DNA from: an uncultured Gemmatimonadales bacterium | Lineage (GTDB): Bacteria > Gemmatimonadota > Gemmatimonadetes > Gemmatimonadales > GWC2-71-9 | Length of the DNA stretch: 64,000 nucleotides | Assembly: GCA_963821525.1 (NCBI GenBank) | Contig: CAWGED010000019.1 | Span: 768,001-832,000, forward strand | Reading direction: 5' to 3' | Part shown: one piece after another, positions 1 to 64,000 of the stretch | How positions within the stretch are numbered: position 1 is the first letter of the stretch | Layout of the letters: each line of letters begins with the position of its first letter | The notes under the pieces: generated by a model | What the model was told of the DNA's origin: nothing | The model's input: the letters and a program-made list of their open reading frames with translations, nothing else | Database searches by the model: none | Program-made: the position numbers and the translations under genes

Positions 1-253
1 GGACACAGGCAACATGGCGCCGAGTTCGGCCAGGGTGAGGGCGCCGAGCAGCGCGTAGATCCCCCCGACGACCCAGACACCGAGGAACCAGAGGGGACTG
101 GGCAGCTGTTTGGCGACATCGCCGGGGGTCCGCAGGATGCCGACACCGATCGTGTTCCCGACGATGACGGCGAGCCCGAAGGCAACGCCCAGGATTTGAA
201 GTAGGTGGCCCCGCGAGGCGGGGGGCGGCGGCTTGCTCGGAAGGAGAACTCAA
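1..253 (-). CDS. APC-family amino acid permease, N-terminal part (runs off window)
   Basis: Manual minus-strand translation GHLLQILGVAFGLAVIVGNTIGVGILRTPG matches the APC TM1 motif; start approximate. Confidence 0.7.
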   Translation of the reverse strand, partial: MSSPSEQAAAPRLAGPPTSNPGRCLRARRHRREHDRCRHPADPRRCRQTAAQSPLVPRCLGRRGDLRAARRPHPGRTRRHVACV

Positions 254-255
254 CC

Positions 256-1227
256 CTAGGACTCGGCCCGGAGCTTCCGGATCTCTTCGGTGAGGCGGGG
301 AACCACTTCGAAGAGGTCGCCGACGATGCCGTAGTCGGCCACCTTGAAGATCGGGGCGTCCTTGTCCCGGTTGATGGCGACGATCGTCTTGGCGGTGCGC
401 ATTCCAGCGAGGTGCTGGATCGCGCCGGAGATTCCGACCGCGAAATAGAGCGACGGGCTCACCGTCTTCCCGGTCTGCCCGACCTGGTCTCCGTGCTCGC
501 GCCATCCCGCGTCCACTACGGCGCGGCTGGCGCCGACTGCGGCAGTGCCCAGAGCGGCGGCCAGTTCCTCGAGCAGCTTGAAGTTCGAGGGATCCTTGAG
601 GCCGCGTCCGCCCGAGACGACGATTGGCGCCTCGGTGACATCGAGGGTTGCCTGTGCCGGGGCCTTGATCTCCTTCACCGTCACCCGCGCCGTGAATGCC
701 GGAACGTCGAACTTCACCGCCGCACCGGCCTTGCCCGATTCGGCTGGCGGAACGGTGTTGGGACGGAGTGAAACGATTGCCGGAGTTCCCTCCAGCCGGG
801 CCCGTTGCAGCGCCTTGCCGGCATAGACCGGCCGGGTCACCAGCACCTTGCCGCCCTCTGCTCCGATGCCAACCACGTCGGTGGCGCAGCCCACGCCGAG
901 TCGCGCGGCGACTCGAGGAGCGAGGTCGCGGCCGGTTGCGCTGGCGGCGAGGAGGACAGCGACATGGCCTGCGGCGGCGGCGGCCACGGTCGCGGCGAAT
1001 CCGTCGGGCTGGTAGAGACGGAAGTCAGGGTGGGTCGCGAGGAGGACCCGGTCGGCGCCCCATTTGCCAAGCTCATCAGTGCCGGTCACGGCGCCGTCGC
1101 TCAGCACGATGGCGTCAACTGTCGCACCCAGCAGATCCGCGAGTTGGCGCGCGGCGGTAACGACTTCGAACGAGACCTTGCGAAGGACTCCGGTGCGATT
1201 CTCGGTTACAGCGAGGACGGTCGGCAT
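256..1227 (-). CDS. etfA: Electron transfer flavoprotein alpha subunit
   Basis: [28 protein letters not shown] motifs. Confidence 0.97.
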
Positions 1228-1228
1228 G

Positions 1229-1978
1229 TCAGATCACCTTCGCTTCCGAGCGCAGCAACCGGACCAGCTCAACGACGGCATCGGGACCTTCGCCAACGAT
1301 CCTCCCGGCCGGCCGCTCGGGCGGAAGCTGGAGTGACTGGACCGTCAGGGAACCCGATCCCAGCGATACCGGCTTCACCTCCAGCGGCTTCTTCTTCGCC
1401 GCCATGATGCCCTTGAGCGCGGGCAGCCGCGGCGTATTCAGTCCCTTGTCGCAGGTGAGCACCGCCGGAAGCGAGCAAGTGGAAACCTCGATTCCCCCTT
1501 CGATTTCCCGCTCCGCTTCCACCGCGCCGCCGGACACCTTGAGATGCGCCACCGCCGTGATGCACGGCAGGCCCATCAGCTCCGCCGTCATCACTCCGAC
1601 CTGATGGTTGTAGTCGTCCACCGCCATCTTGCCGAACAGAATGAGATCGAAGCCTCCGGCCTTCAGCTCGGTCGCGAGGGCCTTCGCCACCTCGAGCCCA
1701 TCCGCCGAGCCGGGAGATTGAAGCAGCACACCACGATCGATTCCCATCGCCAGGGCGGTACGAATGGTTTCCTGCGCGGCATCGCCGCCCAGGCTCACCA
1801 CGACCGTCTCGCCGGAGCCGGCGGTCTCTTTGAGTTTGATCGCCTCTTCGAGGGCGAACTCGTCGTAGGGATTGGGAATGAACTTGACGCCGCCTTCTTC
1901 GATGGATTTCCCATCGGCGGCAATCGAGATCTTGGTCGTAGTGTCGGGGACGCGCTTCAGGCAGACTGCGATCTTCAC
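1229..1978 (-). CDS. etfB: Electron transfer flavoprotein beta subunit
   Basis: MKIAVCLKRVPD, NPYDEFALEEA, PRLPALKGIMAAKKK; adjacent to etfA. Confidence 0.97.
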   Translation of the reverse strand: MKIAVCLKRVPDTTTKISIAADGKSIEEGGVKFIPNPYDEFALEEAIKLKETAGSGETVVVSLGGDAAQETIRTALAMGIDRGVLLQSPGSADGLEVAKALATELKAGGFDLILFGKMAVDDYNHQVGVMTAELMGLPCITAVAHLKVSGGAVEAEREIEGGIEVSTCSLPAVLTCDKGLNTPRLPALKGIMAAKKKPLEVKPVSLGSGSLTVQSLQLPPERPAGRIVGEGPDAVVELVRLLRSEAKVI

Positions 1979-2067
1979 TCACCCACCTCGGGAAGACTGG
2001 TCGGGGTCCGGCTCGGCCGGGGCGGAAGGTAGCGAAGGGGGCGGCTGGTCGCTACCTCCCTCAGGCC

Positions 2068-2105
2068 CTCACCCCTGTCCCCTCTCCCGCGACGCGGGAG
2101 AGGGG
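2068..2105 (+). repeat. REP-like palindromic element, left copy
   Basis: ctcacccctgtcccctctcccgcgacgcgggagagggg; internal hairpin cccctctccc/gggagagggg. Confidence 0.85.
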
Positions 2106-2176
2106 AACGCATTCTATTGGTACCTTACTGCCGTCCTATGGTCACTCGGCCGTCGACAGATTCCCGATCTTCCCGA

Positions 2177-2504
2177 ATGGCCAGACGTCGAGGAGTCACC
2201 CTCTGGAAACGAGACCGCGCGAGAACCTTCAGGAAGTGCCCCACAGCGTCTGAAGCGCGCGCGTGGGACATCCTGCGTGACCGCCGAGTGCTCGGACTCA
2301 AGTTCCGGAGGCAGCATGTGATTGACGGGTACGTGGTTGATTTCTTCTGCGTCGAGCATCGATTGGTTCTGGAAATCGACGGCGAGCATACATCTCGATC
2401 CGGTTCAACGGGACCGGGACGCGGAGCGTTCTTCACACCTGCGAGATCGAGGATGCCACATTCTGCGGATTCAAAACAGTGACGTCAGCAAACCAGGTAC
2501 TTAG
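2177..2504 (+). CDS. DUF559 / Vsr-like endonuclease domain protein (frameshift near 2388)
   Basis: TASEARAWDILRDRRVLGLKFRRQHVIDGYVVDFFC..LVLEIDG, continuing in another frame as IH..QRDRDAERSSHLRDRGCHILRI. Confidence 0.85.
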
Positions 2505-2539
2505 AGCAGGCACTGAGACAGTTTCCTTGACACGGGGCG

Positions 2540-2576
2540 CCCCTCTCCCGGTCGCGGGAGAGGGGCCAGGGGTGAG
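2540..2576 (-). repeat. REP-like palindromic element, right copy (inverted)
   Basis: Reverse complement ctcacccctggcccctctcccgcgaccgggagagggg is nearly identical to the left copy. Confidence 0.85.
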
Positions 2577-2580
2577 TGGT

Positions 2581-4737
2581 TCACCCCCCGAATTCCCGCT
2601 TCAGGATCACCTTGATCGAGCGGGCATTGAGCGGGGTAAGGAACCGCTCCAGCTCACCGGTGTTCCGGTTCTCGTTGAAGGTTCCGAAGATGGCGCTGTG
2701 CGAATTGAAGAGCGTTCGTGAGCACCGCGTTTACCTCCCATTGGCCCAGCGTGATGCCGGCCCGGACATTGGCGGTGGCGTAGTCATCCAGCTCGCTCAG
2801 TCTCATTGCCCTCATCGCCCCGCAGCCATTGATGTCCGGTGTACCGGCCATCCACGCCGATATCGAAGGTGCGGTTCAATTGCCACGAGAGGCCAACCTT
2901 GATCTGCTGACCGGTACGAGGGGGAGCCGGTCTCCCGGCTGAACAGTGTTAGGCCCGGCCAATGGTGAGCCGGCGAACGCCGCATCGGATCGCACGCTGA
3001 AGATCGCCGCGGCGGTGCGATACGTAGCACTGGTCCAGGCATAATTGGCATAGAGCTGCAGCGAGCTCGTGGGGAAGAACTGGGTTCCGATCTCGACGCC
3101 TTCGCGACGGGTATCGCCGATATTGGCGAAATACCCCTCGAACACCGCCGTAGACGACTGGATGAAAGAGATGTCGTCCCGCACGTCGGTACGGTACACC
3201 GAAGCGGTAATTGATGCCTTCGTCCCGAGGTAACCGCCGCCCAGCTCGTAGGTGGTTCCCACGACGGGATCGAGCGGCGGGTCGTCACCCAAAGCAAACG
3301 GAAGCGGACAGGCGGCAGTGGGATCGGCGCAGGCCAGCTCCAGAACTGCCGGCGCGCGGAAGCTCTGGCCGATCGAACCGTAGGTGGAGAAGCCGCGGCC
3401 CAGATCCAGGCTCACTCCGCCGCGGGGGCTGAGCCGGTTGAAACTACTGCTGGTGTCGGCCGAGGGATCGAGCTGGTCTTCGAACGGAATCCTGATGTAG
3501 TCGTAGCGGAAGCCTCCCGAGAACGTCGCCCGACCGGTGCGGTAGTCCGCCAGGGCGTAGCCCGCGACGTCCCAGCTCGGACTCTTCACGTCGGTGGTCA
3601 GGGTCTTGTCCGACGAGTTGATGGGATCTTCCTCGAACAGTTTGACGTGAACCCGGTTGACGGCCGCATCCGATCCGATCCGGAGCGAGATCGCGTATTC
3701 CCCACAGGCCAGGCCCGACGCCAATCCAGATTCAAGCCGACTGTGCCATTGGTCGTCAGCGACCGAACATTGTCGTCCGGCGCCTGATTGACGTTGAAGC
3801 GTTCGGCGGTGCTTCGCCGGCCATAAGCACCGAAGTTCAACCGACCGGAGCCGAGTGGCGCATATCCCGAAGTCGCCAGCTGCAGGAGATCCAGATCTTC
3901 GAAGTCGCCGATAGTGAAATTGGCGGAGGGATCGGTGTCGAACAGCGATTCGGGAAGCGATCCAGCAGTCTCCGCGCGAGAATGGGCCCCAAATCCCTGG
4001 AGCGTTATGCCCCGAACCGCGTTGCGCTTCCCCAGATTCACGAATCCGTTGTAATTCTCGGCGCTCGTGGCCTCACGCCAGCCATCATCATTCTCGTAGC
4101 CTCCAGCCACGTAGTAGTCCAAGCCTCCCTTGCTGAGTCCGGCAAGCGACCCCTCCCCCGACCAGTTGCCGTAGGACCCTCCCGACGCCTCGAGCTCGCC
4201 CTCGAGCGGACCGGTGCCTCGCCTCGTAATCAGGTTGATGGCGCCGCCGAGTGAATTGGCTCCGAGGAGACTCCCCGATCCGCTCAGCAACTCGAGTCGC
4301 CGCACGTGTTCCATCGGCAAAAGGTCGAAATTGACCTCCTGAGCATCGGGTTCGTTCTGCCGCACACCGTCGAGAAAGACCGACACACCCGGAGGCAGGC
4401 CGACGACAGGACCCACGTTGAAGCCGCGGGTGCTGAGATTGAGCTTGAAGGGGGAGCCGAGGTCGTCGTAGAGCGAAATGCCGGGCTGGGTCACCAATGC
4501 GTCCGCCAGAAGCCGCGGCTCCCACTTGTCGATCTCCTCCCCGGTTACCACCGAGATTCGTGCCGGCACCCCGGACCCGATCGTGGCCCCCGCAGTCGGC
4601 GCGATGGAACCGACGACCTCGATTTCCTGGAGCTGAATGGCGGAACTGTCGGTCTTCGCGCTGTCGGGTTGCTGGGCGTGGAGCGAGACCGCGGCACCCA
4701 GCAGGATGATGCCGGTGGCGAAGAGCAGAGATCGCAT
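2581..4737 (-). CDS. TonB-dependent outer membrane receptor (several frameshifts)
   Basis: Signal peptide, TonB-box-like EIEVVG, plug motif ..LELLSGSGSLLGANSLGGAINLITR, barrel strands across ORFs 3598-4737, 2876-3724 and 2654-2851. Confidence 0.9.
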
Positions 4738-5353
4738 GTCGGGTCGGTGAGAGAATGAGGAGAGTGATTACCTGAGTGACCTTGTCGCCGGCAGCCGGCA
4801 GCCGCTCGTAGATCGCCGCCATGGCGATTCGGTCGGGCGGCAGGGCCATGATGACGACGGCGTCGTCGGCCGGTCCGCCGCCATCATAGTCCCGACAACA
4901 GAGCTCAAAGGTTCTCATGCCGGCGGTAAACGGTTGCTGCAAGGAGGGCCGTCCGCTCCGATCGAAGCGGAGCACGTCACCGGCGCTATAGCTCCGGCTC
5001 CCGTCCAGGTCTTCGTAGATCGCAAGCCTCTGAACATCGGATCCCCGCCGGGACATGACGAGCATCCCGTCGTCACGGTCTCCACCGCCGTCGAAGTCTT
5101 CACAGCAGCGATCCACGGTTCGAACCTGGGCCAGCCCGAACTCCGATTGCACGAGATAGAGAACGGCCCCCAACAACAACAGCATCAGCCCGAGCCAGAC
5201 CAGCTTGCTCGTGACGGGCGTCGGATTGGGTGTTGGACGATCACCCCGGGTCCAGCGGCCTGCCACCTCGCCTTCCAGCGAGGCCCGAGGGCGGAACTGA
5301 ATTTGCCCGAGGAGCGCATCGAGATCGCGCGGATCAGCAAGCCGGGCGATCAC
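4734..5353 (-). CDS. Putative single-pass membrane anti-sigma factor with duplicated CCxD(F/Y)DGGG motif
   Basis: GTG start overlaps the sigma stop codon; TM LVWLGLMLLLLGAVLYLV; 3' end uncertain (probable frameshift). Confidence 0.6.
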
Positions 5354-5904
5354 GGTGTGTCGTCCTCGAGCAGAACGCGCAAGCGGCCAAGCGCGCGCCA
5401 AAGCCGGGTCCGCACTGCCGACTCGCGAACCCCAAGAATCTGTGCCACAGTCGAAGTATCCATTCCGCTCCCGTAGCGGAGTCCGATGATCTCCCGGTCC
5501 CGCTCGCCCAGTTCGGCCACGGCGGAGAGCAACCGGCTCACTTCCTCCTCCCACAACAGCCGCTCTTCGGCGGTGGGAGCGTCGGCCACCAGATCTCGCA
5601 TGGCGCCGAGGGAAGTGTGTCGCCGTACCCGCGACCGGCGGTGATGGTCCCGGAGCGTGTTCTGCGCGATGCGGAAGATCCAGACCCGGGCCTCGCCCCG
5701 GTCGGGATCGAAGCGCTCTTCCGCGGCGAGCACCTTGAGAAAGGTTTCCGCGGTGATGTCGTCAGCCTCGTCCGCGCTTGCCACATGGAACCGCACGTAG
5801 GAATACACCGCGTGGCCGTACGCCTCGTACCAGGCGTGGGCCCGCGACTGTTTACCGGCCGGCGCGGCCGCAGGAGAGCTGGATTGGATACGCGAATCAG
5901 GCAT
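5350..5904 (-). CDS. ECF RNA polymerase sigma factor
   Basis: Region 2 EADDITAETFLK..WIFRIAQN; region 4 VAQILGVRESAVRTRLWRAL. Confidence 0.93.
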   Translation of the reverse strand: MPDSRIQSSSPAAAPAGKQSRAHAWYEAYGHAVYSYVRFHVASADEADDITAETFLKVLAAEERFDPDRGEARVWIFRIAQNTLRDHHRRSRVRRHTSLGAMRDLVADAPTAEERLLWEEEVSRLLSAVAELGERDREIIGLRYGSGMDTSTVAQILGVRESAVRTRLWRALGRLRVLLEDDTP

Positions 5905-5913
5905 TCAATGAGT

Positions 5914-5940
5914 AGTACGCGAGGGGTGAAAAAATGTCAC
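5914..5940 (-). promoter_or_regulatory. Possible ECF-type autoregulatory promoter (GTGACA-N15-CGTACT)
   Basis: Minus strand gtgacattttttcacccctcgcgtact directly upstream of the sigma start. Confidence 0.4.
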
Positions 5941-5950
5941 TGAAGAAGGG

Positions 5951-5986
5951 AAAAGAAAGGGGCGGGCATCCCTGATGCCCGCCCCT
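5951..5986 (-). terminator. Intrinsic terminator
   Basis: 13-bp stem aggggcgggcatc/gatgcccgcccct followed by a U-rich tract on the minus strand. Confidence 0.8.
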
Positions 5987-6006
5987 CCCTTCATCAGACA
6001 GCGAGA

Positions 6007-6621
6007 CTAGTGGGTCCGGCAGCAGCCCCACGCGGTGCAGGTGGCCCAACCGGTCCCTTTGTCCGCCAGTAGCGCGAACGGGGTGCCACCGCCGGGCAGG
6101 ACATCGAAGCGCCATTGGGCGATGGACTGGGTCCAGGCCAGGTTCGGTTCCATGGCCGTGGCCGCCTTGGCTGTTGAGTCGTGCCAGTCGATATCGATGG
6201 CGTAGCTGGTGTCGAACGATTCCGAGACGAAGCGTCCGATATAGACGCCGTTCTGTTGAGAAACGGTCCAGTAGGACACGGTATCCTTCTCCGTCAGCCC
6301 CAGGCGACGCACTTCGCCACCGCCGCTCTTGAGGAACCGGGCCACGATCCGTCCGGCCGCGAGCTCCTGCCGGGTCAGCTTGTAGCCGTTCGCTTCCGGT
6401 TCGATGATGACATCCACCTTGTCATCGATCAACGCACGGTCGGCCGCGCCAAGCCGGCTCCAGAACTGCTGGTTCTGCGCGTAACTGAGCAGTTGCTGCT
6501 GATCCGCCGGCGCAGGGGCAACCTGCCCGCCCGACGTCGCGGTCGGTTGATTGCTGCACGCGCTCATTAGACCGATCGCCACAACCACGCGTGCAACACG
6601 ATTAGCCCAAACAGGACACAT
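6007..6621 (-). CDS. Hypothetical lipoprotein with C-terminal WxxCxxxGCC motif
   Basis: Lipobox-like LMSAC; ends GTGWATCTAWGCCRTH. Confidence 0.75.
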   Translation of the reverse strand: MCPVWANRVARVVVAIGLMSACSNQPTATSGGQVAPAPADQQQLLSYAQNQQFWSRLGAADRALIDDKVDVIIEPEANGYKLTRQELAAGRIVARFLKSGGGEVRRLGLTEKDTVSYWTVSQQNGVYIGRFVSESFDTSYAIDIDWHDSTAKAATAMEPNLAWTQSIAQWRFDVLPGGGTPFALLADKGTGWATCTAWGCCRTH

Positions 6622-6649
6622 GCGGTGACCTCACTCTAGAGGAAATTGG

Positions 6650-9600
6650 TCAGCGGCCTGCTGCCAAGTCGCGGAGGCGGGATACCTGGCTGGCAAGAGC
6701 GGGTTCGGCACCGCTCCAGAGCGCCAGGGCCTGCGTCGCTCTGGCACGCGCCACCGTACTGTCTCCGGCGTGGGCCGCGAGCTCGGCTCGCAACGCCAGC
6801 ACCTGAGGCAACGCAGCTGCCTGGGGGATGGAACCTTGCGGCACGTCGCCCAGCAAGGCAACGCCGAGGGTCGGCAGTGCGTCGAGCACCTGATCGAGCT
6901 GGCTGGTGGCGGCGGCGGTGTCTCCGATGGATAGTCTGACCCGAGCCTCGCCGAGTGTCGCGTCCAGAGCGACATCCCCGGGAGTTCCGCTGCGCCGCAG
7001 CCTGGCGACCTCGTCCATCTGCCGTCGCACGCCCGCCTTGTCTCCCTGCATCGCCATCCATTGCAGACGGAGGAGCGGATCCGCGACCGGCGCGGCCCGA
7101 TGACTGGAGGTGGCTCCCACCGCATTGTATTCGAGGCTGTGCACTTGGTGGAGCAACACATCGTTGACTTCGGCCTGGCGGTCGGGCGCGATGTAGCTCT
7201 TCACCTGTCCCTGCATTCTTCCTTCCAGGCCTGTCAGGCTGTCTTCAGGAGCGCCGACCGACGCGTAGGCCAGCAGCTCGAGCCAGGTCTCTCTCAGGGC
7301 GGGCGTGACCGCGATCGGCGTACCATCCGGGGACTGAGCTTCGACGGTGCTCGCACCCCGTCCCAGCAGCGATGCGGCCTGGCTTGGGCGTCCGGTCAGA
7401 ACGGCGGCACCGGCCAGCGCCACCGCGGAGGTGGGACTGGCGCGCGATACGTCGGCGAGGAGGCTGTCGGCGAGAGCCCGGGCAGCCTCAAAGCGGCCGA
7501 GCTTGAGCAGCACCCGCAATTGGCCGAGCTCCAACCGGGTGCGTTGATCCGCGTCCGCGGCCGACAGAACGCCCGTCCCGATAAAGCAGCAGTGCCGAGC
7601 GCACAGGAGGACGGTCGTCCCGCAACTCCCCGAGGCTCTCGAGCGCCCGCGCATGTGCTTCGATGGCGTCGGGATTGGTGGGGAACGCGGCGAGCCAGGC
7701 CTCGGTGATCGAACGCAGCTGGTCCCGATTCCGCACCACCGCCGCGGCGGTCGAAGTGGGGAACGCCTCCGGTTTCATAGTGACCACGTCCCCGATGGGA
7801 TAGGGGACAAAAGCCAGCGTGTCTCCCGCGAGCGAAGGGAACGCACCGAAGCGCAGCGTGTCCCGCTCGACCGCAAAACCGGTCCGGAAGGTGTTGTTCT
7901 CGGTGAAGAACACCACGCTCAGTCGCTCGAAGGCCACTCCCTTGAAAGCGCGATAGGACGACGGGAGCATGGTGAGCGCGCGAGAGTAGGCGTTGATCGC
8001 GCCCTGGTAACTGGAGCGGAAACTCCATCCCGAGGGACTCTTCGCGTCCCGGATTACAGTGGGATCGTTCGCCTGACAATCGCCGAGGCCGAACCAGGCC
8101 TTGAAGTCCAGCGTGTCGCGCGCGACCATCGCCTGGTACTTCTCACACGACTCGGCGAAGCGCCCTTCGGCGAACGCGACCATCGCCTGACCCCAGGCCC
8201 GATCGGGCGGCCCGAGCCGGTCGGAAATTCCCAGCGCGCCCAGCAGCAGGGGACGCCAGTCCTCCACCGGCTTGCCGGACCAGGAGAGCACCTGGGCCAG
8301 CCACAACTCGGCCAAGGCGTAGTGCGCGTCGAGCCCGAGGGCAGCGCGGAAGCCCTGCTCGGCGCCGGGGAGATCCCATCCGGCGAGTGCCAGATGTCCC
8401 GCGTCGAAGGCTCTCCAGGCGGCAACCGAACGGGTACCCATCGCCCCGCCGGAGGCGCCCTGAACCCGAGGCGCTTCAATCAACAGGGAATCGGCCAGGA
8501 GGTTGAATCGGGTTTCGGCATCGCTCAGGTCTCCGGCGATCTGGGTCTGCCGTTCCCGGATGACGGCGCCATTGCCGCTCACGTCGTAGAGCGCGGCCCG
8601 AACGTGGATCGTATCGCGGAAGCTCCAGACCTCGCCGGTGAGGAGCCGGCCGGCGCCGCGCTCCCGTGCGAGAGCCAGGCCATCAGACAGCGACAGCGGA
8701 CCCGGTTGTCTCCGCCTCCGGTCGGCTACCCAGAGCGGATCGACGATTCGCAGGTCTTCCCAACGGTTCAGCGCCGCGTGGAGAAGGGTTTCGCATTGGT
8801 CGCCGGTGAGCAGCTGCGGCGCGGCATCGCTCCGGTGGCTGAACGGAATGACGAGGTAGAGCCCATCGTCCAGCGCGGGGCCCGGAGTCGGCCGCGGCCG
8901 GGTGAGAATCAATCCCGCGACGACCAGGGCCAGGACAACGACGATCGCCGTGAGCAGCTTGCGCGTAGCGGGACGGGATGCCTCCCGGCTGGGCTGGATC
9001 GCGGCGAGTGCATCGGAGAACTGACCCGCCGTCGAGTAGCGATCCGCCGGGAGCTTGGCCAGCGCTTTGAAGACAATCTCCTCCAGGCCCGGAGGAAGCG
9101 ATGGCCGCTTCGTCGCGAGCCGCGGCGGCGGATCAACCAGATGTCCGGCGGTAACTCCGAGCGACGGACCGATGAAAGGTGGCTGACCGGCCAGCATCTC
9201 ATAGAGCACGCAGCCGAGGCTGTAGATATCGCTCCGGCCATCGAGGCGCGCATGCCCGGTAACCTGCTCCGGGCTCATGTAATCCGGCGTGCCTTGGGCT
9301 TCACCCGGCAACGCCCGATCGGCCCAGCCAACGGCACTGATGGCGCGCGCGATACCGAAGTCGGCCACTACGGCGTGGGCACCCTGGAACAGGATGTTTT
9401 CGGGCTTGATGTCTCGATGGACGACGTCGTGACTGTGAGCATACGTGAGTGCCTCAGCCACTTCGCGGGTGATACGGATCGCTTCGTCTACCGGTAGGGC
9501 ACCCTCGCGTCTGAGCCGGGCGCCCAGATTCTCCCCGGGCACATAGGGCATGACATAGTACAGGATGCCGTCGGCTTCACCGGAGTCGTGCAACGGAAGA

Positions 9601-9824
9601 ATGCTGGGATGGGACAACCGGGCGGCGATCTGAATCTCGTGCAGGAACTGCTCGGCCTGCTCCCCTTCCGCCAGATCGCCACGGAAGACTTTGACCGCCA
9701 CCAGCCGGTCATGGCGCAGGTCGCGCGCAAGATAGACGGTCGCCATACCGCCGCGACCAATCTCCCGCTCGATGACGTAGCGGTCTGAAAGCAGTTTTGG
9801 TGGTTGGGAAACGACTTCGCCCAG
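6650..9824 (-). CDS. Membrane Ser/Thr protein kinase with large TPR-like C-terminal region (frameshift near 7600)
   Basis: IGRGGMATVYLA, HRDIKPENIL, DFG, GTPDYMSPEQ, DIYSLG; TM segment; start approximate. Confidence 0.9.
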
Positions 9825-9927
9825 GAGTCCCTCGCCCGAACTTACTGAAGAACGATAGTCTCGGCGGCCCGAAATGAGCCAGCAGAACGGAAATTAGCCG
9901 GATAGAAATCGGACGGGGACAATCGGC

Positions 9928-11112
9928 CTAAAAGGCCCCCAGTCCAGTCACAGCCTCGCCCAGGATGAGGGAATGCATGTCGTGGGTTCCCTCGTAAGTG
10001 TAGACCGATTCGAGATTAGCGAGATGTCGCATCGAATGGTACTCGACCAGGATTCCGTTGGCGCCGAGCAGGCGGCGCGCCTCCCGGGCACACTCACAGG
10101 CCATGTTCACATTGTTACGCTTGGCCAGTGAGACCTGCTGGGGGGTCACGGTTCCCGCATCCTTGAGCCGGCCCAACTGCAATGCCAGCAATTGGGCTTT
10201 GGTGATTTCGGTCAGCATGTCCGCCAGTCGGACCTGCTGAATCTGGGTCTGGCCGATGGGCCGGTCGAACATGATCCGCTGTCTGGCGTAGCTCAGCGCC
10301 TCATCGTAGCAGGCCATCGCGGCGCCTACCGCACCCCAGGCGATCCCATAGCGCGCCTGCGTAAGGCACGACAACGGGCTCTTGAGACCACCCGACTTGG
10401 GAAGCAGCGCGTCCTTTGGAAGGTGAACGTCTTCGAGGATCAGTTCGCTGGTATCGGAGGCGCGAAGCGAGAGTTTCCCCTTCTGATCTCGAGCGCTGAA
10501 CCCCTTGGTGTCGGTCGGGACGATGAACCCGCGAATCGACGTGGGATCGCGCAGGTCTCCAGTCTTTGCCCAGACTACGGCGACGCTCGCGTGCGAACCG
10601 TTGGTGATCCACATCTTGGAGCCGTTCAGCACCCAGCCGTCTTTGGTTTCCTTCGCCGTGGTGATCATCCCCGCGGGGTTGGAACCGAAGTCGGGCTCGG
10701 TGAGGCCGAAACAGCCGATGGCCTGGCCGTGGGCCAACGCCGGAAGCCAGCGCTTTTTCTGCTCCTCGGTGCCGAAGGCGAAGATGGGATACATCACCAG
10801 GGCGCCCTGCACCGAGGCAAAGGACCGGATTCCGCTGTCGCCCCTCTCCAGCTCCTGCATGATGAGCCCGTAGGCCACGTTGTTGAGTCCGGCGCAGCCG
10901 AACTCCTCCGGCAGATTCGCGCCGAGCAGTCCAAGCTCGGCCATGCCGGGGATCAGCTCCTTGGGGAATCGTCCCGCGATGTAGGCCTCGCCGATGACGG
11001 GCATAACCGCGCTGTCCACCCAGGAGCGGACGGTATCACGCACGGCGCGTTCTTCTTCGGATAACGAACCGTCGAGCTGGTAGAAATCGACGCCGGTAAA
11101 GCCGGTGGCCAT
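9928..11112 (-). CDS. Acyl-CoA dehydrogenase (glutaryl-CoA dehydrogenase-like)
   Basis: CFGLTEPDFGS, GSKMWITNG, YTYEGTHDMH. Confidence 0.93.
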   Translation of the reverse strand: MATGFTGVDFYQLDGSLSEEERAVRDTVRSWVDSAVMPVIGEAYIAGRFPKELIPGMAELGLLGANLPEEFGCAGLNNVAYGLIMQELERGDSGIRSFASVQGALVMYPIFAFGTEEQKKRWLPALAHGQAIGCFGLTEPDFGSNPAGMITTAKETKDGWVLNGSKMWITNGSHASVAVVWAKTGDLRDPTSIRGFIVPTDTKGFSARDQKGKLSLRASDTSELILEDVHLPKDALLPKSGGLKSPLSCLTQARYGIAWGAVGAAMACYDEALSYARQRIMFDRPIGQTQIQQVRLADMLTEITKAQLLALQLGRLKDAGTVTPQQVSLAKRNNVNMACECAREARRLLGANGILVEYHSMRHLANLESVYTYEGTHDMHSLILGEAVTGLGAF

Positions 11113-11176
11113 GCCTGCCTCTGGAATGAGTGCCGGGACGGCTAATAAAGCTCGGTGGGAGGTCCGGCGGAAGCGG

Positions 11177-11845
11177 TTAAAGCCTTACAGCTCGAGGATG
11201 GATGCCCAACTCGCGCGCCCAGCGGCGAAATCCCTTGCCGTGGTCAACCGGCTGGCCGTTCTCGGCCTGCCACTGATGGATCATCTCGTGCAGCAGGGTA
11301 TGCTCCGCCTCGCGCCAACCATCCCGCCGAACGTGACGCCGGCTCAGGCTGATCTCGACCGCGGCGCCGGTGCGCCGATCGAGCCGCACCTCGCCCAGCC
11401 GGCGCTTCATGCGACGAGAGATTCGAATCGGAATCGGGCTCAGGGCGCCGGCGAAATGCTCCTGGTTGAGCCTCGCATGCAGCTCGGTGAAGTAGGTGAC
11501 CAGCGGCTGGTCTCCCGCCGCGGTGGCTTCCCTGCCCCGGGCGCGGGCGACGGGCGGGGCATGATCCTCCACCGGGAACGCGAGGAATTCATGTCGCGCC
11601 GCGAGCCGCGCCTGCCGCCGCACCCGGCGCGAGAGGAAACGGATGATGGCAGAGAGCACGGAATCCGGCGCGTGAATATAGCCCTCGTGGATCCGAAGCT
11701 CCCGTCCCGGAAACCATGACACCATGACGGCGCGGTTCCGGTGAGTGACGACGCGGGGAACCGTCGGCAGACCCAGAGCCAGGAGCCTCGCGCGAAGCCC
11801 CTTCTCAGCGGGAGGTGTGCGGTCAAACTCGAGACTGAGCTGCAC
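11177..11845 (-). CDS. SprT-like zinc metalloprotease domain protein
   Basis: TLLHEMIHQWQ..DHGKGF. Confidence 0.8.
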   Translation of the reverse strand: MQLSLEFDRTPPAEKGLRARLLALGLPTVPRVVTHRNRAVMVSWFPGRELRIHEGYIHAPDSVLSAIIRFLSRRVRRQARLAARHEFLAFPVEDHAPPVARARGREATAAGDQPLVTYFTELHARLNQEHFAGALSPIPIRISRRMKRRLGEVRLDRRTGAAVEISLSRRHVRRDGWREAEHTLLHEMIHQWQAENGQPVDHGKGFRRWARELGIHPRAVRL

Positions 11846-12665
11846 GATTCCTCGCGAAGGCGGAAATGGTTCCCTGGCGGAACTGGGCCACGCCTGGCTC
11901 CCAGAGATGATGTTCGATCTGGATGCGGGAGCCATCGATGCGAATCAAGTTGAAGACCGAAGGCCTGCGGCCCCGGGTGCGATCGGTCGGAGTGCTGGCG
12001 GTGCTCGCGACGAGCGAACCATCGATTTGGGTCGCTGCTTCTTCGTGGTCATGGCCTGAAAGGGCCAGTTCCACTCCCAACGCGATCAGGCGCTTCTGGG
12101 CGGTGCGCCAGCGCGCGAGTCCCATCCGGCCAGAGATCTGCCCGCCCACGATATTGTGGTGCACCACGGCGACTCGAATCGCATCGGCCGGCGCCTCGTC
12201 GTAGAACTTCCGGACCCGATCCACTTCGCTCTCGGGCAGGTGGCCGATCGTGGTCATGTCGTTAGGGTTCCAGGTGAGCGAGCCAAAAGCGATTCCGTGG
12301 CTGCTCAGCAGAGCGGCAATCACCGCACCCGGAATTTTCAGTGCCGGAGTGAGGTCTTCTCCGAAATAGCGCCGGTACTTGGCGTACTTGGCACGCTGGC
12401 CAAAGATCCCGAACGGGCTTGCCCACCATTGCACGTCATGATTGCCCGGCATCACCAGCAGCGGAGCAATCGGTTGCAACTCCTGCAGAAACAGGTGAGC
12501 CGCCATGAATTCACCATGGCGGGCTCGCTGTGTCAGGTCTCCCGAAACGACGATGGCCGATGGAGCGAGCTCCGTGAGATACGCCGGCAGCCGCTCGAGC
12601 TGATTCAGATCCGCGTGCGCGCCAAAATGCAGGTCCGAGACGTGCGCGAGGACTGTTTCCGTCAC
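11823..12665 (-). CDS. Metallophosphoesterase (calcineurin-like)
   Basis: SDLHFG, SGDLT, PGNHD, GHDH motifs. Confidence 0.9.
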   Translation of the reverse strand: MTETVLAHVSDLHFGAHADLNQLERLPAYLTELAPSAIVVSGDLTQRARHGEFMAAHLFLQELQPIAPLLVMPGNHDVQWWASPFGIFGQRAKYAKYRRYFGEDLTPALKIPGAVIAALLSSHGIAFGSLTWNPNDMTTIGHLPESEVDRVRKFYDEAPADAIRVAVVHHNIVGGQISGRMGLARWRTAQKRLIALGVELALSGHDHEEAATQIDGSLVASTASTPTDRTRGRRPSVFNLIRIDGSRIQIEHHLWEPGVAQFRQGTISAFARNRAAQSRV

Positions 12666-14053
12666 CAGATCACCCGAACCCGGTAGGTCAGAGTGGCTTT
12701 CCCCGCGGCCGGCACCTGGACGCGGAAGCGGGTACGGGTGGAGGAGAGCTTCTCCGGCTTGACGCTGCTGGACACCACCGACCACTCGCCCCCGCGAACC
12801 TCGATGACATCCACCGAAGCAGGCTTGTCCGCCGCGTTGGTGACGGTCACCCGATAATCGGCGGTCGCGACGGTGCGCCAGGACCCGCCGGTGCTGTCCC
12901 GCTTCGTGGTGTAGTTGGTCTGCACCCGCTTGGCCTTGAGATCGAACGCCTCACCTGCGCCGAGCCGGAGATCCTCGCCCGCCGGGGTATGGTCCATCGC
13001 CGCTTCGCCCACGAGCTGCAGACGGCCACCACTGTCCGGTTCGAAGAGTCGCGCCACGCCACCCGGCAGCGGCCGGTCGCCGAAGTCGGTCTTACGAGGG
13101 CGCTGGAGCACGTAGGTGACCTGCACCGGAACATCCTCTTCGTCTCCGAACTGAGGGAGACCACCCCAATACGGGATGTTCCCTGTGACCTCGTAACCTT
13201 TGGTGTACGAGACGCCCGCCGGCTCGAACAGGGCGGTCGAACTGGTGACTCCCGGCAACAAAGTGACTTTGCCCGGCAGGGTGTAGAGATGGAACTCGCC
13301 GACTTTCTGTTCGGTCGCGTAGGCCATCTCCTCTCGTGCGGCCATGGGAGCGGCCATGGCCCGGCGCTTCGCGAACTGATCGGTCGCTGCGGCTTGTGCC
13401 ACGCTTCCCGCCAGCAGCTGTACTTCGGCGTCGCGGAGACTCAGCGTGCCTGCGCTAATGACCGCCATTCCGGTGACCCGCGAGGTTCCACTTCCAAGGA
13501 GAACCTGGTAGCTCGCCTGCCACGAGGCGCCGCCGGTGAAGTAGCCGAGGGGAAGCGCCTTGCGAGACTGGCTGCTCTTGAGGCCGAGGTTCACGACCGG
13601 ATCCACGACCACCAGTTCCTCGGGGAAGAGCGGGACTCCCGGCGGACTGAAGGCGACGGTCCCGTCCGCCATCCGGTAGCGCTCGGGATCAACCCCGAGC
13701 ACGGTCGCACTCACGGTATCCTTTCCGCTCCGGAACAGCAGCTTCCGGCCGATCGAGCGGCGCAGAACGCTCTGATAGTCCGTCCCACCGTCGTAATCGG
13801 CGGCGAGAATCGTGATCAGGGAGTCGGTGGAAAAGATGGAAGACGGATCCACCTGCCCCAGCGAGACCTTCTGGCTCGACTCTCCCTTGGGGATATCCGC
13901 CGTGACCGAGCGCCGGACCAGTACTCGGCCGTCGTTGTAGATGGTGATGCTCTGTGCGGTGAGCGGTGAGAAGTGAGCGGTGAGCGGGAGCATTACCAAT
14001 CCAGTTGCGACGGCGCGGAACAACGAGCCTGCGAGCATCCGAACCCTCATCAT
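12662..14053 (-). CDS. Secreted DUF4139-type protein
   Basis: Signal peptide, ITIYNDG, W.ASY, FHLYTLPG, PLPGG, C-terminal LTYRVRVIW. Confidence 0.75.
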   Translation of the reverse strand: MMRVRMLAGSLFRAVATGLVMLPLTAHFSPLTAQSITIYNDGRVLVRRSVTADIPKGESSQKVSLGQVDPSSIFSTDSLITILAADYDGGTDYQSVLRRSIGRKLLFRSGKDTVSATVLGVDPERYRMADGTVAFSPPGVPLFPEELVVVDPVVNLGLKSSQSRKALPLGYFTGGASWQASYQVLLGSGTSRVTGMAVISAGTLSLRDAEVQLLAGSVAQAAATDQFAKRRAMAAPMAAREEMAYATEQKVGEFHLYTLPGKVTLLPGVTSSTALFEPAGVSYTKGYEVTGNIPYWGGLPQFGDEEDVPVQVTYVLQRPRKTDFGDRPLPGGVARLFEPDSGGRLQLVGEAAMDHTPAGEDLRLGAGEAFDLKAKRVQTNYTTKRDSTGGSWRTVATADYRVTVTNAADKPASVDVIEVRGGEWSVVSSSVKPEKLSSTRTRFRVQVPAAGKATLTYRVRVIW

Positions 14054-14054
14054 T

Positions 14055-14350
14055 TCATTTCTCCTTGGCCTTGGGCCGTTCCGCAAACACTTCGAGCGCC
14101 ACCCGCTGCACGATCCGCCGAGTCACGATGTAGGTGACGAGAATGGCGATGATGGCGTAAATCCTGGCCAGCGGGAGCTCCGGCATGCGGAAGGCAACGT
14201 AGAGTCCGACCAGCAGAGTAGCGGCGAGGGAGATGCGGCTGGCGAGCCGGTTTGCACGACGCAGGTTGTCCGCGGTGCACGCAGGACAGAGATCACCCCA
14301 TTGAATGCCTGTGACCCGGTTGCCGCAGCGGGCGCAAGGGACCTCAGGCC
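14055..14350 (-). CDS. Small membrane protein with N-terminal CxxC..CxxC zinc ribbon
   Basis: CARCG..CPAC followed by two hydrophobic helices; fits in the operon; start uncertain. Confidence 0.65.
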
Positions 14351-15360
14351 ACCCGCTTGGCGACAGCATCGCCGAACTCCTGGGTGGACGCGGTGCCGCC
14401 CAGGTCCCGGGTGCGGACCTTGTCTTCGACGATGACCTTCTCGATGGCTTCGCGGACGCGGGAAGCGGCTTTGATCTCTCCCAGGTGATCCAGCATCATC
14501 GCCGAGGCGAGCATCTGCGCGGCCGGGTTGGCGATCCCCTTCCCGGCGATATCGGGCGCGCTGCCGTGGACCGCTTCGAAAATCGAAGCATGGGTCCCGA
14601 TGTTGGCTCCCGGCGCCAGACCGAGTCCGCCCACCAGTCCCGACACCTCGTCGCTCAGGATGTCGCCGAACATGTTGGTGGTGACCATCACGTCGAACTG
14701 TTCCGGCTTGAGGACCAGCTGCATGGCGCAGTTGTCCACGATCATGTCGTTGGACTGGACCCGCCCTTCGTATTCCTTCTGAATCCGCTTGCCCACCTCG
14801 AGGAACAGGCCGCTCACCATCTTGAGGATGTTGGCCTTGTGAACGATGGTGACCTTCTTGCGGCTGTGGCGAAGCGCGTACTCGAAGGCGTAGCGGATGA
14901 TCCGCTCGCAACCGGCACGGGTCACGATCGCGGTCGACTCGGCTACCGCCCGCGCGTCTCCACCGATCGCGATGAAATGCTCTACTCCGACGTACAGGCC
15001 CTCGAGGTTTTCCCGAACCAGCACGATATCCACGTTACTGAAGCGCCCGCCGGGGACGAATGAACGCGCGGGGCGGATATTGGCGAACAGCTCGAATTCC
15101 TTCCGCAGGGCGACGTTCACCGACCGGAAGCCGGTGCCCACCGGGGTGGTGAGCGGCCCCTTCAATGCCAGCTTGCGATGCCGGATGCTTTCGATCGTGG
15201 CATCAGGCAGTGGCGTTCCGGTGGCATCCACCGCGGTCACGCCCGCCAGTTGTTCGTCCCACTCGAACGAGATCCCGGTGGCTTTGAGCACCTTCACCGT
15301 CTCCGAGGTGATCTCGGGGCCGATGCCGTCGCCGGGAATCAACGTCGCGTAATAGGTCAC
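14344..15360 (-). CDS. Isocitrate/isopropylmalate dehydrogenase family (NAD-IDH-like)
   Basis: [38 protein letters not shown]. Confidence 0.93.
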
Positions 15361-16007
15361 TGCGACAACTCCAAGGGGAACGCTGCCTCCATGGCATTGA
15401 CCAGCGCCTGCGCCGGGGTCGCTCCGCTGGCATAGGTGACCGTGCGCCAAAGCACACTGCCGAGCCGCACATCGGCCAGCACCAGCGAGGCATCGACCCG
15501 GTGTCCTATGGAATCGGTGGTGAAACTGATCGCGGCGGGGATGAAGGCGTAGCGGCCCCCACCCCCAGCTACCGCGACGAGGCTGCGGAGAGAGCTACGC
15601 AATGGGTCGGGCACATCGTGCAGGTCCGGAGCGCGCATGATCCCCTGCCCCATGTGGTCCGGGTCGGGCGCCACACCAACCGCCCGGTGGGCAATGCGCC
15701 GGAGTTCCGGGGGGAAGATCCACTTGGGCTCCGGGGCCAGAGACAGAAGCTGCTGGGTGATGATCGAATCAGCCCAGTCGAGGGCGCGAAGGTGGTCATT
15801 GAATGGCGGCTGACTCATCAGCTCATCGTCGCCCACCAGAATCGTGAGCGGGATGACCGCCACTGTCTGGCCGGCGAGGGGCGCCGTAGCGAGTGGGATG
15901 ATCGGCTCCGGCTTCTTTTCCTTGGGAGTCGCCTCTTCCGCCTCGTTTCTACCGCCACAGGCCAGGCCGACGGCAAGCAGCAATAGGACCAAGCGACCGC
16001 TTCGCAT
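15357..16007 (-). CDS. Hypothetical lipoprotein
   Basis: LLLLAVGLAC lipobox; translationally coupled to the dehydrogenase. Confidence 0.7.
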   Translation of the reverse strand: MRSGRLVLLLLAVGLACGGRNEAEEATPKEKKPEPIIPLATAPLAGQTVAVIPLTILVGDDELMSQPPFNDHLRALDWADSIITQQLLSLAPEPKWIFPPELRRIAHRAVGVAPDPDHMGQGIMRAPDLHDVPDPLRSSLRSLVAVAGGGGRYAFIPAAISFTTDSIGHRVDASLVLADVRLGSVLWRTVTYASGATPAQALVNAMEAAFPLELSQ

Positions 16008-16077
16008 GGAATGCATTTCGATGGAGGGGTTTGGCACGGGACAAAGCTAAATGGGGGACGCGGGGAGAGTGAAGAGG

Positions 16078-16182
16078 TATCAGGGATCAGGTGAAGGGTC
16101 AGGGACGGGGATCGAGAATCGATTGCGGTAAGCGAAGGCAATTGGTGGCGAGCGGACCCCTGACACCTGACGCCTGATCCCT
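16078..16182. repeat. Inverted degenerate 7-mer arrays (TCAGGnn / nnCCTGA)
   Basis: tcagggatcaggtgaagggtcaggg ... cccctgacacctgacgcctgatccct. Confidence 0.6.
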
Positions 16183-16187
16183 TTGCT

Positions 16188-17054
16188 CTACTCCAACGAC
16201 AGCCCCCCGTCCACCACCACCGTCTGCCCCGTGATATGCCTGGCCTCTTCGGAACAGAGAAAGGTGATGACGTGGGCCACGTCCTCCGGTTCCGCGACCC
16301 GGCCCAGGACGGAGCTCTTCTGGGCTCGCTCGATGACCTCTTTGGGCAGCATGCGCATCCGCTCGGTACGGATGAAGCCCGGCGCGATGGCGTTGACGTT
16401 CACGTTGGCGGGGCCCAGCTCGACGGCGGCTGCGCGGGTCAGGCCGAGCAGAGCGGCCTTGCTGGCCGCGTAGTTGCTCACCCCGAATCCGGGCCGTTCC
16501 GCCTGGTGGGCGCTCACGCTCACGATCTTCCCGTAGTGCTGGCCCCGGAAAATCGGCGCCACCGACCGGATGCAGTTGAAGGCGCCGGTAACGTTCGTAT
16601 CGAGCACTTGCCTCCAGGCGTCCTCGCTCAGCCGCCAGAGCGCCCCGTCCATCGCGATGCCCGCATTGTTGACCAGGAAGTGCACCGTACCGAAGCGGCC
16701 CTTCACGTCGCTGATGAAACGGTCAACAGCGGAACGGTCGCGGACATCGCACCGCGCTGCATAAACACTCCCGCCCATCGTGGTGCACGCCGTTTCGGTG
16801 AGCTGCGCCTGTTCGGTCACGTCACGGCCAGGGAGATCGACGAAACAGAAACCCACGTGGCAACCAAGCCGCGCAAACTCCATCGCGATGCAACGTCCCA
16901 GCCCGGTGGCTCCGCCCGTCACCACGGCGACCTTGCCGCGGAAACCGGCAGTGATCGGCTGGAGCTGAGGCTGCTCCAGGAGTGTAGGCGAGGTTTCACC
17001 ACCCTCGGCTTCCCACATGGGACCCCGACCGAAGCTTTCGAAGGAAGCGGGCAT
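16188..17054 (-). CDS. SDR oxidoreductase (FabG-like)
   Basis: TGGATGLG, NNAG, YAASK. Confidence 0.92.
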   Translation of the reverse strand: MPASFESFGRGPMWEAEGGETSPTLLEQPQLQPITAGFRGKVAVVTGGATGLGRCIAMEFARLGCHVGFCFVDLPGRDVTEQAQLTETACTTMGGSVYAARCDVRDRSAVDRFISDVKGRFGTVHFLVNNAGIAMDGALWRLSEDAWRQVLDTNVTGAFNCIRSVAPIFRGQHYGKIVSVSAHQAERPGFGVSNYAASKAALLGLTRAAAVELGPANVNVNAIAPGFIRTERMRMLPKEVIERAQKSSVLGRVAEPEDVAHVITFLCSEEARHITGQTVVVDGGLSLE

Positions 17055-17133
17055 AGGCGGGGCAAGGTACGGGTGGGAATGGGGGAGGGCAAGGATTTTG
17101 GGTGGGACATGTAGGGTCATGAGTTTGGAGCTG

Positions 17134-17225
17134 AGGGAGTAGGGAGTAGGGTATAGGGAGTAGGGTGTAAACGATGAGCGCGACTGGACAATGCCCAACT
17201 CCCTACACCCTACTCACTACTCCCT
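17134..17225. repeat. Inverted 7-mer arrays (AGGGAGT x5 / ACTCCCT x4)
   Basis: Left array 17134-17168, reverse-complement array 17198-17225. Confidence 0.85.
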
Positions 17226-17271
17226 CTCCCCAGTACCTGACACCCGATCCCGTCTCCTCTACATTGGCTAC

Positions 17272-19294
<2,023 letters not shown>

Positions 19295-19305
<11 letters not shown>

Positions 19306-19483
19306 GACGGCGTTGAACCGCTTTGCGCGGGCTATTCGACGGATCCTGGGCATGCCGGACTACGAGGAGTACTTGAGGCACCTCAAGCGCTGCGACGCGT
19401 CCGACCCGGTTCCATCGGAGCGCGAATTCTTCGAGTCGTACCTGCGGGCCCGTTACGGCCGCACTCCTTCCCGCTGCTGCTGA
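19295..19483 (+). CDS. YbdD/YjiX (DUF466) family small protein
   Basis: GMPDYEEYLRH..SEREFF..RY..RCC; typical cstA partner. Confidence 0.9.
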
Positions 19484-19505
19484 ACCCTCCAGCTTCGAGC
19501 CTGCC

Positions 19506-20056
19506 ATGAAACGGGTGCTGAACTATTTCTTGAACGGTCTCATTCTTTCCGCGCCGGTCGCGCTCACGCTCTATGTCTGCTGGCGCCTGTTCCGGGCGAT
19601 TGACGGGTGGCTCAATCTCCCGATTCCCGGAGCCGGCTTCCTGCTGACCATTGCTCTCATCACGCTGATCGGGTTCATCGCCTCGAATTTCCTCGCCCAA
19701 CGGGCCCTCGCGCTGATCGAGCATCTGCTCAACCGGGTTCCCGGAGTTCGGCTGCTCTACACCGGCATCAAGGATGTGCTCGGCGCTTTCGTGGGTGAGA
19801 AGAAGCGCTTCAATCAGCCAGTCCTGGTCACCCTGGATCGGGAGGCGGGGAATCAAGGCGCATCGGCTTTCTCACCCAGGAGTCCCTGGATGAGCTGGGC
19901 ATTCGGGAGCATGTGAGTGTGTATCTGCCTCAGTCGTACAATTTCGCCGGACAGACGCTGGTGTTGCCGAGCGACCGGGTCACCCGGATCGAGGCGCCGA
20001 GCTCGCGGGTGATGGCGTTTATCGTGTCGGGTGGAGTGGCGGAGGTTGGGGAGTAA
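19506..20056 (+). CDS. DUF502 family membrane protein (frameshift near 19855)
   Basis: YFLNGL..P..LT, RVPGVRLLY, GFLTQE..VYLPQSYNFAG..MAFIVSGGV. Confidence 0.85.
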
Positions 20057-20099
20057 GCGGAATGTGCGAGTGCGGACTTGGTGGATGCAAGGGGCGCGG

Positions 20100-20345
20100 T
20101 CAGCCCAACGTCTGAGCGGACGCAGTTCCAGCGGCGGTATATCGCTCCGTAGTCAACTGAGCGAGCGCGATTGAGAGCCGGTTCTCCAACACTGTGGTAC
20201 TCTCCCGGACTAGCTCCCGGGTATCGGAGTACATGCCAGGGGAGTGGTTCGTGCTCTCAAGGATGTACGAAAGCCCGTTAACAATTTGCAGGGCGTTGCG
20301 GATTTGCTCCTCCGGCCCTTCGCCCGGGACTCGCGACATTGTCAC
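20100..20345 (-). CDS. Hypothetical small protein
   Basis: ORF with purine-rich RBS and helical composition. Confidence 0.45.
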   Translation of the reverse strand: MTMSRVPGEGPEEQIRNALQIVNGLSYILESTNHSPGMYSDTRELVRESTTVLENRLSIALAQLTTERYTAAGTASAQTLG

Positions 20346-20454
20346 TCTCTTCCTCCGTACGTGAACCAGGCCGTTCGGCCAACTGGTTGGCCGGGCGGCT
20401 TCACAGCCGCCCGTCCCATATTCCTCGCCGCGAAGACCGTGGCGAGGATCGCCT

Positions 20455-21108
20455 CTAGTTCATCGCCAGCGGCATGTCACCGCTCACGATCACGAACTCC
20501 GCACGGCGATTCTGCGCCCACGCCGCCTCATCGCTGCCGGAATCGACCGGGTCCTTCTCACCGTTGGACACCTGGTCCAGCCGGGCAACGTCGATCCCCT
20601 TCCCGGTGAGATACTGCTCGACCGCGGCGGCCCGGCGTTCACCCAGCGCCTCGTTGTACTGATCCGATCCGCGTTCGTCACAGGCACCGGTGATCCGAAG
20701 TCGCACCGCGGGGTTGGCGTTGAGAATCGCCACCTTGCGGTCGAGGATGGCTTGGCCGTCCGTCTGGATCTGGGCCTGGGCGACATCAAAGTAGACCATC
20801 ACGCCCAGCTCCTGGCGGAGCTCGGCGTCCTTCTCGGCCGCTCCGCGGGCCGCGGCCTCGGTCGCCAAACGCACTTGTTCGACCGAGTCTGCGCGAGCCT
20901 TCTCGGCGAGGGCCTGCTGCTGCCGGGCCTGCTCGACTGAGTCGGCGGTGGCACGAGCCACGGCGTCGAGCGAATCCTGCATATGTCGCTGGAGTGCGAT
21001 TTCGGCTTCGGTCGGCTGAGGAGCCGGCGTCTCAGGCGGGGGAGAGCTGTGGCACGCTGCCGCCAGAACGACGGCCGCGATGGGGATTAGGAATGCGATC
21101 CTGCGCAT
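20455..21108 (-). CDS. Pal/OmpA-family peptidoglycan-associated lipoprotein
   Basis: LAAAC lipobox; GACDERGSDQYNEALGERRA, AQNRRAEF. Confidence 0.9.
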   Translation of the reverse strand: MRRIAFLIPIAAVVLAAACHSSPPPETPAPQPTEAEIALQRHMQDSLDAVARATADSVEQARQQQALAEKARADSVEQVRLATEAAARGAAEKDAELRQELGVMVYFDVAQAQIQTDGQAILDRKVAILNANPAVRLRITGACDERGSDQYNEALGERRAAAVEQYLTGKGIDVARLDQVSNGEKDPVDSGSDEAAWAQNRRAEFVIVSGDMPLAMN

Positions 21109-21217
21109 GATGACTCCTGTGCCTCGTAGGGGGCCAGCTGCCCAGCCCCTGTCACCGCGTGGTCCCATTTCCGCGGGGGAGGCCCGGAACGACCGATTCG
21201 TCCGGTGTTGAGCGATG

Positions 21218-21371
21218 TCAAGTAACCGTGCGGCGCCCTGAAATGAAGTGCCACAATGATCGACACAACCGCGACGAGCAGAAGGAGGTGAATCATTCCT
21301 CCGGCCACGTGGAAAACGCTGAAGCCGAGGAACCACGCCACAACCAGAATGACCGCTAAGACACCAAACAT
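21218..21371 (-). CDS. lmo0937-family small membrane protein (frameshift near 3' end)
   Basis: MFGVLAVILVVAWFLGFSVFHVAGGMIHLLLLVAVV; alternative frame ends WHFISGRRTVT*. Confidence 0.8.
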
Positions 21372-21547
21372 GATGTGCTCCTTCAGGTGAGTGGCGATCT
21401 GGACGGCCCCGGGACCGTCCGGTCGCGCATCTATGTACTGCACCGGCCGCAAGCGACCAGAGGGACTTCACCCTGATCATGAACTCTATCCCGTAGGCCC
21501 GGCGAGTTGCATCGCTCGTTGGACTGGATTGGGCTAGCTCGTAAGGA

Positions 21548-21934
21548 CTACCTCGACAACTCCGGGTCACGATCGCGTATGTCCAGGATCTCGCCAATCC
21601 ACGTGGGAGCAGACAGGTCTGCCCCGCCGACCTGGACCCAAGCGCCCTCGAGCTCTTCTACTGCCTGAGAGAGGCGGCGTTCGAGGCTGTCGGCCAGGAT
21701 GCGGAGGTCCTGAGAGAACCAGGGCTGGAGAAGATTGCCCGGGAGGCTTGCGACCTTGTCGGCGAGCAGTCGGAGGCCGAGCAGCATCTGCAGCGCGTTG
21801 CGACAATGATCCGCGGCCGAGGAGATCCGCTCCCGCAGCGCCACTTCTCCGGTCTGGTCGTCTGCGGGCTTCGCGGAATCGCGAGTCTCAGCGGTAGTCT
21901 GATCATGCACGACTTGACGCGCGCTTCTGGGCAC
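21548..21934 (-). CDS. Hypothetical protein
   Basis: ORF in the same-strand cluster; helical. Confidence 0.45.
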   Translation of the reverse strand: MPRSARQVVHDQTTAETRDSAKPADDQTGEVALRERISSAADHCRNALQMLLGLRLLADKVASLPGNLLQPWFSQDLRILADSLERRLSQAVEELEGAWVQVGGADLSAPTWIGEILDIRDRDPELSR

Positions 21935-22130
21935 CGGCGATGATCAGCACCACGCCTACCAGCATGGCCAGACCGCCGGCCCAGGGAGGGATCGATTGCT
22001 GCTCGTCCGCGGTGATCTTGACGTCTCCAACCTTGAGCACCTCGCGCCGGGTGGCGATGCTTCCCCCGCGAAGCAGCAGGAGGGCGCCGAGACCGAGGAT
22101 CAGGATACCGGCCAGGATGAGCTGACGCAT
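21903..22130 (-). CDS. Small two-TM membrane protein
   Basis: TM - loop REVLKVGDVKITA..IPPWAGG - TM. Confidence 0.75.
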   Translation of the reverse strand: MRQLILAGILILGLGALLLLRGGSIATRREVLKVGDVKITADEQQSIPPWAGGLAMLVGVVLIIAGAQKRASSRA

Positions 22131-22172
22131 GGATATTCCCTTGTATGCGTGATCAACGCGGACACCCGAGTC

Positions 22173-22403
22173 TCACCGCAACTGCTCGACCGACCATCCC
22201 GGCACACCACCATCGATGATCCGGCGGCCCAGGCTGGAGCATCGCGCGCTCGCCTCGTCCTCGGTCCGGTAGCGTTCAGCGAGGCTGAACGGCCGTCTCC
22301 GCCCGTGGCGGTGTATCTCGAGTTCCACAGTCCAGCGTTTGGACTCGTAGAGTTGATAGGGCCGGACCAGGATATTGAAGCCCTTGTACCTGAGCGTTGT
22401 CAT
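22173..22403 (-). CDS. Hypothetical small protein
   Basis: YKGFNILVRPYQL..W..GRRIIDG; RBS present. Confidence 0.65.
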   Translation of the reverse strand: MTTLRYKGFNILVRPYQLYESKRWTVELEIHRHGRRRPFSLAERYRTEDEASARCSSLGRRIIDGGVPGWSVEQLR

Positions 22404-22428
22404 ACTGCTTCACCCTTCGCGCCCCGGT

Positions 22429-23079
22429 TCACACCGACGAGACGGTCAAGGGCCCGGTTAGAGTAATGGTTACCGGTGTCCCGGCGGCGACCACCACGTC
22501 GCGGCTCGCGGTCTGGATCGCGACCACGGTGCCCCCCGCCGCCCCTACGACACCGCCGATGATGGCGCCCTTCGTGTTACCGCCGATCACCCGGCCCGCG
22601 ACCGCCCCGATGGCGGTCCCGACCGCGACCTTCTCGATTTCACCAGCTGTGACACCACGACCCTTGAGGGTATGGGATAGAGAAGTGACCTCGGCTGCGA
22701 TCGGATAGTCCTGACCTCGGACCGTCACTCCTGTCACCTGAATGGTGAGGGTGCCATCCGCCTGGCCCTTATTCCGGGCCGGTGTGATTTCGGTGATCGT
22801 CAGCTCCACCGTAGAGCCCGCGGGGATCACTACCCGCCCCGCCGCGTCCAGGATGTCGGCGTCTATCGTCGTCGTCACGGTTTCGCCGGCCTTGGTGCTT
22901 CGCGAGGTGATCGTCCGGCCCATCGTCGCATCGATTGTGGCTCCGGTGGCGAGGGTGCGGGTCCTGGCCGCGGGCGCCGGTGTGCTTTGGGTGCTGTCGG
23001 TGAGGGAGACCTCCGGATTGGCTTTGCCACAGGCCAAGAGTCCTACTACGGCGAGTCCTACGATCATCGATCGGGTCAT
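22429..23079 (-). CDS. Lipoprotein with glycine-zipper motif
   Basis: LLAC lipobox; GTAIGAVAGRVIGG..GAIIGGVVGAAGG. Confidence 0.85.
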   Translation of the reverse strand: MTRSMIVGLAVVGLLACGKANPEVSLTDSTQSTPAPAARTRTLATGATIDATMGRTITSRSTKAGETVTTTIDADILDAAGRVVIPAGSTVELTITEITPARNKGQADGTLTIQVTGVTVRGQDYPIAAEVTSLSHTLKGRGVTAGEIEKVAVGTAIGAVAGRVIGGNTKGAIIGGVVGAAGGTVVAIQTASRDVVVAAGTPVTITLTGPLTVSSV

Positions 23080-23125
23080 CCTATACCCCGTTTCTCAAGT
23101 GACGGCGTCTTTGCGCCGGTACGGC

Positions 23126-23460
23126 TCATCGCAAGTACAGGTACAGTCCAAGACCCCCGACTCCAGCGGACAGGATCGTCACTACCGGCTCGTCGATAAT
23201 CAGGCCGGTGACCATACCCGCCGCCCCAACGATCAGGAGCGCGAGACCTTCATGCTTGGTGCCGTGCTGATACGGATCCTTGACCAGAAGCAGCTGGTTG
23301 CTCGTGGGCCAGGCTGGCCGGGAGCCGCAACGTCGCCGAAGCGGTGAGCTGAACGGTGGACCCGCGCAGGCTGATCGGGGCCACCGCCTGCGCGCCCGCC
23401 GGCCGCACTGGAACCAGTAAGGGTGGCCATCAGCAGAACACTCAAGGGGAAGAACCGCAT
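23126..23460 (-). CDS. Hypothetical membrane protein (frameshifted)
   Basis: Signal-like MRFFPLSVLL joined to a C-terminal two-TM segment in another frame. Confidence 0.5.
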
Positions 23461-23540
23461 TGGTACCTCTTAGGTAAACGTGAACCGTCATCCCTAACGC
23501 CCGCTTACCGGCCCGCGATGTCCTCACGGGTCACCGGTCC

Positions 23541-23990
23541 TCATCCCCGTTGCGGGGGTGCCCTCCGGCCTCGGCGTCCCACGCCTCGGCGGGAAAGACC
23601 CTCTTCCACAATTCGATCAACTCCTTGCCGCTGAGCGGCGCAGGTCCGGGCCGACTCGACTCCATTACCGGCGGCTGGGGGCCCGCCTGCATCAGCTTGG
23701 CCTGCCGGACCTCGAAGATGTCCATTTCGGGTCTCAGCGCCCCCAAGTCGGTAGCCCGGTGCTCTGACCACCAGGCGATCGCTCGCCTCAGGGTGAGCCA
23801 GGAACTCGGGAACCGTGTCGGTAAACCAGAGCACGGCCTTCTCTACCAAGGGCCGCTCCTGCGCCGGGATCACCGCCTGGATCGGCGCCTTCCAGTCTCG
23901 CGCATTCCGTACCCGGTCGAAGGCCGCCGCCAGCTCCTCCAGTCGATAGCCGGTCAAACGCTTCGGATCGTACGCCACGGATGCCGTCAT
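23541..23990 (-). CDS. Hypothetical protein
   Basis: ORF with RBS; AFDRVRNARDWKAPI..AVLWFT; 3' end may be frameshifted. Confidence 0.55.
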   Translation of the reverse strand: MTASVAYDPKRLTGYRLEELAAAFDRVRNARDWKAPIQAVIPAQERPLVEKAVLWFTDTVPEFLAHPEASDRLVVRAPGYRLGGAETRNGHLRGPAGQADAGGPPAAGNGVESARTCAAQRQGVDRIVEEGLSRRGVGRRGRRAPPQRG

Positions 23991-24353
23991 TCGTTCCCTC
24001 GCGCGACAAGTGGACCTTGGGCTGCAACAATTACAACTCTACCCCGATTGCCGGGGCGAACGTATCGCTCGATGGAGTGAATTAAGAGCGATCGCAGGAT
24101 CCTGTCGCCCGCGCTTCAACCCTATAGCCAAGCGCCACGAGGGACCTCTCGGCCGAACCAGCCGAGCAAGTCCCTCGGGTTTCTTCGCTTCGCTTCACTC
24201 CGGAACCAGCAACCACCCGGCTGGTTCGCGCCACTTCGCGAGGATGTCCCGGACGCCGCCCACCGAATAGGAGGGAGGAGGGCAAACCGTAAGGCCAGCC
24301 CTCCCGAATACAGCGTGGATTATCAATGTCAGTGGGCCGGGCGGAGAGGACAA

Positions 24354-25031
24354 TCAATCAAAGGATTGAAACTTGATGGAGTCGAGCGGGACGACTGGGA
24401 CGAGACTTGGCCCCGGTCGGTGCGGCAGCCGCGGAATCTTGGCGGGATCCGCCCCGCGCTGAGAAAAGGCGGCGATCTCCAAGTGGCGGTTGCCTGGGAG
24501 CTTGGACAAGCGCCTGATGCCCGGCCACCGCTTCGGCCGTCCCCGGACTCCGTGCCGCTTGAGCTGACCAAATAGCGACCGAGTCAGTTCCGATGGCAGC
24601 GCCTGAATCCCCTGGACCACAGAGTGGACGGTCTGGAGAAACTGCTCGAACGAGGCACCCGCCATGATGAATCCGGAGACTCCGGCCCGGACGAAGCTCG
24701 CCACATCATTCTGTGGCGCCTCCAGGCCCATGATGATCACCCGCGACTTAGGTACGGCACGATGCAACGCTCCGGCCAGCGCGAGTCTGTCTTCGCCCGC
24801 CTGCCGCAGATTCAGGAGCACTATGTCGGGTCTTGTCGCGCGCACCTGCCGCAGGGCCTCCTTCGTGTCCGCGGAAGGGGCGAGGACATGGAAACCCGGC
24901 TGGGCCCGGATCAGCGACGCGATCCCTTCACGCGCCGGCGGGTAGCCGTTCAGCAGGACCAATGAGATGCGCCTCGTCTGAGCCACGCCAGCTGACCTCG
25001 AAGACCAGGATTCATAGGAATTGGCGCTCAC
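24354..25031 (-). CDS. Atypical NarL-like response regulator (pseudo-receiver, HTH deleted)
   Basis: Paralog of the neighbouring regulator; PDIVLLNL has Asn at the phosphoacceptor position. Confidence 0.7.
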   Translation of the reverse strand: MSANSYESWSSRSAGVAQTRRISLVLLNGYPPAREGIASLIRAQPGFHVLAPSADTKEALRQVRATRPDIVLLNLRQAGEDRLALAGALHRAVPKSRVIIMGLEAPQNDVASFVRAGVSGFIMAGASFEQFLQTVHSVVQGIQALPSELTRSLFGQLKRHGVRGRPKRWPGIRRLSKLPGNRHLEIAAFSQRGADPAKIPRLPHRPGPSLVPVVPLDSIKFQSFD

Positions 25032-25165
25032 CGGCAGATGGTTCCGTCGGGGGACGCTGATCGAGAAGTACTTGCATCGGAATGTGATGAAGCGGGAGGG
25101 GCACAACAATCGCTCGTGCGGACCAGTCGGGAACTCGCTCGAAAGAGCGGGTTCTCGGCGAGGAG

Positions 25166-25894
25166 TTATGGATATGAGGTTCTAGAAGCTCCTCTAGAGT
25201 GCGAGAAGGCGGCCACCTCGAGGCGGCTGTGCAGCGCCAGCTTCTCCAGGACGTTGTGCACGTGGCTCTTGACCGTGTGAACCGCGATGTGCAGCCGAGT
25301 CGAGATCTCCTTGTTGCTCAGACCCTCACCAAGGAGATCAATGACCTGACGTTCCCGGCTGGTCAGGCGGACCGCCTCAAGAACCCGGGCCTTGTTCCCT
25401 CTGGCCGCACGCATCGCGATCTGCGAGAAGAGCGAGTTGGTCAGCGCCGGGGGCAACACCTCGGCGCCGCCGGCCACGGCGCGTATAGTGCCAAAAAAAT
25501 CCTCGAAGGAGGCGTCTTTCATGATGAAGCCGGACGCTCCTGCGCGTACGTAGTTTGCGATATCCTCTTGCAGCGGCAGGAGACCCATGACGATTACCCG
25601 GGCCGCAGGCACCTCGCCGTGGACCGTCGCGGTCAGGCTCAGGCTGTCGTGGTCCTGCAGCCCGAAATCCAGCAGGACCACGTCCGGCTTGGATTCGCGC
25701 ACTTTCTTCAAAGCCTCGTCGACATCCGCGGACGCCGCCAGGACTTTGAATCCCGGCTGGGTGTGGATCAGGGCTGCGATCCCCTCGCGAAGGAGCCGGT
25801 TGTCCTCAATGAGCACGAGCGAAATGGGAGCTGAAACCGGAGCGGTTGCGGCTCCCCCAGCTTTCCTCGCCTTACGCTTGAGTCCCTTCGTCAC
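25166..25894 (-). CDS. NarL/LuxR family response regulator
   Basis: IEDN, PDVVLLD, GASGFIMKD, LTSRERQVIDLLGEGLSNKEI..TVKSHVHN. Confidence 0.93.
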   Translation of the reverse strand: MTKGLKRKARKAGGAATAPVSAPISLVLIEDNRLLREGIAALIHTQPGFKVLAASADVDEALKKVRESKPDVVLLDFGLQDHDSLSLTATVHGEVPAARVIVMGLLPLQEDIANYVRAGASGFIMKDASFEDFFGTIRAVAGGAEVLPPALTNSLFSQIAMRAARGNKARVLEAVRLTSRERQVIDLLGEGLSNKEISTRLHIAVHTVKSHVHNVLEKLALHSRLEVAAFSHSRGASRTSYP

Positions 25895-26116
25895 GGGGTG
25901 ACCGTTTGGGGCCGCGGGGATAATACGGAGGGAAAGCGCCGCCGGACAAACGGGAGGCGACTGGGGGAAGGTATCGGCCACAACAAAATCAGCCAGCGGG
26001 GATTCGCGACCATAGTAGCGCCCCTCCCGTATGCTGATGCTACTTCGCTGTAGCCATCCTACGCATTAAGGCTATCGTATAGCGCTACATCTAGCAAGAC
26101 TCGAGCCGACGCGCGG

Positions 26117-26353
26117 TTGGCCCGAAAGCGCCGTATGGTACGGCTCTGTATTCACCAGATCATGCAGGCTCGCCACATCTCCGCCTACGCTCTCAGCAAA
26201 GGCACCAACCTCAGTTATCCCAGCGCTTACAGGCTCTCCCGGGCCGGCGGTCTCTTCGGCCGGATGCACGCTGAGACCTTGGATGCCCTCTGCGGGTTCT
26301 TCAACCTCCAGCCAGGCAGGCTCATCGAGTGGGTTCCCAAGGGACAAGGCTGA
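26117..26353 (+). CDS. Cro/C1-type HTH transcriptional regulator
   Basis: ISAYALSKGTNLSYPSAYRL..TLDALCGFFNLQPGRLIE. Confidence 0.85.
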   Translation: MARKRRMVRLCIHQIMQARHISAYALSKGTNLSYPSAYRLSRAGGLFGRMHAETLDALCGFFNLQPGRLIEWVPKGQG

Positions 26354-26499
26354 CGGCCAATGCCGTGAGGAGCCTTGGTCCACACCGCTCAGCGGTGAGT
26401 TACTCCTCTCCCTGGTTACAACGCATCGATCGCTGAGCCGAACCCTCGGCCTCACAGGCCGGAATTCAGGACGCGGGATGAAAACGGCTCCTTCGGCAA

Positions 26500-27378
26500 T
26501 CATTTCAATATCCCTCGCCATTCCGTCAACCACCGCCCCGTCCTGCTCACTACCATCGAGCTGTCACTCCCCAGGAAATCCAGATCGGCGTGGCCCAGGC
26601 TCGGATCCGCATAGGTGCCGCGGGTTCGCGCCGAGTCACGGGCAGCGAGAAGAGCGGCCACCGCACGCCGGGTGCCGATCCAGATCAGGCCGTCCGATGC
26701 GCGGATGGCGATGCGTTTGGGCAGGCCGAAGCTGTCGGGGGCGATGTAGAGATGGGCGAGGAAGGGGATAAGACTGGTATCCCGCGAGAAGGAAAGCAGC
26801 GTGAGGTAACGAATCCGGAGCGCCTGGTCCTGCGTCGCCAGAAAGCGAGCTACCATCGTGTCCGCGGCACCCTGGTCCAGTCTGCCAAACACCCAGGCGT
26901 CTCCCACGTCGTAGTTCCCCTCCGGTATCCTCGGCAGGAGGCCCGAGAGTAGGGCGAGATCTCCCTGCTTCGCACGACTCAGCTCGAGTTCGATGGCGTG
27001 CAGCGCCGGCAACAGATCTCCCGGGTCCTCACCCGCCGGCACTTTTAGGGTTCCCTTCTCGATTCGATCGCGCCAGCGGCGCACACTGTCCGCGCTCGTC
27101 GGGTCTCGCAGCTCGGCGATGCGGGTGAGTGCGAGGAGCCCGTCATTGTACGGCCGGCGCCCCGCAAGGGCGTCGCGAACTCGGGGCCACAATTTCGCCA
27201 CCTTCTTCTCAGCCATGATCGCGGCGACGGTATCTGCCGCCGGAGTCCCCTCCCGCAAGCTCTCGTGGATTTCCGAGTAGATCGTGCGGGTCGAATCGCC
27301 GATCCGGATCTGAATCTGGGCGGCTGCCGAGCGGCCCCCGACCAGGGCGAGGGCGAGGAGGACTGCGGCTGCTCTCAT
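26500..27378 (-). CDS. Secreted hypothetical helical-repeat protein
   Basis: Signal peptide ending AAAQ; HEAT-like helices. Confidence 0.65.
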   Translation of the reverse strand: MRAAAVLLALALVGGRSAAAQIQIRIGDSTRTIYSEIHESLREGTPAADTVAAIMAEKKVAKLWPRVRDALAGRRPYNDGLLALTRIAELRDPTSADSVRRWRDRIEKGTLKVPAGEDPGDLLPALHAIELELSRAKQGDLALLSGLLPRIPEGNYDVGDAWVFGRLDQGAADTMVARFLATQDQALRIRYLTLLSFSRDTSLIPFLAHLYIAPDSFGLPKRIAIRASDGLIWIGTRRAVAALLAARDSARTRGTYADPSLGHADLDFLGSDSSMVVSRTGRWLTEWRGILK

Positions 27379-28542
27379 GCGGAAGCCCGGGGTTGCGGCA
27401 CGGTGAGCCAGAAAAGGACCGCAACCACCATGGTCGCGGCAGAAACCCGGAGCGCGACCGGTGCCCCGGCGTGCTGGTAGAGCGCTCCGAATCCGACCGC
27501 CGCCGGCAGCGCGGCGAGACCGGTTACGCCGTGATAGGCACCAAATCCTCGTCCGGTACGCCGTGGAGCGAGCCGGGCCACTAGCGCACGCTCGGCGGAC
27601 TCGGTGAGACCGGCGACCAGGCCAAGGGTGAGAAAGGCGGTAACCGCCGGCCCAACTCCGGCGTTGAGACCCATCGCAAACGCTCCGGCCGCGAAGAGCA
27701 GTCCCCCGGCCGCGACCAGACTCCGCTGACCGATGCGGTCGGTGAGCCAACCTCCCGGATAGGATGATGCGGTTCGTACGACGTGGAGGCCGGCCCATAC
27801 GAGCGGAATCATCGCGACGGGCACACCGACGTCCTGCAGCCGGAGCAGAAGCAAGGTCTCCGGAAGGCGGCAGAGCACCAGTGCGGCCAGAGCCAGGACG
27901 GGAGCCCAGAAGGTCTGCCCTGTCGCATCCACCGAGGCGGTGGGTGCGGCGACAGGCTCACGACTCGTTGTGCGTCGCAGAGTGACGATCAAGGACCAGC
28001 ATCGCAACGATACCGGGAACAGCGCTCCACTGCAGCACCTTGCGGACGTCCACCGCTTGCGAGAGCAGCCACCAGGCCAGCAACGAGCCGGGGATGGAGC
28101 CGAAGTGATCGGCCGCGCGATGAAGCCCGAAGGCCCTCCCCTGCACTTCCCTTGGTGTGATCTCGGCGATCAGCGCATCACGCGGCGGGGTCCGCAGGCC
28201 CTTGCCGACCCGATCAAGCACCCGAAATCCCACCACCTGCCAGGCCGCGCTGGCGATCGCCATCAGGGGACGAACCAGAATCGCGGACGCGTATCCGAGG
28301 AGGATGAGCGGCTTCTGCCACCCGCGCCGGTCGGCGAGGCGGCCGCTGATCCACTTGGTAACCGCCGCGGTCAGGTCGGCCGCACCATCGAGGGCGCCGA
28401 GCGTGGTCGCCGTCCCGCCTAGTGTGCCGATTACATACGCGGGCAGGAGGGGGTACACCATCTCGCTCGCGAAGTCGTTGAAGAGCGAGACGAGGGCGAG
28501 GCCCTTGACGGTCGGGGGGATTGAAGCCGGAGAGGATGTCAG
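27375..28542 (-). CDS. MFS transporter (frameshift near 27990)
   Basis: SLFNDFASEMVYPLLP, GRLADRRG, DRVGKGLRTPPRDAL, GWLTDRIG. Confidence 0.9.
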
Positions 28543-28681
28543 ATTGAAGATTTCAGATTGAAGATTGAATTACTGCAATTGAGGATTGAGGATCTCAGAT
28601 TGAAGATTTCAAAACCGACAGGTGATCGAACTGCTTCAAATCTTAACTCATTCAATCTTCAATCTGAAATATCCCAATCCT
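28541..28681. repeat. Inverted 7-mer arrays (AGATTGA/AGATTTC vs TCAATCT)
   Basis: agattgaagatttcagattgaagattga.. and ..ttcaatcttcaatctgaaat. Confidence 0.8.
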
Positions 28682-28683
28682 CC

Positions 28684-30291
28684 TCACTCATCAATTCCCA
28701 GCCCCATTCCCCACCTGATCAGCGACACCGGCAGACCGCCGTAACTCAGAAACTCGTTGTGGAATTGCTGAAGCTGGAAGGAACCGCCTTCGCGGTCGCG
28801 GTAGGCATCCCGCAGATGAAGAATCTCGCGGCGGCCGACGGCGTAACACAGCTGGTAGGTTGGCCACGCACAGTAGCGACTCACCTCGGCGGCAGCTCGA
28901 CCGCGATCCATCGCGAGGTGATCCACCATGTAGTCGGTCGCTTCCACGGGAGTCATCCCCCGGGTGTGCAGCCCCACATCCAGCACGATGCGGATCGCAC
29001 GCCACAGGAGGTGAAGCCGCTGGAAGAGCCGCTGCTCGAGCGAGGCGAAATACCCCTCCTCCGCCATCAGCTCCTCGCAGTAGAGCGCCCAACCCTCGAC
29101 GGTGACGGGAGTCCAGAGCACGCGCCGAACCGGAGACTCCTGCGCCTGCGCCGTGAGCATCTGCAGATGGTGCCCGGGGTAGGCCTCGTGAATTGCGGTG
29201 GCGGCCACCTCGTGCATGCAATACAGTCCCTCGGAGGAACGAGCCCCATTGGGAGAGGTGACGTAGAACATCCCGCTGCGGTCGGCCGCCATCGCTCCCG
29301 GCGCCTCGTAGGCGGCGAAGGGAACCAGGGGCCGCAGGAAACGAGGCGTGTCCACCACCTCGAGATCCCCGTCGGGGATGCGCACCAGGCTGCGCTCGGC
29401 CACGAACTGCCGTGCTCTGCCGGTTTCTTCGCGGAAGACGTTCACCAGATCGGAGTCGGGTGGTGACTGACTGCGGAGGCGCTCGATCAGTTTCCGCCAC
29501 GGAGCGGAGGGATCGATTTTCTTCGCCAGCGCGACTATCTCCGCCTCGACCTCTTCGACCAGGTGTAATCCGTAGCGATACAGTTCCGGTGCACCGGCCT
29601 GCAACGCATGCTCGTGATGCAGCCGCCGGTTGAACTGCTCCTCGCCGATCGCGAACGAGAGGTCATCGGGGTTCGCGTTGAGCTCACTCCGCAGCGCCAG
29701 TGCAAATCGCTCGAGCGAGGACTCGGCCTCTCCCAGCGCCTCGTCCAGGTCGTCGCTGGTCTCGGGGGCCCAGAGCTTCGCCGCGCCGGCCGCGTCCCGG
29801 AACAATGCAGGTCCACCCGCCACCATTGCCGATGCGGTTTCGAGGAAAATCCGGGGAGGATCTACCAGTGTCTCGCGCGCCGAGCGGAGAAAGGCGGGAG
29901 TCGCCTTGAGACGGCCGAGGACGCCGTGCCCGCGAGGCCTCGCCTCGGGATCCCGCCGGCGCAGCAGAGAATGGAAGCCCTGAAAGAGATGTGAGAGCCA
30001 GTACCCGGGGTCGTGGATGTGTGGCTTCTCGCGCTCGAAACGGAAGACGGTGATGCGGATTTCGTCGAGGAAGGCGGTACGATCGATTTCTTCCTCGGTC
30101 TCGTCGATCTCCAGCTGTTCCACCGCCGCCGCCATCGACTTGAAGGCCGAGAGGTGGGTGCGCATCGCCTCGGCATCGAAGGAGCCGAGCCGGTGATCGA
30201 GCGAGGTGATGCCCGTCGCGCTGGCCGCGGCGGGATCGAAGTGCCACCGGAGATCGAGGTAGGACCGGTAGAGATCTTCAGTGCCCGGCAT
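28684..30291 (-). CDS. DUF885 family protein (zinc-peptidase-like)
   Basis: HEAYPGHHLQ, EGWALYCE, RAIRIVLDVGLH. Confidence 0.92.
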   Translation of the reverse strand: MPGTEDLYRSYLDLRWHFDPAAASATGITSLDHRLGSFDAEAMRTHLSAFKSMAAAVEQLEIDETEEEIDRTAFLDEIRITVFRFEREKPHIHDPGYWLSHLFQGFHSLLRRRDPEARPRGHGVLGRLKATPAFLRSARETLVDPPRIFLETASAMVAGGPALFRDAAGAAKLWAPETSDDLDEALGEAESSLERFALALRSELNANPDDLSFAIGEEQFNRRLHHEHALQAGAPELYRYGLHLVEEVEAEIVALAKKIDPSAPWRKLIERLRSQSPPDSDLVNVFREETGRARQFVAERSLVRIPDGDLEVVDTPRFLRPLVPFAAYEAPGAMAADRSGMFYVTSPNGARSSEGLYCMHEVAATAIHEAYPGHHLQMLTAQAQESPVRRVLWTPVTVEGWALYCEELMAEEGYFASLEQRLFQRLHLLWRAIRIVLDVGLHTRGMTPVEATDYMVDHLAMDRGRAAAEVSRYCAWPTYQLCYAVGRREILHLRDAYRDREGGSFQLQQFHNEFLSYGGLPVSLIRWGMGLGIDE

Positions 30292-31534
30292 CAACCGCAC
30301 CCATTCGCGCCGCCTCGACCAGACGGTGGCACTCTTCGTCCGCCAGTGTATGAGCCGACCGCTTGGCGGCCTGGAACAGCGCGTCCACCGTGCGGGAATC
30401 CTCGGGGTCGTACCCGTGTTCTTCCAGCCAGCACTTCACATTCGAAACCCCGGACTGGGGTGAGATGTCGATACGCTGGTTCAAGCCAAACTCGCCGGCC
30501 GGCACGCTGGAGTAGACCCGGTCGGCCAGCCAGGCGTCACCCTTCTTGCGAGCCTTGACGATCGCGGCGGCGTGTACGCCCGTGCCGGTGCGGAATGCGT
30601 CCGCGCCCACGACCGGATAATTCACCGGAATGGGCACGCCGGTCGCCTCGGCGGCCAGCCGGCAGTACTCGGGTAGGCGCGAGACATCGTGGGTGTAGAG
30701 ACCGAGCAGACGGAGATTCACGATCAGCAGATCCATCTCCGTGTTTCCGACTCGCTCTCCTACTCCGAGGGCGGTGGCGTGCACCCGGTCCACCCCGGCC
30801 TCGATCGCCGCCAGGCAATTCGCGATGCCGAGTCCCCGATCCCGGTGGCCATGCCAGTCCAGCTTCACGTCCTCCCCGGATGGCGAAATGATCTCATCCC
30901 GAACGAAACGGACCAGGTTGCGCACACCGGACGGCGTCGCGTGCCCGGTCGTATCCGCGAGACATAGCCGGCGCGCTCCCCAACGAATGGCGTTGCCATA
31001 GAGCGCCTTGAGCGTTTCGGGTCGAGCGCGAGTGGTATCCTCGGTCACGTACATGACCGGCAGGCCCTGCCGCACGGCGAAGGTGACGGCCTCCTCCGAT
31101 ACCCGCAGCATCCGATCCAGCGTCCAATCCTCGGCGTACTGCCGGATGGGAGAGGAGCCGATGAAGGTCGCGGCCTCGAGGGCGAGGCCGGTCTCCTGAC
31201 TGATTTGCGCGATGGGCTCGATGTCCCTGACCAGCGTCCGGGCGGCGCAGTTGGGGCTCACGGGCAACCGGCTGTTGGCGATCTCCCAGGCCAGGGTCCG
31301 CACCTGGTCCACCATGCGCGGCCCGGCCCCGGGCAGCCCGATGTCGGCCGAGGCGATGCCGAGGTCGGCCATAAGGTGGAGCAGGCGAAGCTTATCCGAC
31401 ATCGAGGGGTCCGACACCGACGGCGACTGCAGCCCGTCCCGGAGAGTCTCATCATTGAGCTCCACCCGGGCAGTGCGATAGTCGAACCCGCCATCAAGCG
31501 GATTCCAGTCGTAGATCAGATCGGCTTCCCGCAT
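30278..31534 (-). CDS. LeuA/homocitrate synthase family (DRE-TIM), no regulatory domain
   Basis: DETLRDGLQ, WHGHRDRGLG, GVGERVGN. Confidence 0.9.
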   Translation of the reverse strand: MREADLIYDWNPLDGGFDYRTARVELNDETLRDGLQSPSVSDPSMSDKLRLLHLMADLGIASADIGLPGAGPRMVDQVRTLAWEIANSRLPVSPNCAARTLVRDIEPIAQISQETGLALEAATFIGSSPIRQYAEDWTLDRMLRVSEEAVTFAVRQGLPVMYVTEDTTRARPETLKALYGNAIRWGARRLCLADTTGHATPSGVRNLVRFVRDEIISPSGEDVKLDWHGHRDRGLGIANCLAAIEAGVDRVHATALGVGERVGNTEMDLLIVNLRLLGLYTHDVSRLPEYCRLAAEATGVPIPVNYPVVGADAFRTGTGVHAAAIVKARKKGDAWLADRVYSSVPAGEFGLNQRIDISPQSGVSNVKCWLEEHGYDPEDSRTVDALFQAAKRSAHTLADEECHRLVEAARMGAVDAGH

Positions 31535-31570
31535 GGGGGAAGTGTTGCGGGGGACACCGGTGGGGTCAAG

Positions 31571-31675
31571 GGAATGGCGGAATGAATGAAATGGCGGAAT
31601 GGAGGAATTGAAATGGCGCTGTATCTTCCCTTCCGTCCATTCAACCATTCCGCCATTTCCGCCATTCCGCCATTG
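31571..31675. repeat. Inverted 8-mer arrays (GGAATGGC / GCCATTCC)
   Basis: ggaatggcggaatgaatgaaatggcggaatgg.. / ccattccgccatttccgccattccgccatt. Confidence 0.8.
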
Positions 31676-33088
31676 CCCCTCGACCTCGACTACCCCACCA
31701 TGCAGCGCCTTGGGCGCCGGGTCGCCGACCTGGTGGCTCGCCATCTCGCCACACTCCGGGAGCAGCCCACCCGGCGCACCCTGAGCCGCGCTGAGGCCGA
31801 CCGAATGATCGCGGGTCCGGCTCCAAGGAGCGGCACCGACTTCGAAACGCTGCTGGCCAAGCTCGAGCGGGACGTGATCCCCTACCACACCCGAGAGCCG
31901 CACCCGGGCTTCGTAGCCTACGTCCAAAGCTGCTCTGCATTTCCGGCAGTCTTGGGAGACTGGATCGCGACCGGATACAACTTCTTCGGCGGGGCCTGGG
32001 TCGTGGCCCCCGGTCCCACGACGCTCGAGTTGACCGTGCTGGACTGGTTTCGCGAATGGCTGGGAATGCCGAAGGGTGCTGGCGGACTGCTCACCAGCGG
32101 GGGATCCACCGCGACCCTCACCGCGGTCGTCGCGGCCCGTCACGCCATGTGCGACGACCCGGCACGGCTCGCCAAGGCCGTGCTTTACACCTCGGACCAG
32201 GCTCACTCGTCGGTGACTCGCGCCGCCTGGATCGCGGGATTGCCTCGAGACCACATCCGCGCCGTGCCGGTAGACGGCGAGTGGCGGATGAAGCCCGACG
32301 AGCTGCAGAAGGCGATCACTCAGGATCGGAATGCGGGGCTTCTTCCCGTCGCGGTCGTAGCCAGCGCGGGAACCACCAACACCGGAGCAGTGGATCCGCT
32401 GGTCGCGATTGCCGATCTCTGCAAGCGGGAAGGCCTGTGGTTCCACGTGGACGCGGCCTACGGCGGATTCACCGTCCTCACCGACCACGGCCGGCGGATG
32501 CTGGACGGGATCGGCCTGGCCGACAGCATCACACTCGACCCGCACAAGTGGCTCTTCGTGCCGTTCGAGTGCGGCTGCCTCATGGTGAAGGATCCGGCCC
32601 GGCTGCGCCAGGCTTTCCACATCCTGCCGGAATACCTCGAAGCGCTCGACACCGCCGCCGAGGAGGTGAACTTCGCCGACCTCGGTGAGCAGCTGTCGCG
32701 CTACTCCCGGGCCTTCAAGGTCTGGCTATGCGTGCAGTACTACGGAACCGAAGCGCTAGGTGGGGCGATCGAACAGGGGATTCGCAACGCGGAAATCGCG
32801 GAGGAGCTGATACGACAGGCGCCGGAACTCGAGATCCTCTCGCCGGCCCGGCTTGGCATACTGTGCTTTCGGGCGCGAGGAACTGGAGACGCTGCCACAC
32901 TGGACGCCTTGAACCACCGGATCCTGCAGCGAGTGAACGACAACGCCCGCTACTTCATCTCAACAACGCGGCTCAATGGCGCGCTGGCGCTTCGCATCTG
33001 TACCCCCGGTTTTCGGACAACGCCAGATGACATCAAGGGGCTGGTTCAGGAGATCAGGGACGTTGTCGCGGAACTGCGTGAGAAGTGA
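31673..33088 (+). CDS. Group II PLP-dependent amino acid decarboxylase
   Basis: LTSGGS, SDQAHSS, AGTTNTGAVD, HVDAAYGG, DPHKW. Confidence 0.93.
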   Translation: MPLDLDYPTMQRLGRRVADLVARHLATLREQPTRRTLSRAEADRMIAGPAPRSGTDFETLLAKLERDVIPYHTREPHPGFVAYVQSCSAFPAVLGDWIATGYNFFGGAWVVAPGPTTLELTVLDWFREWLGMPKGAGGLLTSGGSTATLTAVVAARHAMCDDPARLAKAVLYTSDQAHSSVTRAAWIAGLPRDHIRAVPVDGEWRMKPDELQKAITQDRNAGLLPVAVVASAGTTNTGAVDPLVAIADLCKREGLWFHVDAAYGGFTVLTDHGRRMLDGIGLADSITLDPHKWLFVPFECGCLMVKDPARLRQAFHILPEYLEALDTAAEEVNFADLGEQLSRYSRAFKVWLCVQYYGTEALGGAIEQGIRNAEIAEELIRQAPELEILSPARLGILCFRARGTGDAATLDALNHRILQRVNDNARYFISTTRLNGALALRICTPGFRTTPDDIKGLVQEIRDVVAELREK

Positions 33089-33163
33089 GAGGTGAGAAGT
33101 AAGAGGTGAGGCGTGAGATACTTTACCTTCTCACCTCTCACGTCTCACATCTCACGCTTTTTT
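33078..33163. repeat. Inverted 7-mer arrays (GTGAGAn x6 / nTCTCAC x4) plus T-run; probable terminator
   Basis: 33078-33119 and 33128-33155, between convergent genes. Confidence 0.85.
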
Positions 33164-34140
33164 TATTCGATCGTCACTTCCGAATCGTCGCCCAGGCTGG
33201 CGAAGCCCTTGAGCCCGATCGCGGTGACCCGATCGCCCAGCATCGAGTGGTGCAGGTCGCTCTTAACTACCGTGCTCTTCCTGCCGATGATGGAATGCCG
33301 GATCCGGCTGTCCCGCACGTCGGCGCCGCGCTCCAGGGTGACGTTGGGGCCGATCTCGCTCCGCTCGATTCTCACTCCTTCCTCGATACGAACCGGATCG
33401 TGCAGGGTGACGCCGGGAAACTCCTGACGCAACGCCGCTCCTTTGCGGAGCAGGATCTCGTTGGTCTCCAGCAGGGTGTCGAGCTTGCCGCAGTCGTACC
33501 AGCCGCCCACCTCGGCGCTGAGAATCTTCTTCCCGTTTTCGATCATGTGCTGGAAGGCGTCGGTCAGATAGAACTCGCCCTTGTTGGTCGGGCTCTTCAG
33601 CACGTGGTCGATCCCCCGCCAGAGCGCCTCGGTATCGCGAATGTAGTAGAGGCCGATATTGGCCAGCTTGGAGATCGGAGTGGATGGCTTCTCAACGATC
33701 TGCGTCATGTACCCTGACTTGTCGGTCACCACGACGCCAAATCGCTGGTAGTCCTCTACCTCCTTGGCCCAGATGATCCCGTCGGCGTTGGTCCGGTTGA
33801 TGAGGGTGAGATCGGCCTCGAACACCGTATCCACGAACACGATGAGGATCGGCTCCCGCACCAGTTGCCTGGCGAGGTTGACCGCACCGGCAGTCCCGTC
33901 CTGGACCTTCTGCTCGATGAACCGGCTGGGAATCGGGTAGCGAGCCCTCGCGTACTCCTCCACCTGCTCCTTGAGATGCCCGGTGATGAAGATCAGCTCG
34001 GTCACATCGAGACCAGCGAGCGTGTCCATCACCCAGTCCATGACCGGCCGTCCCGCGACTTTGAGAAGAGGCTTGGGAACGAGATGGGTGTGCGGCCTCA
34101 GGCGAGTGCCCTTCCCGGCCAGTGGTATGATCACCTGCAT
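33163..34140 (-). CDS. Sugar-phosphate nucleotidyltransferase
   Basis: LAGKGTRLRPHT..PKPL, EKP, WYDCG, C-terminal hexapeptide-like region. Confidence 0.93.
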   Translation of the reverse strand: MQVIIPLAGKGTRLRPHTHLVPKPLLKVAGRPVMDWVMDTLAGLDVTELIFITGHLKEQVEEYARARYPIPSRFIEQKVQDGTAGAVNLARQLVREPILIVFVDTVFEADLTLINRTNADGIIWAKEVEDYQRFGVVVTDKSGYMTQIVEKPSTPISKLANIGLYYIRDTEALWRGIDHVLKSPTNKGEFYLTDAFQHMIENGKKILSAEVGGWYDCGKLDTLLETNEILLRKGAALRQEFPGVTLHDPVRIEEGVRIERSEIGPNVTLERGADVRDSRIRHSIIGRKSTVVKSDLHHSMLGDRVTAIGLKGFASLGDDSEVTIE

Positions 34141-34143
34141 CGG

Positions 34144-34494
34144 TCACATTCTCCCGTAACGGTCCTCTAATCGGACCAGGTCATCGAGTTCGGCGGTTGA
34201 AGCTTCCAAAACATCGGTGTCCACTACGGCCTCGATCTGGTGAATCAGCTTGGCCGGGATATGCACCGATTCTCCCGCGACAAACCGCCGGGATTCCAAC
34301 GTCGCTCCCGGCTTGGTGCGCAGTACCAGCTCGCCCTTGAGGACGTGCATCGTCTCATCCTTCAGGTTGTGGTACTGGAGACTCAGGACGTGCCCCGCCT
34401 TCACATGGAGAATCTTGCCCACGTAGCGGTCGGTGCGAGCCCAGACCAGTTCGTAGCCCCATGGCTTCTCGACGCGGTACGGCGGATCGGCCAT
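34144..34494 (-). CDS. Cupin (mannose-6-phosphate isomerase type II C-terminal-like)
   Basis: KPWGYE, LSLQYH..KDET, D.VRLEDRYGR. Confidence 0.9.
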   Translation of the reverse strand: MADPPYRVEKPWGYELVWARTDRYVGKILHVKAGHVLSLQYHNLKDETMHVLKGELVLRTKPGATLESRRFVAGESVHIPAKLIHQIEAVVDTDVLEASTAELDDLVRLEDRYGRM

Positions 34495-35072
34495 CAGGCC
34501 TCCAGTGGAGTGAGCTGAAATGACGAGGGCGACGTGATGCAGGCCCGGACACAGACCCCGCAGCCGACGCAGCCCTCGGCCTTGATGACGGGATGACCAT
34601 CCTCATCCATCGCGAGCGCTGAGGCTCCTACCGGGCAGGCATCGGCACAGACACGGCAGGTCTGGCCCTTGAAGGTGACGCAGCGCTCCGGAACCAGTTC
34701 CAGGGTCGCAAGACGATAGCCAGTCCAGCCCGCCGATGGGAGGGTAAGGGCGCCAGTCGGGCAAGCTTTGACGCACGGCATGTCGGGGCAGACCGTGCAA
34801 GGCTGGATATTCGAATCAATGTACGGTGTGCCCGCGGCGAATCCCCCTTCGCTCGTGGCAAGACGGATCGCCTTCGGCGGGCATGGGTCCGCACACAGGC
34901 CGCACCTGGTGCAAGCGGCGAGAAAGCCGACTTCCGGCAGCGCACCAGGCGGCCGCTGGTAGCGCTTGGTGACTACCCGCTGCTCTGCCCGTTCCATGGC
35001 GTTCTCCATCCACTGCCCGAAGGTGGATCGGAACAGGGCCCGGCGGTCGGTGGGTTCGTGCGGGATGCGCAT
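34494..35072 (-). CDS. NapG/MauM-like 4Fe-4S ferredoxin
   Basis: RPPGA..FLAACTRCGLC..CP and three further Cys clusters. Confidence 0.88.
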   Translation of the reverse strand: MRIPHEPTDRRALFRSTFGQWMENAMERAEQRVVTKRYQRPPGALPEVGFLAACTRCGLCADPCPPKAIRLATSEGGFAAGTPYIDSNIQPCTVCPDMPCVKACPTGALTLPSAGWTGYRLATLELVPERCVTFKGQTCRVCADACPVGASALAMDEDGHPVIKAEGCVGCGVCVRACITSPSSFQLTPLEA

Positions 35073-35082
35073 TCCGGTCAAA

Positions 35083-38000
35083 CTACCATGCTGCTTCGAA
35101 ACTGAAGAGCCAGCGGAAGCCGAACTCGTCTCCGCCGGGGTGCTGGTCTTGAGCCAGGTCGGGGCGGCTGGTATACAACGGGAAGTCTACCCGAGTGACG
35201 AAGCTGGTCTGGCCCAAGCGGTGTTCGGCGCGGATTCCGGCCCCGGCGTCAGCCAGGAATTCAATGTTGCGGCCGGTGATGGGATCATCCTCATCGGCGA
35301 TAGCATGGCCCGCGTCACCGAATGCGGCGAGACTCACCCGCTTGAACAGCTTCTTCTGGCTCCGGTCGAGCACCGTGCGTTCGAGCTCCAGGTTGGCCGC
35401 GACCAAAGCAGACATCGAGACCGTTGGGTCATACCCGCGCAGGTTACCGCCGCCGGCCATGTGATAGTACACGTCGGGCCGGAGCAATAGCGCGCCCCTC
35501 GATCGGAGAAATGGATTGGTGATTCGTTCCAGCGGGTCGGCGCCCGAGGCGTAGATCTGGCGCTGCTTGGCCGTTTCACCGTCGCCGCCCGCGCTCACCC
35601 CGGCGAAGCCTCGCAGGCCGAGACGCCAGCGCGGGCTGAGGGTCCGGTCGGCCGTTCCTTCCAGCGTGGCACGATAGAAGTACGGATCGAGGTCATTGCG
35701 GCCGGTGGCATTGGCGAGCCCGCGGCTGTTGTAGACCAGGCCGCCCCCTGCAGTGCCTTTGAGGCCCAGCTGCCAGGGGCCACGCCGGTCGCGAACGCCG
35801 GCTGACAACTCGAGCTCAGCGGTTCCCACATCCTCATACTCACCCGGCACGAGGAATCGAGCGTCATCCGGAACCACCCACCGAAGCCGGAGTCCGACTT
35901 CGCGCTCGGGCCCGAAGCTCAGATGCGGGCGATGAGTGCGCTCTACCGATAGCACCGCACCGTAGCGGCCTTCGACATTGAAGACGTCGAGCGTCTGGGT
36001 CATGCCGGGGCTCCGGAGCCAGACCGGATTCCTGAGCCGCACGAATTCATCGAGGTCGAGCACGTCCTCGTCGGTGGCCCAACCGGTGCCGCCGCTCACC
36101 AGGAACTGATTCTGCTCAAACCGCCCGAAGTAGTCGCTGCGCGAGCGGAGACCCAGGGTGATCCCGCCGGCGTCGTTGTACCAGACAGTCGGGAGAAACC
36201 CGATTGTCCCCTCGTCCCGGTGTACCGGGGTCGAGAAGTAAGTGTCGAGATACAGATCGTAGTCCCGCCCGCCCAACGGATGGAAGCCGAACTTCTTCTG
36301 GTTGTTCAGCATGTCCCAATCGCGGGTCTGCACCCGAGGATCGAGCAAGACTTCTTTCGGCTCGCTTCGGGTCTCGACCGTCACCCATTCCCGCTCCGCC
36401 TGGCCGATCGAACGTACGGCCGCCGTATCGCTCTGGCCGATAACCCAAACCTCGACCGGAATCCTCCCCGGCGACTTTCGCACCACTTCCACCCTGGTGG
36501 ACCATCCGGAGTCGGTCTTCTTCCGCTCCTTACGCCCAATGGTGTAGTCGGTCAGGTCGGTGCCGTGCAGACCCTGGGCGAAGAAGCCGGTCAGGTCCAT
36601 CCCCGAGACCTCCTCCGCCACCTCGCGGAAGGCTTCCTCGTCCACGTGCTTGAGCTTCCAGCGATCGTAGTAGGTGCGGAGGATGCGGTGCATCGTCTCG
36701 TCGCCCACCAGATACTGGAGCTGGTGGAAGAACTGCTCGCCCCGGGTGTAGATGCTGATGTTGTAACTCGTGAAGTCCTTGTAATACTCGCTCTGCAGGC
36801 TCGCAGGCTCGGACTGGCCATCGAGGTCGAGCCCGGTAATAAATGCTTCGTCTCCGGCGGCACCACCGAACTGCCCGTTCGCCTCGTCGAATAGCGTGGT
36901 CTGGTAACTGGTGAATCCTTCGTCCAGCCAGCCCTCCCGCCACTCGTTGTTGGCGAGAATCCCCATCAGGTAGTTGTGTCCCAGCTCGTGCACGATCAGC
37001 CCCTGATCCGCCGAGCCATCGTGAATCATCATGGGGAACTCGGTGCCGCCGCCCTCGATCCGGTGCACGTTGCTGATCTGGGGCCAGGCGAACTTCCCGA
37101 ACACCCCATCCAGCCACTCCAGTGCCTTCGCGGTTCGCTGCACCGCCACTCCTCCACCCCAGGAGGTGGTGTCTCCCGGCTGGTAAAGCACATGGATCGC
37201 GACGTCACCCCAGTGGCCGCCTTCGTAGCGATAGTCGGGATTCATCGACATGGCGAAGTGATGGACGTCTTCGGCGTACCAGATCACTCGTTTGCGACCT
37301 GAAGCCGGCGGGGCGATCGTCCGGATCGAGCCGCAGCTTGGTGCCTTCGGGTAGATCTCGCGCTGATACTCGATGGGTTGGCTCGGCACCTGATTGGCGC
37401 GTTCCCAACCAGGATCACCGCACAGCGGCACCCCCGTAGCACCCATCACCTCGTCTTCGGGAAGATCCAGATGCACGAGGAAGGTCGCGAACTCACCGTA
37501 GAACTCGCCGCCCGGGTAGAGCGGATGTTCCTCCCAACCATGTTTGTCGTAGACCACGACCTTGGGATACCACTGGGCAAAGTCGTACGCCCGCCCCCGG
37601 CGACCCTGCCGACGCGGGAGAGTCGAGGGACGGGCATCCCATTCCATTCCCACTTGCATCGAACCGCCTGGAGGAAGCGGCCGAGGTAGCACGAACCGCA
37701 CGATCGTGCTGTCGGGTGCGAAGGGATAGATCGGTTCGACCGTCTCTCCCATGATCCTCACGTTCCGAACGTGGTTGTAGGCGTAGTCCGGATCTTTGAG
37801 GTCGTTGAATCGCCTCCTGCGCTCTACCGAGTCGGCATCGCTCCACCGCGAGCCGGGACGAAATGCATTGAGATAGAGGTGCAACGAGAAGGTGGTGAGA
37901 GTATCGGGGGAGTTATTGACGTACACGATGCGCTCGCCGCCGGCCAGCTCGAATCGTGACTCGTCCAGCCGCGCATTGATATCATACCGCACGCCCTGTT

Positions 38001-38102
38001 GCCAATAAGCGGCGCGAGGCGACGGGCTGACTTGGGCAGGGATGGCGGGCGAAGAGACGGACAAAGCGAACAGGGCGAACGGTGGGCGCGCGACGCAGTC
38101 AT
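35083..38102 (-). CDS. M1 family metallopeptidase with C-terminal beta-barrel-like domain
   Basis: GGTEFP, HELGH..(18)..E; C-terminal beta strands, NLRGY, ends FSFEAAW; start approximate. Confidence 0.88.
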
Positions 38103-38243
38103 GGCAAGAATTGAAGGTGAGAGAGTAAATGATATCACGCGCCGAAGCGCCCTGGCAGGATTCACTCCGGCATAGCACGAAGGCCCACCCAATTCGAGTG
38201 AGCCTTCAAACCTTCGAACCGCCGAACCCGACCGCCGAGCCGC

Positions 38244-38781
38244 TTACCGCGCTAGAAGCTGCCTGCGCAGTCGAACCAGCCTGCGACGGACCGAGCCGTC
38301 ATAGACCCGATCTCCTACCCGGACGATCACCCCACCCAGGATGGCCGGCTCCACCTCGAAATCGGGCAACACCTGCTTGCCGATCGCCTTGGTGAGATCC
38401 TCGGCGATCTTCTTCCGCAGCTTCTCGTCCACCGCGCGAGCGACCGTCACCTTGGCCCGCACCCGGTCGAGCTTGATGTCCACCAGCGCCAGATACTCCG
38501 ACGCCATCGTCGCCGAACAACCGCTGGCGGCCCCGCTTCACCACCGACTGGAGGAACAGCACGAAGTCCCGCGGAGCATCAGGAAGGGCCTTCGCCAGGA
38601 TCCGGGACTTCTCCGCCTTGGTGATCCGGGGCGACATCAGAACCGCTTCGATACGCGGCGTCGACCCGACTGCGTGAGCCACCGCGTCGAGCAGGTCGGC
38701 GTACAACGCGGTGTGGCCGCTCTGCTCCCCCAGCTGAAAGAGTGCCTCAGCGTAATTCCGGGCGATGGTGACCGGCCTCAA
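38244..38781 (-). CDS. atpH: ATP synthase F1 delta subunit (frameshift near 38510)
   Basis: IARNYAEALF; PAILGGVIVRVGDRVYDGSV. Confidence 0.92.
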
Positions 38782-39326
38782 TTGCTCTTCCCCAGGGAGT
38801 TGATGTAGCCCTGGACGAAGGCGCGATCGGCGTCATCATCGAACCGCTGTTCCACCAGACGCGCCGCAGCCGCCAGCGACAGATCAACCGCTTCCCGCCG
38901 CAGGTCGGCGATGGCCTTCTCCCGCTCCTCCGCGATGTCCCGCCGCGCCCGGTCCAGCAGCGCCTCCTGCTCATGGCGGGTCTTCTCCAGTGCCGTAGCC
39001 CGCTCCTTCTCGGCCGTGACCTTCACCTCGGCCATGAGCGCCTGGGCCTCGGCCCTGGCCTGGGCCAGCTGACGCCGGTTCTCCTCCAGCAGGCTCTTGG
39101 CTTCGGTGTTGGCCTTCTCCGCCTCGCTCAACTGCCGCTGGATGGCCTGCTCCCGCTCCTCGGTGACTTTGAGGATCGCGGGGAAGGCAAACTTCTTGAG
39201 CATCCACAGGAGCACCAGGAAGACGGCCCAGGTCCAGAAGAACAGACCGAAGTTCACCTCGAACGGCGAAGCGGGACCGGCGTGCTCCGCTTCCTGGACC
39301 ATGCCAGCCAGCAGCATGAGTGTCAT
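38778..39326 (-). CDS. atpF: ATP synthase F0 subunit b
   Basis: GLFFWT..F.VLL..LKKFAFP followed by a coiled coil. Confidence 0.95.
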   Translation of the reverse strand: MTLMLLAGMVQEAEHAGPASPFEVNFGLFFWTWAVFLVLLWMLKKFAFPAILKVTEEREQAIQRQLSEAEKANTEAKSLLEENRRQLAQARAEAQALMAEVKVTAEKERATALEKTRHEQEALLDRARRDIAEEREKAIADLRREAVDLSLAAAARLVEQRFDDDADRAFVQGYINSLGKSN

Positions 39327-39336
39327 CGGAACGTCC

Positions 39337-39618
39337 TCAGATCAGCTTGAACAGCAGGGCAAACACCAACGCGATGATCGTGACGCCCTCAAGGAGCACC
39401 GCGAACAGAAGGCCTGCGGCGCGAATCTCGCCGGCCGCCTCCGGCTGACGGGCGATAGCCTCAGCCACCTGGCCGCCAATGCGACCCAACCCGATTCCGC
39501 CGCCGATCACCGCCAGGCCCAGTCCGATACCGGCGCCGAGCAGGCCGTTGATGTTCTTGGCGGCATCGACGCTGAGTCCACCCGCCGCATCCTGTACCAG
39601 CGCAAGCAAGTTCAACAT
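39337..39618 (-). CDS. atpE: ATP synthase F0 subunit c
   Basis: Gly-rich GGGIGLG helix, ARQPEA loop, conserved Glu in LLEG. Confidence 0.96.
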   Translation of the reverse strand: MLNLLALVQDAAGGLSVDAAKNINGLLGAGIGLGLAVIGGGIGLGRIGGQVAEAIARQPEAAGEIRAAGLLFAVLLEGVTIIALVFALLFKLI

Positions 39619-39802
39619 GTTGGCTCCACTTTCCGCTCCGGGAGATCAAGGATCACTTGCGCGCCCGCCGGCCGGCCCGTCGAGTCTCCCGCTCGACGCC
39701 GTCACCGTGGCTCACCAACGGCCCGAAGGCCAGTGAGCTTTGTCTACCGTTCGGCAGACTGACAATCCAGAGCAGCGCGGACGCGCGGTGCCCGGGGTTC
39801 CT

Positions 39803-39886
39803 TTCTCACTCCTTACTCCTCACGTCCTCACTCCTTACTCCTCACTCTCACTCTCACGTCTCACTTCTCACGTCTCACGTCTCACG
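39803..39886. repeat. One-sided degenerate 7-mer array (nnCTCAC, about 12 units) between atpB and atpE
   Basis: ttctcactccttactcctcacgtcctcac..gtctcacgtctcac. Confidence 0.85.
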
Positions 39887-39895
39887 CCGTTGGGT

Positions 39896-40766
39896 TTAGT
39901 GCTCGTGCTGCATCAATCCTATGAACACCGCGGTGAGCAGCGCGAACACATAGGCCTGCAGAACACCAACAATCAGCTCCAGCAGCATGATGCCTGTTAC
40001 CAGCGCCGCCGTCACGAAGCCGATGAAGTAGCTGGCCACTCCCAGCGACCCGAACAGGAAGATGATCCCGAAGAGAGAGAGGATCACGAAATGGCCGGCC
40101 GTCATGTTGCCGAAGAGACGGACCGCGAGCGCGAACGGCTTTACCAGTTTGCTGAGAATCTCGATCGGGGCCATGAACACGGACATCGCCACCGCGCCCA
40201 CCCCATGCATGCCCGGAACGTGCGGAAAGATGGTGCCCAGATATCCCTTGGGGCCCAATTGGACGAAGCCCGCAATCTCGATCACCAGGAACGACAGGAT
40301 AGCCAGCGCTCCGGTCACCGCGAGGTTGCCGGTGATCGTGGTGGCGAAGGGGAGGAGCCCGAACAGATTGGCGAACAGAATGAAGAAGAACAGGCTCAGG
40401 ATCAGAGGAACGAACTTGGCGCCGGTCTCCCGTCCGATGTTCGCGATCGCGATGTCATCCCGCACCCAAAGGACCATGCCTTCCATGGCTCCAGCGAACC
40501 CGGTCGGCGCCTTTTGGTCGGCCCGCTGACGCTTGAGGGCCCGTCCCGTCCACCACATCACCAGGAAGGTGAACGCGGCGACGACGAACAGGAAAAAGAC
40601 GTGCTTGGTGATCGAGAGATTGACCGTCAATGGCCCGAGGTGGGTATCCGGCCACCGAGGGAAAATGGATGGCCGGCAGACCGTAGATCGGCTCCCAGGT
40701 CCAGGCGTCGGCAGTGTGGTGCAGGACCATCTCGCCGATGTTGGGCTTCGTTCCCTGCAGAATCAT
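39896..40766 (-). CDS. atpB: ATP synthase F0 subunit a (frameshift near 40640)
   Basis: KPFALAVRLFGNMTAGH, LQAYVFALLT. Confidence 0.95.
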
Positions 40767-41104
40767 CGAACCCAGCGAACCTCGAGAAAGAGAAGCGGCA
40801 CCAGCACGCCCAGGAATCCCAGCGCTGATGGAAGCGGTGGGAAAACAGTCCGATCGATCACAATCGCGGCGGCCAGGGCGGCAACCCCGGCGAGCCGCAG
40901 TCCCATCCCCTCGGCGAAGCCCTTGAGGGGGCCCGTACCCGGCTCATGCCAGGTGCGTCGAAGCCGGGTTAGCGCCACGCCCTCAATCGCTGTACCCAGG
41001 GCGCCGAAGGCCAGCCCGGGGAGGAGAGCTGCGCGCCCCCAATAGAGCACCAGCACCACCGTTACCAGGACGGTGAGCGCCACGCCCCAACCGACCGCCT
41101 TCAT
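40763..41104 (-). CDS. ATP synthase protein I-like membrane protein
   Basis: Four hydrophobic helices; position in the atp operon. Confidence 0.7.
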   Translation of the reverse strand: MKAVGWGVALTVLVTVVLVLYWGRAALLPGLAFGALGTAIEGVALTRLRRTWHEPGTGPLKGFAEGMGLRLAGVAALAAAIVIDRTVFPPLPSALGFLGVLVPLLFLEVRWVR

Positions 41105-41364
41105 TCCTTGCGGTCGTATTTGTGGGGGTGCTCCGCCTCATACTCGCGCTCGTCCGCCCGGAGCTTGTTGAACACCCAGACGAAGCTCAGAACGGCCCCC
41201 AGGAGCGTCCCAGCCACCGTAAATAGCGGGGAGAGCTTGAGCCAGCGGTCCAGCAGGAATCCCAGCCCCATGAACAGCACAATGCCAAGGGCAAAGCTGA
41301 TCCCTAGCGAGACGTACTTATAGCCGGTTCCCAGCTCTTCGGAAGACCGCTTTTCTGGGGTCAT
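41101..41364 (-). CDS. AtpZ/AtpI family protein
   Basis: GLGFLLDRWL..P.F..G..LG motif; first gene of the operon. Confidence 0.85.
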   Translation of the reverse strand: MTPEKRSSEELGTGYKYVSLGISFALGIVLFMGLGFLLDRWLKLSPLFTVAGTLLGAVLSFVWVFNKLRADEREYEAEHPHKYDRKE

Positions 41365-41386
41365 AAACCGGGCTCAAAATACCCGC

Positions 41387-41404
41387 TTGTGAAAAATTTC
41401 GCAA
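41387..41404. promoter_or_regulatory. Putative Rex operator
   Basis: TTGTGAA-AAAT-TTCGCAA; one mismatch to TTGTGAA-W4-TTCACAA; 22 bp upstream of the atp operon start. Confidence 0.7.
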
Positions 41405-41419
41405 ACCCTGGACTACCCC

Positions 41420-42637
41420 TTAAAAGGCCTCCGCTACGGCCACGTAAAACTGCCCCCCGTCAGACCCGAAGGCCGCATCCACCCGGTAGTTGAGCGGATA
41501 CTTCTTCGTAAGCTGAAAGCGCAGTCCCGCCCCCGCCGCGGCTCGCAAATCCCCGCCGTCAAACTGGGCCGGCGTGGGGGAAATACCCGCGACCCCTCCG
41601 AACACCGCGAACCCGAACCTGCCGCCGATCTTCCGCCGGTATTCCGCCTGGAAACTGGCCTGGAAGCGGTCCTGGTAGCGACCGACCTGATAGCCCCGGA
41701 TGCCCTTCAATTCACCAATGCTGCAGTAATTGCTGATCGGGACATCTCCGCTGACATAGCACCCGTCCACGCCGAGTGCAAGGACTTGGCGGCCCTCGGC
41801 CCAGCCGTGGTAGAAATCGATGTAACCATAAGTCCGTTGGTAAGTGCTGTCCGAAGCGAAGCCGTCGAAAGACATCGTGGTTGCGAGAGAGCTGTTCCAG
41901 CCGCGGACGGGATAGTACGTGTTGTCGCGGGAATCGAATTGCACCACGGGAGCAAGGCCGAGGCTGTTCACCGACCCTGTGAGTCCGGCGAATTGGGCCA
42001 ATTCGGGTGGGACGGTATTGCTGTTGATGCTGAACTCGGAATGGACGTATTGCGCGCGCACACCACCGTACAAGTCTCCGCTCACCCGGCGGAGTCCCTG
42101 GCCAAAAAGGAAGCTCACCGGCTGTTTGATCTCGACCGATTTCCCGTCGGTACCAGCGTCCGTCCCGAAGCCGAAGAAGTCGTAGAACAGCTTGAAGTAT
42201 CCGAGCCCGCCGGCCGCACGCCATGCGTCTCCATCGAAATGGGCAATGCCCGCCAACATTGCTCCCCAGGTGCCGTTATCCGACGCGTAGCCGAGGAGCA
42301 TGCCGGTCGAGGGAGGAGTCTCGGGATGGTCATCCAGCTTTCGAAATGCCATTCCCGTCAGGGCGATTCCGAAGCCGAACTGCGCGTTGTAATTGGGAAT
42401 CGGCGCGACGGCGAAGGTGGTTCCCCGGTCAGGATTGACCACCTCCGAGTCGCGCCCGACATCCTCGGGTGTCATTGGTGCGCCCCGAGAGGGGGACTCG
42501 GCGGCCGGAGGGGCGAACCATTCGGTGGTTGTATCCGCCTGGGCACGGAGCCCGGCGGGAATCAGAACGAGGGCAAGTGCCAGCGCTGCCCCACCCAACC
42601 TCTCAACCAATCCACTCGTGCGTTCGGCAGTCGCCAT
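41420..42637 (-). CDS. Omp85/BamA-TamA family beta-barrel without POTRA domains
   Basis: FDSRDN..P.RG, GIRGY, GAGLRF, C-terminal ..VAEAF. Confidence 0.85.
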   Translation of the reverse strand: MATAERTSGLVERLGGAALALALVLIPAGLRAQADTTTEWFAPPAAESPSRGAPMTPEDVGRDSEVVNPDRGTTFAVAPIPNYNAQFGFGIALTGMAFRKLDDHPETPPSTGMLLGYASDNGTWGAMLAGIAHFDGDAWRAAGGLGYFKLFYDFFGFGTDAGTDGKSVEIKQPVSFLFGQGLRRVSGDLYGGVRAQYVHSEFSINSNTVPPELAQFAGLTGSVNSLGLAPVVQFDSRDNTYYPVRGWNSSLATTMSFDGFASDSTYQRTYGYIDFYHGWAEGRQVLALGVDGCYVSGDVPISNYCSIGELKGIRGYQVGRYQDRFQASFQAEYRRKIGGRFGFAVFGGVAGISPTPAQFDGGDLRAAAGAGLRFQLTKKYPLNYRVDAAFGSDGGQFYVAVAEAF

Positions 42638-42834
42638 CGCCCTTCCGTTTCAGTTGGGAAGACAGGTACCAAGGTCACATCGAATGTCGTGGCCGATAGT
42701 GTCCTTTGGTGCATCTCCCGGAATGTCCCGAAAGGGCACGGGACAAGACGTTTGCCGCAATTCCTGAAACGGGCTAAGCTCCAAGACGTACGTCGTTCGT
42801 CGCCATTGCCGGTTCACCGCTTTTCCGTGATCTG

Positions 42835-43845
42835 ATGACCGTAACCCAAGCCCCCAGTTCCGACATCCAGCAGCTCGAGCGACTCGCCTCCGCCGTGGGG
42901 AGTCTCCGCACGCAGGTCGCCCGACGGATCGTGGGACAACAGGAGGTAGTGGACGGGATCCTGACAGCGGTTCTCGCCGGCGGGCATGCCCTGTTGATTG
43001 GGGTCCCCGGCCTGGCTAAGACGCTGATGGTCTCAACCGTCGCCGAGGCGCTTCGCCTCGGCTTCAATCGGGTCCAGTTCACCCCCGATCTGATGCCCAG
43101 CGACATCACCGGAACCGAGATCATTGAGGAGGATCCGGCGACCGGCAAGCGCGCTTTTCGTTTCGTCCACGGCCCCATCTTCGCCAACGTCGTCCTGGCG
43201 GACGAAATCAATCGGACCCCGCCCAAGACCCAGGCAGCGCTGCTCCAGGCCATGCAGGAGCACAACGTCACCGCGGCCGGCGGGACTTACCCGCTTCCCG
43301 AGCCGTTCTTCGTACTCGCTACCCAGAACCCGATCGAGCAGGAGGGGACCTATCCGCTTCCCGAAGCCCAGCTCGACCGGTTCATGCTGGAGCTGAGGGT
43401 TGGATATCCCAGCCGGAGCGAGGAGGAGTCCATCGTGGAGCAGACCACCGGGAGCCGGAAGGAGCGGCTCGACCCGGTGCTGGATGCGGAAGCGCTGCGT
43501 GGAATGCAGGACCTGGTGCGGCGGATTCCGGTCTCGAAGGAACTGATTCGCGCCTCGGTGACGCTAGCCCGGATGACCCGTCCAGCGGATGGCCAAGCCC
43601 CCGCTTTCATCAAGGAATTCGTGGAATGGGGAGCCGGACCCCGCGCTTCTCAGTACCTCGTCCTCGGCGCCAAGGCGCGGGCAGCGCTGGAGGGTCGCCC
43701 GATGGCTGACCTGGACGATGTGCGGGCGGTTGCTCCGGCGGTACTTCGCCACCGGGTGCTGACCAACTTCTCAGCCGAAGCGGCTGGGCGGAACAGCGAA
43801 GATGTGGTGCAGGAACTGCTGGCGGGTGGTGGCTGGCTTCCCTGA
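42835..43845 (+). CDS. MoxR family AAA+ ATPase
   Basis: GVPGLAKT, QFTPDLMPSDITG, DEINRTPPKTQ, ATQNPIEQEGTYPLPEAQLDRF. Confidence 0.96.
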   Translation: MTVTQAPSSDIQQLERLASAVGSLRTQVARRIVGQQEVVDGILTAVLAGGHALLIGVPGLAKTLMVSTVAEALRLGFNRVQFTPDLMPSDITGTEIIEEDPATGKRAFRFVHGPIFANVVLADEINRTPPKTQAALLQAMQEHNVTAAGGTYPLPEPFFVLATQNPIEQEGTYPLPEAQLDRFMLELRVGYPSRSEEESIVEQTTGSRKERLDPVLDAEALRGMQDLVRRIPVSKELIRASVTLARMTRPADGQAPAFIKEFVEWGAGPRASQYLVLGAKARAALEGRPMADLDDVRAVAPAVLRHRVLTNFSAEAAGRNSEDVVQELLAGGGWLP

Positions 43846-43850
43846 AGGCG

Positions 43851-44978
43851 TCAAGCCACCATAAGCAGAACGAACAGCATCAACCCCAGGGAATGGAAAA
43901 CCGAATCAAACACCCCGCTCAATAACGTCCCGATCAGGATCTGCTCGTCCTGGGTCAGCTCATCTCCGCTGGCCTTTTCCCAAACCGGAAAACCTCCGTC
44001 ATCTCTCGTCGCCGTCGCGAAGATCTGGCCATTACCCCTTAGGGTAAGTTCGGTCGTGTACAGGCGAGAGCCACCATCGAAATCCTGGAATCCTGCCAGG
44101 CGCACCGACTTCTTACCCTTGTTCAGCAGGACGTCAATCGCAGTGTGCGAGTTCTCTGAGCTGGGATTGAAGGTGTCGACGAAGTCGAAATGCAGACTCT
44201 CCACCGGCCCGACCAGGTCCAGCTTCACGCTTTGGTTCCGGGAGTTGACCTGCGTGAAATGCAGATTGAAGTCCATCGGGTCTGCACCCCTCGAGAGAAT
44301 TCCCTCGGCCACCAGGTCGAACCCGTCGCTGATCGGGACCCCATTATCCGGCAGGGTGACGGTGTAGTCCGCGTAGGTCTCCTGAGCCATTCCGGTCACC
44401 CGGACGCTGACCTGGAACGTCTCCGCGTCACTCAGGTCCTCCACGTCCAGCGTTCCCACCTGAGTCCCGGGATCCAAGGTCCCTGCCGCCACGTCGTACA
44501 GGACGAAGCGCACGCCGTGGGCCGGCCCCTGGTCGGAACCGTTGTCTTCGTATTGCCGGGTAAGGGGATTGAACTCGTAGACGTTGCCATAGAACCGGTC
44601 GTCGATCGCGTCGCTCATGGTGCGGAATTGGCGGCCGCCCGGATGCGGGAGACCGTGGGCCCATTTCGCGAACGGCCGGCTCGACGGGTCCCCCGGCGCC
44701 GTCGTCACTAGGGATCCGACCTGAAGCACCGCGACCAACTGCGACCCGTGACCTCGGGAAAGCACGTCCAGCGCGCCCGCCCCAAACTCCGCAACATTTT
44801 CCACCCCGACCAGCGGGCCGTTGGTGAGCGTCCCCACCATGTCCTTCATGCTGGTCACCAACCCCTGCGGGTCGTCGATCGCGGCCTCACTCGGCCCACT
44901 ACTATCCCCGCAGGCGCCGAGGAGGGACACCAGCGCAAGCCCGGATGCCGGCAAGAGAGGCCGTAACATGAGACTCAT
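43851..44978 (-). CDS. Hypothetical lipoprotein (paralog of 45128-46270)
   Basis: LLGAC lipobox; shared GP..GVRFVLYD block. Confidence 0.8.
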   Translation of the reverse strand: MSLMLRPLLPASGLALVSLLGACGDSSGPSEAAIDDPQGLVTSMKDMVGTLTNGPLVGVENVAEFGAGALDVLSRGHGSQLVAVLQVGSLVTTAPGDPSSRPFAKWAHGLPHPGGRQFRTMSDAIDDRFYGNVYEFNPLTRQYEDNGSDQGPAHGVRFVLYDVAAGTLDPGTQVGTLDVEDLSDAETFQVSVRVTGMAQETYADYTVTLPDNGVPISDGFDLVAEGILSRGADPMDFNLHFTQVNSRNQSVKLDLVGPVESLHFDFVDTFNPSSENSHTAIDVLLNKGKKSVRLAGFQDFDGGSRLYTTELTLRGNGQIFATATRDDGGFPVWEKASGDELTQDEQILIGTLLSGVFDSVFHSLGLMLFVLLMVA

Positions 44979-45127
44979 GATGGATCCAAGGTTCGACGGA
45001 GTTCCGTCTTTGTCCAGACGAGGACCGACCTCCGTCCTGCACATCGAAACGACTGGCCTTCAAGCCAAACCGGCCCGGATCAATTGACCCGGGCCGGTTC
45101 TCCCTACGAGACATCCCTGCTGGCTGG

Positions 45128-46270
45128 TTACGCCGTTACCATCAGCAGCGCGAAGTAGACCAGCGCAAAGACGTTCAACGTTGCACCGAACACCGCGGCA
45201 GCCACCGCCCCGATGAGGTTTCCCTCGGCGTTGGTGAGCGGCTGGCCGTTTTCCTTGACCCACACCGGGTCGCCGGACCCGTCATCAGTCGTTGCCCGGG
45301 CGAAGATCCTGCCGTTAGCTCGGATGGTGAAATCGGTGGCGTAATTGCCTGAGCCACCATCGTAGTCCTGGGTTCCGTTTACCCGGAGCGTTTCGTTGTG
45401 CCCCTGCAGAGTTATATCCAGACCGAGGTGGGAATCGTCGGTCTGTGGATCCTCGGTGGTCTCCACAGTCAGACCCATGCTGGCGTTGGGGCCAGTCAGG
45501 CCGACGGTCACCACCTGCGCGTCTGGACTCGTCTGCGTCAGATGCATCTCGAAGGCCACCTGACCGTCGCCCAGCGTTCCCTCTGAGAGCAGGTCGAAGG
45601 TCTGCGCCACCGGGTCGAAGGTGTCGGGCAGGGTGACCGAGTAGTCTGCGTAGGTGACCGTGCCGTTGAGGTCGGTCACCACGATGCCAACCTCGGACTT
45701 GGTCGGATCGCTCTGGTCCAGCACGTCGAGGTAGCCGACCGGCGTGTTGGGATCGATCGAACCGCCCACCACGTCATAGAGCACGAAGCGGACACCGTTG
45801 GCCGGACCGGCGTTGGTGCCGTCGTCCTCGTATTGCTGGGTCGTCGGATTGTAGGCGAAGACGGTGGTGTAGTACGAATCGTCAATCGCATCACCCATCG
45901 TCACGATGTGGCCATCTGAGCCAATCGGATGGGTGGGGCGGACTCCCGCCTCGAGCCGCGGAATCTTGAAGTACCCGTGGCCGGAGAGGACGATCGTGGG
46001 TCGGGCGCCGAGGATCGCCTGCATCCCCGCGCCGTGGCCGCGAGAGAGCGCATCCAGCGCGGAGCCGCCGAAGTTCCCGATGTTGCCCACCCCGATCAGG
46101 GGACCGGCGCTCAGCGTACCGACCAGGCCATTCACGTCGGTCTGCAGGCCCTGCGGATCGTTGATGCTGCCCGAGCCGCTCGGCCCACTCGAGTCGCTGC
46201 TGCACGAGGCCAGAGCTACCACGCTGGCCAGAGCCAGCGTCGCCAGGCCGGACCGCCGAATCACCTTCAT
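45128..46270 (-). CDS. Hypothetical lipoprotein (paralog of 43851-44978)
   Basis: ALASC lipobox; beta-rich; hydrophobic C-terminus. Confidence 0.8.
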   Translation of the reverse strand: MKVIRRSGLATLALASVVALASCSSDSSGPSGSGSINDPQGLQTDVNGLVGTLSAGPLIGVGNIGNFGGSALDALSRGHGAGMQAILGARPTIVLSGHGYFKIPRLEAGVRPTHPIGSDGHIVTMGDAIDDSYYTTVFAYNPTTQQYEDDGTNAGPANGVRFVLYDVVGGSIDPNTPVGYLDVLDQSDPTKSEVGIVVTDLNGTVTYADYSVTLPDTFDPVAQTFDLLSEGTLGDGQVAFEMHLTQTSPDAQVVTVGLTGPNASMGLTVETTEDPQTDDSHLGLDITLQGHNETLRVNGTQDYDGGSGNYATDFTIRANGRIFARATTDDGSGDPVWVKENGQPLTNAEGNLIGAVAAAVFGATLNVFALVYFALLMVTA

Positions 46271-46325
46271 GGCACAACCCTCCCTGTTCAGGTTCGGTGG
46301 AGTCCAGTCTTTCCGGACCAGTTTT

Positions 46326-47186
46326 CTATTCAGTAAACGTGACGGTGGGATTATTCCCGCAGCCGGCGAAAACGACGTGGAAAATGCCGGTCGTGTTCGC
46401 GACGGTGCCTTGCAGATCCACTTGACCAGTCGAAATCGGCTGGAACGAGCTGCAGCCGGGATCGAACTCGAGCGCGACTGGCGTCGTGATCGTCAACTCG
46501 AAGTCCTCGGTGGAGCGCCGCCAGTCGAGCGTGCCGACGATGGTGAGGCTCCCCGCTTGCAGGGGACCGAGAATGTTGATGAAGTTGCCCTGATCAGGGG
46601 TAAAGAGGACGGTCCCGAGCAGGTGGATGTGGGCAACGGCCTTCCCTGGCCTGGCCCGATCGGTAAAATCGCTGAACATGATCGTGGCACTGTCCGCATC
46701 GCCGCTCCGGTTGGCGACCCCGTTGCGGACGGCGGTTTCGGTCATGCTCGAGGCGCCGTCCAGGAAGGTCCAGGTCAGCTGGGTGAAAGTGAGATCGTAG
46801 TCAGTCGTCGTAATGACCCCGCCGTCGTGCAGACCGAGGATGCCGGTTACCCCCACGCTGCCGCCGCTGGCCACGTTGCTGTGACAGGGGGGATCGGTGA
46901 AGGTGAGGTTGGCGTCATCCGGAATGTCGTCGTGGTCCGCGTCGTCGGTGTTGGACGGAACCGGACATCCGGCGGCTGAATTGAACCCGAAGGGAAGTCC
47001 CGGCTGATCCAGGGTGATGAGGCCCAGTGCCAGGCTCACCCCTTCAGCGAGAGAGGAACCTATTTCGACACGCAGGCTGGCTGCCGGGCCACCGCCCCCA
47101 CCACTGACGCCGGACAGGCCGGAGCCGCTGCCGCAGGCACCTAAGAGGACGAGGGGCAGAAGAACAGCCAGACGGGAACTAGGCAT
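46326..47186 (-). CDS. Hypothetical lipoprotein with DxDxDxIPD Ca-binding-like motif
   Basis: LLGAC lipobox; DADHDDIPDD; several Cys. Confidence 0.75.
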   Translation of the reverse strand: MPSSRLAVLLPLVLLGACGSGSGLSGVSGGGGGPAASLRVEIGSSLAEGVSLALGLITLDQPGLPFGFNSAAGCPVPSNTDDADHDDIPDDANLTFTDPPCHSNVASGGSVGVTGILGLHDGGVITTTDYDLTFTQLTWTFLDGASSMTETAVRNGVANRSGDADSATIMFSDFTDRARPGKAVAHIHLLGTVLFTPDQGNFINILGPLQAGSLTIVGTLDWRRSTEDFELTITTPVALEFDPGCSSFQPISTGQVDLQGTVANTTGIFHVVFAGCGNNPTVTFTE

Positions 47187-47467
47187 CTAGGCCCTCCGGT
47201 CGGAACGACTGAACGCTGGCGCTTCGGATACTCGTAATCTAGCGGGTTCCTCTTGGAATCTGGCACGGCGTACAGCCTTAGGCCACTGCCCAAACCTTGT
47301 GGCTGTATGGGATTTGGCCGGTCGGGGCAGTTCCGGGCCCAAGGCGGCCTCCCTACTGGCAGGAACCCGCGCGAGGGGTACTCTAGACGAACCCGGAAAC
47401 ATCGTTTTGACGCTTGGTTGATGGTGGCGACCAAGACTCCTGAGTCGCGCCTTCAGGGTTCGCGCAC

Positions 47468-50400
47468 ATGCCTCCGCATTTCTACCTCAAGTGTCTGGGC
47501 AATCCGGAGCTCCGGTCCCCCTCGGGAGATCCGGTCAAGTTTCGTACCCGTAAGCCGCTCGCCCTCCTGCTCTATCTCGCGGTCGAACCTCGGCATCCAC
47601 ACCGGCGTGACCGGCTGGCCGACTTGTTGTGGCCTAAAGGCTCAGCCCTGGAGGGACGTCATTCGGTGGCCACAGCACTCTCCGTACTGCGCGGCAAGCT
47701 GGGTGCCCAGGCGCTGGAAACCACTCGCGACCTGGTGCGATTCACCTTCGGCCAGCTCGAACTCGACCTGGACCGGCTCAGCCGCGGCGATGTGCTCGGC
47801 GACGAGTTCACCCCGGCCCTGGATGTCGGAGGGTTTCTCGAAGATTTCGACGTCGCCGACGCCCCTGAATTTCAGATGTGGCGCGATCAGCAGTGCGCGA
47901 GGCTCCTCCCCTCGTTGCGCGAAGCCTTCATCCGCTTGATGGACCGGTGCCGCCGCACCGGAGACTTCCGCCGCATCGAGGTCCTGGCCGACCGGCTGCA
48001 GACGCTCGACGACCTCAGTGAAGACGCGATCCGGGCCAAGATGGAGGCCCGGGCCCTTGATGGAGACCGCCTCGGTGCGCTGCGACTCTTCGAGCAGTGG
48101 CGGCTTCGGCTGAGCGACGAGCTGGGCGCCCAACCCTCGGCGCTGATTGATGGGATGGCCATCCGGCTGCGCCGGCGCGGTTGGGAGCAGACCCGCGCGG
48201 TGCCCCTGCCTCCGGTTTTCACCGACCGGTGGAAAGGTCGCCGCTTCGTCGGTCGCAGCGTCCAGTACCAGGCGCTCTACGAGGTATGGGAGCGCACCAT
48301 GCGAAGTCAGGCTCGCCATGCCCTCGTTCTGGGCGACTCCGGGATCGGCAAAAGCACTCTGGTTGAGCGCCTGGTCACCGCCGCTGGCATCGAGGGCGCC
48401 GCGTCTACCCGAGTCCAGTGCTACGAGCTCGAGCGGGACATTCCCTACACGGCGATCGGGGGACTGGTTCGCGGCCTGCTGGACCGGCCCGAGATCGCCG
48501 GCACACCACCCGAGTGGCTGGCCGAGCTTGCGGCACTGGTGCCGGACCTCAAGGCGAGGTTCACTGGGCTCCCGCCGGTACCGGAAACCCAGGGTGAGAC
48601 CGCCCGGATCCGTCTCGCCGAGGCGATACACCAGCTCCTGATGGCGGTGGCGGAGGAGCACCCGGTCATTGTCGTGGTGGACGACGTGCACCTGGCGGAC
48701 GATGTGAGCGTGGCCGTGCTCCACCTGCTCATGCGCCGGACCCAGAGCCAGCGGATCATGGTGGTGCTCACCGGCTCGACCCGCCGAGTTGAGCCGGGCA
48801 CCGTCGGCGGCGCGCCTGCGGGAAAACCAGCGCGGGCTGGGACTGGAGATCATCGAGCTCCCGCACCTCACACCGGACGAGAGCGCCGAACTCGTCGAGG
48901 GATTGGCCCAGGCGGCGGAGACCGAGCCCAGCCTCACGGTTCGCCGGGCCCTGGTGCGCGCCGCCGCCGGCATTCCGATGGTGCTGGAACTCCTCTTCCG
49001 CGACTGGCAAACCAACGGCGAACGCTGCCTGGCCCTCTCGGTGGGTGCCATGACGGCCGATGCGATCGAGGCGGGTACCGAGGGCGCCTATCGCCAGATC
49101 CTGGACCGGGTCGTCGGAGACCTCGACGACGTGTCGCGCGCGGTGCTCAACCTCGCCTCCATCCTCGGCGCCCGCTTGAACGATCTCCCGATGTACCAGC
49201 TGGTAGACCTCTCGGTTGCCCAGACGATGGCGGGGATGGCGCGGCTCACCGAGCTGCGGCTGCTCCGGGACGGCGGTCACGCGCTCGACTTTCGGAACGA
49301 AGTGATCCGGGCTCACGCCTACTTCGGCGTCCCGTCGCCGCATCGGACGGCGTTGCATGGCCGGATAGCGGATCTTCTCCTGGCGAGTGACGGGCGAGGG
49401 GAGTCGGTGCCTGGGCTGGAGATAGCGTGGCACTGCGTGCGGGCGGGGCGGACCGCGCAATCGACCCCGTACCTCCTCAGAGGCGCCAGAGAGGCGATGC
49501 AAAGCGGTGCCCCCTTCGAAACCGAGCAGGCCCTCAGCTCCGCGATGGGCTGGCTTCCGATTCGTCATCACACTGAAGCCCTACTGCTGTTTGCCGAGAG
49601 CCTTCAGGAGCAGGGCCGGTGGAAAGAGTCTCGCAAAGTACTGGGTGGGGAGCTGGACCCTCTAGATGACGAGACGCGGGAAATGAAGTTCGTACTGAGT
49701 GTGAGAGCCGCGAATTTCGAAGGAGTCCCTCAAGCGGAGGCCGAAAGTCTCCGCAAGATACTGAGGGATGTGATGACCGGAGGAAAGACGCCTCGCTCAA
49801 GGACAAGAGCTGCCTATGTCTGCAGCCAGATACTGTTCAGTTCCGCACAAAGCGCTGAATGCCTCGAGCTTTACAACTGCTGCAAAGAGATCCCGACGAG
49901 TGGACTATCTATCAGTGAGATGTCGGAGTTCTTGCTCGCGAAGACAAGTCTTCGCATACATGGCCCATGTAGAGAAGGAGTACTCAGAGGTCAGAGCTAG
50001 GCTGGAGCTGCAAAGGTTGGAACACGACAGGTTGGGAATAGCTAATCAAGCAGCCGCTTTAACAGAAAACCATCTCGGCTGCGCGGATTCGGCCGAAGGT
50101 CGATACGCCAATGCCCTTCCTTACTTCGAACGATCCCTGCGACTCGCTGAAAGGTTGGGGGACGAGAGATTGATGTCCCAGATCGCGTCCAACCTGGCGT
50201 TAGCGAATGGACGACTTGGTCGCTACGATGAGCAGCTAAGGTGGGCTGGATTCGGCCTCGCCCAAGGTGAGTGTGAACGGCATAGATATAAGCTGGTCTA
50301 CTATCGGTCTTGGGCGTTGGCGATGCTTGGAGAGGCGACTCAAGGCCATCTCCTCAGTAATTGAGGAAGCAGCGAGGCCGACCAATCGCACTCCAAACTG

Positions 50401-50791
50401 GCTTCCACCTGTAAGACAGATCTTGTTTGCAGACGTCAAGTACATCGCAGGGGCGAGAAAAGAGGCTAGCCGGGACGCCGCCGAGGTACTGCGATCTAAC
50501 CGACGAACTGGATTCCACGAAGCGTTTGCGGGTGTGTACGCCAGGTGGTTGGCAAAGCTTTCGGGCGCTGGTTTGGACCTGGAGGAGGGCTACGGGGAGT
50601 TACAGTCTCTTAGCTCAATGCTCTACCATTTCGATGCAGTCGATCGAGCTGAAATTCTTAGCGGCAGGTTGTACCTGGAGCGGCTGCGTGGAGAGAATGG
50701 GAAATCCACCGAAACCGAACTTCACGCTGCCCTTAGCTGCTTACCAGAGGCCGTTGCCCGTCAGATTTCACTACTTGATATGCCAACCTGA
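47468..50791 (+). CDS. SARP/BTAD-AAA(STAND)-TPR transcriptional regulator (frameshifts near 48775, 49945, 50330)
   Basis: KPLALLLYLA..RRDRLADLLWP, BTAD helices, FVGR, Walker A GDSGIGKST, VDDVHLAD, GIPMVL, TPR-like C-terminus. Confidence 0.85.
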
Positions 50792-50794
50792 ACT

Positions 50795-52214
50795 CTAGGC
50801 GCCTAGCCAGGAGCGCCTAGCTCTGCGTGTCGCACCCGTTCCCCAACTGACTCGCTTGGATCCTCCCTCACGCGGTACGGCTTTCTCCCCACCGTCTGAG
50901 GCCTGTGAAATTTCTGCCATCACACGCCGAATCACGACGGAGTTAACCACCAAATCAACAAGATTGGGATCGAATTGTGTTCCGCGGCACTTCTGAAGCT
51001 CCCCAACAACCGCTTCCACGGTCAGCTTCTTCCTGTATGGCCGATCCGTAGTCATCGCATCGGTCGTATCAGAAATCATGATGATTCGGGCACCGAGCGG
51101 GATCGCATCGCCTGCCATTCCATCAGGATATCCGTGCCCATCCCAGCGTTCATGGTGACTCCGTACAGCATCATGAATGGCGCCGCGGAAGCTCGAGATA
51201 ATCGCGACCAACTCGGCGCTCTTCGCGGAATGCGTCTGCAGTAGAGCCATTTCCTCTGGGGTGAGCTTTGAATCCTTCCGAAGAAGAGGTGCGAATTCCT
51301 CATGGATCTTGCCTACGTCATGAAGGACGGCAGCTGTATAGACCTCCTCTACCTGGTCGGAGGTCATCTTGGCTTCCTGAGCAATAGCCTTCGAGAGCGT
51401 AGCGACGCGGATTGAGTGGCCCGATGTGTATGGGTCCCGTGCTTCGATTGCCTTGACCATTAGGTCGAGAAGTTCGCGCCCGCTGTTCTGGAGCTTCCTA
51501 TACAATCCGTAGACGTGACGGATAACAATTACAGGGATCGTAACGCTGATCAAGACCCAATGGACCGAATCCCAGGAGGTGTTCTGACTTCCTGTAGAAA
51601 AACGCCACAACCAGAGCTATTGCGCTGGCCCCAAGATCATACCCTAAGACGCCCTTCGCATTCAGATTCCAGACCTCACCAAACCTCCTACCAGAACTGA
51701 TAGCAACGGCAGCGTTGACGGCGATTGTATTGACCGCGAAATATGTTGCCTCCAAAGACAAAAAACAGTCCGAGATCTCTTTGAACATCGGCAGACTGAA
51801 CTCCGACATTCAGCGCGAGATACGCCGGAGGGAGGCCACCGCCAAGTGCCTGATAGAGAAGGACACCGAGGACGACTGAGAGGAATCTCTGTGCGGTGTT
51901 GAAGACGATCTTTATGCCTGGACGCCTGTTTGTCCACTCGACTGGCGGCGGTAGATGCTGCGGCTACAAACCCTCCCCAAAAGCCTCCAAACAGGACCGC
52001 CGGCTGCAAGGTGGATAATGAAGGATGCCGAGCCCTTTGCTTCGACTCGAAGGGGATTGCCTGAAAGGTCAATTAGATAGGCGACAACCACAAAGCTGCA
52101 AAGAGCCCAAAGCCCAGGATTGGGCGAGACGTGACTGGCCAAGCCGCGGCACCCGAGAGCGGCCGCAAGGACAGATCGAGCCAACGTAAATCTGAACGTT
52201 TTCGACTCATTCAT
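50795..52214 (-). CDS. Membrane-anchored HD-GYP phosphodiesterase (several frameshifts in the N-terminal TM region)
   Basis: EARDPYTSGHS, LHDVGK, HHERWDGHGYPDG, DAMTTDRPYR, GTQFDP; hydrophobic N-terminal fragments. Confidence 0.88.
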
Positions 52215-52261
52215 GATAGCAGACTAGCAAGGGCCCCGGCCGTCCTACATCCAACTGGAGC

Positions 52262-52345
52262 TTATGTCCAATCGGCGCCTTCACCCAAAGAAGTCACGCG
52301 GGCGAAGAACTCAATGACTTTCGCGAGCAAGCTGATGTGCAACAT
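52262..52345 (-). CDS. Unannotated 27-aa peptide MLHISLLAKVIEFFARVTSLGEGADWT (putative signalling peptide precursor)
   Basis: Manual translation; AAGGAG RBS 6 nt upstream of ATG; TAA stop 47 bp before the HD-GYP start. Confidence 0.7.
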   Translation of the reverse strand: MLHISLLAKVIEFFARVTSLGEGADWT

Positions 52346-52627
52346 GAGCGTCTCCTTCGAACGAGTAGATAAGGAACCCTCGGGAAGGGGCACGCCTCGC
52401 TATGGCGCACCTGACGCTCCGCTCTCAGTTGTCCGCTCGTCTCCGCTGATCCTGACCAGCATCCCTGCACCAACGAAGACCGGGGCCGCCTGCCGTTTTT
52501 TCCTTTCTGAAAGAAGGGTGGTCCCGCTCACACCTTCATTCCTGCATTCCTGCGTTTGGACGCCGACGGGCCCGGCATCCCTTGAACGACGAGATGCGGC
52601 GGGCCCGCTGAATTTTGTTGCTACGAC

Positions 52628-53362
52628 CTAACTGGGGCGCCGGGCCTCCGCCCAGCGGTTGGTCGCGTCGAGCACCGCGAATACTGCGGCGCGCTCCGCG
52701 CTCTCTTTGATCTCGGCCGTACCCATGAGCAATACCGCTTCACGTCCACCGAGCCCCTGCACCGCCACCATCACGAACTCGCGGTCGAACGCCTCGACGA
52801 TCTTGGACCCTTCGAGCGCCACCGAGTTGTCCGCCAGCAGCTGGTCGAGCGCCGAAACCGCCGCCCGGGCCGCCGCCTCTACCCGGCTCCGCGGGGTGTC
52901 CGAGCTTTCCTCTTCGGCCACCGCCCTGGTCTCCCCGAATCCCAGCGTCACCTGGATCGAAATCCGGTGCGGCCGCTTGCCCGGTGCCACGGTGAGCGAG
53001 TCGAACAGCGCGGCGCGCCGCATCGAGCGCTCCCGTACCGCGTCTCTTTCCAGCGCCTCGATGGGCCGGACTTCGGCGGTCTGGGCAATGCTGATTTTGC
53101 GATGATCTACCTTGAGCCCGAGCTGGGCCAGGAGAGCGGACTCTATATTGCGGACCAGCTGCTTCGCTTGCAAGCCCGACTGGGCCAGAATATGGACCTC
53201 GCTGACCTCCCCGAGCGGGGTGGTCACCACCCGGGCCGAAAGCACCCCTTCCAGGCTGGTGAGCAGTTGCTCAGCCCGGCGAACCCCCCACGGATCCGGC
53301 GGGCTCTCCAACGGAGCCGAACGCAGGGAGGCATCGGGTTGGCGGATCGGGGTCGAGGACAA
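52628..53362 (-). CDS. Hypothetical two-domain protein (VDHRKISIAQ motif)
   Basis: Clean ORF with RBS and TTG start; EVHILA..KQLVRNIESALLA..VDHRKISIAQ. Confidence 0.8.
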   Translation of the reverse strand: MSSTPIRQPDASLRSAPLESPPDPWGVRRAEQLLTSLEGVLSARVVTTPLGEVSEVHILAQSGLQAKQLVRNIESALLAQLGLKVDHRKISIAQTAEVRPIEALERDAVRERSMRRAALFDSLTVAPGKRPHRISIQVTLGFGETRAVAEEESSDTPRSRVEAAARAAVSALDQLLADNSVALEGSKIVEAFDREFVMVAVQGLGGREAVLLMGTAEIKESAERAAVFAVLDATNRWAEARRPS

Positions 53363-53387
53363 GATCCAGCTATCCTTTCGTGCGGTT

Positions 53388-55067
53388 TCAGGCGACCGCG
53401 TTACGTCCGTTGGCCTTCGCGTGGTACAGTGCGCGATCGGCCAGCACAAGTAAATCCCCCTCGTGGGGTCGCCTCACGTCGTATTCGGCGACGCCGATAC
53501 TGGCAGTCACCAGCCCGACCGGGTAGCCCAGCCGGCGCCCCACTCCTTCGATCCCGGCCCGGATCGCCTCGCCGACCCGATTGGCTCCCGCCAGGTCGGT
53601 CCGGTTGAGCAGGACCACGAACTCATCACCGCCGTAGCGTGCCGCCAGGTCCGAGGCGCGAATCGCGCTCTTCAGCTCGGTCGCCACCGCACGAAGCACC
53701 GCGTTCCCCGCCTCGTGCCCGTACTGATCGTTCACCAGCTTGAAGTGGTCCAGATCGATGAACAGGACCGCGAACCCCTCCAGGCTGCGCTTGCTTCGCT
53801 CGACCTCGTAACTCAGCCGGTCGTTCAGAACTTTGTACGCGGCGAGCCCGGTCAGGGTATCCACCGCCGCATCGCGCTGCGCCTCTTCGACCCGCCGAGC
53901 CTGGTAGGGTACACACTGCTTGAGTGATGCCCGGCCCATGGCCGCCGCCTGGGCGAACGCGGCGCAGGTCTCGAATCCGCAGGCCCGGCAGTCCCACGGC
54001 TTGCCGTGAGGACCCAGGCCGATCGCGGCGAGCACTTCATCCACCTGGGCCGTATCGGCCCGCACCAGTCGCGGCTGGATCTCGAAGATGGCTCCGTAGC
54101 TCGCGACTACTGCGTCGTCCACCACCGGCTGGCGGCTCCGCGGAGGCTCGCTGTTCTCCACGACCGAACGGCGCCAGAACAGCTCTTCACGCGGGCCCGA
54201 GAGCGGGTGATCCAGCCATCCCTCGTGGGCCAGCAGATCGACGAACCCCAGGTCGAGCCGGTCTATCACGACCGCGCGGGACAGACCGCGCAGCTCACCC
54301 AATCCCCGCAGCTTCCGGAACCGCTTGCTCGAGTGCCGAGATTCTTCCAGCAGCGAGAGCGGTATCCCGCCCGCCAGGCTCAGGTAGCGACGATGTTCCG
54401 CGGGGACCCGGGCGTAGTGTGCGGGCTGCGCGAGGGGGCTCACACCGCGGAGCCGGAACAGCTGCTCCAGGTCCTGGAAGGTGATCGCCGAATCGAGCTC
54501 CTCGCGCCCGGCAGGCGGGCACACACCGGCGTATACCACCTCCAGCCCTTCGCCCCACTGCGCCCGCAGGTACCTCGCCTCCGCCAGCGCGGGCAACGTC
54601 ACCGGCGCGAGATAGGGAACCAGTTCCGGATAGTCTCTCCGGATCGCCTCCACCACCACCGGGTCGGTGGAGCGGATCATGGTGCCCCAGTTTTCCTCAC
54701 GCCACAGCCTCAAGTACTCCGAGGCGACCAACTCGTCTCCCACTACCCCGCGGGTCACCAGACGGAACCCGGCGGAGTAGCATGCGTTCACGATTTGCTC
54801 CGGCGCCGCCGGGTAGAAGTACGCCACGGCCTCCGGACTCAGGATCAGCGCGCCGTCGCCTCTCGTGGCGACCGCGATGGCGCGACCCAATTCACCAGTG
54901 ACTTCAATCGCGTGATGCGGGCAAGCGGGAACGCAGAGCCCGCACCGAATGCAGCTCTCGTCTACGATGCGCACCAGTGGATCCTGCACCTCGACGGCGC
55001 CGGTCGGGCACACGCGTACGCAGGCCAGGCACGTAACGCAGGCCGCCGGGTCAATCGAGAAAATCAC
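53388..55067 (-). CDS. Diguanylate cyclase with 2[4Fe-4S], degenerate [FeFe]-hydrogenase-like and FeS domains
   Basis: Two CxxCxxCxxxCP motifs; YPELVPYLAPV, DSAITFQDL; CRACGFETC..C; RASD I-site and GGDEF. Confidence 0.9.
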   Translation of the reverse strand: MIFSIDPAACVTCLACVRVCPTGAVEVQDPLVRIVDESCIRCGLCVPACPHHAIEVTGELGRAIAVATRGDGALILSPEAVAYFYPAAPEQIVNACYSAGFRLVTRGVVGDELVASEYLRLWREENWGTMIRSTDPVVVEAIRRDYPELVPYLAPVTLPALAEARYLRAQWGEGLEVVYAGVCPPAGREELDSAITFQDLEQLFRLRGVSPLAQPAHYARVPAEHRRYLSLAGGIPLSLLEESRHSSKRFRKLRGLGELRGLSRAVVIDRLDLGFVDLLAHEGWLDHPLSGPREELFWRRSVVENSEPPRSRQPVVDDAVVASYGAIFEIQPRLVRADTAQVDEVLAAIGLGPHGKPWDCRACGFETCAAFAQAAAMGRASLKQCVPYQARRVEEAQRDAAVDTLTGLAAYKVLNDRLSYEVERSKRSLEGFAVLFIDLDHFKLVNDQYGHEAGNAVLRAVATELKSAIRASDLAARYGGDEFVVLLNRTDLAGANRVGEAIRAGIEGVGRRLGYPVGLVTASIGVAEYDVRRPHEGDLLVLADRALYHAKANGRNAVA

Positions 55068-55111
55068 TGTGCTAAACCCTGGTGCTGGATCGGAAAAATC
55101 CCGGGTTGCCG

Positions 55112-55140
55112 AATATGCGCCTCCAGGACATAACTGTCAA
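55112..55140 (-). promoter_or_regulatory. Sigma70-type promoter TTGACA-N17-CATATT
   Basis: Perfect -35 box and 17-nt spacer upstream of the cyclase gene. Confidence 0.65.
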
Positions 55141-55189
55141 GAATCGTGAGCACGCAAATCCCAGTTCCCGCAGAACTTAGCTCGTTGAC

Positions 55190-56700
55190 CTACTCCAAAT
55201 TGTAAGCCTTGATTTTTCGGTACAGCGTGCGTTCGCCTATGCCCAGAACCTCTGCCGCTTTACGGCGATTTCCTCGGAACTGAGTAAGCGCCGCAGCGAT
55301 AGCGGCTTTTTCGACCTCGGCCATGGTCATCCCCGGCCGGTAGACGACTTCCCCCTGTTCTTCCGGCTCAGATTCCGGCAAGACGTCTGCCACGGAGCTG
55401 CTTTGGCCAAGTTCAATAACCTGAACACGTTGCGGCCTATCGTCCAAACGGCGCCTCATTTCCTCGACCTGGAGGCGTAAGTCCATGAGACTCCGTAGGA
55501 TAAACTCCAATTCCTGGGTTGGCAGATCGCGACCTGTTGCTCCAATCCGCACGGGAAGCATCCGGCCAGCCCCCTCCAGGATGTCGGCTGGGATGTCGGA
55601 TGCCCGGATCTCCCGACCCGGGGCGAGCACCACCATGGACTCGATGAGATTCCGCAGCTGGCGCACGTTGCCGGGCCAGGGGCCTTCGATCAGGAGGCTC
55701 ATCGCCTCGGGAGTCATGCCGCGGAAGGGACGGTCGTGGGCCCGGGAGAACTCGCGGATGAAGCGTTTGACCAGAACCGGGATGTCGCTCGCGCCGCTCG
55801 CGCAGCGGCGGGAGATAGATGTTCAGGACATTGAGCCGGTAATACAGATCGTCCCGGAATTCCCCCAGTGCTACGAGCTCCTTGAGGCTCCGGTTGGTGG
55901 CGGCGAGCACCCGAACGTCTACCTTGATCGGCTGAACGCCTCCCACCCGAAAGAATGTCCGCGTCTCCAGCACCCGCAGCAGCTTCACCTGCACGGTGGC
56001 CGAGATCTCGCTGATCTCGTCGAGGAAGATGGTGCCAGTGTCGGCCAGCTCGAAGCGACCCAGCCTGCGCTCCGCCGCACCGGTGAAGGCGCCCTTTTCG
56101 TGGCCGAACAGCTCCGACTCAAGCAGGGTCTCGGGTAGTGCGGCGCAGTTGACCGGAATGAACGGCTTCCCTCGCCGGGGCGAGAGATCGTGGATCGCCT
56201 TCGCGACCAGTTCCTTCCCGGTGCCGGATTCTCCCTGGATCAGTACGGTGCTGGAGACCGGAGCCATCTGTTCGATCCGGACCAGCAACTCCTGGATGGC
56301 GGCACTCTCTCCCGATATGCCGGTACGCTGCTGCAGTTGGCGCCGGTCCACCAGGCGCTCGATGAGTGCCACGGTATCGGGCGGGTTGATCGGCTTGACC
56401 GCGACTTCGGTGACGTCGAGACCCAGTCCCTCTCGGTCAGTCTGGGCGGGATCGGTAGGCTCGAGCAGCGCCAGGGTCGAGACCTCCGCGTCCCGCGCCT
56501 GTGCCACCAGCTGCTTGGGCCTGGGAGTCGTGGACCGCACCGGTGAGCACCAGCAAGTCGGGGTGCTCCTTCCGCAATGCTCCTCGCCCATCGTCCATCG
56601 GCGAGATCATCACAGTGCGATACTGGGCAGCCTCGAGCGCGGCGTTGAGTCGTACCGCCGATTCGAGGTCGTCCATGGTGATGAGAATCTTGGAGGCCAT
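55190..56700 (-). CDS. Sigma54-dependent Fis-family regulator with receiver-like N-terminus (frameshifts)
   Basis: [56 protein letters not shown]. Confidence 0.92.
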
Positions 56701-56709
56701 CTATCTCAG

Positions 56710-56792
56710 AGATTTCAAATTGAAGATTTCAGATTGAAGATTCGTGATCCCCGGATCGGCGCGCGTCGAATCGCAATCGGCAATCGGCAATT
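56710..56792. repeat. 7-mer arrays (AGATTTC/AGATTGA x5; CAATCGG x2-3)
   Basis: Left array uses the same units as 28541-28610. Confidence 0.75.
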
Positions 56793-57310
56793 ACCGGTGG
56801 TCCGTCGCAATCCCCCGAATCAGCTGAACTGCGTGTTCCACCAGATCATCGAGTACCGCCAAGCCGTCTCGCACACCGTTCGGACTTCCTGGCAGATTCA
56901 CGATCAACGTTTTCCCTCTCACGCCGGCGAGGCCGCGAGCGAGCGCGGCGCGATGAAAGCCGGGGTAGGCCGTCATCCGAAGCGCCTCGGCGATGCCCGG
57001 CGCTTCCCGCTCGAGGACGCGCTTGGTGGCTTCCGGGGTAACGTCACGCGGGCTCAGCCCGGTACCGCCAGTCGTGAGGATCAGGTCGGCCTGGTCACGA
57101 TCGGCCCATTGCGTGAGTGTCGCGGCGATGCGATCGGACTCATCGGGGACAAGATCCCGGGTTGTTACTCCAAATCCCCGTTGTCTTAGCCCAGTCGGCG
57201 ATTGCATCACCCGATGTGTCGGCCCTTTGCCCGCGCGAACCGGCATCGGAGATCGTCAGAACGGCGACAGCGGAATAGGTCAGGGCGGTCGCCGCCGTGA
57301 CCGCCTGCCG
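56791..57310 (-). CDS. MogA/MoaB molybdenum cofactor biosynthesis protein (frameshift)
   Basis: VLTISD, D.SG, LTTGGTGLSPRDVTPEAT, NLPGSP; start approximate. Confidence 0.92.
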
Positions 57311-57319
57311 CCGTACCGC

Positions 57320-58433
57320 CTACTTCTTCACACTCCCATCGGTATAAAACGGCTTCTTCACCACCTCCGCCGGCTGCTTCTCGCCGCGGATTTCTACTTC
57401 GAACCGGGTTCCGGCTTTCGCCGCGGCAGCCGGGAGATAAGTGGTACCAATCGGGATGCCGAGCGACGGACTCATGGTGCCGCTCCGCACCAGGTCAACC
57501 TGCTGGCCACCATGCCAGACCGGAAAGCCGTGCCGCGGGACGCTGCGCTCCAGCATCCGGAATCCCACCAGCTTGCGTTGCAGCCCCTGAAGCTTCTGCA
57601 CCCGCAGCGCCTGGTCGCCCACGAAAGGGGCGCCCTTGTCGAGCTTCACCACCCAGCCCAAGCCTGCTTCGAGCGGTGAGGTAGTGTCGTCGATGTCGTT
57701 TCCGTATAGCGCGTAGCCGACCTCGAGTCGCAGGGTATCGCGGGCACCCAGGCCGATCGGCGTGGCTTTTCCAGGGCCGGTCAGAGCATCCCAGATTGCC
57801 CGAACATCCTCGGACCGGCAGTACAGCTCGAAACCATCTTCTCCGGTGTATCCGGTCCGCGAGATGAAGCATCCCTTCCCCGCCACCTTCCCGATGGCGA
57901 AGCGATAGTACCCGATGTCCCCCAGGTTCTGGTCGGTGATCGGCGCGAGCAGTTTCTCGGACACGGGCCCCTGAAGCGCAACCAGCCCGACTTCATCGGA
58001 GATATTCCGGAGCCGCACGTTGCCACCCTTGACCTTCTGCGCGACGAGGTGCTCCCAGTCCTTCTCGATGTTGGCCGCATTGACGACCAGCATCACCTTG
58101 TCTTCAAACCGGTAAACCGTGCAGTCGTCGATGATGGTCCCCTGGTCGTTGAGCAGGGTGGAGTACTGCACCTGTCCGGTCTCCAGCGCGCCCACATCAT
58201 TCGAGGTGACGCGATTGACGAACCCGTTGCGGTCGGGGCCGGTCACTTCGAATTCACCCATGTGGCAGACATCAAAAATTCCCGCGTGCTCCCGGACCGC
58301 CTTGTGCTCGGCCAGGATTCCCGGAGGGGTATTGCACCGGCATTTCCCACCCAGCGAACGGCACCAGCCGGGCGAGGAGCTCACGGTGCACGTCGTAGAG
58401 CGGGGTGCGTTTCAGGGTTGTGGTGTCAGACAT
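57320..58433 (-). CDS. gcvT: Glycine cleavage system aminomethyltransferase T (frameshift near 58320)
   Basis: [46 protein letters not shown]. Confidence 0.95.
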
Positions 58434-58449
58434 TTCGGTTCCGTGGTCA

Positions 58450-58556
58450 GGTAAGCGGTAAGCGGTAAGCGGTGAGCGGGCGGGATTGCAGAGGTCAGTT
58501 GTTTGCAAGAACTCAAGCACTCCTGCCCGCTGACTGCTCACTGCTCACCGCTCACG
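58450..58556. repeat. Inverted 7-mer arrays (GGTAAGC x4 / GCTCACn x4)
   Basis: 58450-58477 and 58529-58556. Confidence 0.8.
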
Positions 58557-59460
58557 GTTTCTCTCCCATCAGCATTGCCAGCAAAGCCTTCTGCACGTGC
58601 AAACGGTTCTCTGCTTCGTCCCATACCTTGGACTGCGGACCGTCGATCACGCCCTCGGTGACTTCCTCTCCCCGGTGAGCGGGAAGGCAGTGAAGGAAGA
58701 TCGCGTTGGGTTGGGCCAGGGCCATCAACTCCTCATCCACCGTGTAGCCCTGGAAGGCCAGCGCCCTCGTTTCGGCCTCGCCCTCCTGCCCCATTGAGGC
58801 CCAGACGTCGGTGGTGATCACGTCGGCTCCCTCGGCGGCTTCTTCCGGAAGCTCGGTAATGAGAATGTTGGTGAGCTTGCTGTTCCGCTCGAAGAGCTCG
58901 TGATCCGGCTCGTAGCCCTCCGGACAGGCGAGGCGCAGCTCGAAGCCCAGTACACCGGCCGCATCCATCCAGCTATTCGCCATGTTGTTTCCATCGCCGA
59001 TCCAGGCGACCGACTTGCCATTCCATCCGCCGAGGCATTCCTGCACCGTCATCAGATCGGCGAGCACCTGACAGGGGTGCTGCAGGTCGGTCAAACCGTT
59101 GATCACCGGGACGTCGGCGTAGCGGGCCAGCTCGACCACGTCGGCCTGGGCAAAGGTCCTGATCATGATTCCGTGGACATACCGGGAGAGGACCCGGGCC
59201 ATGTCCTTGATGGGCTCGCCGCGACCCAGCTGGATGTCCCGGGCCGAAAGGAAAACCGCCTGGCCACCGAGCTGGTGGGCTCCCACTTCGAAGGACACCC
59301 GGGTTCGGGTGGAGCTCTTGGCGAAGACCATCGCAAGGGTCTGCCCTTCGAGCGGCCGGTTGCGGTACTTCCCGCTCTTCATCTGCCCGGCAAGGTCAAA
59401 GAGCTAGGAGAGTTCGGTTTTCGAGAGGTCGGGAATCGCCAGGAAGTCGCGTTTGGGCAT
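58552..59460 (-). CDS. argF: Ornithine carbamoyltransferase (frameshift near 5' end)
   Basis: SSTRTRVSFE, HPCQ, DVWASMGQE, HCLPAHRGEE. Confidence 0.95.
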
Positions 59461-59597
59461 GCCGTGCAGCGTGGAGAGGGGGTCCGCCAATTTGGCAGAG
59501 GAAGGTAATGGGTACCGAAGGGTCCGGGGCAGGTGCCCTTTGGGCAGATGACTCTTGACCATGACCGGCTTAGGGTTAGACAACTTCGGAGAGTAGC

Positions 59598-61239
59598 ATG
59601 CAACCCTTCGACCCCGCCGCCTTCGTCCTGATCACCGCCCTGATCGGCGGGGTGATCCTGCTTGCGAGCGCGGTATCCGGGCTCCTCGAAAAGACCAGCA
59701 TCCCCCACGTCGCGGTCTTCCTGCTTCTGGGGTTGCTGCTTGGACCTCACGGGCTGGGATTGGTGGACTTCGGAATGCGCTCAGGTGCGCTGGGTGCCGT
59801 GGCCACGCTCAGCCTCGTGCTGGTGCTCTTCACCGACGCCCTCGGCATCAATCCCCAGGCGCTTCGCCAGCATCTCGGAGTGGCTGCGGTTCTGCTGGGG
59901 CCAGGCACCGTTCTCACCGCCGCGATCATCGGACTGGCCGCAGCGTTACTGCTCGGCGTCGGTCCAGCACAGGCCGCCGTGCTCGGCGCGGCCCTCGCCT
60001 CAACCGATCCGGTCATGATGCGCGGGCTGATCCGCCGGCCCGGAGTCCGGCCAGCGACGAGAACGGCACTCGGGATCGAGAGCGGCCTGAACGACGCGGT
60101 TCTGTTGCCGATCGTCGTGATCGCGATGGCCTTCATGCGGGAGGCGGCTCCGACCATCGGGCAGGTGAGCCGAGTGGCGCTGGACGTGCTCGTGCTGGGA
60201 CCGGCCGCCGGTGTGGCGACCGGATATCTCGCGGTGCGGCTCCTCGAAGCAGTGAGAGGCCGCTACGGGATTCGGCGAGACTACGAGTCGATGTACGTGC
60301 TGGGTGTCGCGTTCACCGCATTCGCGATCGCCGAATCACTCCACGCCAGTGGCTTCATGGCAGCCTTTGCCGCTGGGCTTACCATAGACCTGCTGGATGT
60401 GGAGCTGTGTGACTGCTTCCACGATTACGGGGAAGCCACGTCCACGATGCTACTGCTGTTCACCTTCGTTCTGCTGGGGCTGTCGCTCATCTGGACCGGC
60501 CTCTCGATCATGTCGGCGCAGACCCTGGCGTTCGCGGTATTGGCGCTGGTGGCGCGGTCGCTGGTTCTGCTCGTAGCCCTTCCACGCAACGCCGTGGACC
60601 CGAGAGCCGGAAGCTCGTCGTGTGGTTCGGCCCGCGCGGGCTGAGCTCGCTGCTTCTCGTGCTGCTTCCGATTTTCACGGGGATCGAGGGGAGCAGTCAT
60701 TGTTCGCGCCGGTCGCCACCGTGGTGCTGCTCTCCGTCGTGGTGCACGGAGGGATGCTGGCCCTCTGGATTCGCAAGCTGGAACCTGCGCAGGTGAGCGC
60801 GGCGACCGAAAGTCAGGAGACACCTCTCGTCGCCCATTCGGAGCTGATCACCTTCGACGAGATAAAGCGGCTGGATGCGGCGGGAATTCCTTATCGTCTG
60901 CTCGATGTCCGTTCGGTGGGCAGCTATGCAGGTTCCGACATCACGGCGCGCGGGTCGGTGCGGGTTGATCCCGATCGCCCGGTCGAGAGTGCCGCGGAGC
61001 TGGCGCTCCCCAAACACGATTGGCTGGTGGCCTACTGTGCCTGAAGGAACGAAGCCACAAGCACCCGTGTGGTGCGAGAGCTGAAGCAGGCCGGATGGAC
61101 CAGGGCGAGAGCACTGGTGGGTGGATGGGGGAAATGGGTGGAGCTGGGGCTGCCGGTCGAGGCCAAGGATTCCCCCGATTCCAAATCGCGGGCCGGCAGT
61201 GCGTGGCTGCGGCGCGCGAGTGAGAGTACTGAGGATTAG
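59598..61239 (+). CDS. CPA1/NhaP-type cation:proton antiporter fused to a rhodanese domain; in-frame UGA (putative Sec) at 61042
   Basis: LASTDPV, ESGLNDA, WFGPRGL (frameshifts at about 60600-60680); rhodanese LLDVRS..YCA[UGA]RNEATS..ALVGGWGKWVELGLPVE. Confidence 0.85.
61045..61082 (+). promoter_or_regulatory. Putative bacterial SECIS hairpin
   Basis: gcacc-cgtgt-ggtgc stem-loop (61061-61075) starting 16 nt after the UGA. Confidence 0.5.
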
Positions 61240-61279
61240 GCGAATGTTCCCGCGATTTAAATCGCGGCTCGGCAGAGCG

Positions 61280-62335
61280 TCACTGCGCGACGCGTGCCCT
61301 CCGGGTCAGCTCTTTAGTCTCCGAATCAAGCCGGGGCTCCAGCGGCAACACCATTTCTCCGCGGCGGTTGGTCACCTCCGCCGCCTCGTCGTACGCCGAA
61401 AAAAAGCGCGCCGGATCACACATCGCGCTGATCAGTACAGGGCGGCCGTGCACATTTTCCACCGCCTGTCCGATGCGCCAGCCGACGGTGTACCAAGGCC
61501 TGAATGCCGAAGTAGGCCGTGCGCGTCCGGTCAGAGAGTCCGCCTTCAAGCGGCCATCGAGCGCGTCCGTGAAGACCTCCAGCTCGGCTCGGTCCTGAGC
61601 AAAGTTGGCCACGTCCCGGTCCGCGGCGCCCGGGTGGCGGAGTCGCTGGTGGCCTGAGGATGGACATCCGGCCCTCCAGCTGCGGCCAGCATCGCCAGGC
61701 CTTCGCCCAGGGCGCTGGCCCACATGCGGGCATCACGCACTTCGGATGAAATCGTGTCGGAGACCTCGTGGCAGGCCGCGGCGATACCGACGTGATGCAG
61801 CTCATGCGCCATGGTGTTCTCCACCTGTTCCGCGCGTTCAGCGGATTCACGTAGAGGAAGATCGCCCGGGTGCCGTCGAGATCGAACACGAAGCTGTTGG
61901 TTCGCGGTTTGATTTCGAGGAAGAGCGGGCTTTGAGCGGAGTTCCAGCCGGCAGGTAGGCCAGGGCGCGAGTGGCCGCCGACCGGGGATCGAGTCGGTGG
62001 AGCTGCCCGAGGGCCCTCGCAAGGCTTTGGGTCCGCGCCTTGAGCGAGTCGGATTTCAGAAATGCCTGGAAGTCGGCGTCGCTGAATTGCCGGCCCATCG
62101 CGGCTTCACGTTTCTTCAGGGCCCGATATCCCTCGGTAGCGAAGAGGCGTTCCCAGTCATCGGCGCAATCGGGCGGCCTGCTACCCGGGCTTCCAGGATG
62201 GCGAGCGCTGATCGGCCTCATCAGTGACCAGCTCGACCTGAACGTTGGAAGCGAAGACCCGGAAGTTCCTTGGGCATATGCCGCCTCCGCGACACCAATC
62301 AGCAACGCGATCAGGAGTCGAGCGGAAACCTGCAT
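61280..62335 (-). CDS. Secreted putative Zn-dependent protease (frameshifted)
   Basis: Signal peptide; AHELHHVG; WYTVGW. Confidence 0.7.
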
Positions 62336-62431
62336 GGCTGGAATCTCCGGGAGCGGTCGTCTCGGGCACCTGGCAACCCTTGAGAGACATTGGTACTGCA
62401 GAAAGGGTTGGCCGGTCCTGGTGCCTCACCC

Positions 62432-62844
62432 TCAGCGCGCTCCCAGCGCCCGCGCCGCGCGCGCGTAGTCCTTCTGCTTGACCCACAGGATCATGCCGTA
62501 GCGCTTCCCTGCCGTCACGGCGTCCGCCGCGACGACGTTGATCCGCTTGGCGCCGAGCTTATCGAGCTGGCGCGACACGGCCCCACCCGGTCGTCGCCCT
62601 GAATGACGAATCCCTTCTTGACCTTGCTCAATCGCCATCCATTGCGCCGGGCGACACGGCGCAGCCCTGCCAGATCATCGGTAACCAGGTCTATCTGAGC
62701 CTTTCCTCCGCGCCCGGGGAAGGCGGAGAACGCCTGCAGGTTGACGTTGGCGCGCCGCAGCGCTGCCAGTACGCCGCCGCCCTGTCCGGCGCGATTAGGA
62801 ACCATCACATAGGCGTAGCTGACTTTCTTCACGCGATCCGCCAT
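62432..62844 (-). CDS. Tandem ACT-like domain protein (frameshift near 62580)
   Basis: VPNRAGQGGGVLAALRRANVNL..; GDDRVG..LDKLGAKRINV. Confidence 0.75.
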
Positions 62845-62859
62845 ACGACCTCCTCGGGT

Positions 62860-64000
62860 TCAGGGTCTCGGTTCCTTCGTGAGCCGCTGCAGTCCGGCGC
62901 GCGCCTCGGCAACATAGGGCTGCAGCTCCGGATCGGCATGGCGCCAAGTGTCCACGACGCGCTGGAAGAGCGTGATCCCCAGCTCGCGCTCGCCCAAACG
63001 CTCGGCGAGCTGTGCCCGCTCGAGCGCGGCGAGGACGAAGAACGGACTCGGCGCTGTCCAGCGCCACCGGTCGAGCAGATCGGCCGCGGCTTGGTCATTG
63101 CCCGTAGCAGCGAGCAACCCGGCCTGGGTGAGCTTCTGGTGGAAGCAGGAGATGGTCACCAGACAGAGTGTATCGGGCAGGCTCTCGAGAGCCCGCAGTG
63201 CACTCGTGGAGTCTCCCTTGAGCAGCAACAGGTAGGCTTCTCCCGCGCGGGCTTTGTACTTGGCCCTGAGTCTTGAGCCTAGACCACGGGACTCTCGCGA
63301 GCATTCCCGACGCCTGAGCAATGAACTTCCGCAGTCCAAGTGTGTCGCCACGGGCAAGCAACAGCGGCAACGCGGTCAACGGCCAGGTGCGGAACCATGC
63401 AGCTGCGGTAGCCGCCTTTGTTGTGTCCAGCAGCGTGATATCGAGAAACGGATCCGAAAACAAGGCATATGGCATCGTGTCGGGACGCGCGATCCGCGGC
63501 GCGTAGACCGCGTATGACTCCCGCACATGCCCACGGAACAGGAGCATCGTCGCGAGGTAGTTGGGCCACATCAGCGAATCAGTCACCCACGGCTCAGAGT
63601 CGCCGCGGTGGCCGCCGGCGGCCAGACGGCGAAGCACCTGAACTGCCAACTCGGCCGAATCCGACGAGGCCCCCAGCGTCTCGAGTCCCGCTCGGAAGAG
63701 CGGGGTGAGTTGAGCTGTGTCTACCAGTTCGGCCACGCTGATCTTTCCCGATCGCTCGGCCTCAAGCAGCGCGGCCGTGAGCAGCAACGAGGGTGCGTTC
63801 CCGTCCGTGGAACCAAGGAGAGGATAGGGTCGGGTGTAGCGCCGGGCCAAGTCGGGACCGCCGATCTCCATCGCAAGTTGTATCGTGTGTTCGTAGGCCG
63901 GGGAGAATCCGGAATCCAGGGCGATCGCCCGGTCAAAGGCGTCGAGGACCTCAGCCGGTGTGATCAGCGGTTGGCCAAAGTGATATCGCGCCTCGCCGAC
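62860..64000 (-). CDS. C-terminal TPR-rich part of a large protein, probably a Ser/Thr kinase (partial, frameshifted)
   Basis: Helical repeats; ends WRHADPELQPYVAEARAGLQRL, similar to the end of 6650-9824. Confidence 0.7.

Follow-up and report, generated by a model that had tools for sequence, protein, structure and literature searches.

A candidate strain-specific peptide signal, enclosed in a conserved structured RNA, beside a predicted MASE9-HD-GYP phosphodiesterase in Gemmatimonadota and Bacillota

Staphylococcal agr and Bacillus ComQXPA combine a precursor with an amphipathic leader, a short variable signal and a multi-pass membrane sensor, and occur as pherotype cassettes. The locus described here lies in a window of 64,000 nucleotides from an uncultured Gemmatimonadales bacterium (GCA_963821525.1 CAWGED010000019.1:768001-832000) and resembles these systems in pairing a leader and short variable segment with a membrane sensor and in having a hypervariable block between conserved flanks. 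It differs from them in that the sensor output is an HD-GYP domain instead of a histidine kinase, the peptide has no thiolactone cysteine, neither the window nor the stretches that separate mapped genes in related loci contain an AgrB or ComQ maturase, and the peptide open reading frame (ORF) is wrapped in a structured RNA and is found not just in Bacillota but also in a diderm phylum.

To our knowledge, MASE9 is a widespread orphan sensor whose ligand is not known, and we are not aware of any peptide pheromone with an HD-GYP phosphodiesterase as its target; neither such a pheromone nor the arrangement of peptide, RNA and MASE9-HD-GYP reported here turned up in the literature searched. The locus shares a membrane MASE9-type domain fused to HD-GYP with TM1467 of Thermotoga maritima and with HdgA and HdgB of Streptomyces venezuelae and is set apart from them by its RNA-enclosed peptide gene, its LeuA-like VDHRKISIAQ protein and its strain-specific types. 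The MASE9 ligand, not known, has been proposed to bind within the membrane (10.1101/2021.11.05.467447), and HdgA is described as membrane bound, poorly expressed and without a developmental phenotype, its authors suspecting a missing activating signal (PMC6205966). Neither source uses the word "peptide" anywhere in its main text (10.1101/2021.11.05.467447; PMC6205966). The raiA-motif RNA ModT is an abundant conserved RNA that one section of its paper links to c-di-GMP, and that paper mentions neither HD-GYP nor an ORF (PMC11706538). Like ModT, the RNA of the present locus is conserved, and it may also be abundant and linked to c-di-GMP. TnaC and ErmCL leader peptides and the targets of CsrA, TRAP and ANTAR proteins are leader or protein-bound RNA switches, with which the locus has in common a structured RNA that hides a Shine-Dalgarno (SD) sequence, short repeats and an ORF ahead of the regulated gene; unlike CsrA sites (ANGGA), the invariant core of its repeats is AGCG.

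AfsR of Streptomyces, the regulator of AfsR/AfsS, has a SARP-ATPase-TPR architecture identical to that of the regulator found here, and both AfsR/AfsS and RRNPP systems resemble the locus in having a TPR regulator near a small peptide gene. RRNPP proteins lack BTAD and STAND domains, and in contrast to both kinds of system, neither Bacillota nor the distant classes have the regulator here, and the repeats are part of an RNA, not of a promoter. Sensory [FeFe]-hydrogenase-like proteins of the HydS type carry a ferredoxin, a hydrogenase large-subunit fold, an FeS domain and an output domain; the cyclase of this locus has the same parts ahead of its output domain, which unlike theirs is GGDEF, and its H-cluster motifs are incomplete. 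The features of the locus are as follows.

47468..50791, plus strand: SARP/BTAD-STAND ATPase-TPR regulator (Pfam), about 1110 aa when unbroken; frameshifted here; convergent
49600..52280, no strand: low-GC hypervariable block with the peptide tail, MASE9-HD-GYP and the SARP TPR half
50795..52214, minus strand: MASE9-type membrane domain plus HD-GYP (Pfam HD_5), 470 aa when unbroken; frameshifted in the assembly
52227..52241, minus strand: helix P0, 3' arm, ending about 12 nt ahead of the HD-GYP start
52262..52345, minus strand: 27-aa peptide gene, a 27-codon ORF (52345-52262) behind an SD
52346..52419, minus strand: three-way junction P1/P2/P3, pairing the peptide SD and the bases directly 5' of the start codon
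52417..52447, minus strand: three AGCG(G/A)A repeats (at 52447, 52437 and 52423), near-invariant columns
52478..52510, minus strand: helix P0, 5' arm (core 52493-52478, preceded by a purine-rich tract)
52628..53362, minus strand: VDHRKISIAQ protein, 244 aa, start taken from a 244-aa database protein
53388..55067, minus strand: Fe-S diguanylate cyclase (Pfam: two [4Fe-4S] ferredoxin, [FeFe]-hydrogenase large-subunit fold, FeS, GGDEF)

All five genes were found at 47468..55067, where a sequence-only reading had put them, and the stop codons of the HD-GYP gene (minus strand) and the convergent SARP gene (plus strand) are separated by 3 bp. In the window assembly both of these genes are split into several frames, as is an adjoining sigma-54 regulator. 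In L252, a short-read relative with 94.8% DNA identity to the window over the aligned stretch, the HD-GYP gene and the TPR half of the SARP gene are each one open frame, and the differences are mostly extra single bases in the window; the breaks are therefore most likely long-read assembly errors. The HD-GYP gene is also unbroken in L250, and the SARP gene is a single 1123-codon frame in G001, of the same genus. The sigma-70-like promoter that had been proposed is present (TTGACA-17-CATATT, 55140-55112), but one match was observed against 1.6 expected in shuffles, which is no more than chance.

The VDHRKISIAQ protein, the RNA of approximately 270 nt with its peptide ORF and the MASE9-HD-GYP enzyme form a conserved core in Gemmatimonadota and Bacillota, and a gene-neighborhood survey bore out the conserved synteny by recovering the core gene order in both phyla. 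Among 30 Bacillota loci with the VDHRKISIAQ gene, the 23 with HD-GYP had the peptide in 23 cases and the repeat in 22, and the 7 without HD-GYP had the peptide in none. The five-part system of the sequence-only reading was thus retained in its VDHRKISIAQ protein, peptide and HD-GYP but not in its outer genes: of the 47 Gemmatimonadota loci whose upstream DNA is available, 25 have the cyclase next to the module, the SARP gene adjoins it in 63 of 72 loci with room, and neither gene lies in any of 20 Bacillota loci. Since the cyclase is absent from 22 of the 47 Gemmatimonadota loci and from 20/20 in Bacillota, the coupling to a redox-sensing cyclase, which the sequence-only reading had inferred, is a lineage add-on.

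The claim of a short ORF ahead of HD-GYP proved sound. The peptide ORF was found in all 29 loci with upstream DNA, the window counted among them, and under a strict filter in 67 of 80 related loci, compared to 0 on the reverse strand and 0.2 expected from shuffles; its pN/pS of 0.28 indicates purifying selection. Judged by this pattern of conservation, the 27-codon ORF is a real coding gene. The peptide runs from an amphipathic leader through GEG to a variable four-residue tail with a tryptophan that is at least 90% conserved (59 rows). The small-residue motif ahead of the tail is GEG, AEG or ADG in Gemmatimonadota and AGGA in Bacillota. Peptides of group g47 carry I, L or F in place of the tryptophan, which suits a hydrophobic anchor better than tryptophan sensing.

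The hypervariable block has a GC content of 0.50 to 0.59, compared to approximately 0.65 in its flanks. In three of four same-genus genomes, DNA identity was 55 to 84% in the block and mostly 82 to 99% outside it; for L250 the values were 56 to 84% and 90 to 100%. The block opens at the last four codons of the peptide, directly after GEG, and the leader is identical within the genus. Between L250 and L252, the VDHRKISIAQ protein was 100% identical, the MASE9 N-half 61%, the catalytic domain 91% and the TPR 44 to 48%. Among within-genus pairs whose VDHRKISIAQ proteins are at least 85% identical, a comparison confounded by linkage, MASE9 N-half identity was 80 to 96% in 5 same-tail pairs and 38 to 76% in 25 different-tail pairs. 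L250 and G001, which have a tail core in common, agreed in 96% of 67 MASE9 residues. A one-residue change in the tail went with MASE9 identities of 56 to 57% in two pairs but 84 to 97% for the window versus L252. Across genera, having the two variable tail residues in common did not raise MASE9 identity (difference, 0.8 points; 489 of 2,000 permutations were as high). The tail and the MASE9 N-half are only approximately 30 to 60 nt apart, so recombination could move both together without binding. Four things can be read from the sequences themselves: the structure of the RNA, the coding nature of the ORF, a gene order common to two phyla, and the way in which tail and MASE9 N-half diverge together. 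Because tail and MASE9 change together from strain to strain, the two are likely a strain-specific peptide signal and its probable receptor, and with moderate confidence we propose that the tail is an agr-like signal read by MASE9, through which each strain type would tune c-di-GMP breakdown.

The Pfam cut-off for MASE9 (PF20972, 24.3) was exceeded by 3 of 6 family orthologs, with the other 3 at 19.8 to 23.6 bits, and by 2 of 2 Bacillota orthologs; L252, the closest unbroken relative, and L226 gave no match at E 1e-4, and no solved-structure relatives of MASE9 were found below E 0.07. The HD-GYP motifs HD, HHExxxGxGYP, GHSxRV and DxxDAMTxxRxYR occur in 67, 71, 71 and 65 of 71 orthologs and are present in the C-terminal frame of the window, and the protein is a predicted c-di-GMP phosphodiesterase. 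Co-prediction of peptide and receptor, a check suggested with the original claim, gave MASE9 a score of 0.38 with its own 34-aa peptide against 0.00 for the best control, a result of the weak class that was obtained with the full-length peptide and self-made alignments for proteins of the relative L270 and not of the window. Runs agreed in at least 98% of contacts, and partner pLDDT was at least 69. The mark used was reached by 116 of 157 solved pairs and 2 of 215 mismatched pairs; the pairs that reached it at 0.60 or below comprised just 18 of the 157 solved ones, together with both of the mismatched ones.

The co-fold with the full-length peptide would also suit a peptide that remains intact in the membrane and serves MASE9-HD-GYP as a small regulatory subunit, much as MgrB and SafA are small membrane regulators of PhoQ, its tail co-evolving as an ordinary interface without any diffusible signal. 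The peptide is hydrophobic or amphipathic along its whole length, the locus contains no gene for peptide processing or export such as a protease or exporter, and a subunit accounts equally well for the link between tail and MASE9. It does not readily explain, however, why strains with 98 to 100% identical flanks carry several types of tail, and the Bacillota peptides resemble signal peptides, with the small-residue motif at their end and then a short tail. We consider a resident subunit unlikely.

The RNA around the ORF closes with helix P0, which appears in the fold of the window sequence; in 28 of 31 loci the duplex of its own 5' and 3' arms outscored 95 or more of 100 shuffles, and the means were -45.2 kcal/mol for cognate and -35.0 kcal/mol for non-cognate arm pairs. 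For the junction P1/P2/P3, 92.4% of cells were paired and 10 of 21 pairs had changed on both sides, which 0 of 500 shuffles equalled, and RNAalifold returned the same structure; in 41 loci outside the model set, with the alignment fitted to the model, the values were 94.8% and 12 of 20 pairs. Most relatives have a stronger P3 than the window. The third AGCG(G/A)A repeat overlaps P1, the P2 loop contains a fourth AGCG, and the repeats also occur in Bacillota loci. GGA is often replaced by GAA or GAG, and the genome has a CsrA gene. No other cluster of this kind in the genome fits the RNA model. No Rfam covariance model, those of the c-di-GMP-I/II riboswitches and the raiA motif included, matched over the RNA in the window (E up to 5) or in 10 Bacillota loci (E up to 1), making the RNA new to Rfam. 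The sequence-only reading had missed this conserved structure.

Such a structure could act purely in cis, with ribosomes on the ORF melting P0 and so permitting HD-GYP translation or read-through while the peptide product is incidental. P0 closes just ahead of the HD-GYP start, P1 and P3 hide the peptide SD, and the ORF stops no more than about 90 nt from that start. An attenuated leader would also fit the contigs of soil metatranscriptomes, whose depth pools strains, cannot rank genes and is a weak hint of RNA abundance: over the RNA they were 15 to 100 times deeper than their neighbors in 4 of 6 runs (387, 224, 102 and 41 versus approximately 2 to 6 for neighboring-gene contigs), with a deep contig missing in the other 2 (X2, 4.7; X17, 3.8), and in 3 runs they start within about 7 nt of the P0 5' arm. 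Purifying selection on the peptide, its leader-motif-tail-tryptophan anatomy in two phyla and the exchange of tryptophan for I, L or F all speak against an incidental product, and a pure cis leader does not predict tail-linked MASE9 divergence. We regard this as quite unlikely to be the whole account, and a cis-leader role can coexist with recognition of the peptide by MASE9.

The SARP gene encodes Trans_reg_C (winged HTH), BTAD, AAA_16 P-loop ATPase and TPR domains, an AfsR-like arrangement; membership in RRNPP, whose proteins join the TPR domain to an N-terminal HTH or three-helix bundle and have no NTPase, was rejected. The TPR domain had been named with the HD-GYP membrane domain as a possible receptor, and it could be an RRNPP-like one, with HD-GYP a co-regulated passenger. 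Its half of the protein is hypervariable, lies inside the same variable block and diverges fastest within genera (mean, 40% versus 88% for the VDHRKISIAQ protein; 21 pairs), same-tail pairs (52 and 63%) stand at or above the top of the range of 16 different-tail pairs (27 to 56%), and the gene adjoins most modules. Yet it is missing from the 20 Bacillota loci and from six distant-class loci scanned, which keep peptide and MASE9, its architecture is not that of RRNPP, and L250 and G001 are only 52% identical in TPR despite their common tail core. The regulator appears to be a class-restricted add-on, and because Bacillota and distant classes lack it, the ancestral function cannot have been peptide binding of the RRNPP kind; a TPR receptor is very unlikely. 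MASE9 is the better candidate because of its tail-linked divergence, the weak co-fold and its presence in every lineage. A type I toxin mRNA lodged between unrelated genes is an extremely improbable reading of the RNA: its concealed SD, the pairing of its distant 5' and 3' ends and its small hydrophobic ORF resemble those of hok/aapA-type toxin mRNAs, but it is single copy in the genome, always tied to MASE9-HD-GYP, without an Rfam match and without a conserved cationic tail.

The VDHRKISIAQ protein matched nothing in Pfam and NCBIfam searches and belongs to no family of either, and its own family has members in 116 of the phylum's 151 genomes and in 53 of 121 genomes from a Bacillota phylum. 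Its AlphaFold model (pLDDT 92) has an alpha-beta-beta-alpha-beta N-terminal domain and a C-terminal domain like the LeuA/CMS regulatory domain. The best Foldseek matches were LeuA (E 4e-5), VIA gave Z 9.3 against the LiCMS regulatory domain, the C-terminal domain has the (beta-beta-beta-alpha)2 LeuA fold, and Pfam LeuA_dimer matched 1 of 75 family members (E 0.002). The N-terminal domain, a common fold, gave Z 8 to 9 to several unrelated small folds, with Z 7 to 9 for CDF C-terminal, BolA and acyl-CoA-ligase subdomains, and the GxxG of the KH loop is missing from the family consensus. We infer that the protein is a candidate ligand-sensing binder of the RNA repeats.

In the mechanism that we propose, the RNA ends would pair around the ORF, and because the peptide SD is hidden by pairing, translation would be off by default. 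The VDHRKISIAQ protein would bind the AGCG(G/A)A repeats and open the junction when a small ligand occupies its LeuA-like domain; this binding and opening is the weakest step, and we consider it doubtful. The amphipathic or signal-like leader would carry the peptide to the membrane, where the 4 to 6 residues after the small-residue motif would be released or presented, and MASE9 would bind them and switch the phosphodiesterase on or off. Gemmatimonadetes would have added SARP-STAND-TPR, which probably acts on transcription, and some of their families the Fe-S cyclase, which may be the opposing source of c-di-GMP. At its broadest, and on balance unlikely in full, this would be a cross-phylum peptide language with c-di-GMP as its direct output: an abundant end-paired RNA would keep a pheromone gene silent, a protein of a new family that senses a metabolite and binds RNA would unlock it, the released tryptophan-tipped tail would be the MASE9 ligand, and soil Gemmatimonadota would swap tail, sensor and TPR half as pherotype cassettes that tell kin from neighbors. 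Gemmatimonadota are an abundant, barely cultured soil phylum, and if the proposal is true they have a strain-typed peptide signal. MASE9 gains a concrete, synthesizable ligand candidate with natural cognate and non-cognate pairs as built-in controls, and since culturable Bacillota relatives have the same core, the system is open to testing.

As an [FeFe] hydrogenase the cyclase was rejected, scoring 77.9 bits for TIGR04105 against a cut-off of 450. Its cysteines lie at 10-20, 39-49, 96, 183 and 360-385, and since only 96 and 183 separate the ferredoxin clusters from the FeS clusters, there are too few for complete versions of the three cysteine-rich H-cluster motifs. Of 71 genomes in the window's family, 66 encode the cyclase; the counts for families f3, f11 and f12 were 0/2, 0/3 and 0/3. 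Its hydrogenase fold is degenerate, its GGDEF motif is intact, and an RxxD I-site lies just upstream of GGDEF.

All of the genes that the sequence-only reading had claimed were found in the window, namely a ferredoxin/pseudo-hydrogenase/FeS/GGDEF cyclase, a 244-aa protein (the VDHRKISIAQ protein), a 27-codon ORF, a membrane HD-GYP gene, and a convergent SARP/BTAD-STAND-TPR gene (SARP). The named homologs put the source organism within the Gemmatimonadales. The HD-GYP and SARP gene ends are, as had been stated, 3 bp apart. The short ORF lies as follows:

52345-52262, minus strand: 27-codon peptide ORF

The proposed sigma70-like promoter did not stand, with one match versus 1.6 expected, which is chance level. 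HD-GYP and SARP were each spread across several frames in the window assembly. A short-read relative, L252, is 94.8% identical in DNA over the aligned stretch and has HD-GYP and the TPR half of SARP each in a single frame, and the differences are mostly additional single bases in the window. A sigma-54 (NtrC-like) regulator gene (55190-56700) is also frameshifted in the window assembly, near 55770; in almost every Gemmatimonadales locus this gene precedes the module and follows argF, gcvT, and moaB. Because the L252 frames are unbroken, the window carries extra single bases, and this neighboring regulator is likewise split, the broken frames of all three genes are most likely long-read errors. 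Divergent from SARP, the stretch 43851-47186 holds three predicted lipoprotein genes in one orientation, which could be SARP targets; two are paralogs (43851-45044 and 45128-46270), and the third has no Pfam match.

A short ORF with a tryptophan near its end was present upstream of HD-GYP in 29 of the 29 loci with upstream DNA (window included; 30 loci in total). A strict ORF filter was passed by 67 of 80 loci, compared to none on the reverse strand and 0.2 expected from shuffled sequences. The pN/pS of the ORF was 0.28 (37 pairs of at least 65% protein identity, a selection that biases the value low), and differences at codon positions 1, 2, and 3 numbered 421, 294, and 694 (69 pairs picked by DNA identity). 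The anatomy of the peptide was constant, with a hydrophobic or amphipathic leader followed by a small-residue motif and a tail of 4 to 6 residues containing W, which is exchanged for I, L, or F in the tails of genus g47. Judged from its sequence, the 27-codon ORF is a gene.

What the earlier reading, otherwise sound in its gene list, had overlooked is a conserved RNA around this ORF. Three AGCG(G/A)A repeats lie 5' of the ORF, together with a three-way junction whose helices are predicted to pair the peptide SD and the bases preceding the start codon; RNAalifold, unprompted, gave the same junction. In 24 sequences, 92.4% of the cells of the junction model were paired and 10 of 21 pairs had two-sided changes, with 0 of 500 shuffles as high; in 41 further loci the values were 94.8% and 12 of 20 pairs, from an alignment fitted to the model and hence favoring it. 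Enclosing the ORF is a long-range helix, P0, formed between a stretch approximately 150 nt before the start codon and one just past the stop codon. In 28 of 31 loci, the locus's own P0 duplex outscored at least 95 of 100 shuffles; mean energies were -45.2 kcal/mol for own pairs versus -35.0 kcal/mol for foreign pairs. The 311-nt fold of the window had a z score of -2.0, and Rfam gave no match over the RNA in the window or in 10 Bacillota loci. The RNA model matched 59 of the 71 genomes of the window's family; this model, which was built without family f2, matched only 1 of 31 there, though f2 loci bear a related motif. In the window's own genome there was a single strong site (E 3e-24; next, E 0.04), and a genome-wide regulon was therefore rejected. 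A second repeat cluster (C5:977372) belongs to a long imperfect palindrome (C5:977250-977400) in front of a clpB-like gene; this element has GCGGAC/GTCCGC repeats and is REP-like, with a similar cluster at C6:16936. The AGCG repeats are unlikely to be SARP DNA sites, since they lie inside paired RNA, vary in spacing, and persist where SARP is absent. Scanning the genome collection with the short repeat pattern gave 120 mostly unrelated stretches, one of which (L075) led to Bacillota; a 244-aa protein homolog was absent from four of five genomes probed from these matches. In loci L051, L055, L056, and L034, a U-rich or pyrimidine tract follows the 3' arm of P0, an arrangement resembling a terminator with a 5' half that lies 200 nt further upstream. 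Judged by eye, the HD-GYP start apparently has no SD in many Gemmatimonadota.

Six soil metatranscriptome runs were compared as assembled contigs. Contigs confined to the RNA were found in four of them, at depths of 387 (X3), 224 (X15), 102 (X8), and 41 (X6), compared to approximately 2 to 6 over neighboring genes; X2 and X17 had no deep contig over the RNA. The starts of three deep contigs fall within approximately 7 nt of the 5' arm of P0, and the X15 contig, of 274 nt, extends beyond the codons of the small-residue motif (GEG) into another tail type. The variable block was covered by scattered shallow contigs only, which prove nothing. Contig depth sums over strains and gives no ranking of genes, so these data only weakly hint at a discrete, abundant RNA.

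Gene content was tallied in 100 wide loci of the phylum picked via HD-GYP, 244-aa-protein, or RNA matches, which is not an unbiased sample. The 244-aa protein was present in 98 of these loci, with HD-GYP behind it in 78 of the 83 with room; of the same 98, the convergent SARP occurred in 63 of 72 with room and the Fe-S cyclase in 25 of 47 with upstream DNA. The distant classes kept the 244-aa protein, RNA, peptide, and HD-GYP, and no SARP was seen there. In Bacillota, the phylum of a Syntrophomonadaceae genome, 53 of 121 genomes had the 244-aa protein. Among the best 30 loci of this protein, 23 had HD-GYP, of which 23 had the peptide and 22 the repeat; the 7 without HD-GYP had no peptide, and 2 had a single repeat. 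Neither SARP nor the Fe-S cyclase was found in 20 Bacillota stretches (17 of 13 to 15 kb, 3 shorter). From the gene content of the distant classes and Bacillota, the core therefore has four parts, the 244-aa protein, RNA, peptide, and HD-GYP; of the five-part system proposed earlier, the cyclase and the TPR regulator are lineage additions. In seven Bacillota loci (L343, L344, L348, L349, L352, L355, and L357), the 244-aa protein persists where RNA, peptide, and HD-GYP are missing, followed by a gene that by eye resembles secA or spoVS; the protein may therefore also act independently. DUF5317 followed HD-GYP in five of five Bacillota loci tested. Loci L358 to L377 are frequently flanked by an hpf/raiA-like gene and secA (both identified by eye), and L359, L362, L363, and L377 carry two tandem HD-GYP genes, an arrangement like that of HdgA/HdgB. 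A B12-binding radical SAM gene, possibly for a peptide-modifying or downstream enzyme, was next to the module in three of three distant-class loci tested, directly after the MASE9-HD-GYP gene (L226:8286-9641, L228:8579-9982, and L229:5315-6673). In some genomes of family f1, the 244-aa protein and the RNA are separated by an inserted HTH_17/MerR-like plus receiver gene, which likewise has AGCGG-like words in its leader:

L044:8043-8690: HTH_17/MerR-like plus receiver insertion
L045:8056-8688: the same insertion
L050:9590-10276: the same insertion
L048 and L063: also with the insertion

The confidently predicted fold of the 244-aa protein (pLDDT 92) pairs a small alpha-beta-beta-alpha-beta domain with one resembling the LeuA/CMS regulatory domain (Foldseek E 4e-5; Z 9.3). 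Since several small folds with no relation to each other resemble the N-domain, only the position before the repeats suggests that the protein binds the RNA. A sequence search against solved structures gave nothing below E 0.5, and the ESM Atlas gave unnamed clusters only. The LeuA-like domain also has a paralog that stands alone (window's genome, C19:500610-501032); it is common across the family and has no RNA or peptide behind it. The cyclase retains an intact GGDEF motif and an RxxD site and is missing the H-cluster cysteines. The HD-GYP catalytic motifs are kept in 65 to 71 of 71 orthologs, and the membrane domain is of the MASE9 type or closely similar. The MASE9 ligand is described as unknown and probably bound in the membrane (10.1101/2021.11.05.467447), and the one studied member, HdgA, is membrane-bound with no developmental phenotype (PMC6205966); the word "peptide" is absent from the main texts of both. 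A MASE9 profile matched folate ECF S-components among solved structures at E 0.2 to 0.4, which is not significant. When the MASE9 domain of a relative, L270, was co-folded with its own 34-residue peptide, the score was 0.38, compared to 0.00 for the best of three controls, with contacts agreeing at least 98% between runs and a partner pLDDT of at least 69. Of 157 solved pairs, 116 reached the co-fold mark, compared to 2 of 215 mismatched ones; at 0.60 or below, it was reached by only 18 of the 157 solved pairs but by both mismatches. This model weakly supports a peptide-MASE9 interaction in L270.

GC content fell to 0.50 to 0.59 from about 52280 to 49600. DNA identity within the genus was 55 to 84% in this block for three of four genomes and mostly 82 to 99% outside it, with the break directly after the GEG codons. 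In the comparison that located this break, the rows for G003 and most of those for the TPR were mis-anchored and were left out. L252 and L250, whose tails differ, are 100% identical in the 244-aa protein and still reach 99% immediately ahead of the TPR; identity is lower for the MASE9 N-half (61%), the MASE9 C-half (76%), the catalytic domain (91%), and the TPR itself (44 to 48%). Mean within-genus identities were 88 for the 244-aa protein, 84 for the catalytic domain, 67 for STAND, 63 and 56 for the MASE9 halves, and 40 for the TPR (10 to 21 pairs). In each of 68 Gemmatimonadota loci, MASE9 had a lower GC3 than the 244-aa protein. Among within-genus pairs at least 85% identical in the 244-aa protein, which are not independent, MASE9 N-half identity was 80 to 96% for same-tail pairs (n = 5) versus 38 to 76% for other-tail pairs (n = 25); this association is confounded, the tail and MASE9 being physically linked. 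For the TPR, identity in the same comparison was 52 and 63% in two same-tail pairs versus 27 to 56% in 16 other-tail pairs. No MASE9 convergence was found among same-tail loci of different genera (489 of 2,000 permutations as high). G003 failed as a pair separating MASE9 from the TPR, as it is of the window's own type (TPR 93 to 94%).

The reading that we consider most likely, at about even confidence, is that the RNA would hold the peptide precursor gene silenced, the peptide would reach the membrane, and MASE9 would read its tail and switch c-di-GMP breakdown, with strain-specific tail/receptor types. The agr and ComQXPA systems have such strain-specific peptide types, and in its working the module would be most like a pherotype peptide-receptor cassette, outside all known families of these. 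We think it unlikely that the peptide is instead an uncleaved membrane subunit, and we likewise doubt that the RNA and ORF are purely a cis leader; peptide signaling may well be accompanied by a cis effect on translation of HD-GYP. The TPR of SARP is an improbable receptor. A type I toxin is very improbable. The module is real and conserved and apparently undescribed in print: literature searches of listings and abstract starts, with subscription journals outside their coverage, gave no description of it, and ModT (PMC11706538) is a different RNA. The sharpest cassette swap seen was between L399 and L400, whose peptides were both missed by the ORF filter; identities between these loci are 98% (244-aa protein) and 93% (STAND), compared to 42% (MASE9 N-half) and 36% (TPR).

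Follow-up and report, generated by a model that had tools for sequence, protein, structure and literature searches.

A cation/proton antiporter gene with a fused rhodanese domain and a probable selenocysteine codon in an uncultured Gemmatimonadales bacterium

Rhodanese domains with a Cys-x-selenocysteine (CxU) motif have been catalogued as predicted selenoproteins in the available portions of PMC13188914 and PMC9312934. The corresponding family model, NF041203 rhodanese_LYCAU (TKB26178.1; form 3, or COG0607 form 2), refers to a stand-alone protein of ~150 aa with a hydrophobic N-terminus that appears to resemble a signal peptide. PaNhaP, MjNhaP1, SOS1 and YcgO (CvrA, NhaP2) are CPA1 antiporters, and in PaNhaP a cytoplasmic control point has been described: its His292 is an allosteric switch at the dimer interface, and an engineered inter-protomer disulfide at this position (H292C) gave 35% activity when oxidised and 150% when reduced, a roughly fourfold difference (PMC4381880, available part). 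The gene described here shares fold and ion-site residues with these antiporters and the CxU motif, the following U-x-x-E-x-T-S-x-R helix and the GGW motif with NF041203. In contrast to the NF041203 reference protein, its rhodanese domain is predicted to be cytoplasmic and to follow a 13-helix antiporter.

Gene structure, reading frame and neighbourhood

The gene is encoded in a window of 64,000 nucleotides, which is the whole stretch of DNA that was analysed, and its nearest named relatives are found in Gemmatimonadales MAGs. Residue numbers follow an intact congener ortholog.

59598..61239, + strand: whole gene, a CPA1/NhaP-type antiporter with a predicted C-terminal Sec-rhodanese; 547 aa, Sec at residue 483
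59598, + strand: ATG start codon
59598..60790 (end approximate), + strand: 13-helix NhaP-fold transporter domain (PF00999, AF2 model), interrupted by two 1-nt deletions in the assembly
60599..60600, + strand: 1-nt deletion; extra base in 3/3 congeners and in contigs of runs X1 and X5
60694..60696 (~60695), + strand: 1-nt deletion; extra base in congeners and in short-read contigs
61237..61239, + strand: true stop codon TAG (frame read from the sequence)

The N-terminal part of the product matches PF00999 (E 1e-33). A first-pass annotation of this DNA had described an in-frame TGA with a rhodanese-type continuation to a TAG ending at 61239, and this frame was verified. It reads ...WLVAYCA-TGA(61042-61044)-RNEATSTRVVRELKQAGW...GLPVE..., and read-through of the TGA that follows YCA gives RNEATSTRVVREL...GLPVE up to the TAG at 61237-61239. 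Once read through, the C-terminal part matches the rhodanese family PF00581 at 31.8 bits, above the cut-off of 22.2.

The annotation also proposed that the two domains are fused across frameshifts at about 60600-60680. In the assembly these are two single-base deletions, and their positions had to be corrected to after 60599 and ~60695. The fusion itself is a single frame in all three congeners (L051-L053, 83-89% nucleotide identity), which have unbroken open reading frames of 545-551 aa, and both missing bases are present in short-read contigs from two of four runs (X1 and X5), these contigs being from close relatives and not from the source sample (no run contained half of the stretch's words). 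Across the genome collection, the two domains lie in one frame in 78/80 loci, with one further locus frameshifted between the domains and one on a contig that ends early. On this comparative evidence the antiporter-rhodanese fusion is real, and errors of assembly are the most likely source of both frameshifts. The assembly is indel-prone, with selB in three frames and several neighbouring window genes that look split. Between 55190 and 59461 of the window, argF-like, gcvT-like and sigma-54 regulator genes look frameshift-split, which fits an assembly of this kind.

An RNA contig from run X15 spans 60858-61083 with one difference; as it may be DNA, it was not taken as expression. Neither a promoter-like site nor a + strand terminator was found in 59300-61500. 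Clustering of the neighbourhoods of 78 loci, labelled from translations, yielded lineage-level synteny only, with clusters of gcvT (~12), argF (6), HslU-like (8), transhydrogenase-like (8) and divergent second K+/H+ antiporter genes (9-10), and no conserved redox, sulfur or metal genes beside the fusion. The divergent neighbour is a CvrA-like K+/H+ antiporter gene in one Gemmatimonadales clade (L060, L079, L097, L098, L111, L114, L116, L119, L121 and L124). Elsewhere in the window (53388-55067, - strand), translation gives a ferredoxin/Fe-only-hydrogenase-like N-terminus fused to a GGDEF-type ('YGGDEF') diguanylate cyclase domain, possibly a redox-sensing c-di-GMP enzyme.

Decoding of the in-frame UGA

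61042..61044, + strand: UGA predicted to be read as selenocysteine (U483), from TGA/Cys pairing across loci
61061..61075, + strand: candidate bacterial SECIS, 5-bp stem, loop CGTGT beginning 21 nt after the UGA

At the position of U483, TGA is present in 76 of 80 related loci and a Cys codon (TGC or TGT) in three, with the last locus incomplete through an early contig end, so that the Cys/UGA pairing named as a check in the first-pass annotation is found among relatives. The hosts of TGA loci are Gemmatimonadota, Acidobacteriota, Chloroflexota, deltaproteobacteria/Binatia, Myxococcota, Planctomycetota and Eisenbacteria, and the hosts of the Cys forms among the 80 loci are Nitrospirota and Gammaproteobacteria. 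In the 73 TGA loci parsed, the frame past the UGA is open and conserved for 41-68 aa. Eleven strong matches with a single in-frame TGA were obtained among 60 relatives, comprising eight antiporter fusions, one locus cut by a contig start, one with only a 116-aa frame, and one DedA-like fusion. A scan of Chloroflexota (400 genomes and one Chloroflexaceae genome) returned 21 loci; the 18 that could be parsed all carry TGA, and three were unparsed or cut.

Among the best 120 protein hits, 96 end exactly at Cx, 23 continue as CxC, and one is partial. As public gene calls are cut at the UGA in this way, a widespread selenoprotein transporter appears to be hidden in annotation. In a quick IQ-TREE phylogeny of 107 selected rows, the Cys forms are scattered over the tree with 15 changes, at least 13 of them forced by well-supported branches, which indicates repeated Sec/Cys exchange. 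Some Cys forms carry the automatic JGI name 'antiporter/rhodanese-related sulfurtransferase', and one antiporter of 678 aa (P0016) has two tandem CxC rhodanese domains.

The hairpin with a G-containing loop that the first-pass annotation placed after the UGA was located at 61061-61075. Its loop, G, spacing and stem all agree with the bacterial SECIS rules in the Fig. 2 legend of PMC13188914, the part of that source used here (loop of 3-9 nt with a G at its first or second position, distance of 16-37 nt to the UGA, stem of 4-16 bp). Its minimum free energy, for which the rule is -7.5, comes to -6.1 kcal/mol with the stem alone and to -8.7 kcal/mol over 61054-61085. Over 76 TGA sequences the stem pairs in 380/380 cells with 18 compensatory double changes; slid controls pair at 20-73%, and 0/500 shuffles match the covariation, a test that is optimistic owing to the relatedness of the sequences. 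The stem is complete in all 98 TGA loci (some redundant) and broken in 4/5 Cys loci. Codon choice inside the element is fixed as well, with the Ser codon AGY in 98/98 against 37% elsewhere and the Arg codon CGK in 98/98 against 43% elsewhere (75 genes counted). Genome-wide, the same hairpin pattern follows only 12/114,481 TGA triplets, three of them at the exact same offset, a rarity that places the hairpin beyond chance.

A search of the source genome (G000) for the selenocysteine machinery, also suggested in the first-pass annotation, found selA above cut-off, tRNA-Sec at 67.4 bits against a cut-off of 47, and a full-length selB spread over three frames, with no match to selD in this 81%-complete assembly. 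All four congeners have selD, and in two of them its surroundings, 19 kb in length, lack any counterpart in the G000 assembly. The selD of the source genome probably lies in a part that was not assembled. At least two further UGA genes with hairpins occur in the same genome, both on the - strand: a peroxiredoxin reading SG-U-TIQ (G000:C19:266823) and a formate dehydrogenase alpha-like gene reading RT-U-HAP (G000:C19:314536). Among 250 genomes of the phylum, the fusion is present in 20, all with TGA, and a selA match is found in 20/20 (one below cut-off) compared to a background of 201/250, in a tally where kin are not independent and the unpublished genome G185 is included. In genomes that may be incomplete, three of the Cys form gave no selA match and two of the TGA form did. 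Gemmatimonadota appear to be broadly Sec-using (selA 201/250), yet their name does not occur in the available text of the 2026 selenoproteome review PMC13188914.

It is accordingly very hard to maintain that the UGA is a real stop leaving a half-rhodanese tail, that it is read as Trp or Cys, or that the locus is a pseudogene. The ending of public gene calls at the UGA (96/120 proteins at Cx), the two frameshifts in this copy and the missing selD match would fit one or other of these options. They are opposed by the residues conserved past the UGA, by a SECIS that covaries and constrains codons, by the selA distribution across TGA-bearing relatives and Cys-form genomes, and by the fact that selB and neighbouring housekeeping genes are frameshifted likewise. 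Reading as Trp was rejected, since homologs have Cys and TGA is a genuine stop in 43/78 fusion genes. The refuting conditions named in the first-pass annotation were each tested, and none overturned its proposal of a probable selenoprotein fusion; the early "stop" of the antiporter gene is almost certainly decoded as selenocysteine. Overall, we put at roughly 95% the probability that the product is a single CPA1 cation/H+ antiporter of 547 aa whose ion site is intact, and that a SECIS read by SelB recodes the UGA as Sec, yielding a cytoplasmic C-x-U rhodanese-fold domain.

Ion site, rhodanese loop and Cys-Asp-Cys motif

59835..59837, + strand: D80, equivalent of PaNhaP ion ligand E73; invariant in 80 sequences (4cz8 alignment; role from PMC4381880, available part)
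60000..60011, + strand: S-T-D-P motif in unwound helix 5; T136/D137 correspond to PaNhaP T129/D130; invariant (PMC4381880, available part)
60078..60095, + strand: ESxxND motif in helix 6; E161/S162/N165/D166 correspond to PaNhaP E154/S155/N158/D159; E161, N165 and D166 invariant, S162 in at least 90%
60408..60416, + strand: Cys-Asp-Cys (C271, C273) at the cytoplasmic start of helix 10, a proposed redox switch (alignment; AF2 helix 271-294)
60844..61161, + strand: rhodanese-fold domain, predicted cytoplasmic, form-3 (CxU) type (PF00581, NF041203 best match, AF2, structure matches)
61036..61038, + strand: Cys481, canonical rhodanese catalytic position and first residue of CxU; invariant, aligned to solved rhodaneses

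For the congener ortholog L053, with Sec entered as Cys and an 80-row alignment, AF2 gave a model with 13 membrane helices and the rhodanese domain (pLDDT 91.7, pTM 0.87). PaNhaP is its best Foldseek match, and the SOS1, MjNhaP1 and PaNhaP structures match it at Z 37-39.5. The first-pass label of an NhaP-like antiporter thus agrees with PF00999, the fold and the ion-site residues. The CPA1 ion-site set (D80, T136, D137, E161, N165 and D166) and the salt-bridge arginine R320 are invariant in 80 sequences; with the PaNhaP ion-site residues having invariant counterparts (S162 in at least 90%), the transporter is probably active. Its best NCBIfam match is the potassium/proton antiporter PRK05326, below cut-off, and its S-T-D-P falls between the K+ pattern S-T-D-A and the Na+ pattern P-T-D-P (bioRxiv 10.64898/2026.08.14.744764), which leaves K+ versus Na+ ambiguous.

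The rhodanese domain of the model has a pLDDT of 94 and matches rhodanese structures at Z up to 14.3. NF041203, 'rhodanese-related (seleno)protein', is the best NCBIfam match in 12/12 members; here it scores 79.4 bits (E 1.8e-22) over profile positions 22-126 only, below its curated cut-off of 115, in an architecture that is fused instead of stand-alone. The domain is therefore related to NF041203 and not a member of that equivalog. Sec-containing rhodaneses were said to be known in the first-pass annotation, and Table 1 of PMC13188914, the part available, does list the CxU type (NF041203) as a predicted selenoprotein. The further statement that the UGA sits where rhodaneses have Cys is correct for the CxC homologs of this fusion; the catalytic Cys of solved rhodaneses, by alignment, corresponds to the first Cys of the motif (61036-61038). 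Sec lies two residues beyond that position, in a loop two residues longer than in solved rhodaneses, which suggests that the domain is not a textbook sulfurtransferase.

This loop bears on the possibility that the fusion is a sensor of reactive sulfur or selenium, in which sulfane sulfur (or Se) would be taken on C481/U483, the Cys-Asp-Cys (CDC) motif persulfidated and the antiporter gated by polysulfide, thiosulfate or selenide. The rhodanese fold and the Cys at the canonical catalytic position suit such a sensor, and counting from Sec gives U-x4-T, in line with the published catalytic loop rule Cx4R/T (PMC10135228). Counted from the canonical C481, the loop exceeds the length of Cx4R/T by two residues and that of Cx5R by one; sulfur genes are not conserved nearby, and the apparent peroxiredoxin (Prx)-like domain swap described below favours general thiol redox chemistry. 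We consider a sulfur or selenium sensor unlikely.

Within the transporter, L-C-D-C-F is invariant in 80 aligned sequences. Among all distinct fetched proteins covering the site, CxC is present in 204/208 rhodanese-fused proteins compared to 20/114 without a fused domain (15 were unclear and three Prx-type), with conservation inflated by searches that were seeded with CDC-bearing sequences, one of them using CDC as a pattern. Of the 20 domainless CxC proteins, about half look like fragments or partial calls and seven fall in a sister group of stand-alone proteins; a further 2-3 are possibly complete LCxCF proteins. Stand-alone paralogs from relatives have CxC in 2/9. With about 7-10 stand-alone antiporters carrying CxC and 4/208 fused ones lacking it, the link between CDC and fusion is not absolute. 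Among the stand-alone antiporters that share CxC at this site, L133:17-2020 (G182) lies directly behind OsmC-like and DUF302-like genes, as labelled from translations.

In a profile alignment at ~21% identity, read back ungapped from a shared FVLLG, the motif aligns to PaNhaP 287-289, so that C273 corresponds to K289 and D276 to His292. C273 thus lies three residues before the His292 equivalent on one helix (AF2 helix 271-294), and this mapping would place a natural CDC about one helical turn from the position at which a homolog is gated by a disulfide, on the side of the Sec domain. The C-terminus of H13 is cytoplasmic, so that CDC and CxU would face the same side. An idea that CDC matches the KefC regulatory loop was set aside, as no paper was found for it.

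Four soft ligands on one cytoplasmic face could also form a soft-metal or metalloid site, in which Zn, Cu(I), Hg(II) or As(III) would be bound by CxU together with CDC, or by the CDC motifs of both protomers, and the antiporter thereby gated or protected. The i/i+2 spacing of C271 and C273 at a helix start would be awkward for an internal disulfide, and rhodanese-fold arsenate reductases exist. Such a site is nevertheless quite unlikely in our estimation, given conserved neighbour clusters without metal-resistance genes and a Prx-like replacement domain that fits metal binding poorly.

Proposed redox gating and comparison with known systems

That replacement domain occurs in two sets of LCDCF antiporters, P0140 (a cluster of three, one named Anaerolineae) and P0142, which have an AhpC/TSA-like start in place of the rhodanese and end exactly at RGHW (proteins only). 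A further LCDCF antiporter, P0391, likewise has an AhpC/TSA-like domain stopping at RGHW (protein only). Published Prx-like selenoproteins read FYRGxW-U-PYC, with U following W (PMC12013277 supplement 1), and the Prx-type antiporter is probably a second seleno-fusion, judging from where these proteins end. The swap points to a need for thiol redox chemistry and not for the rhodanese itself. A region search for the Prx-type fusion returned P0140 alone, a metagenome scan with P0140 gave 79 loci with none of Prx type among those parsed, and the 18 loci parsed from the Chloroflexota scan (21 loci) are all of rhodanese type.

We give about even odds to a redox-gated antiporter, in which the CxU domain would make or break a CDC disulfide according to the cytoplasmic redox state and so gate cation/H+ exchange. 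The CxU domain would serve as a built-in thiol/selenol redox relay, its selenolate sensing a cytoplasmic oxidant or the thiol state and exchanging with CDC where helix 10 begins on the cytoplasmic side, at the dimer interface and the mouth of the funnel. A disulfide would then form or open at CDC, probably joining two protomers or taking the form of a transient Se-S link, and electroneutral K+(Na+)/H+ exchange would rise or fall as a result. KefC would offer the nearest parallel, with a stress signal leading to ion flux and a change in cytoplasmic pH. This model draws on the CDC-fusion association, the proximity to His292, the shared cytoplasmic side, the Prx-like swap and the retention of CxC in Cys forms that are scattered over the tree; it is weakened by a mapping at ~21% identity, CxC in proteins without a fused domain, seeded searches, a Prx case of two clusters and the lack of conserved redox, sulfur or metal neighbours. 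The conserved CDC motif lends independent comparative support to the redox gating that the first-pass annotation offered as an inference. More broadly, a widespread CPA1 subfamily may have a natural Cys redox switch at the allosteric site of the dimer interface, operated by an interchangeable fused selenoenzyme (CxU rhodanese or UxxC peroxiredoxin-like); this proposal is tentative, at a little under even odds.

The CxU domain is not confined to antiporters. It also occurs fused to a DedA-like membrane protein with a similar hairpin (L032:805-1794, G013) and alone (TKB26178.1), and a degenerate paralog, P0158, which lacks CDC and the ND ion motif, still ends at YCA and is possibly a regulatory pseudo-transporter. 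These cases would suit an arrangement without gating, in which the Sec-rhodanese works on its own as a redox or detoxifying enzyme, with the antiporter as a mere membrane anchor and CDC as a structural motif. The tight association of CDC with the fusion, and its location at a known allosteric site, make this improbable in our view.

Should redox gating hold, a CPA1 antiporter would carry a native, covalent redox switch at a site where switching has until now been demonstrated in an engineered PaNhaP mutant alone, and one of many uncharacterised Sec-rhodaneses would gain an identifiable substrate in cis. If the subfamily proposal is true, soil and sediment bacteria from at least eight phyla would possess a selenium-dependent gate linking cytoplasmic redox state directly to pH and to the flux of K+/Na+/H+. 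With the natural Cys forms, gating could be studied in E. coli with no need to engineer Sec insertion.

The literature searched yielded no description of the antiporter fusion; Haft and Tolstoy 2025, Haft and Gwadz 2023 and Deng et al. 2026 might list it. By term counts it is not mentioned in PMC13188914, PMC9312934, PMC1976440 or PMC12013277 with four supplements, insofar as their text was available, and 'antiporter' and 'exchanger' have 0 occurrences in the available text of the 2026 catalogue of 119 prokaryotic selenoprotein families (PMC13188914). The catalogued Sec transporters in the accessible sources (YeeE/YedE, SaoP/SaoX/SaoB, the SO_0444 family, E1-E2 ATPase and the mercuric transport protein) also have Sec in or on a membrane transporter, and none of these is a cation/proton antiporter. 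KefC likewise places a C-terminal cytoplasmic sensor in control of a 13-TM antiporter by thiol/electrophile state (PMC11150392, available part); its ion motif is QD and the binding of GSH by its RCK domain is non-covalent, whereas the fusion has an ND motif and a Sec domain suited to covalent chemistry. With neither the Kef-type QD motif nor an RCK domain in the fusion, the resemblance is one of analogy and not of membership. Other CPA1 antiporters bear RCK/CorC or cyclic-nucleotide domains, and in their place this one bears a predicted Sec-rhodanese together with a native CDC near the His292-equivalent site.
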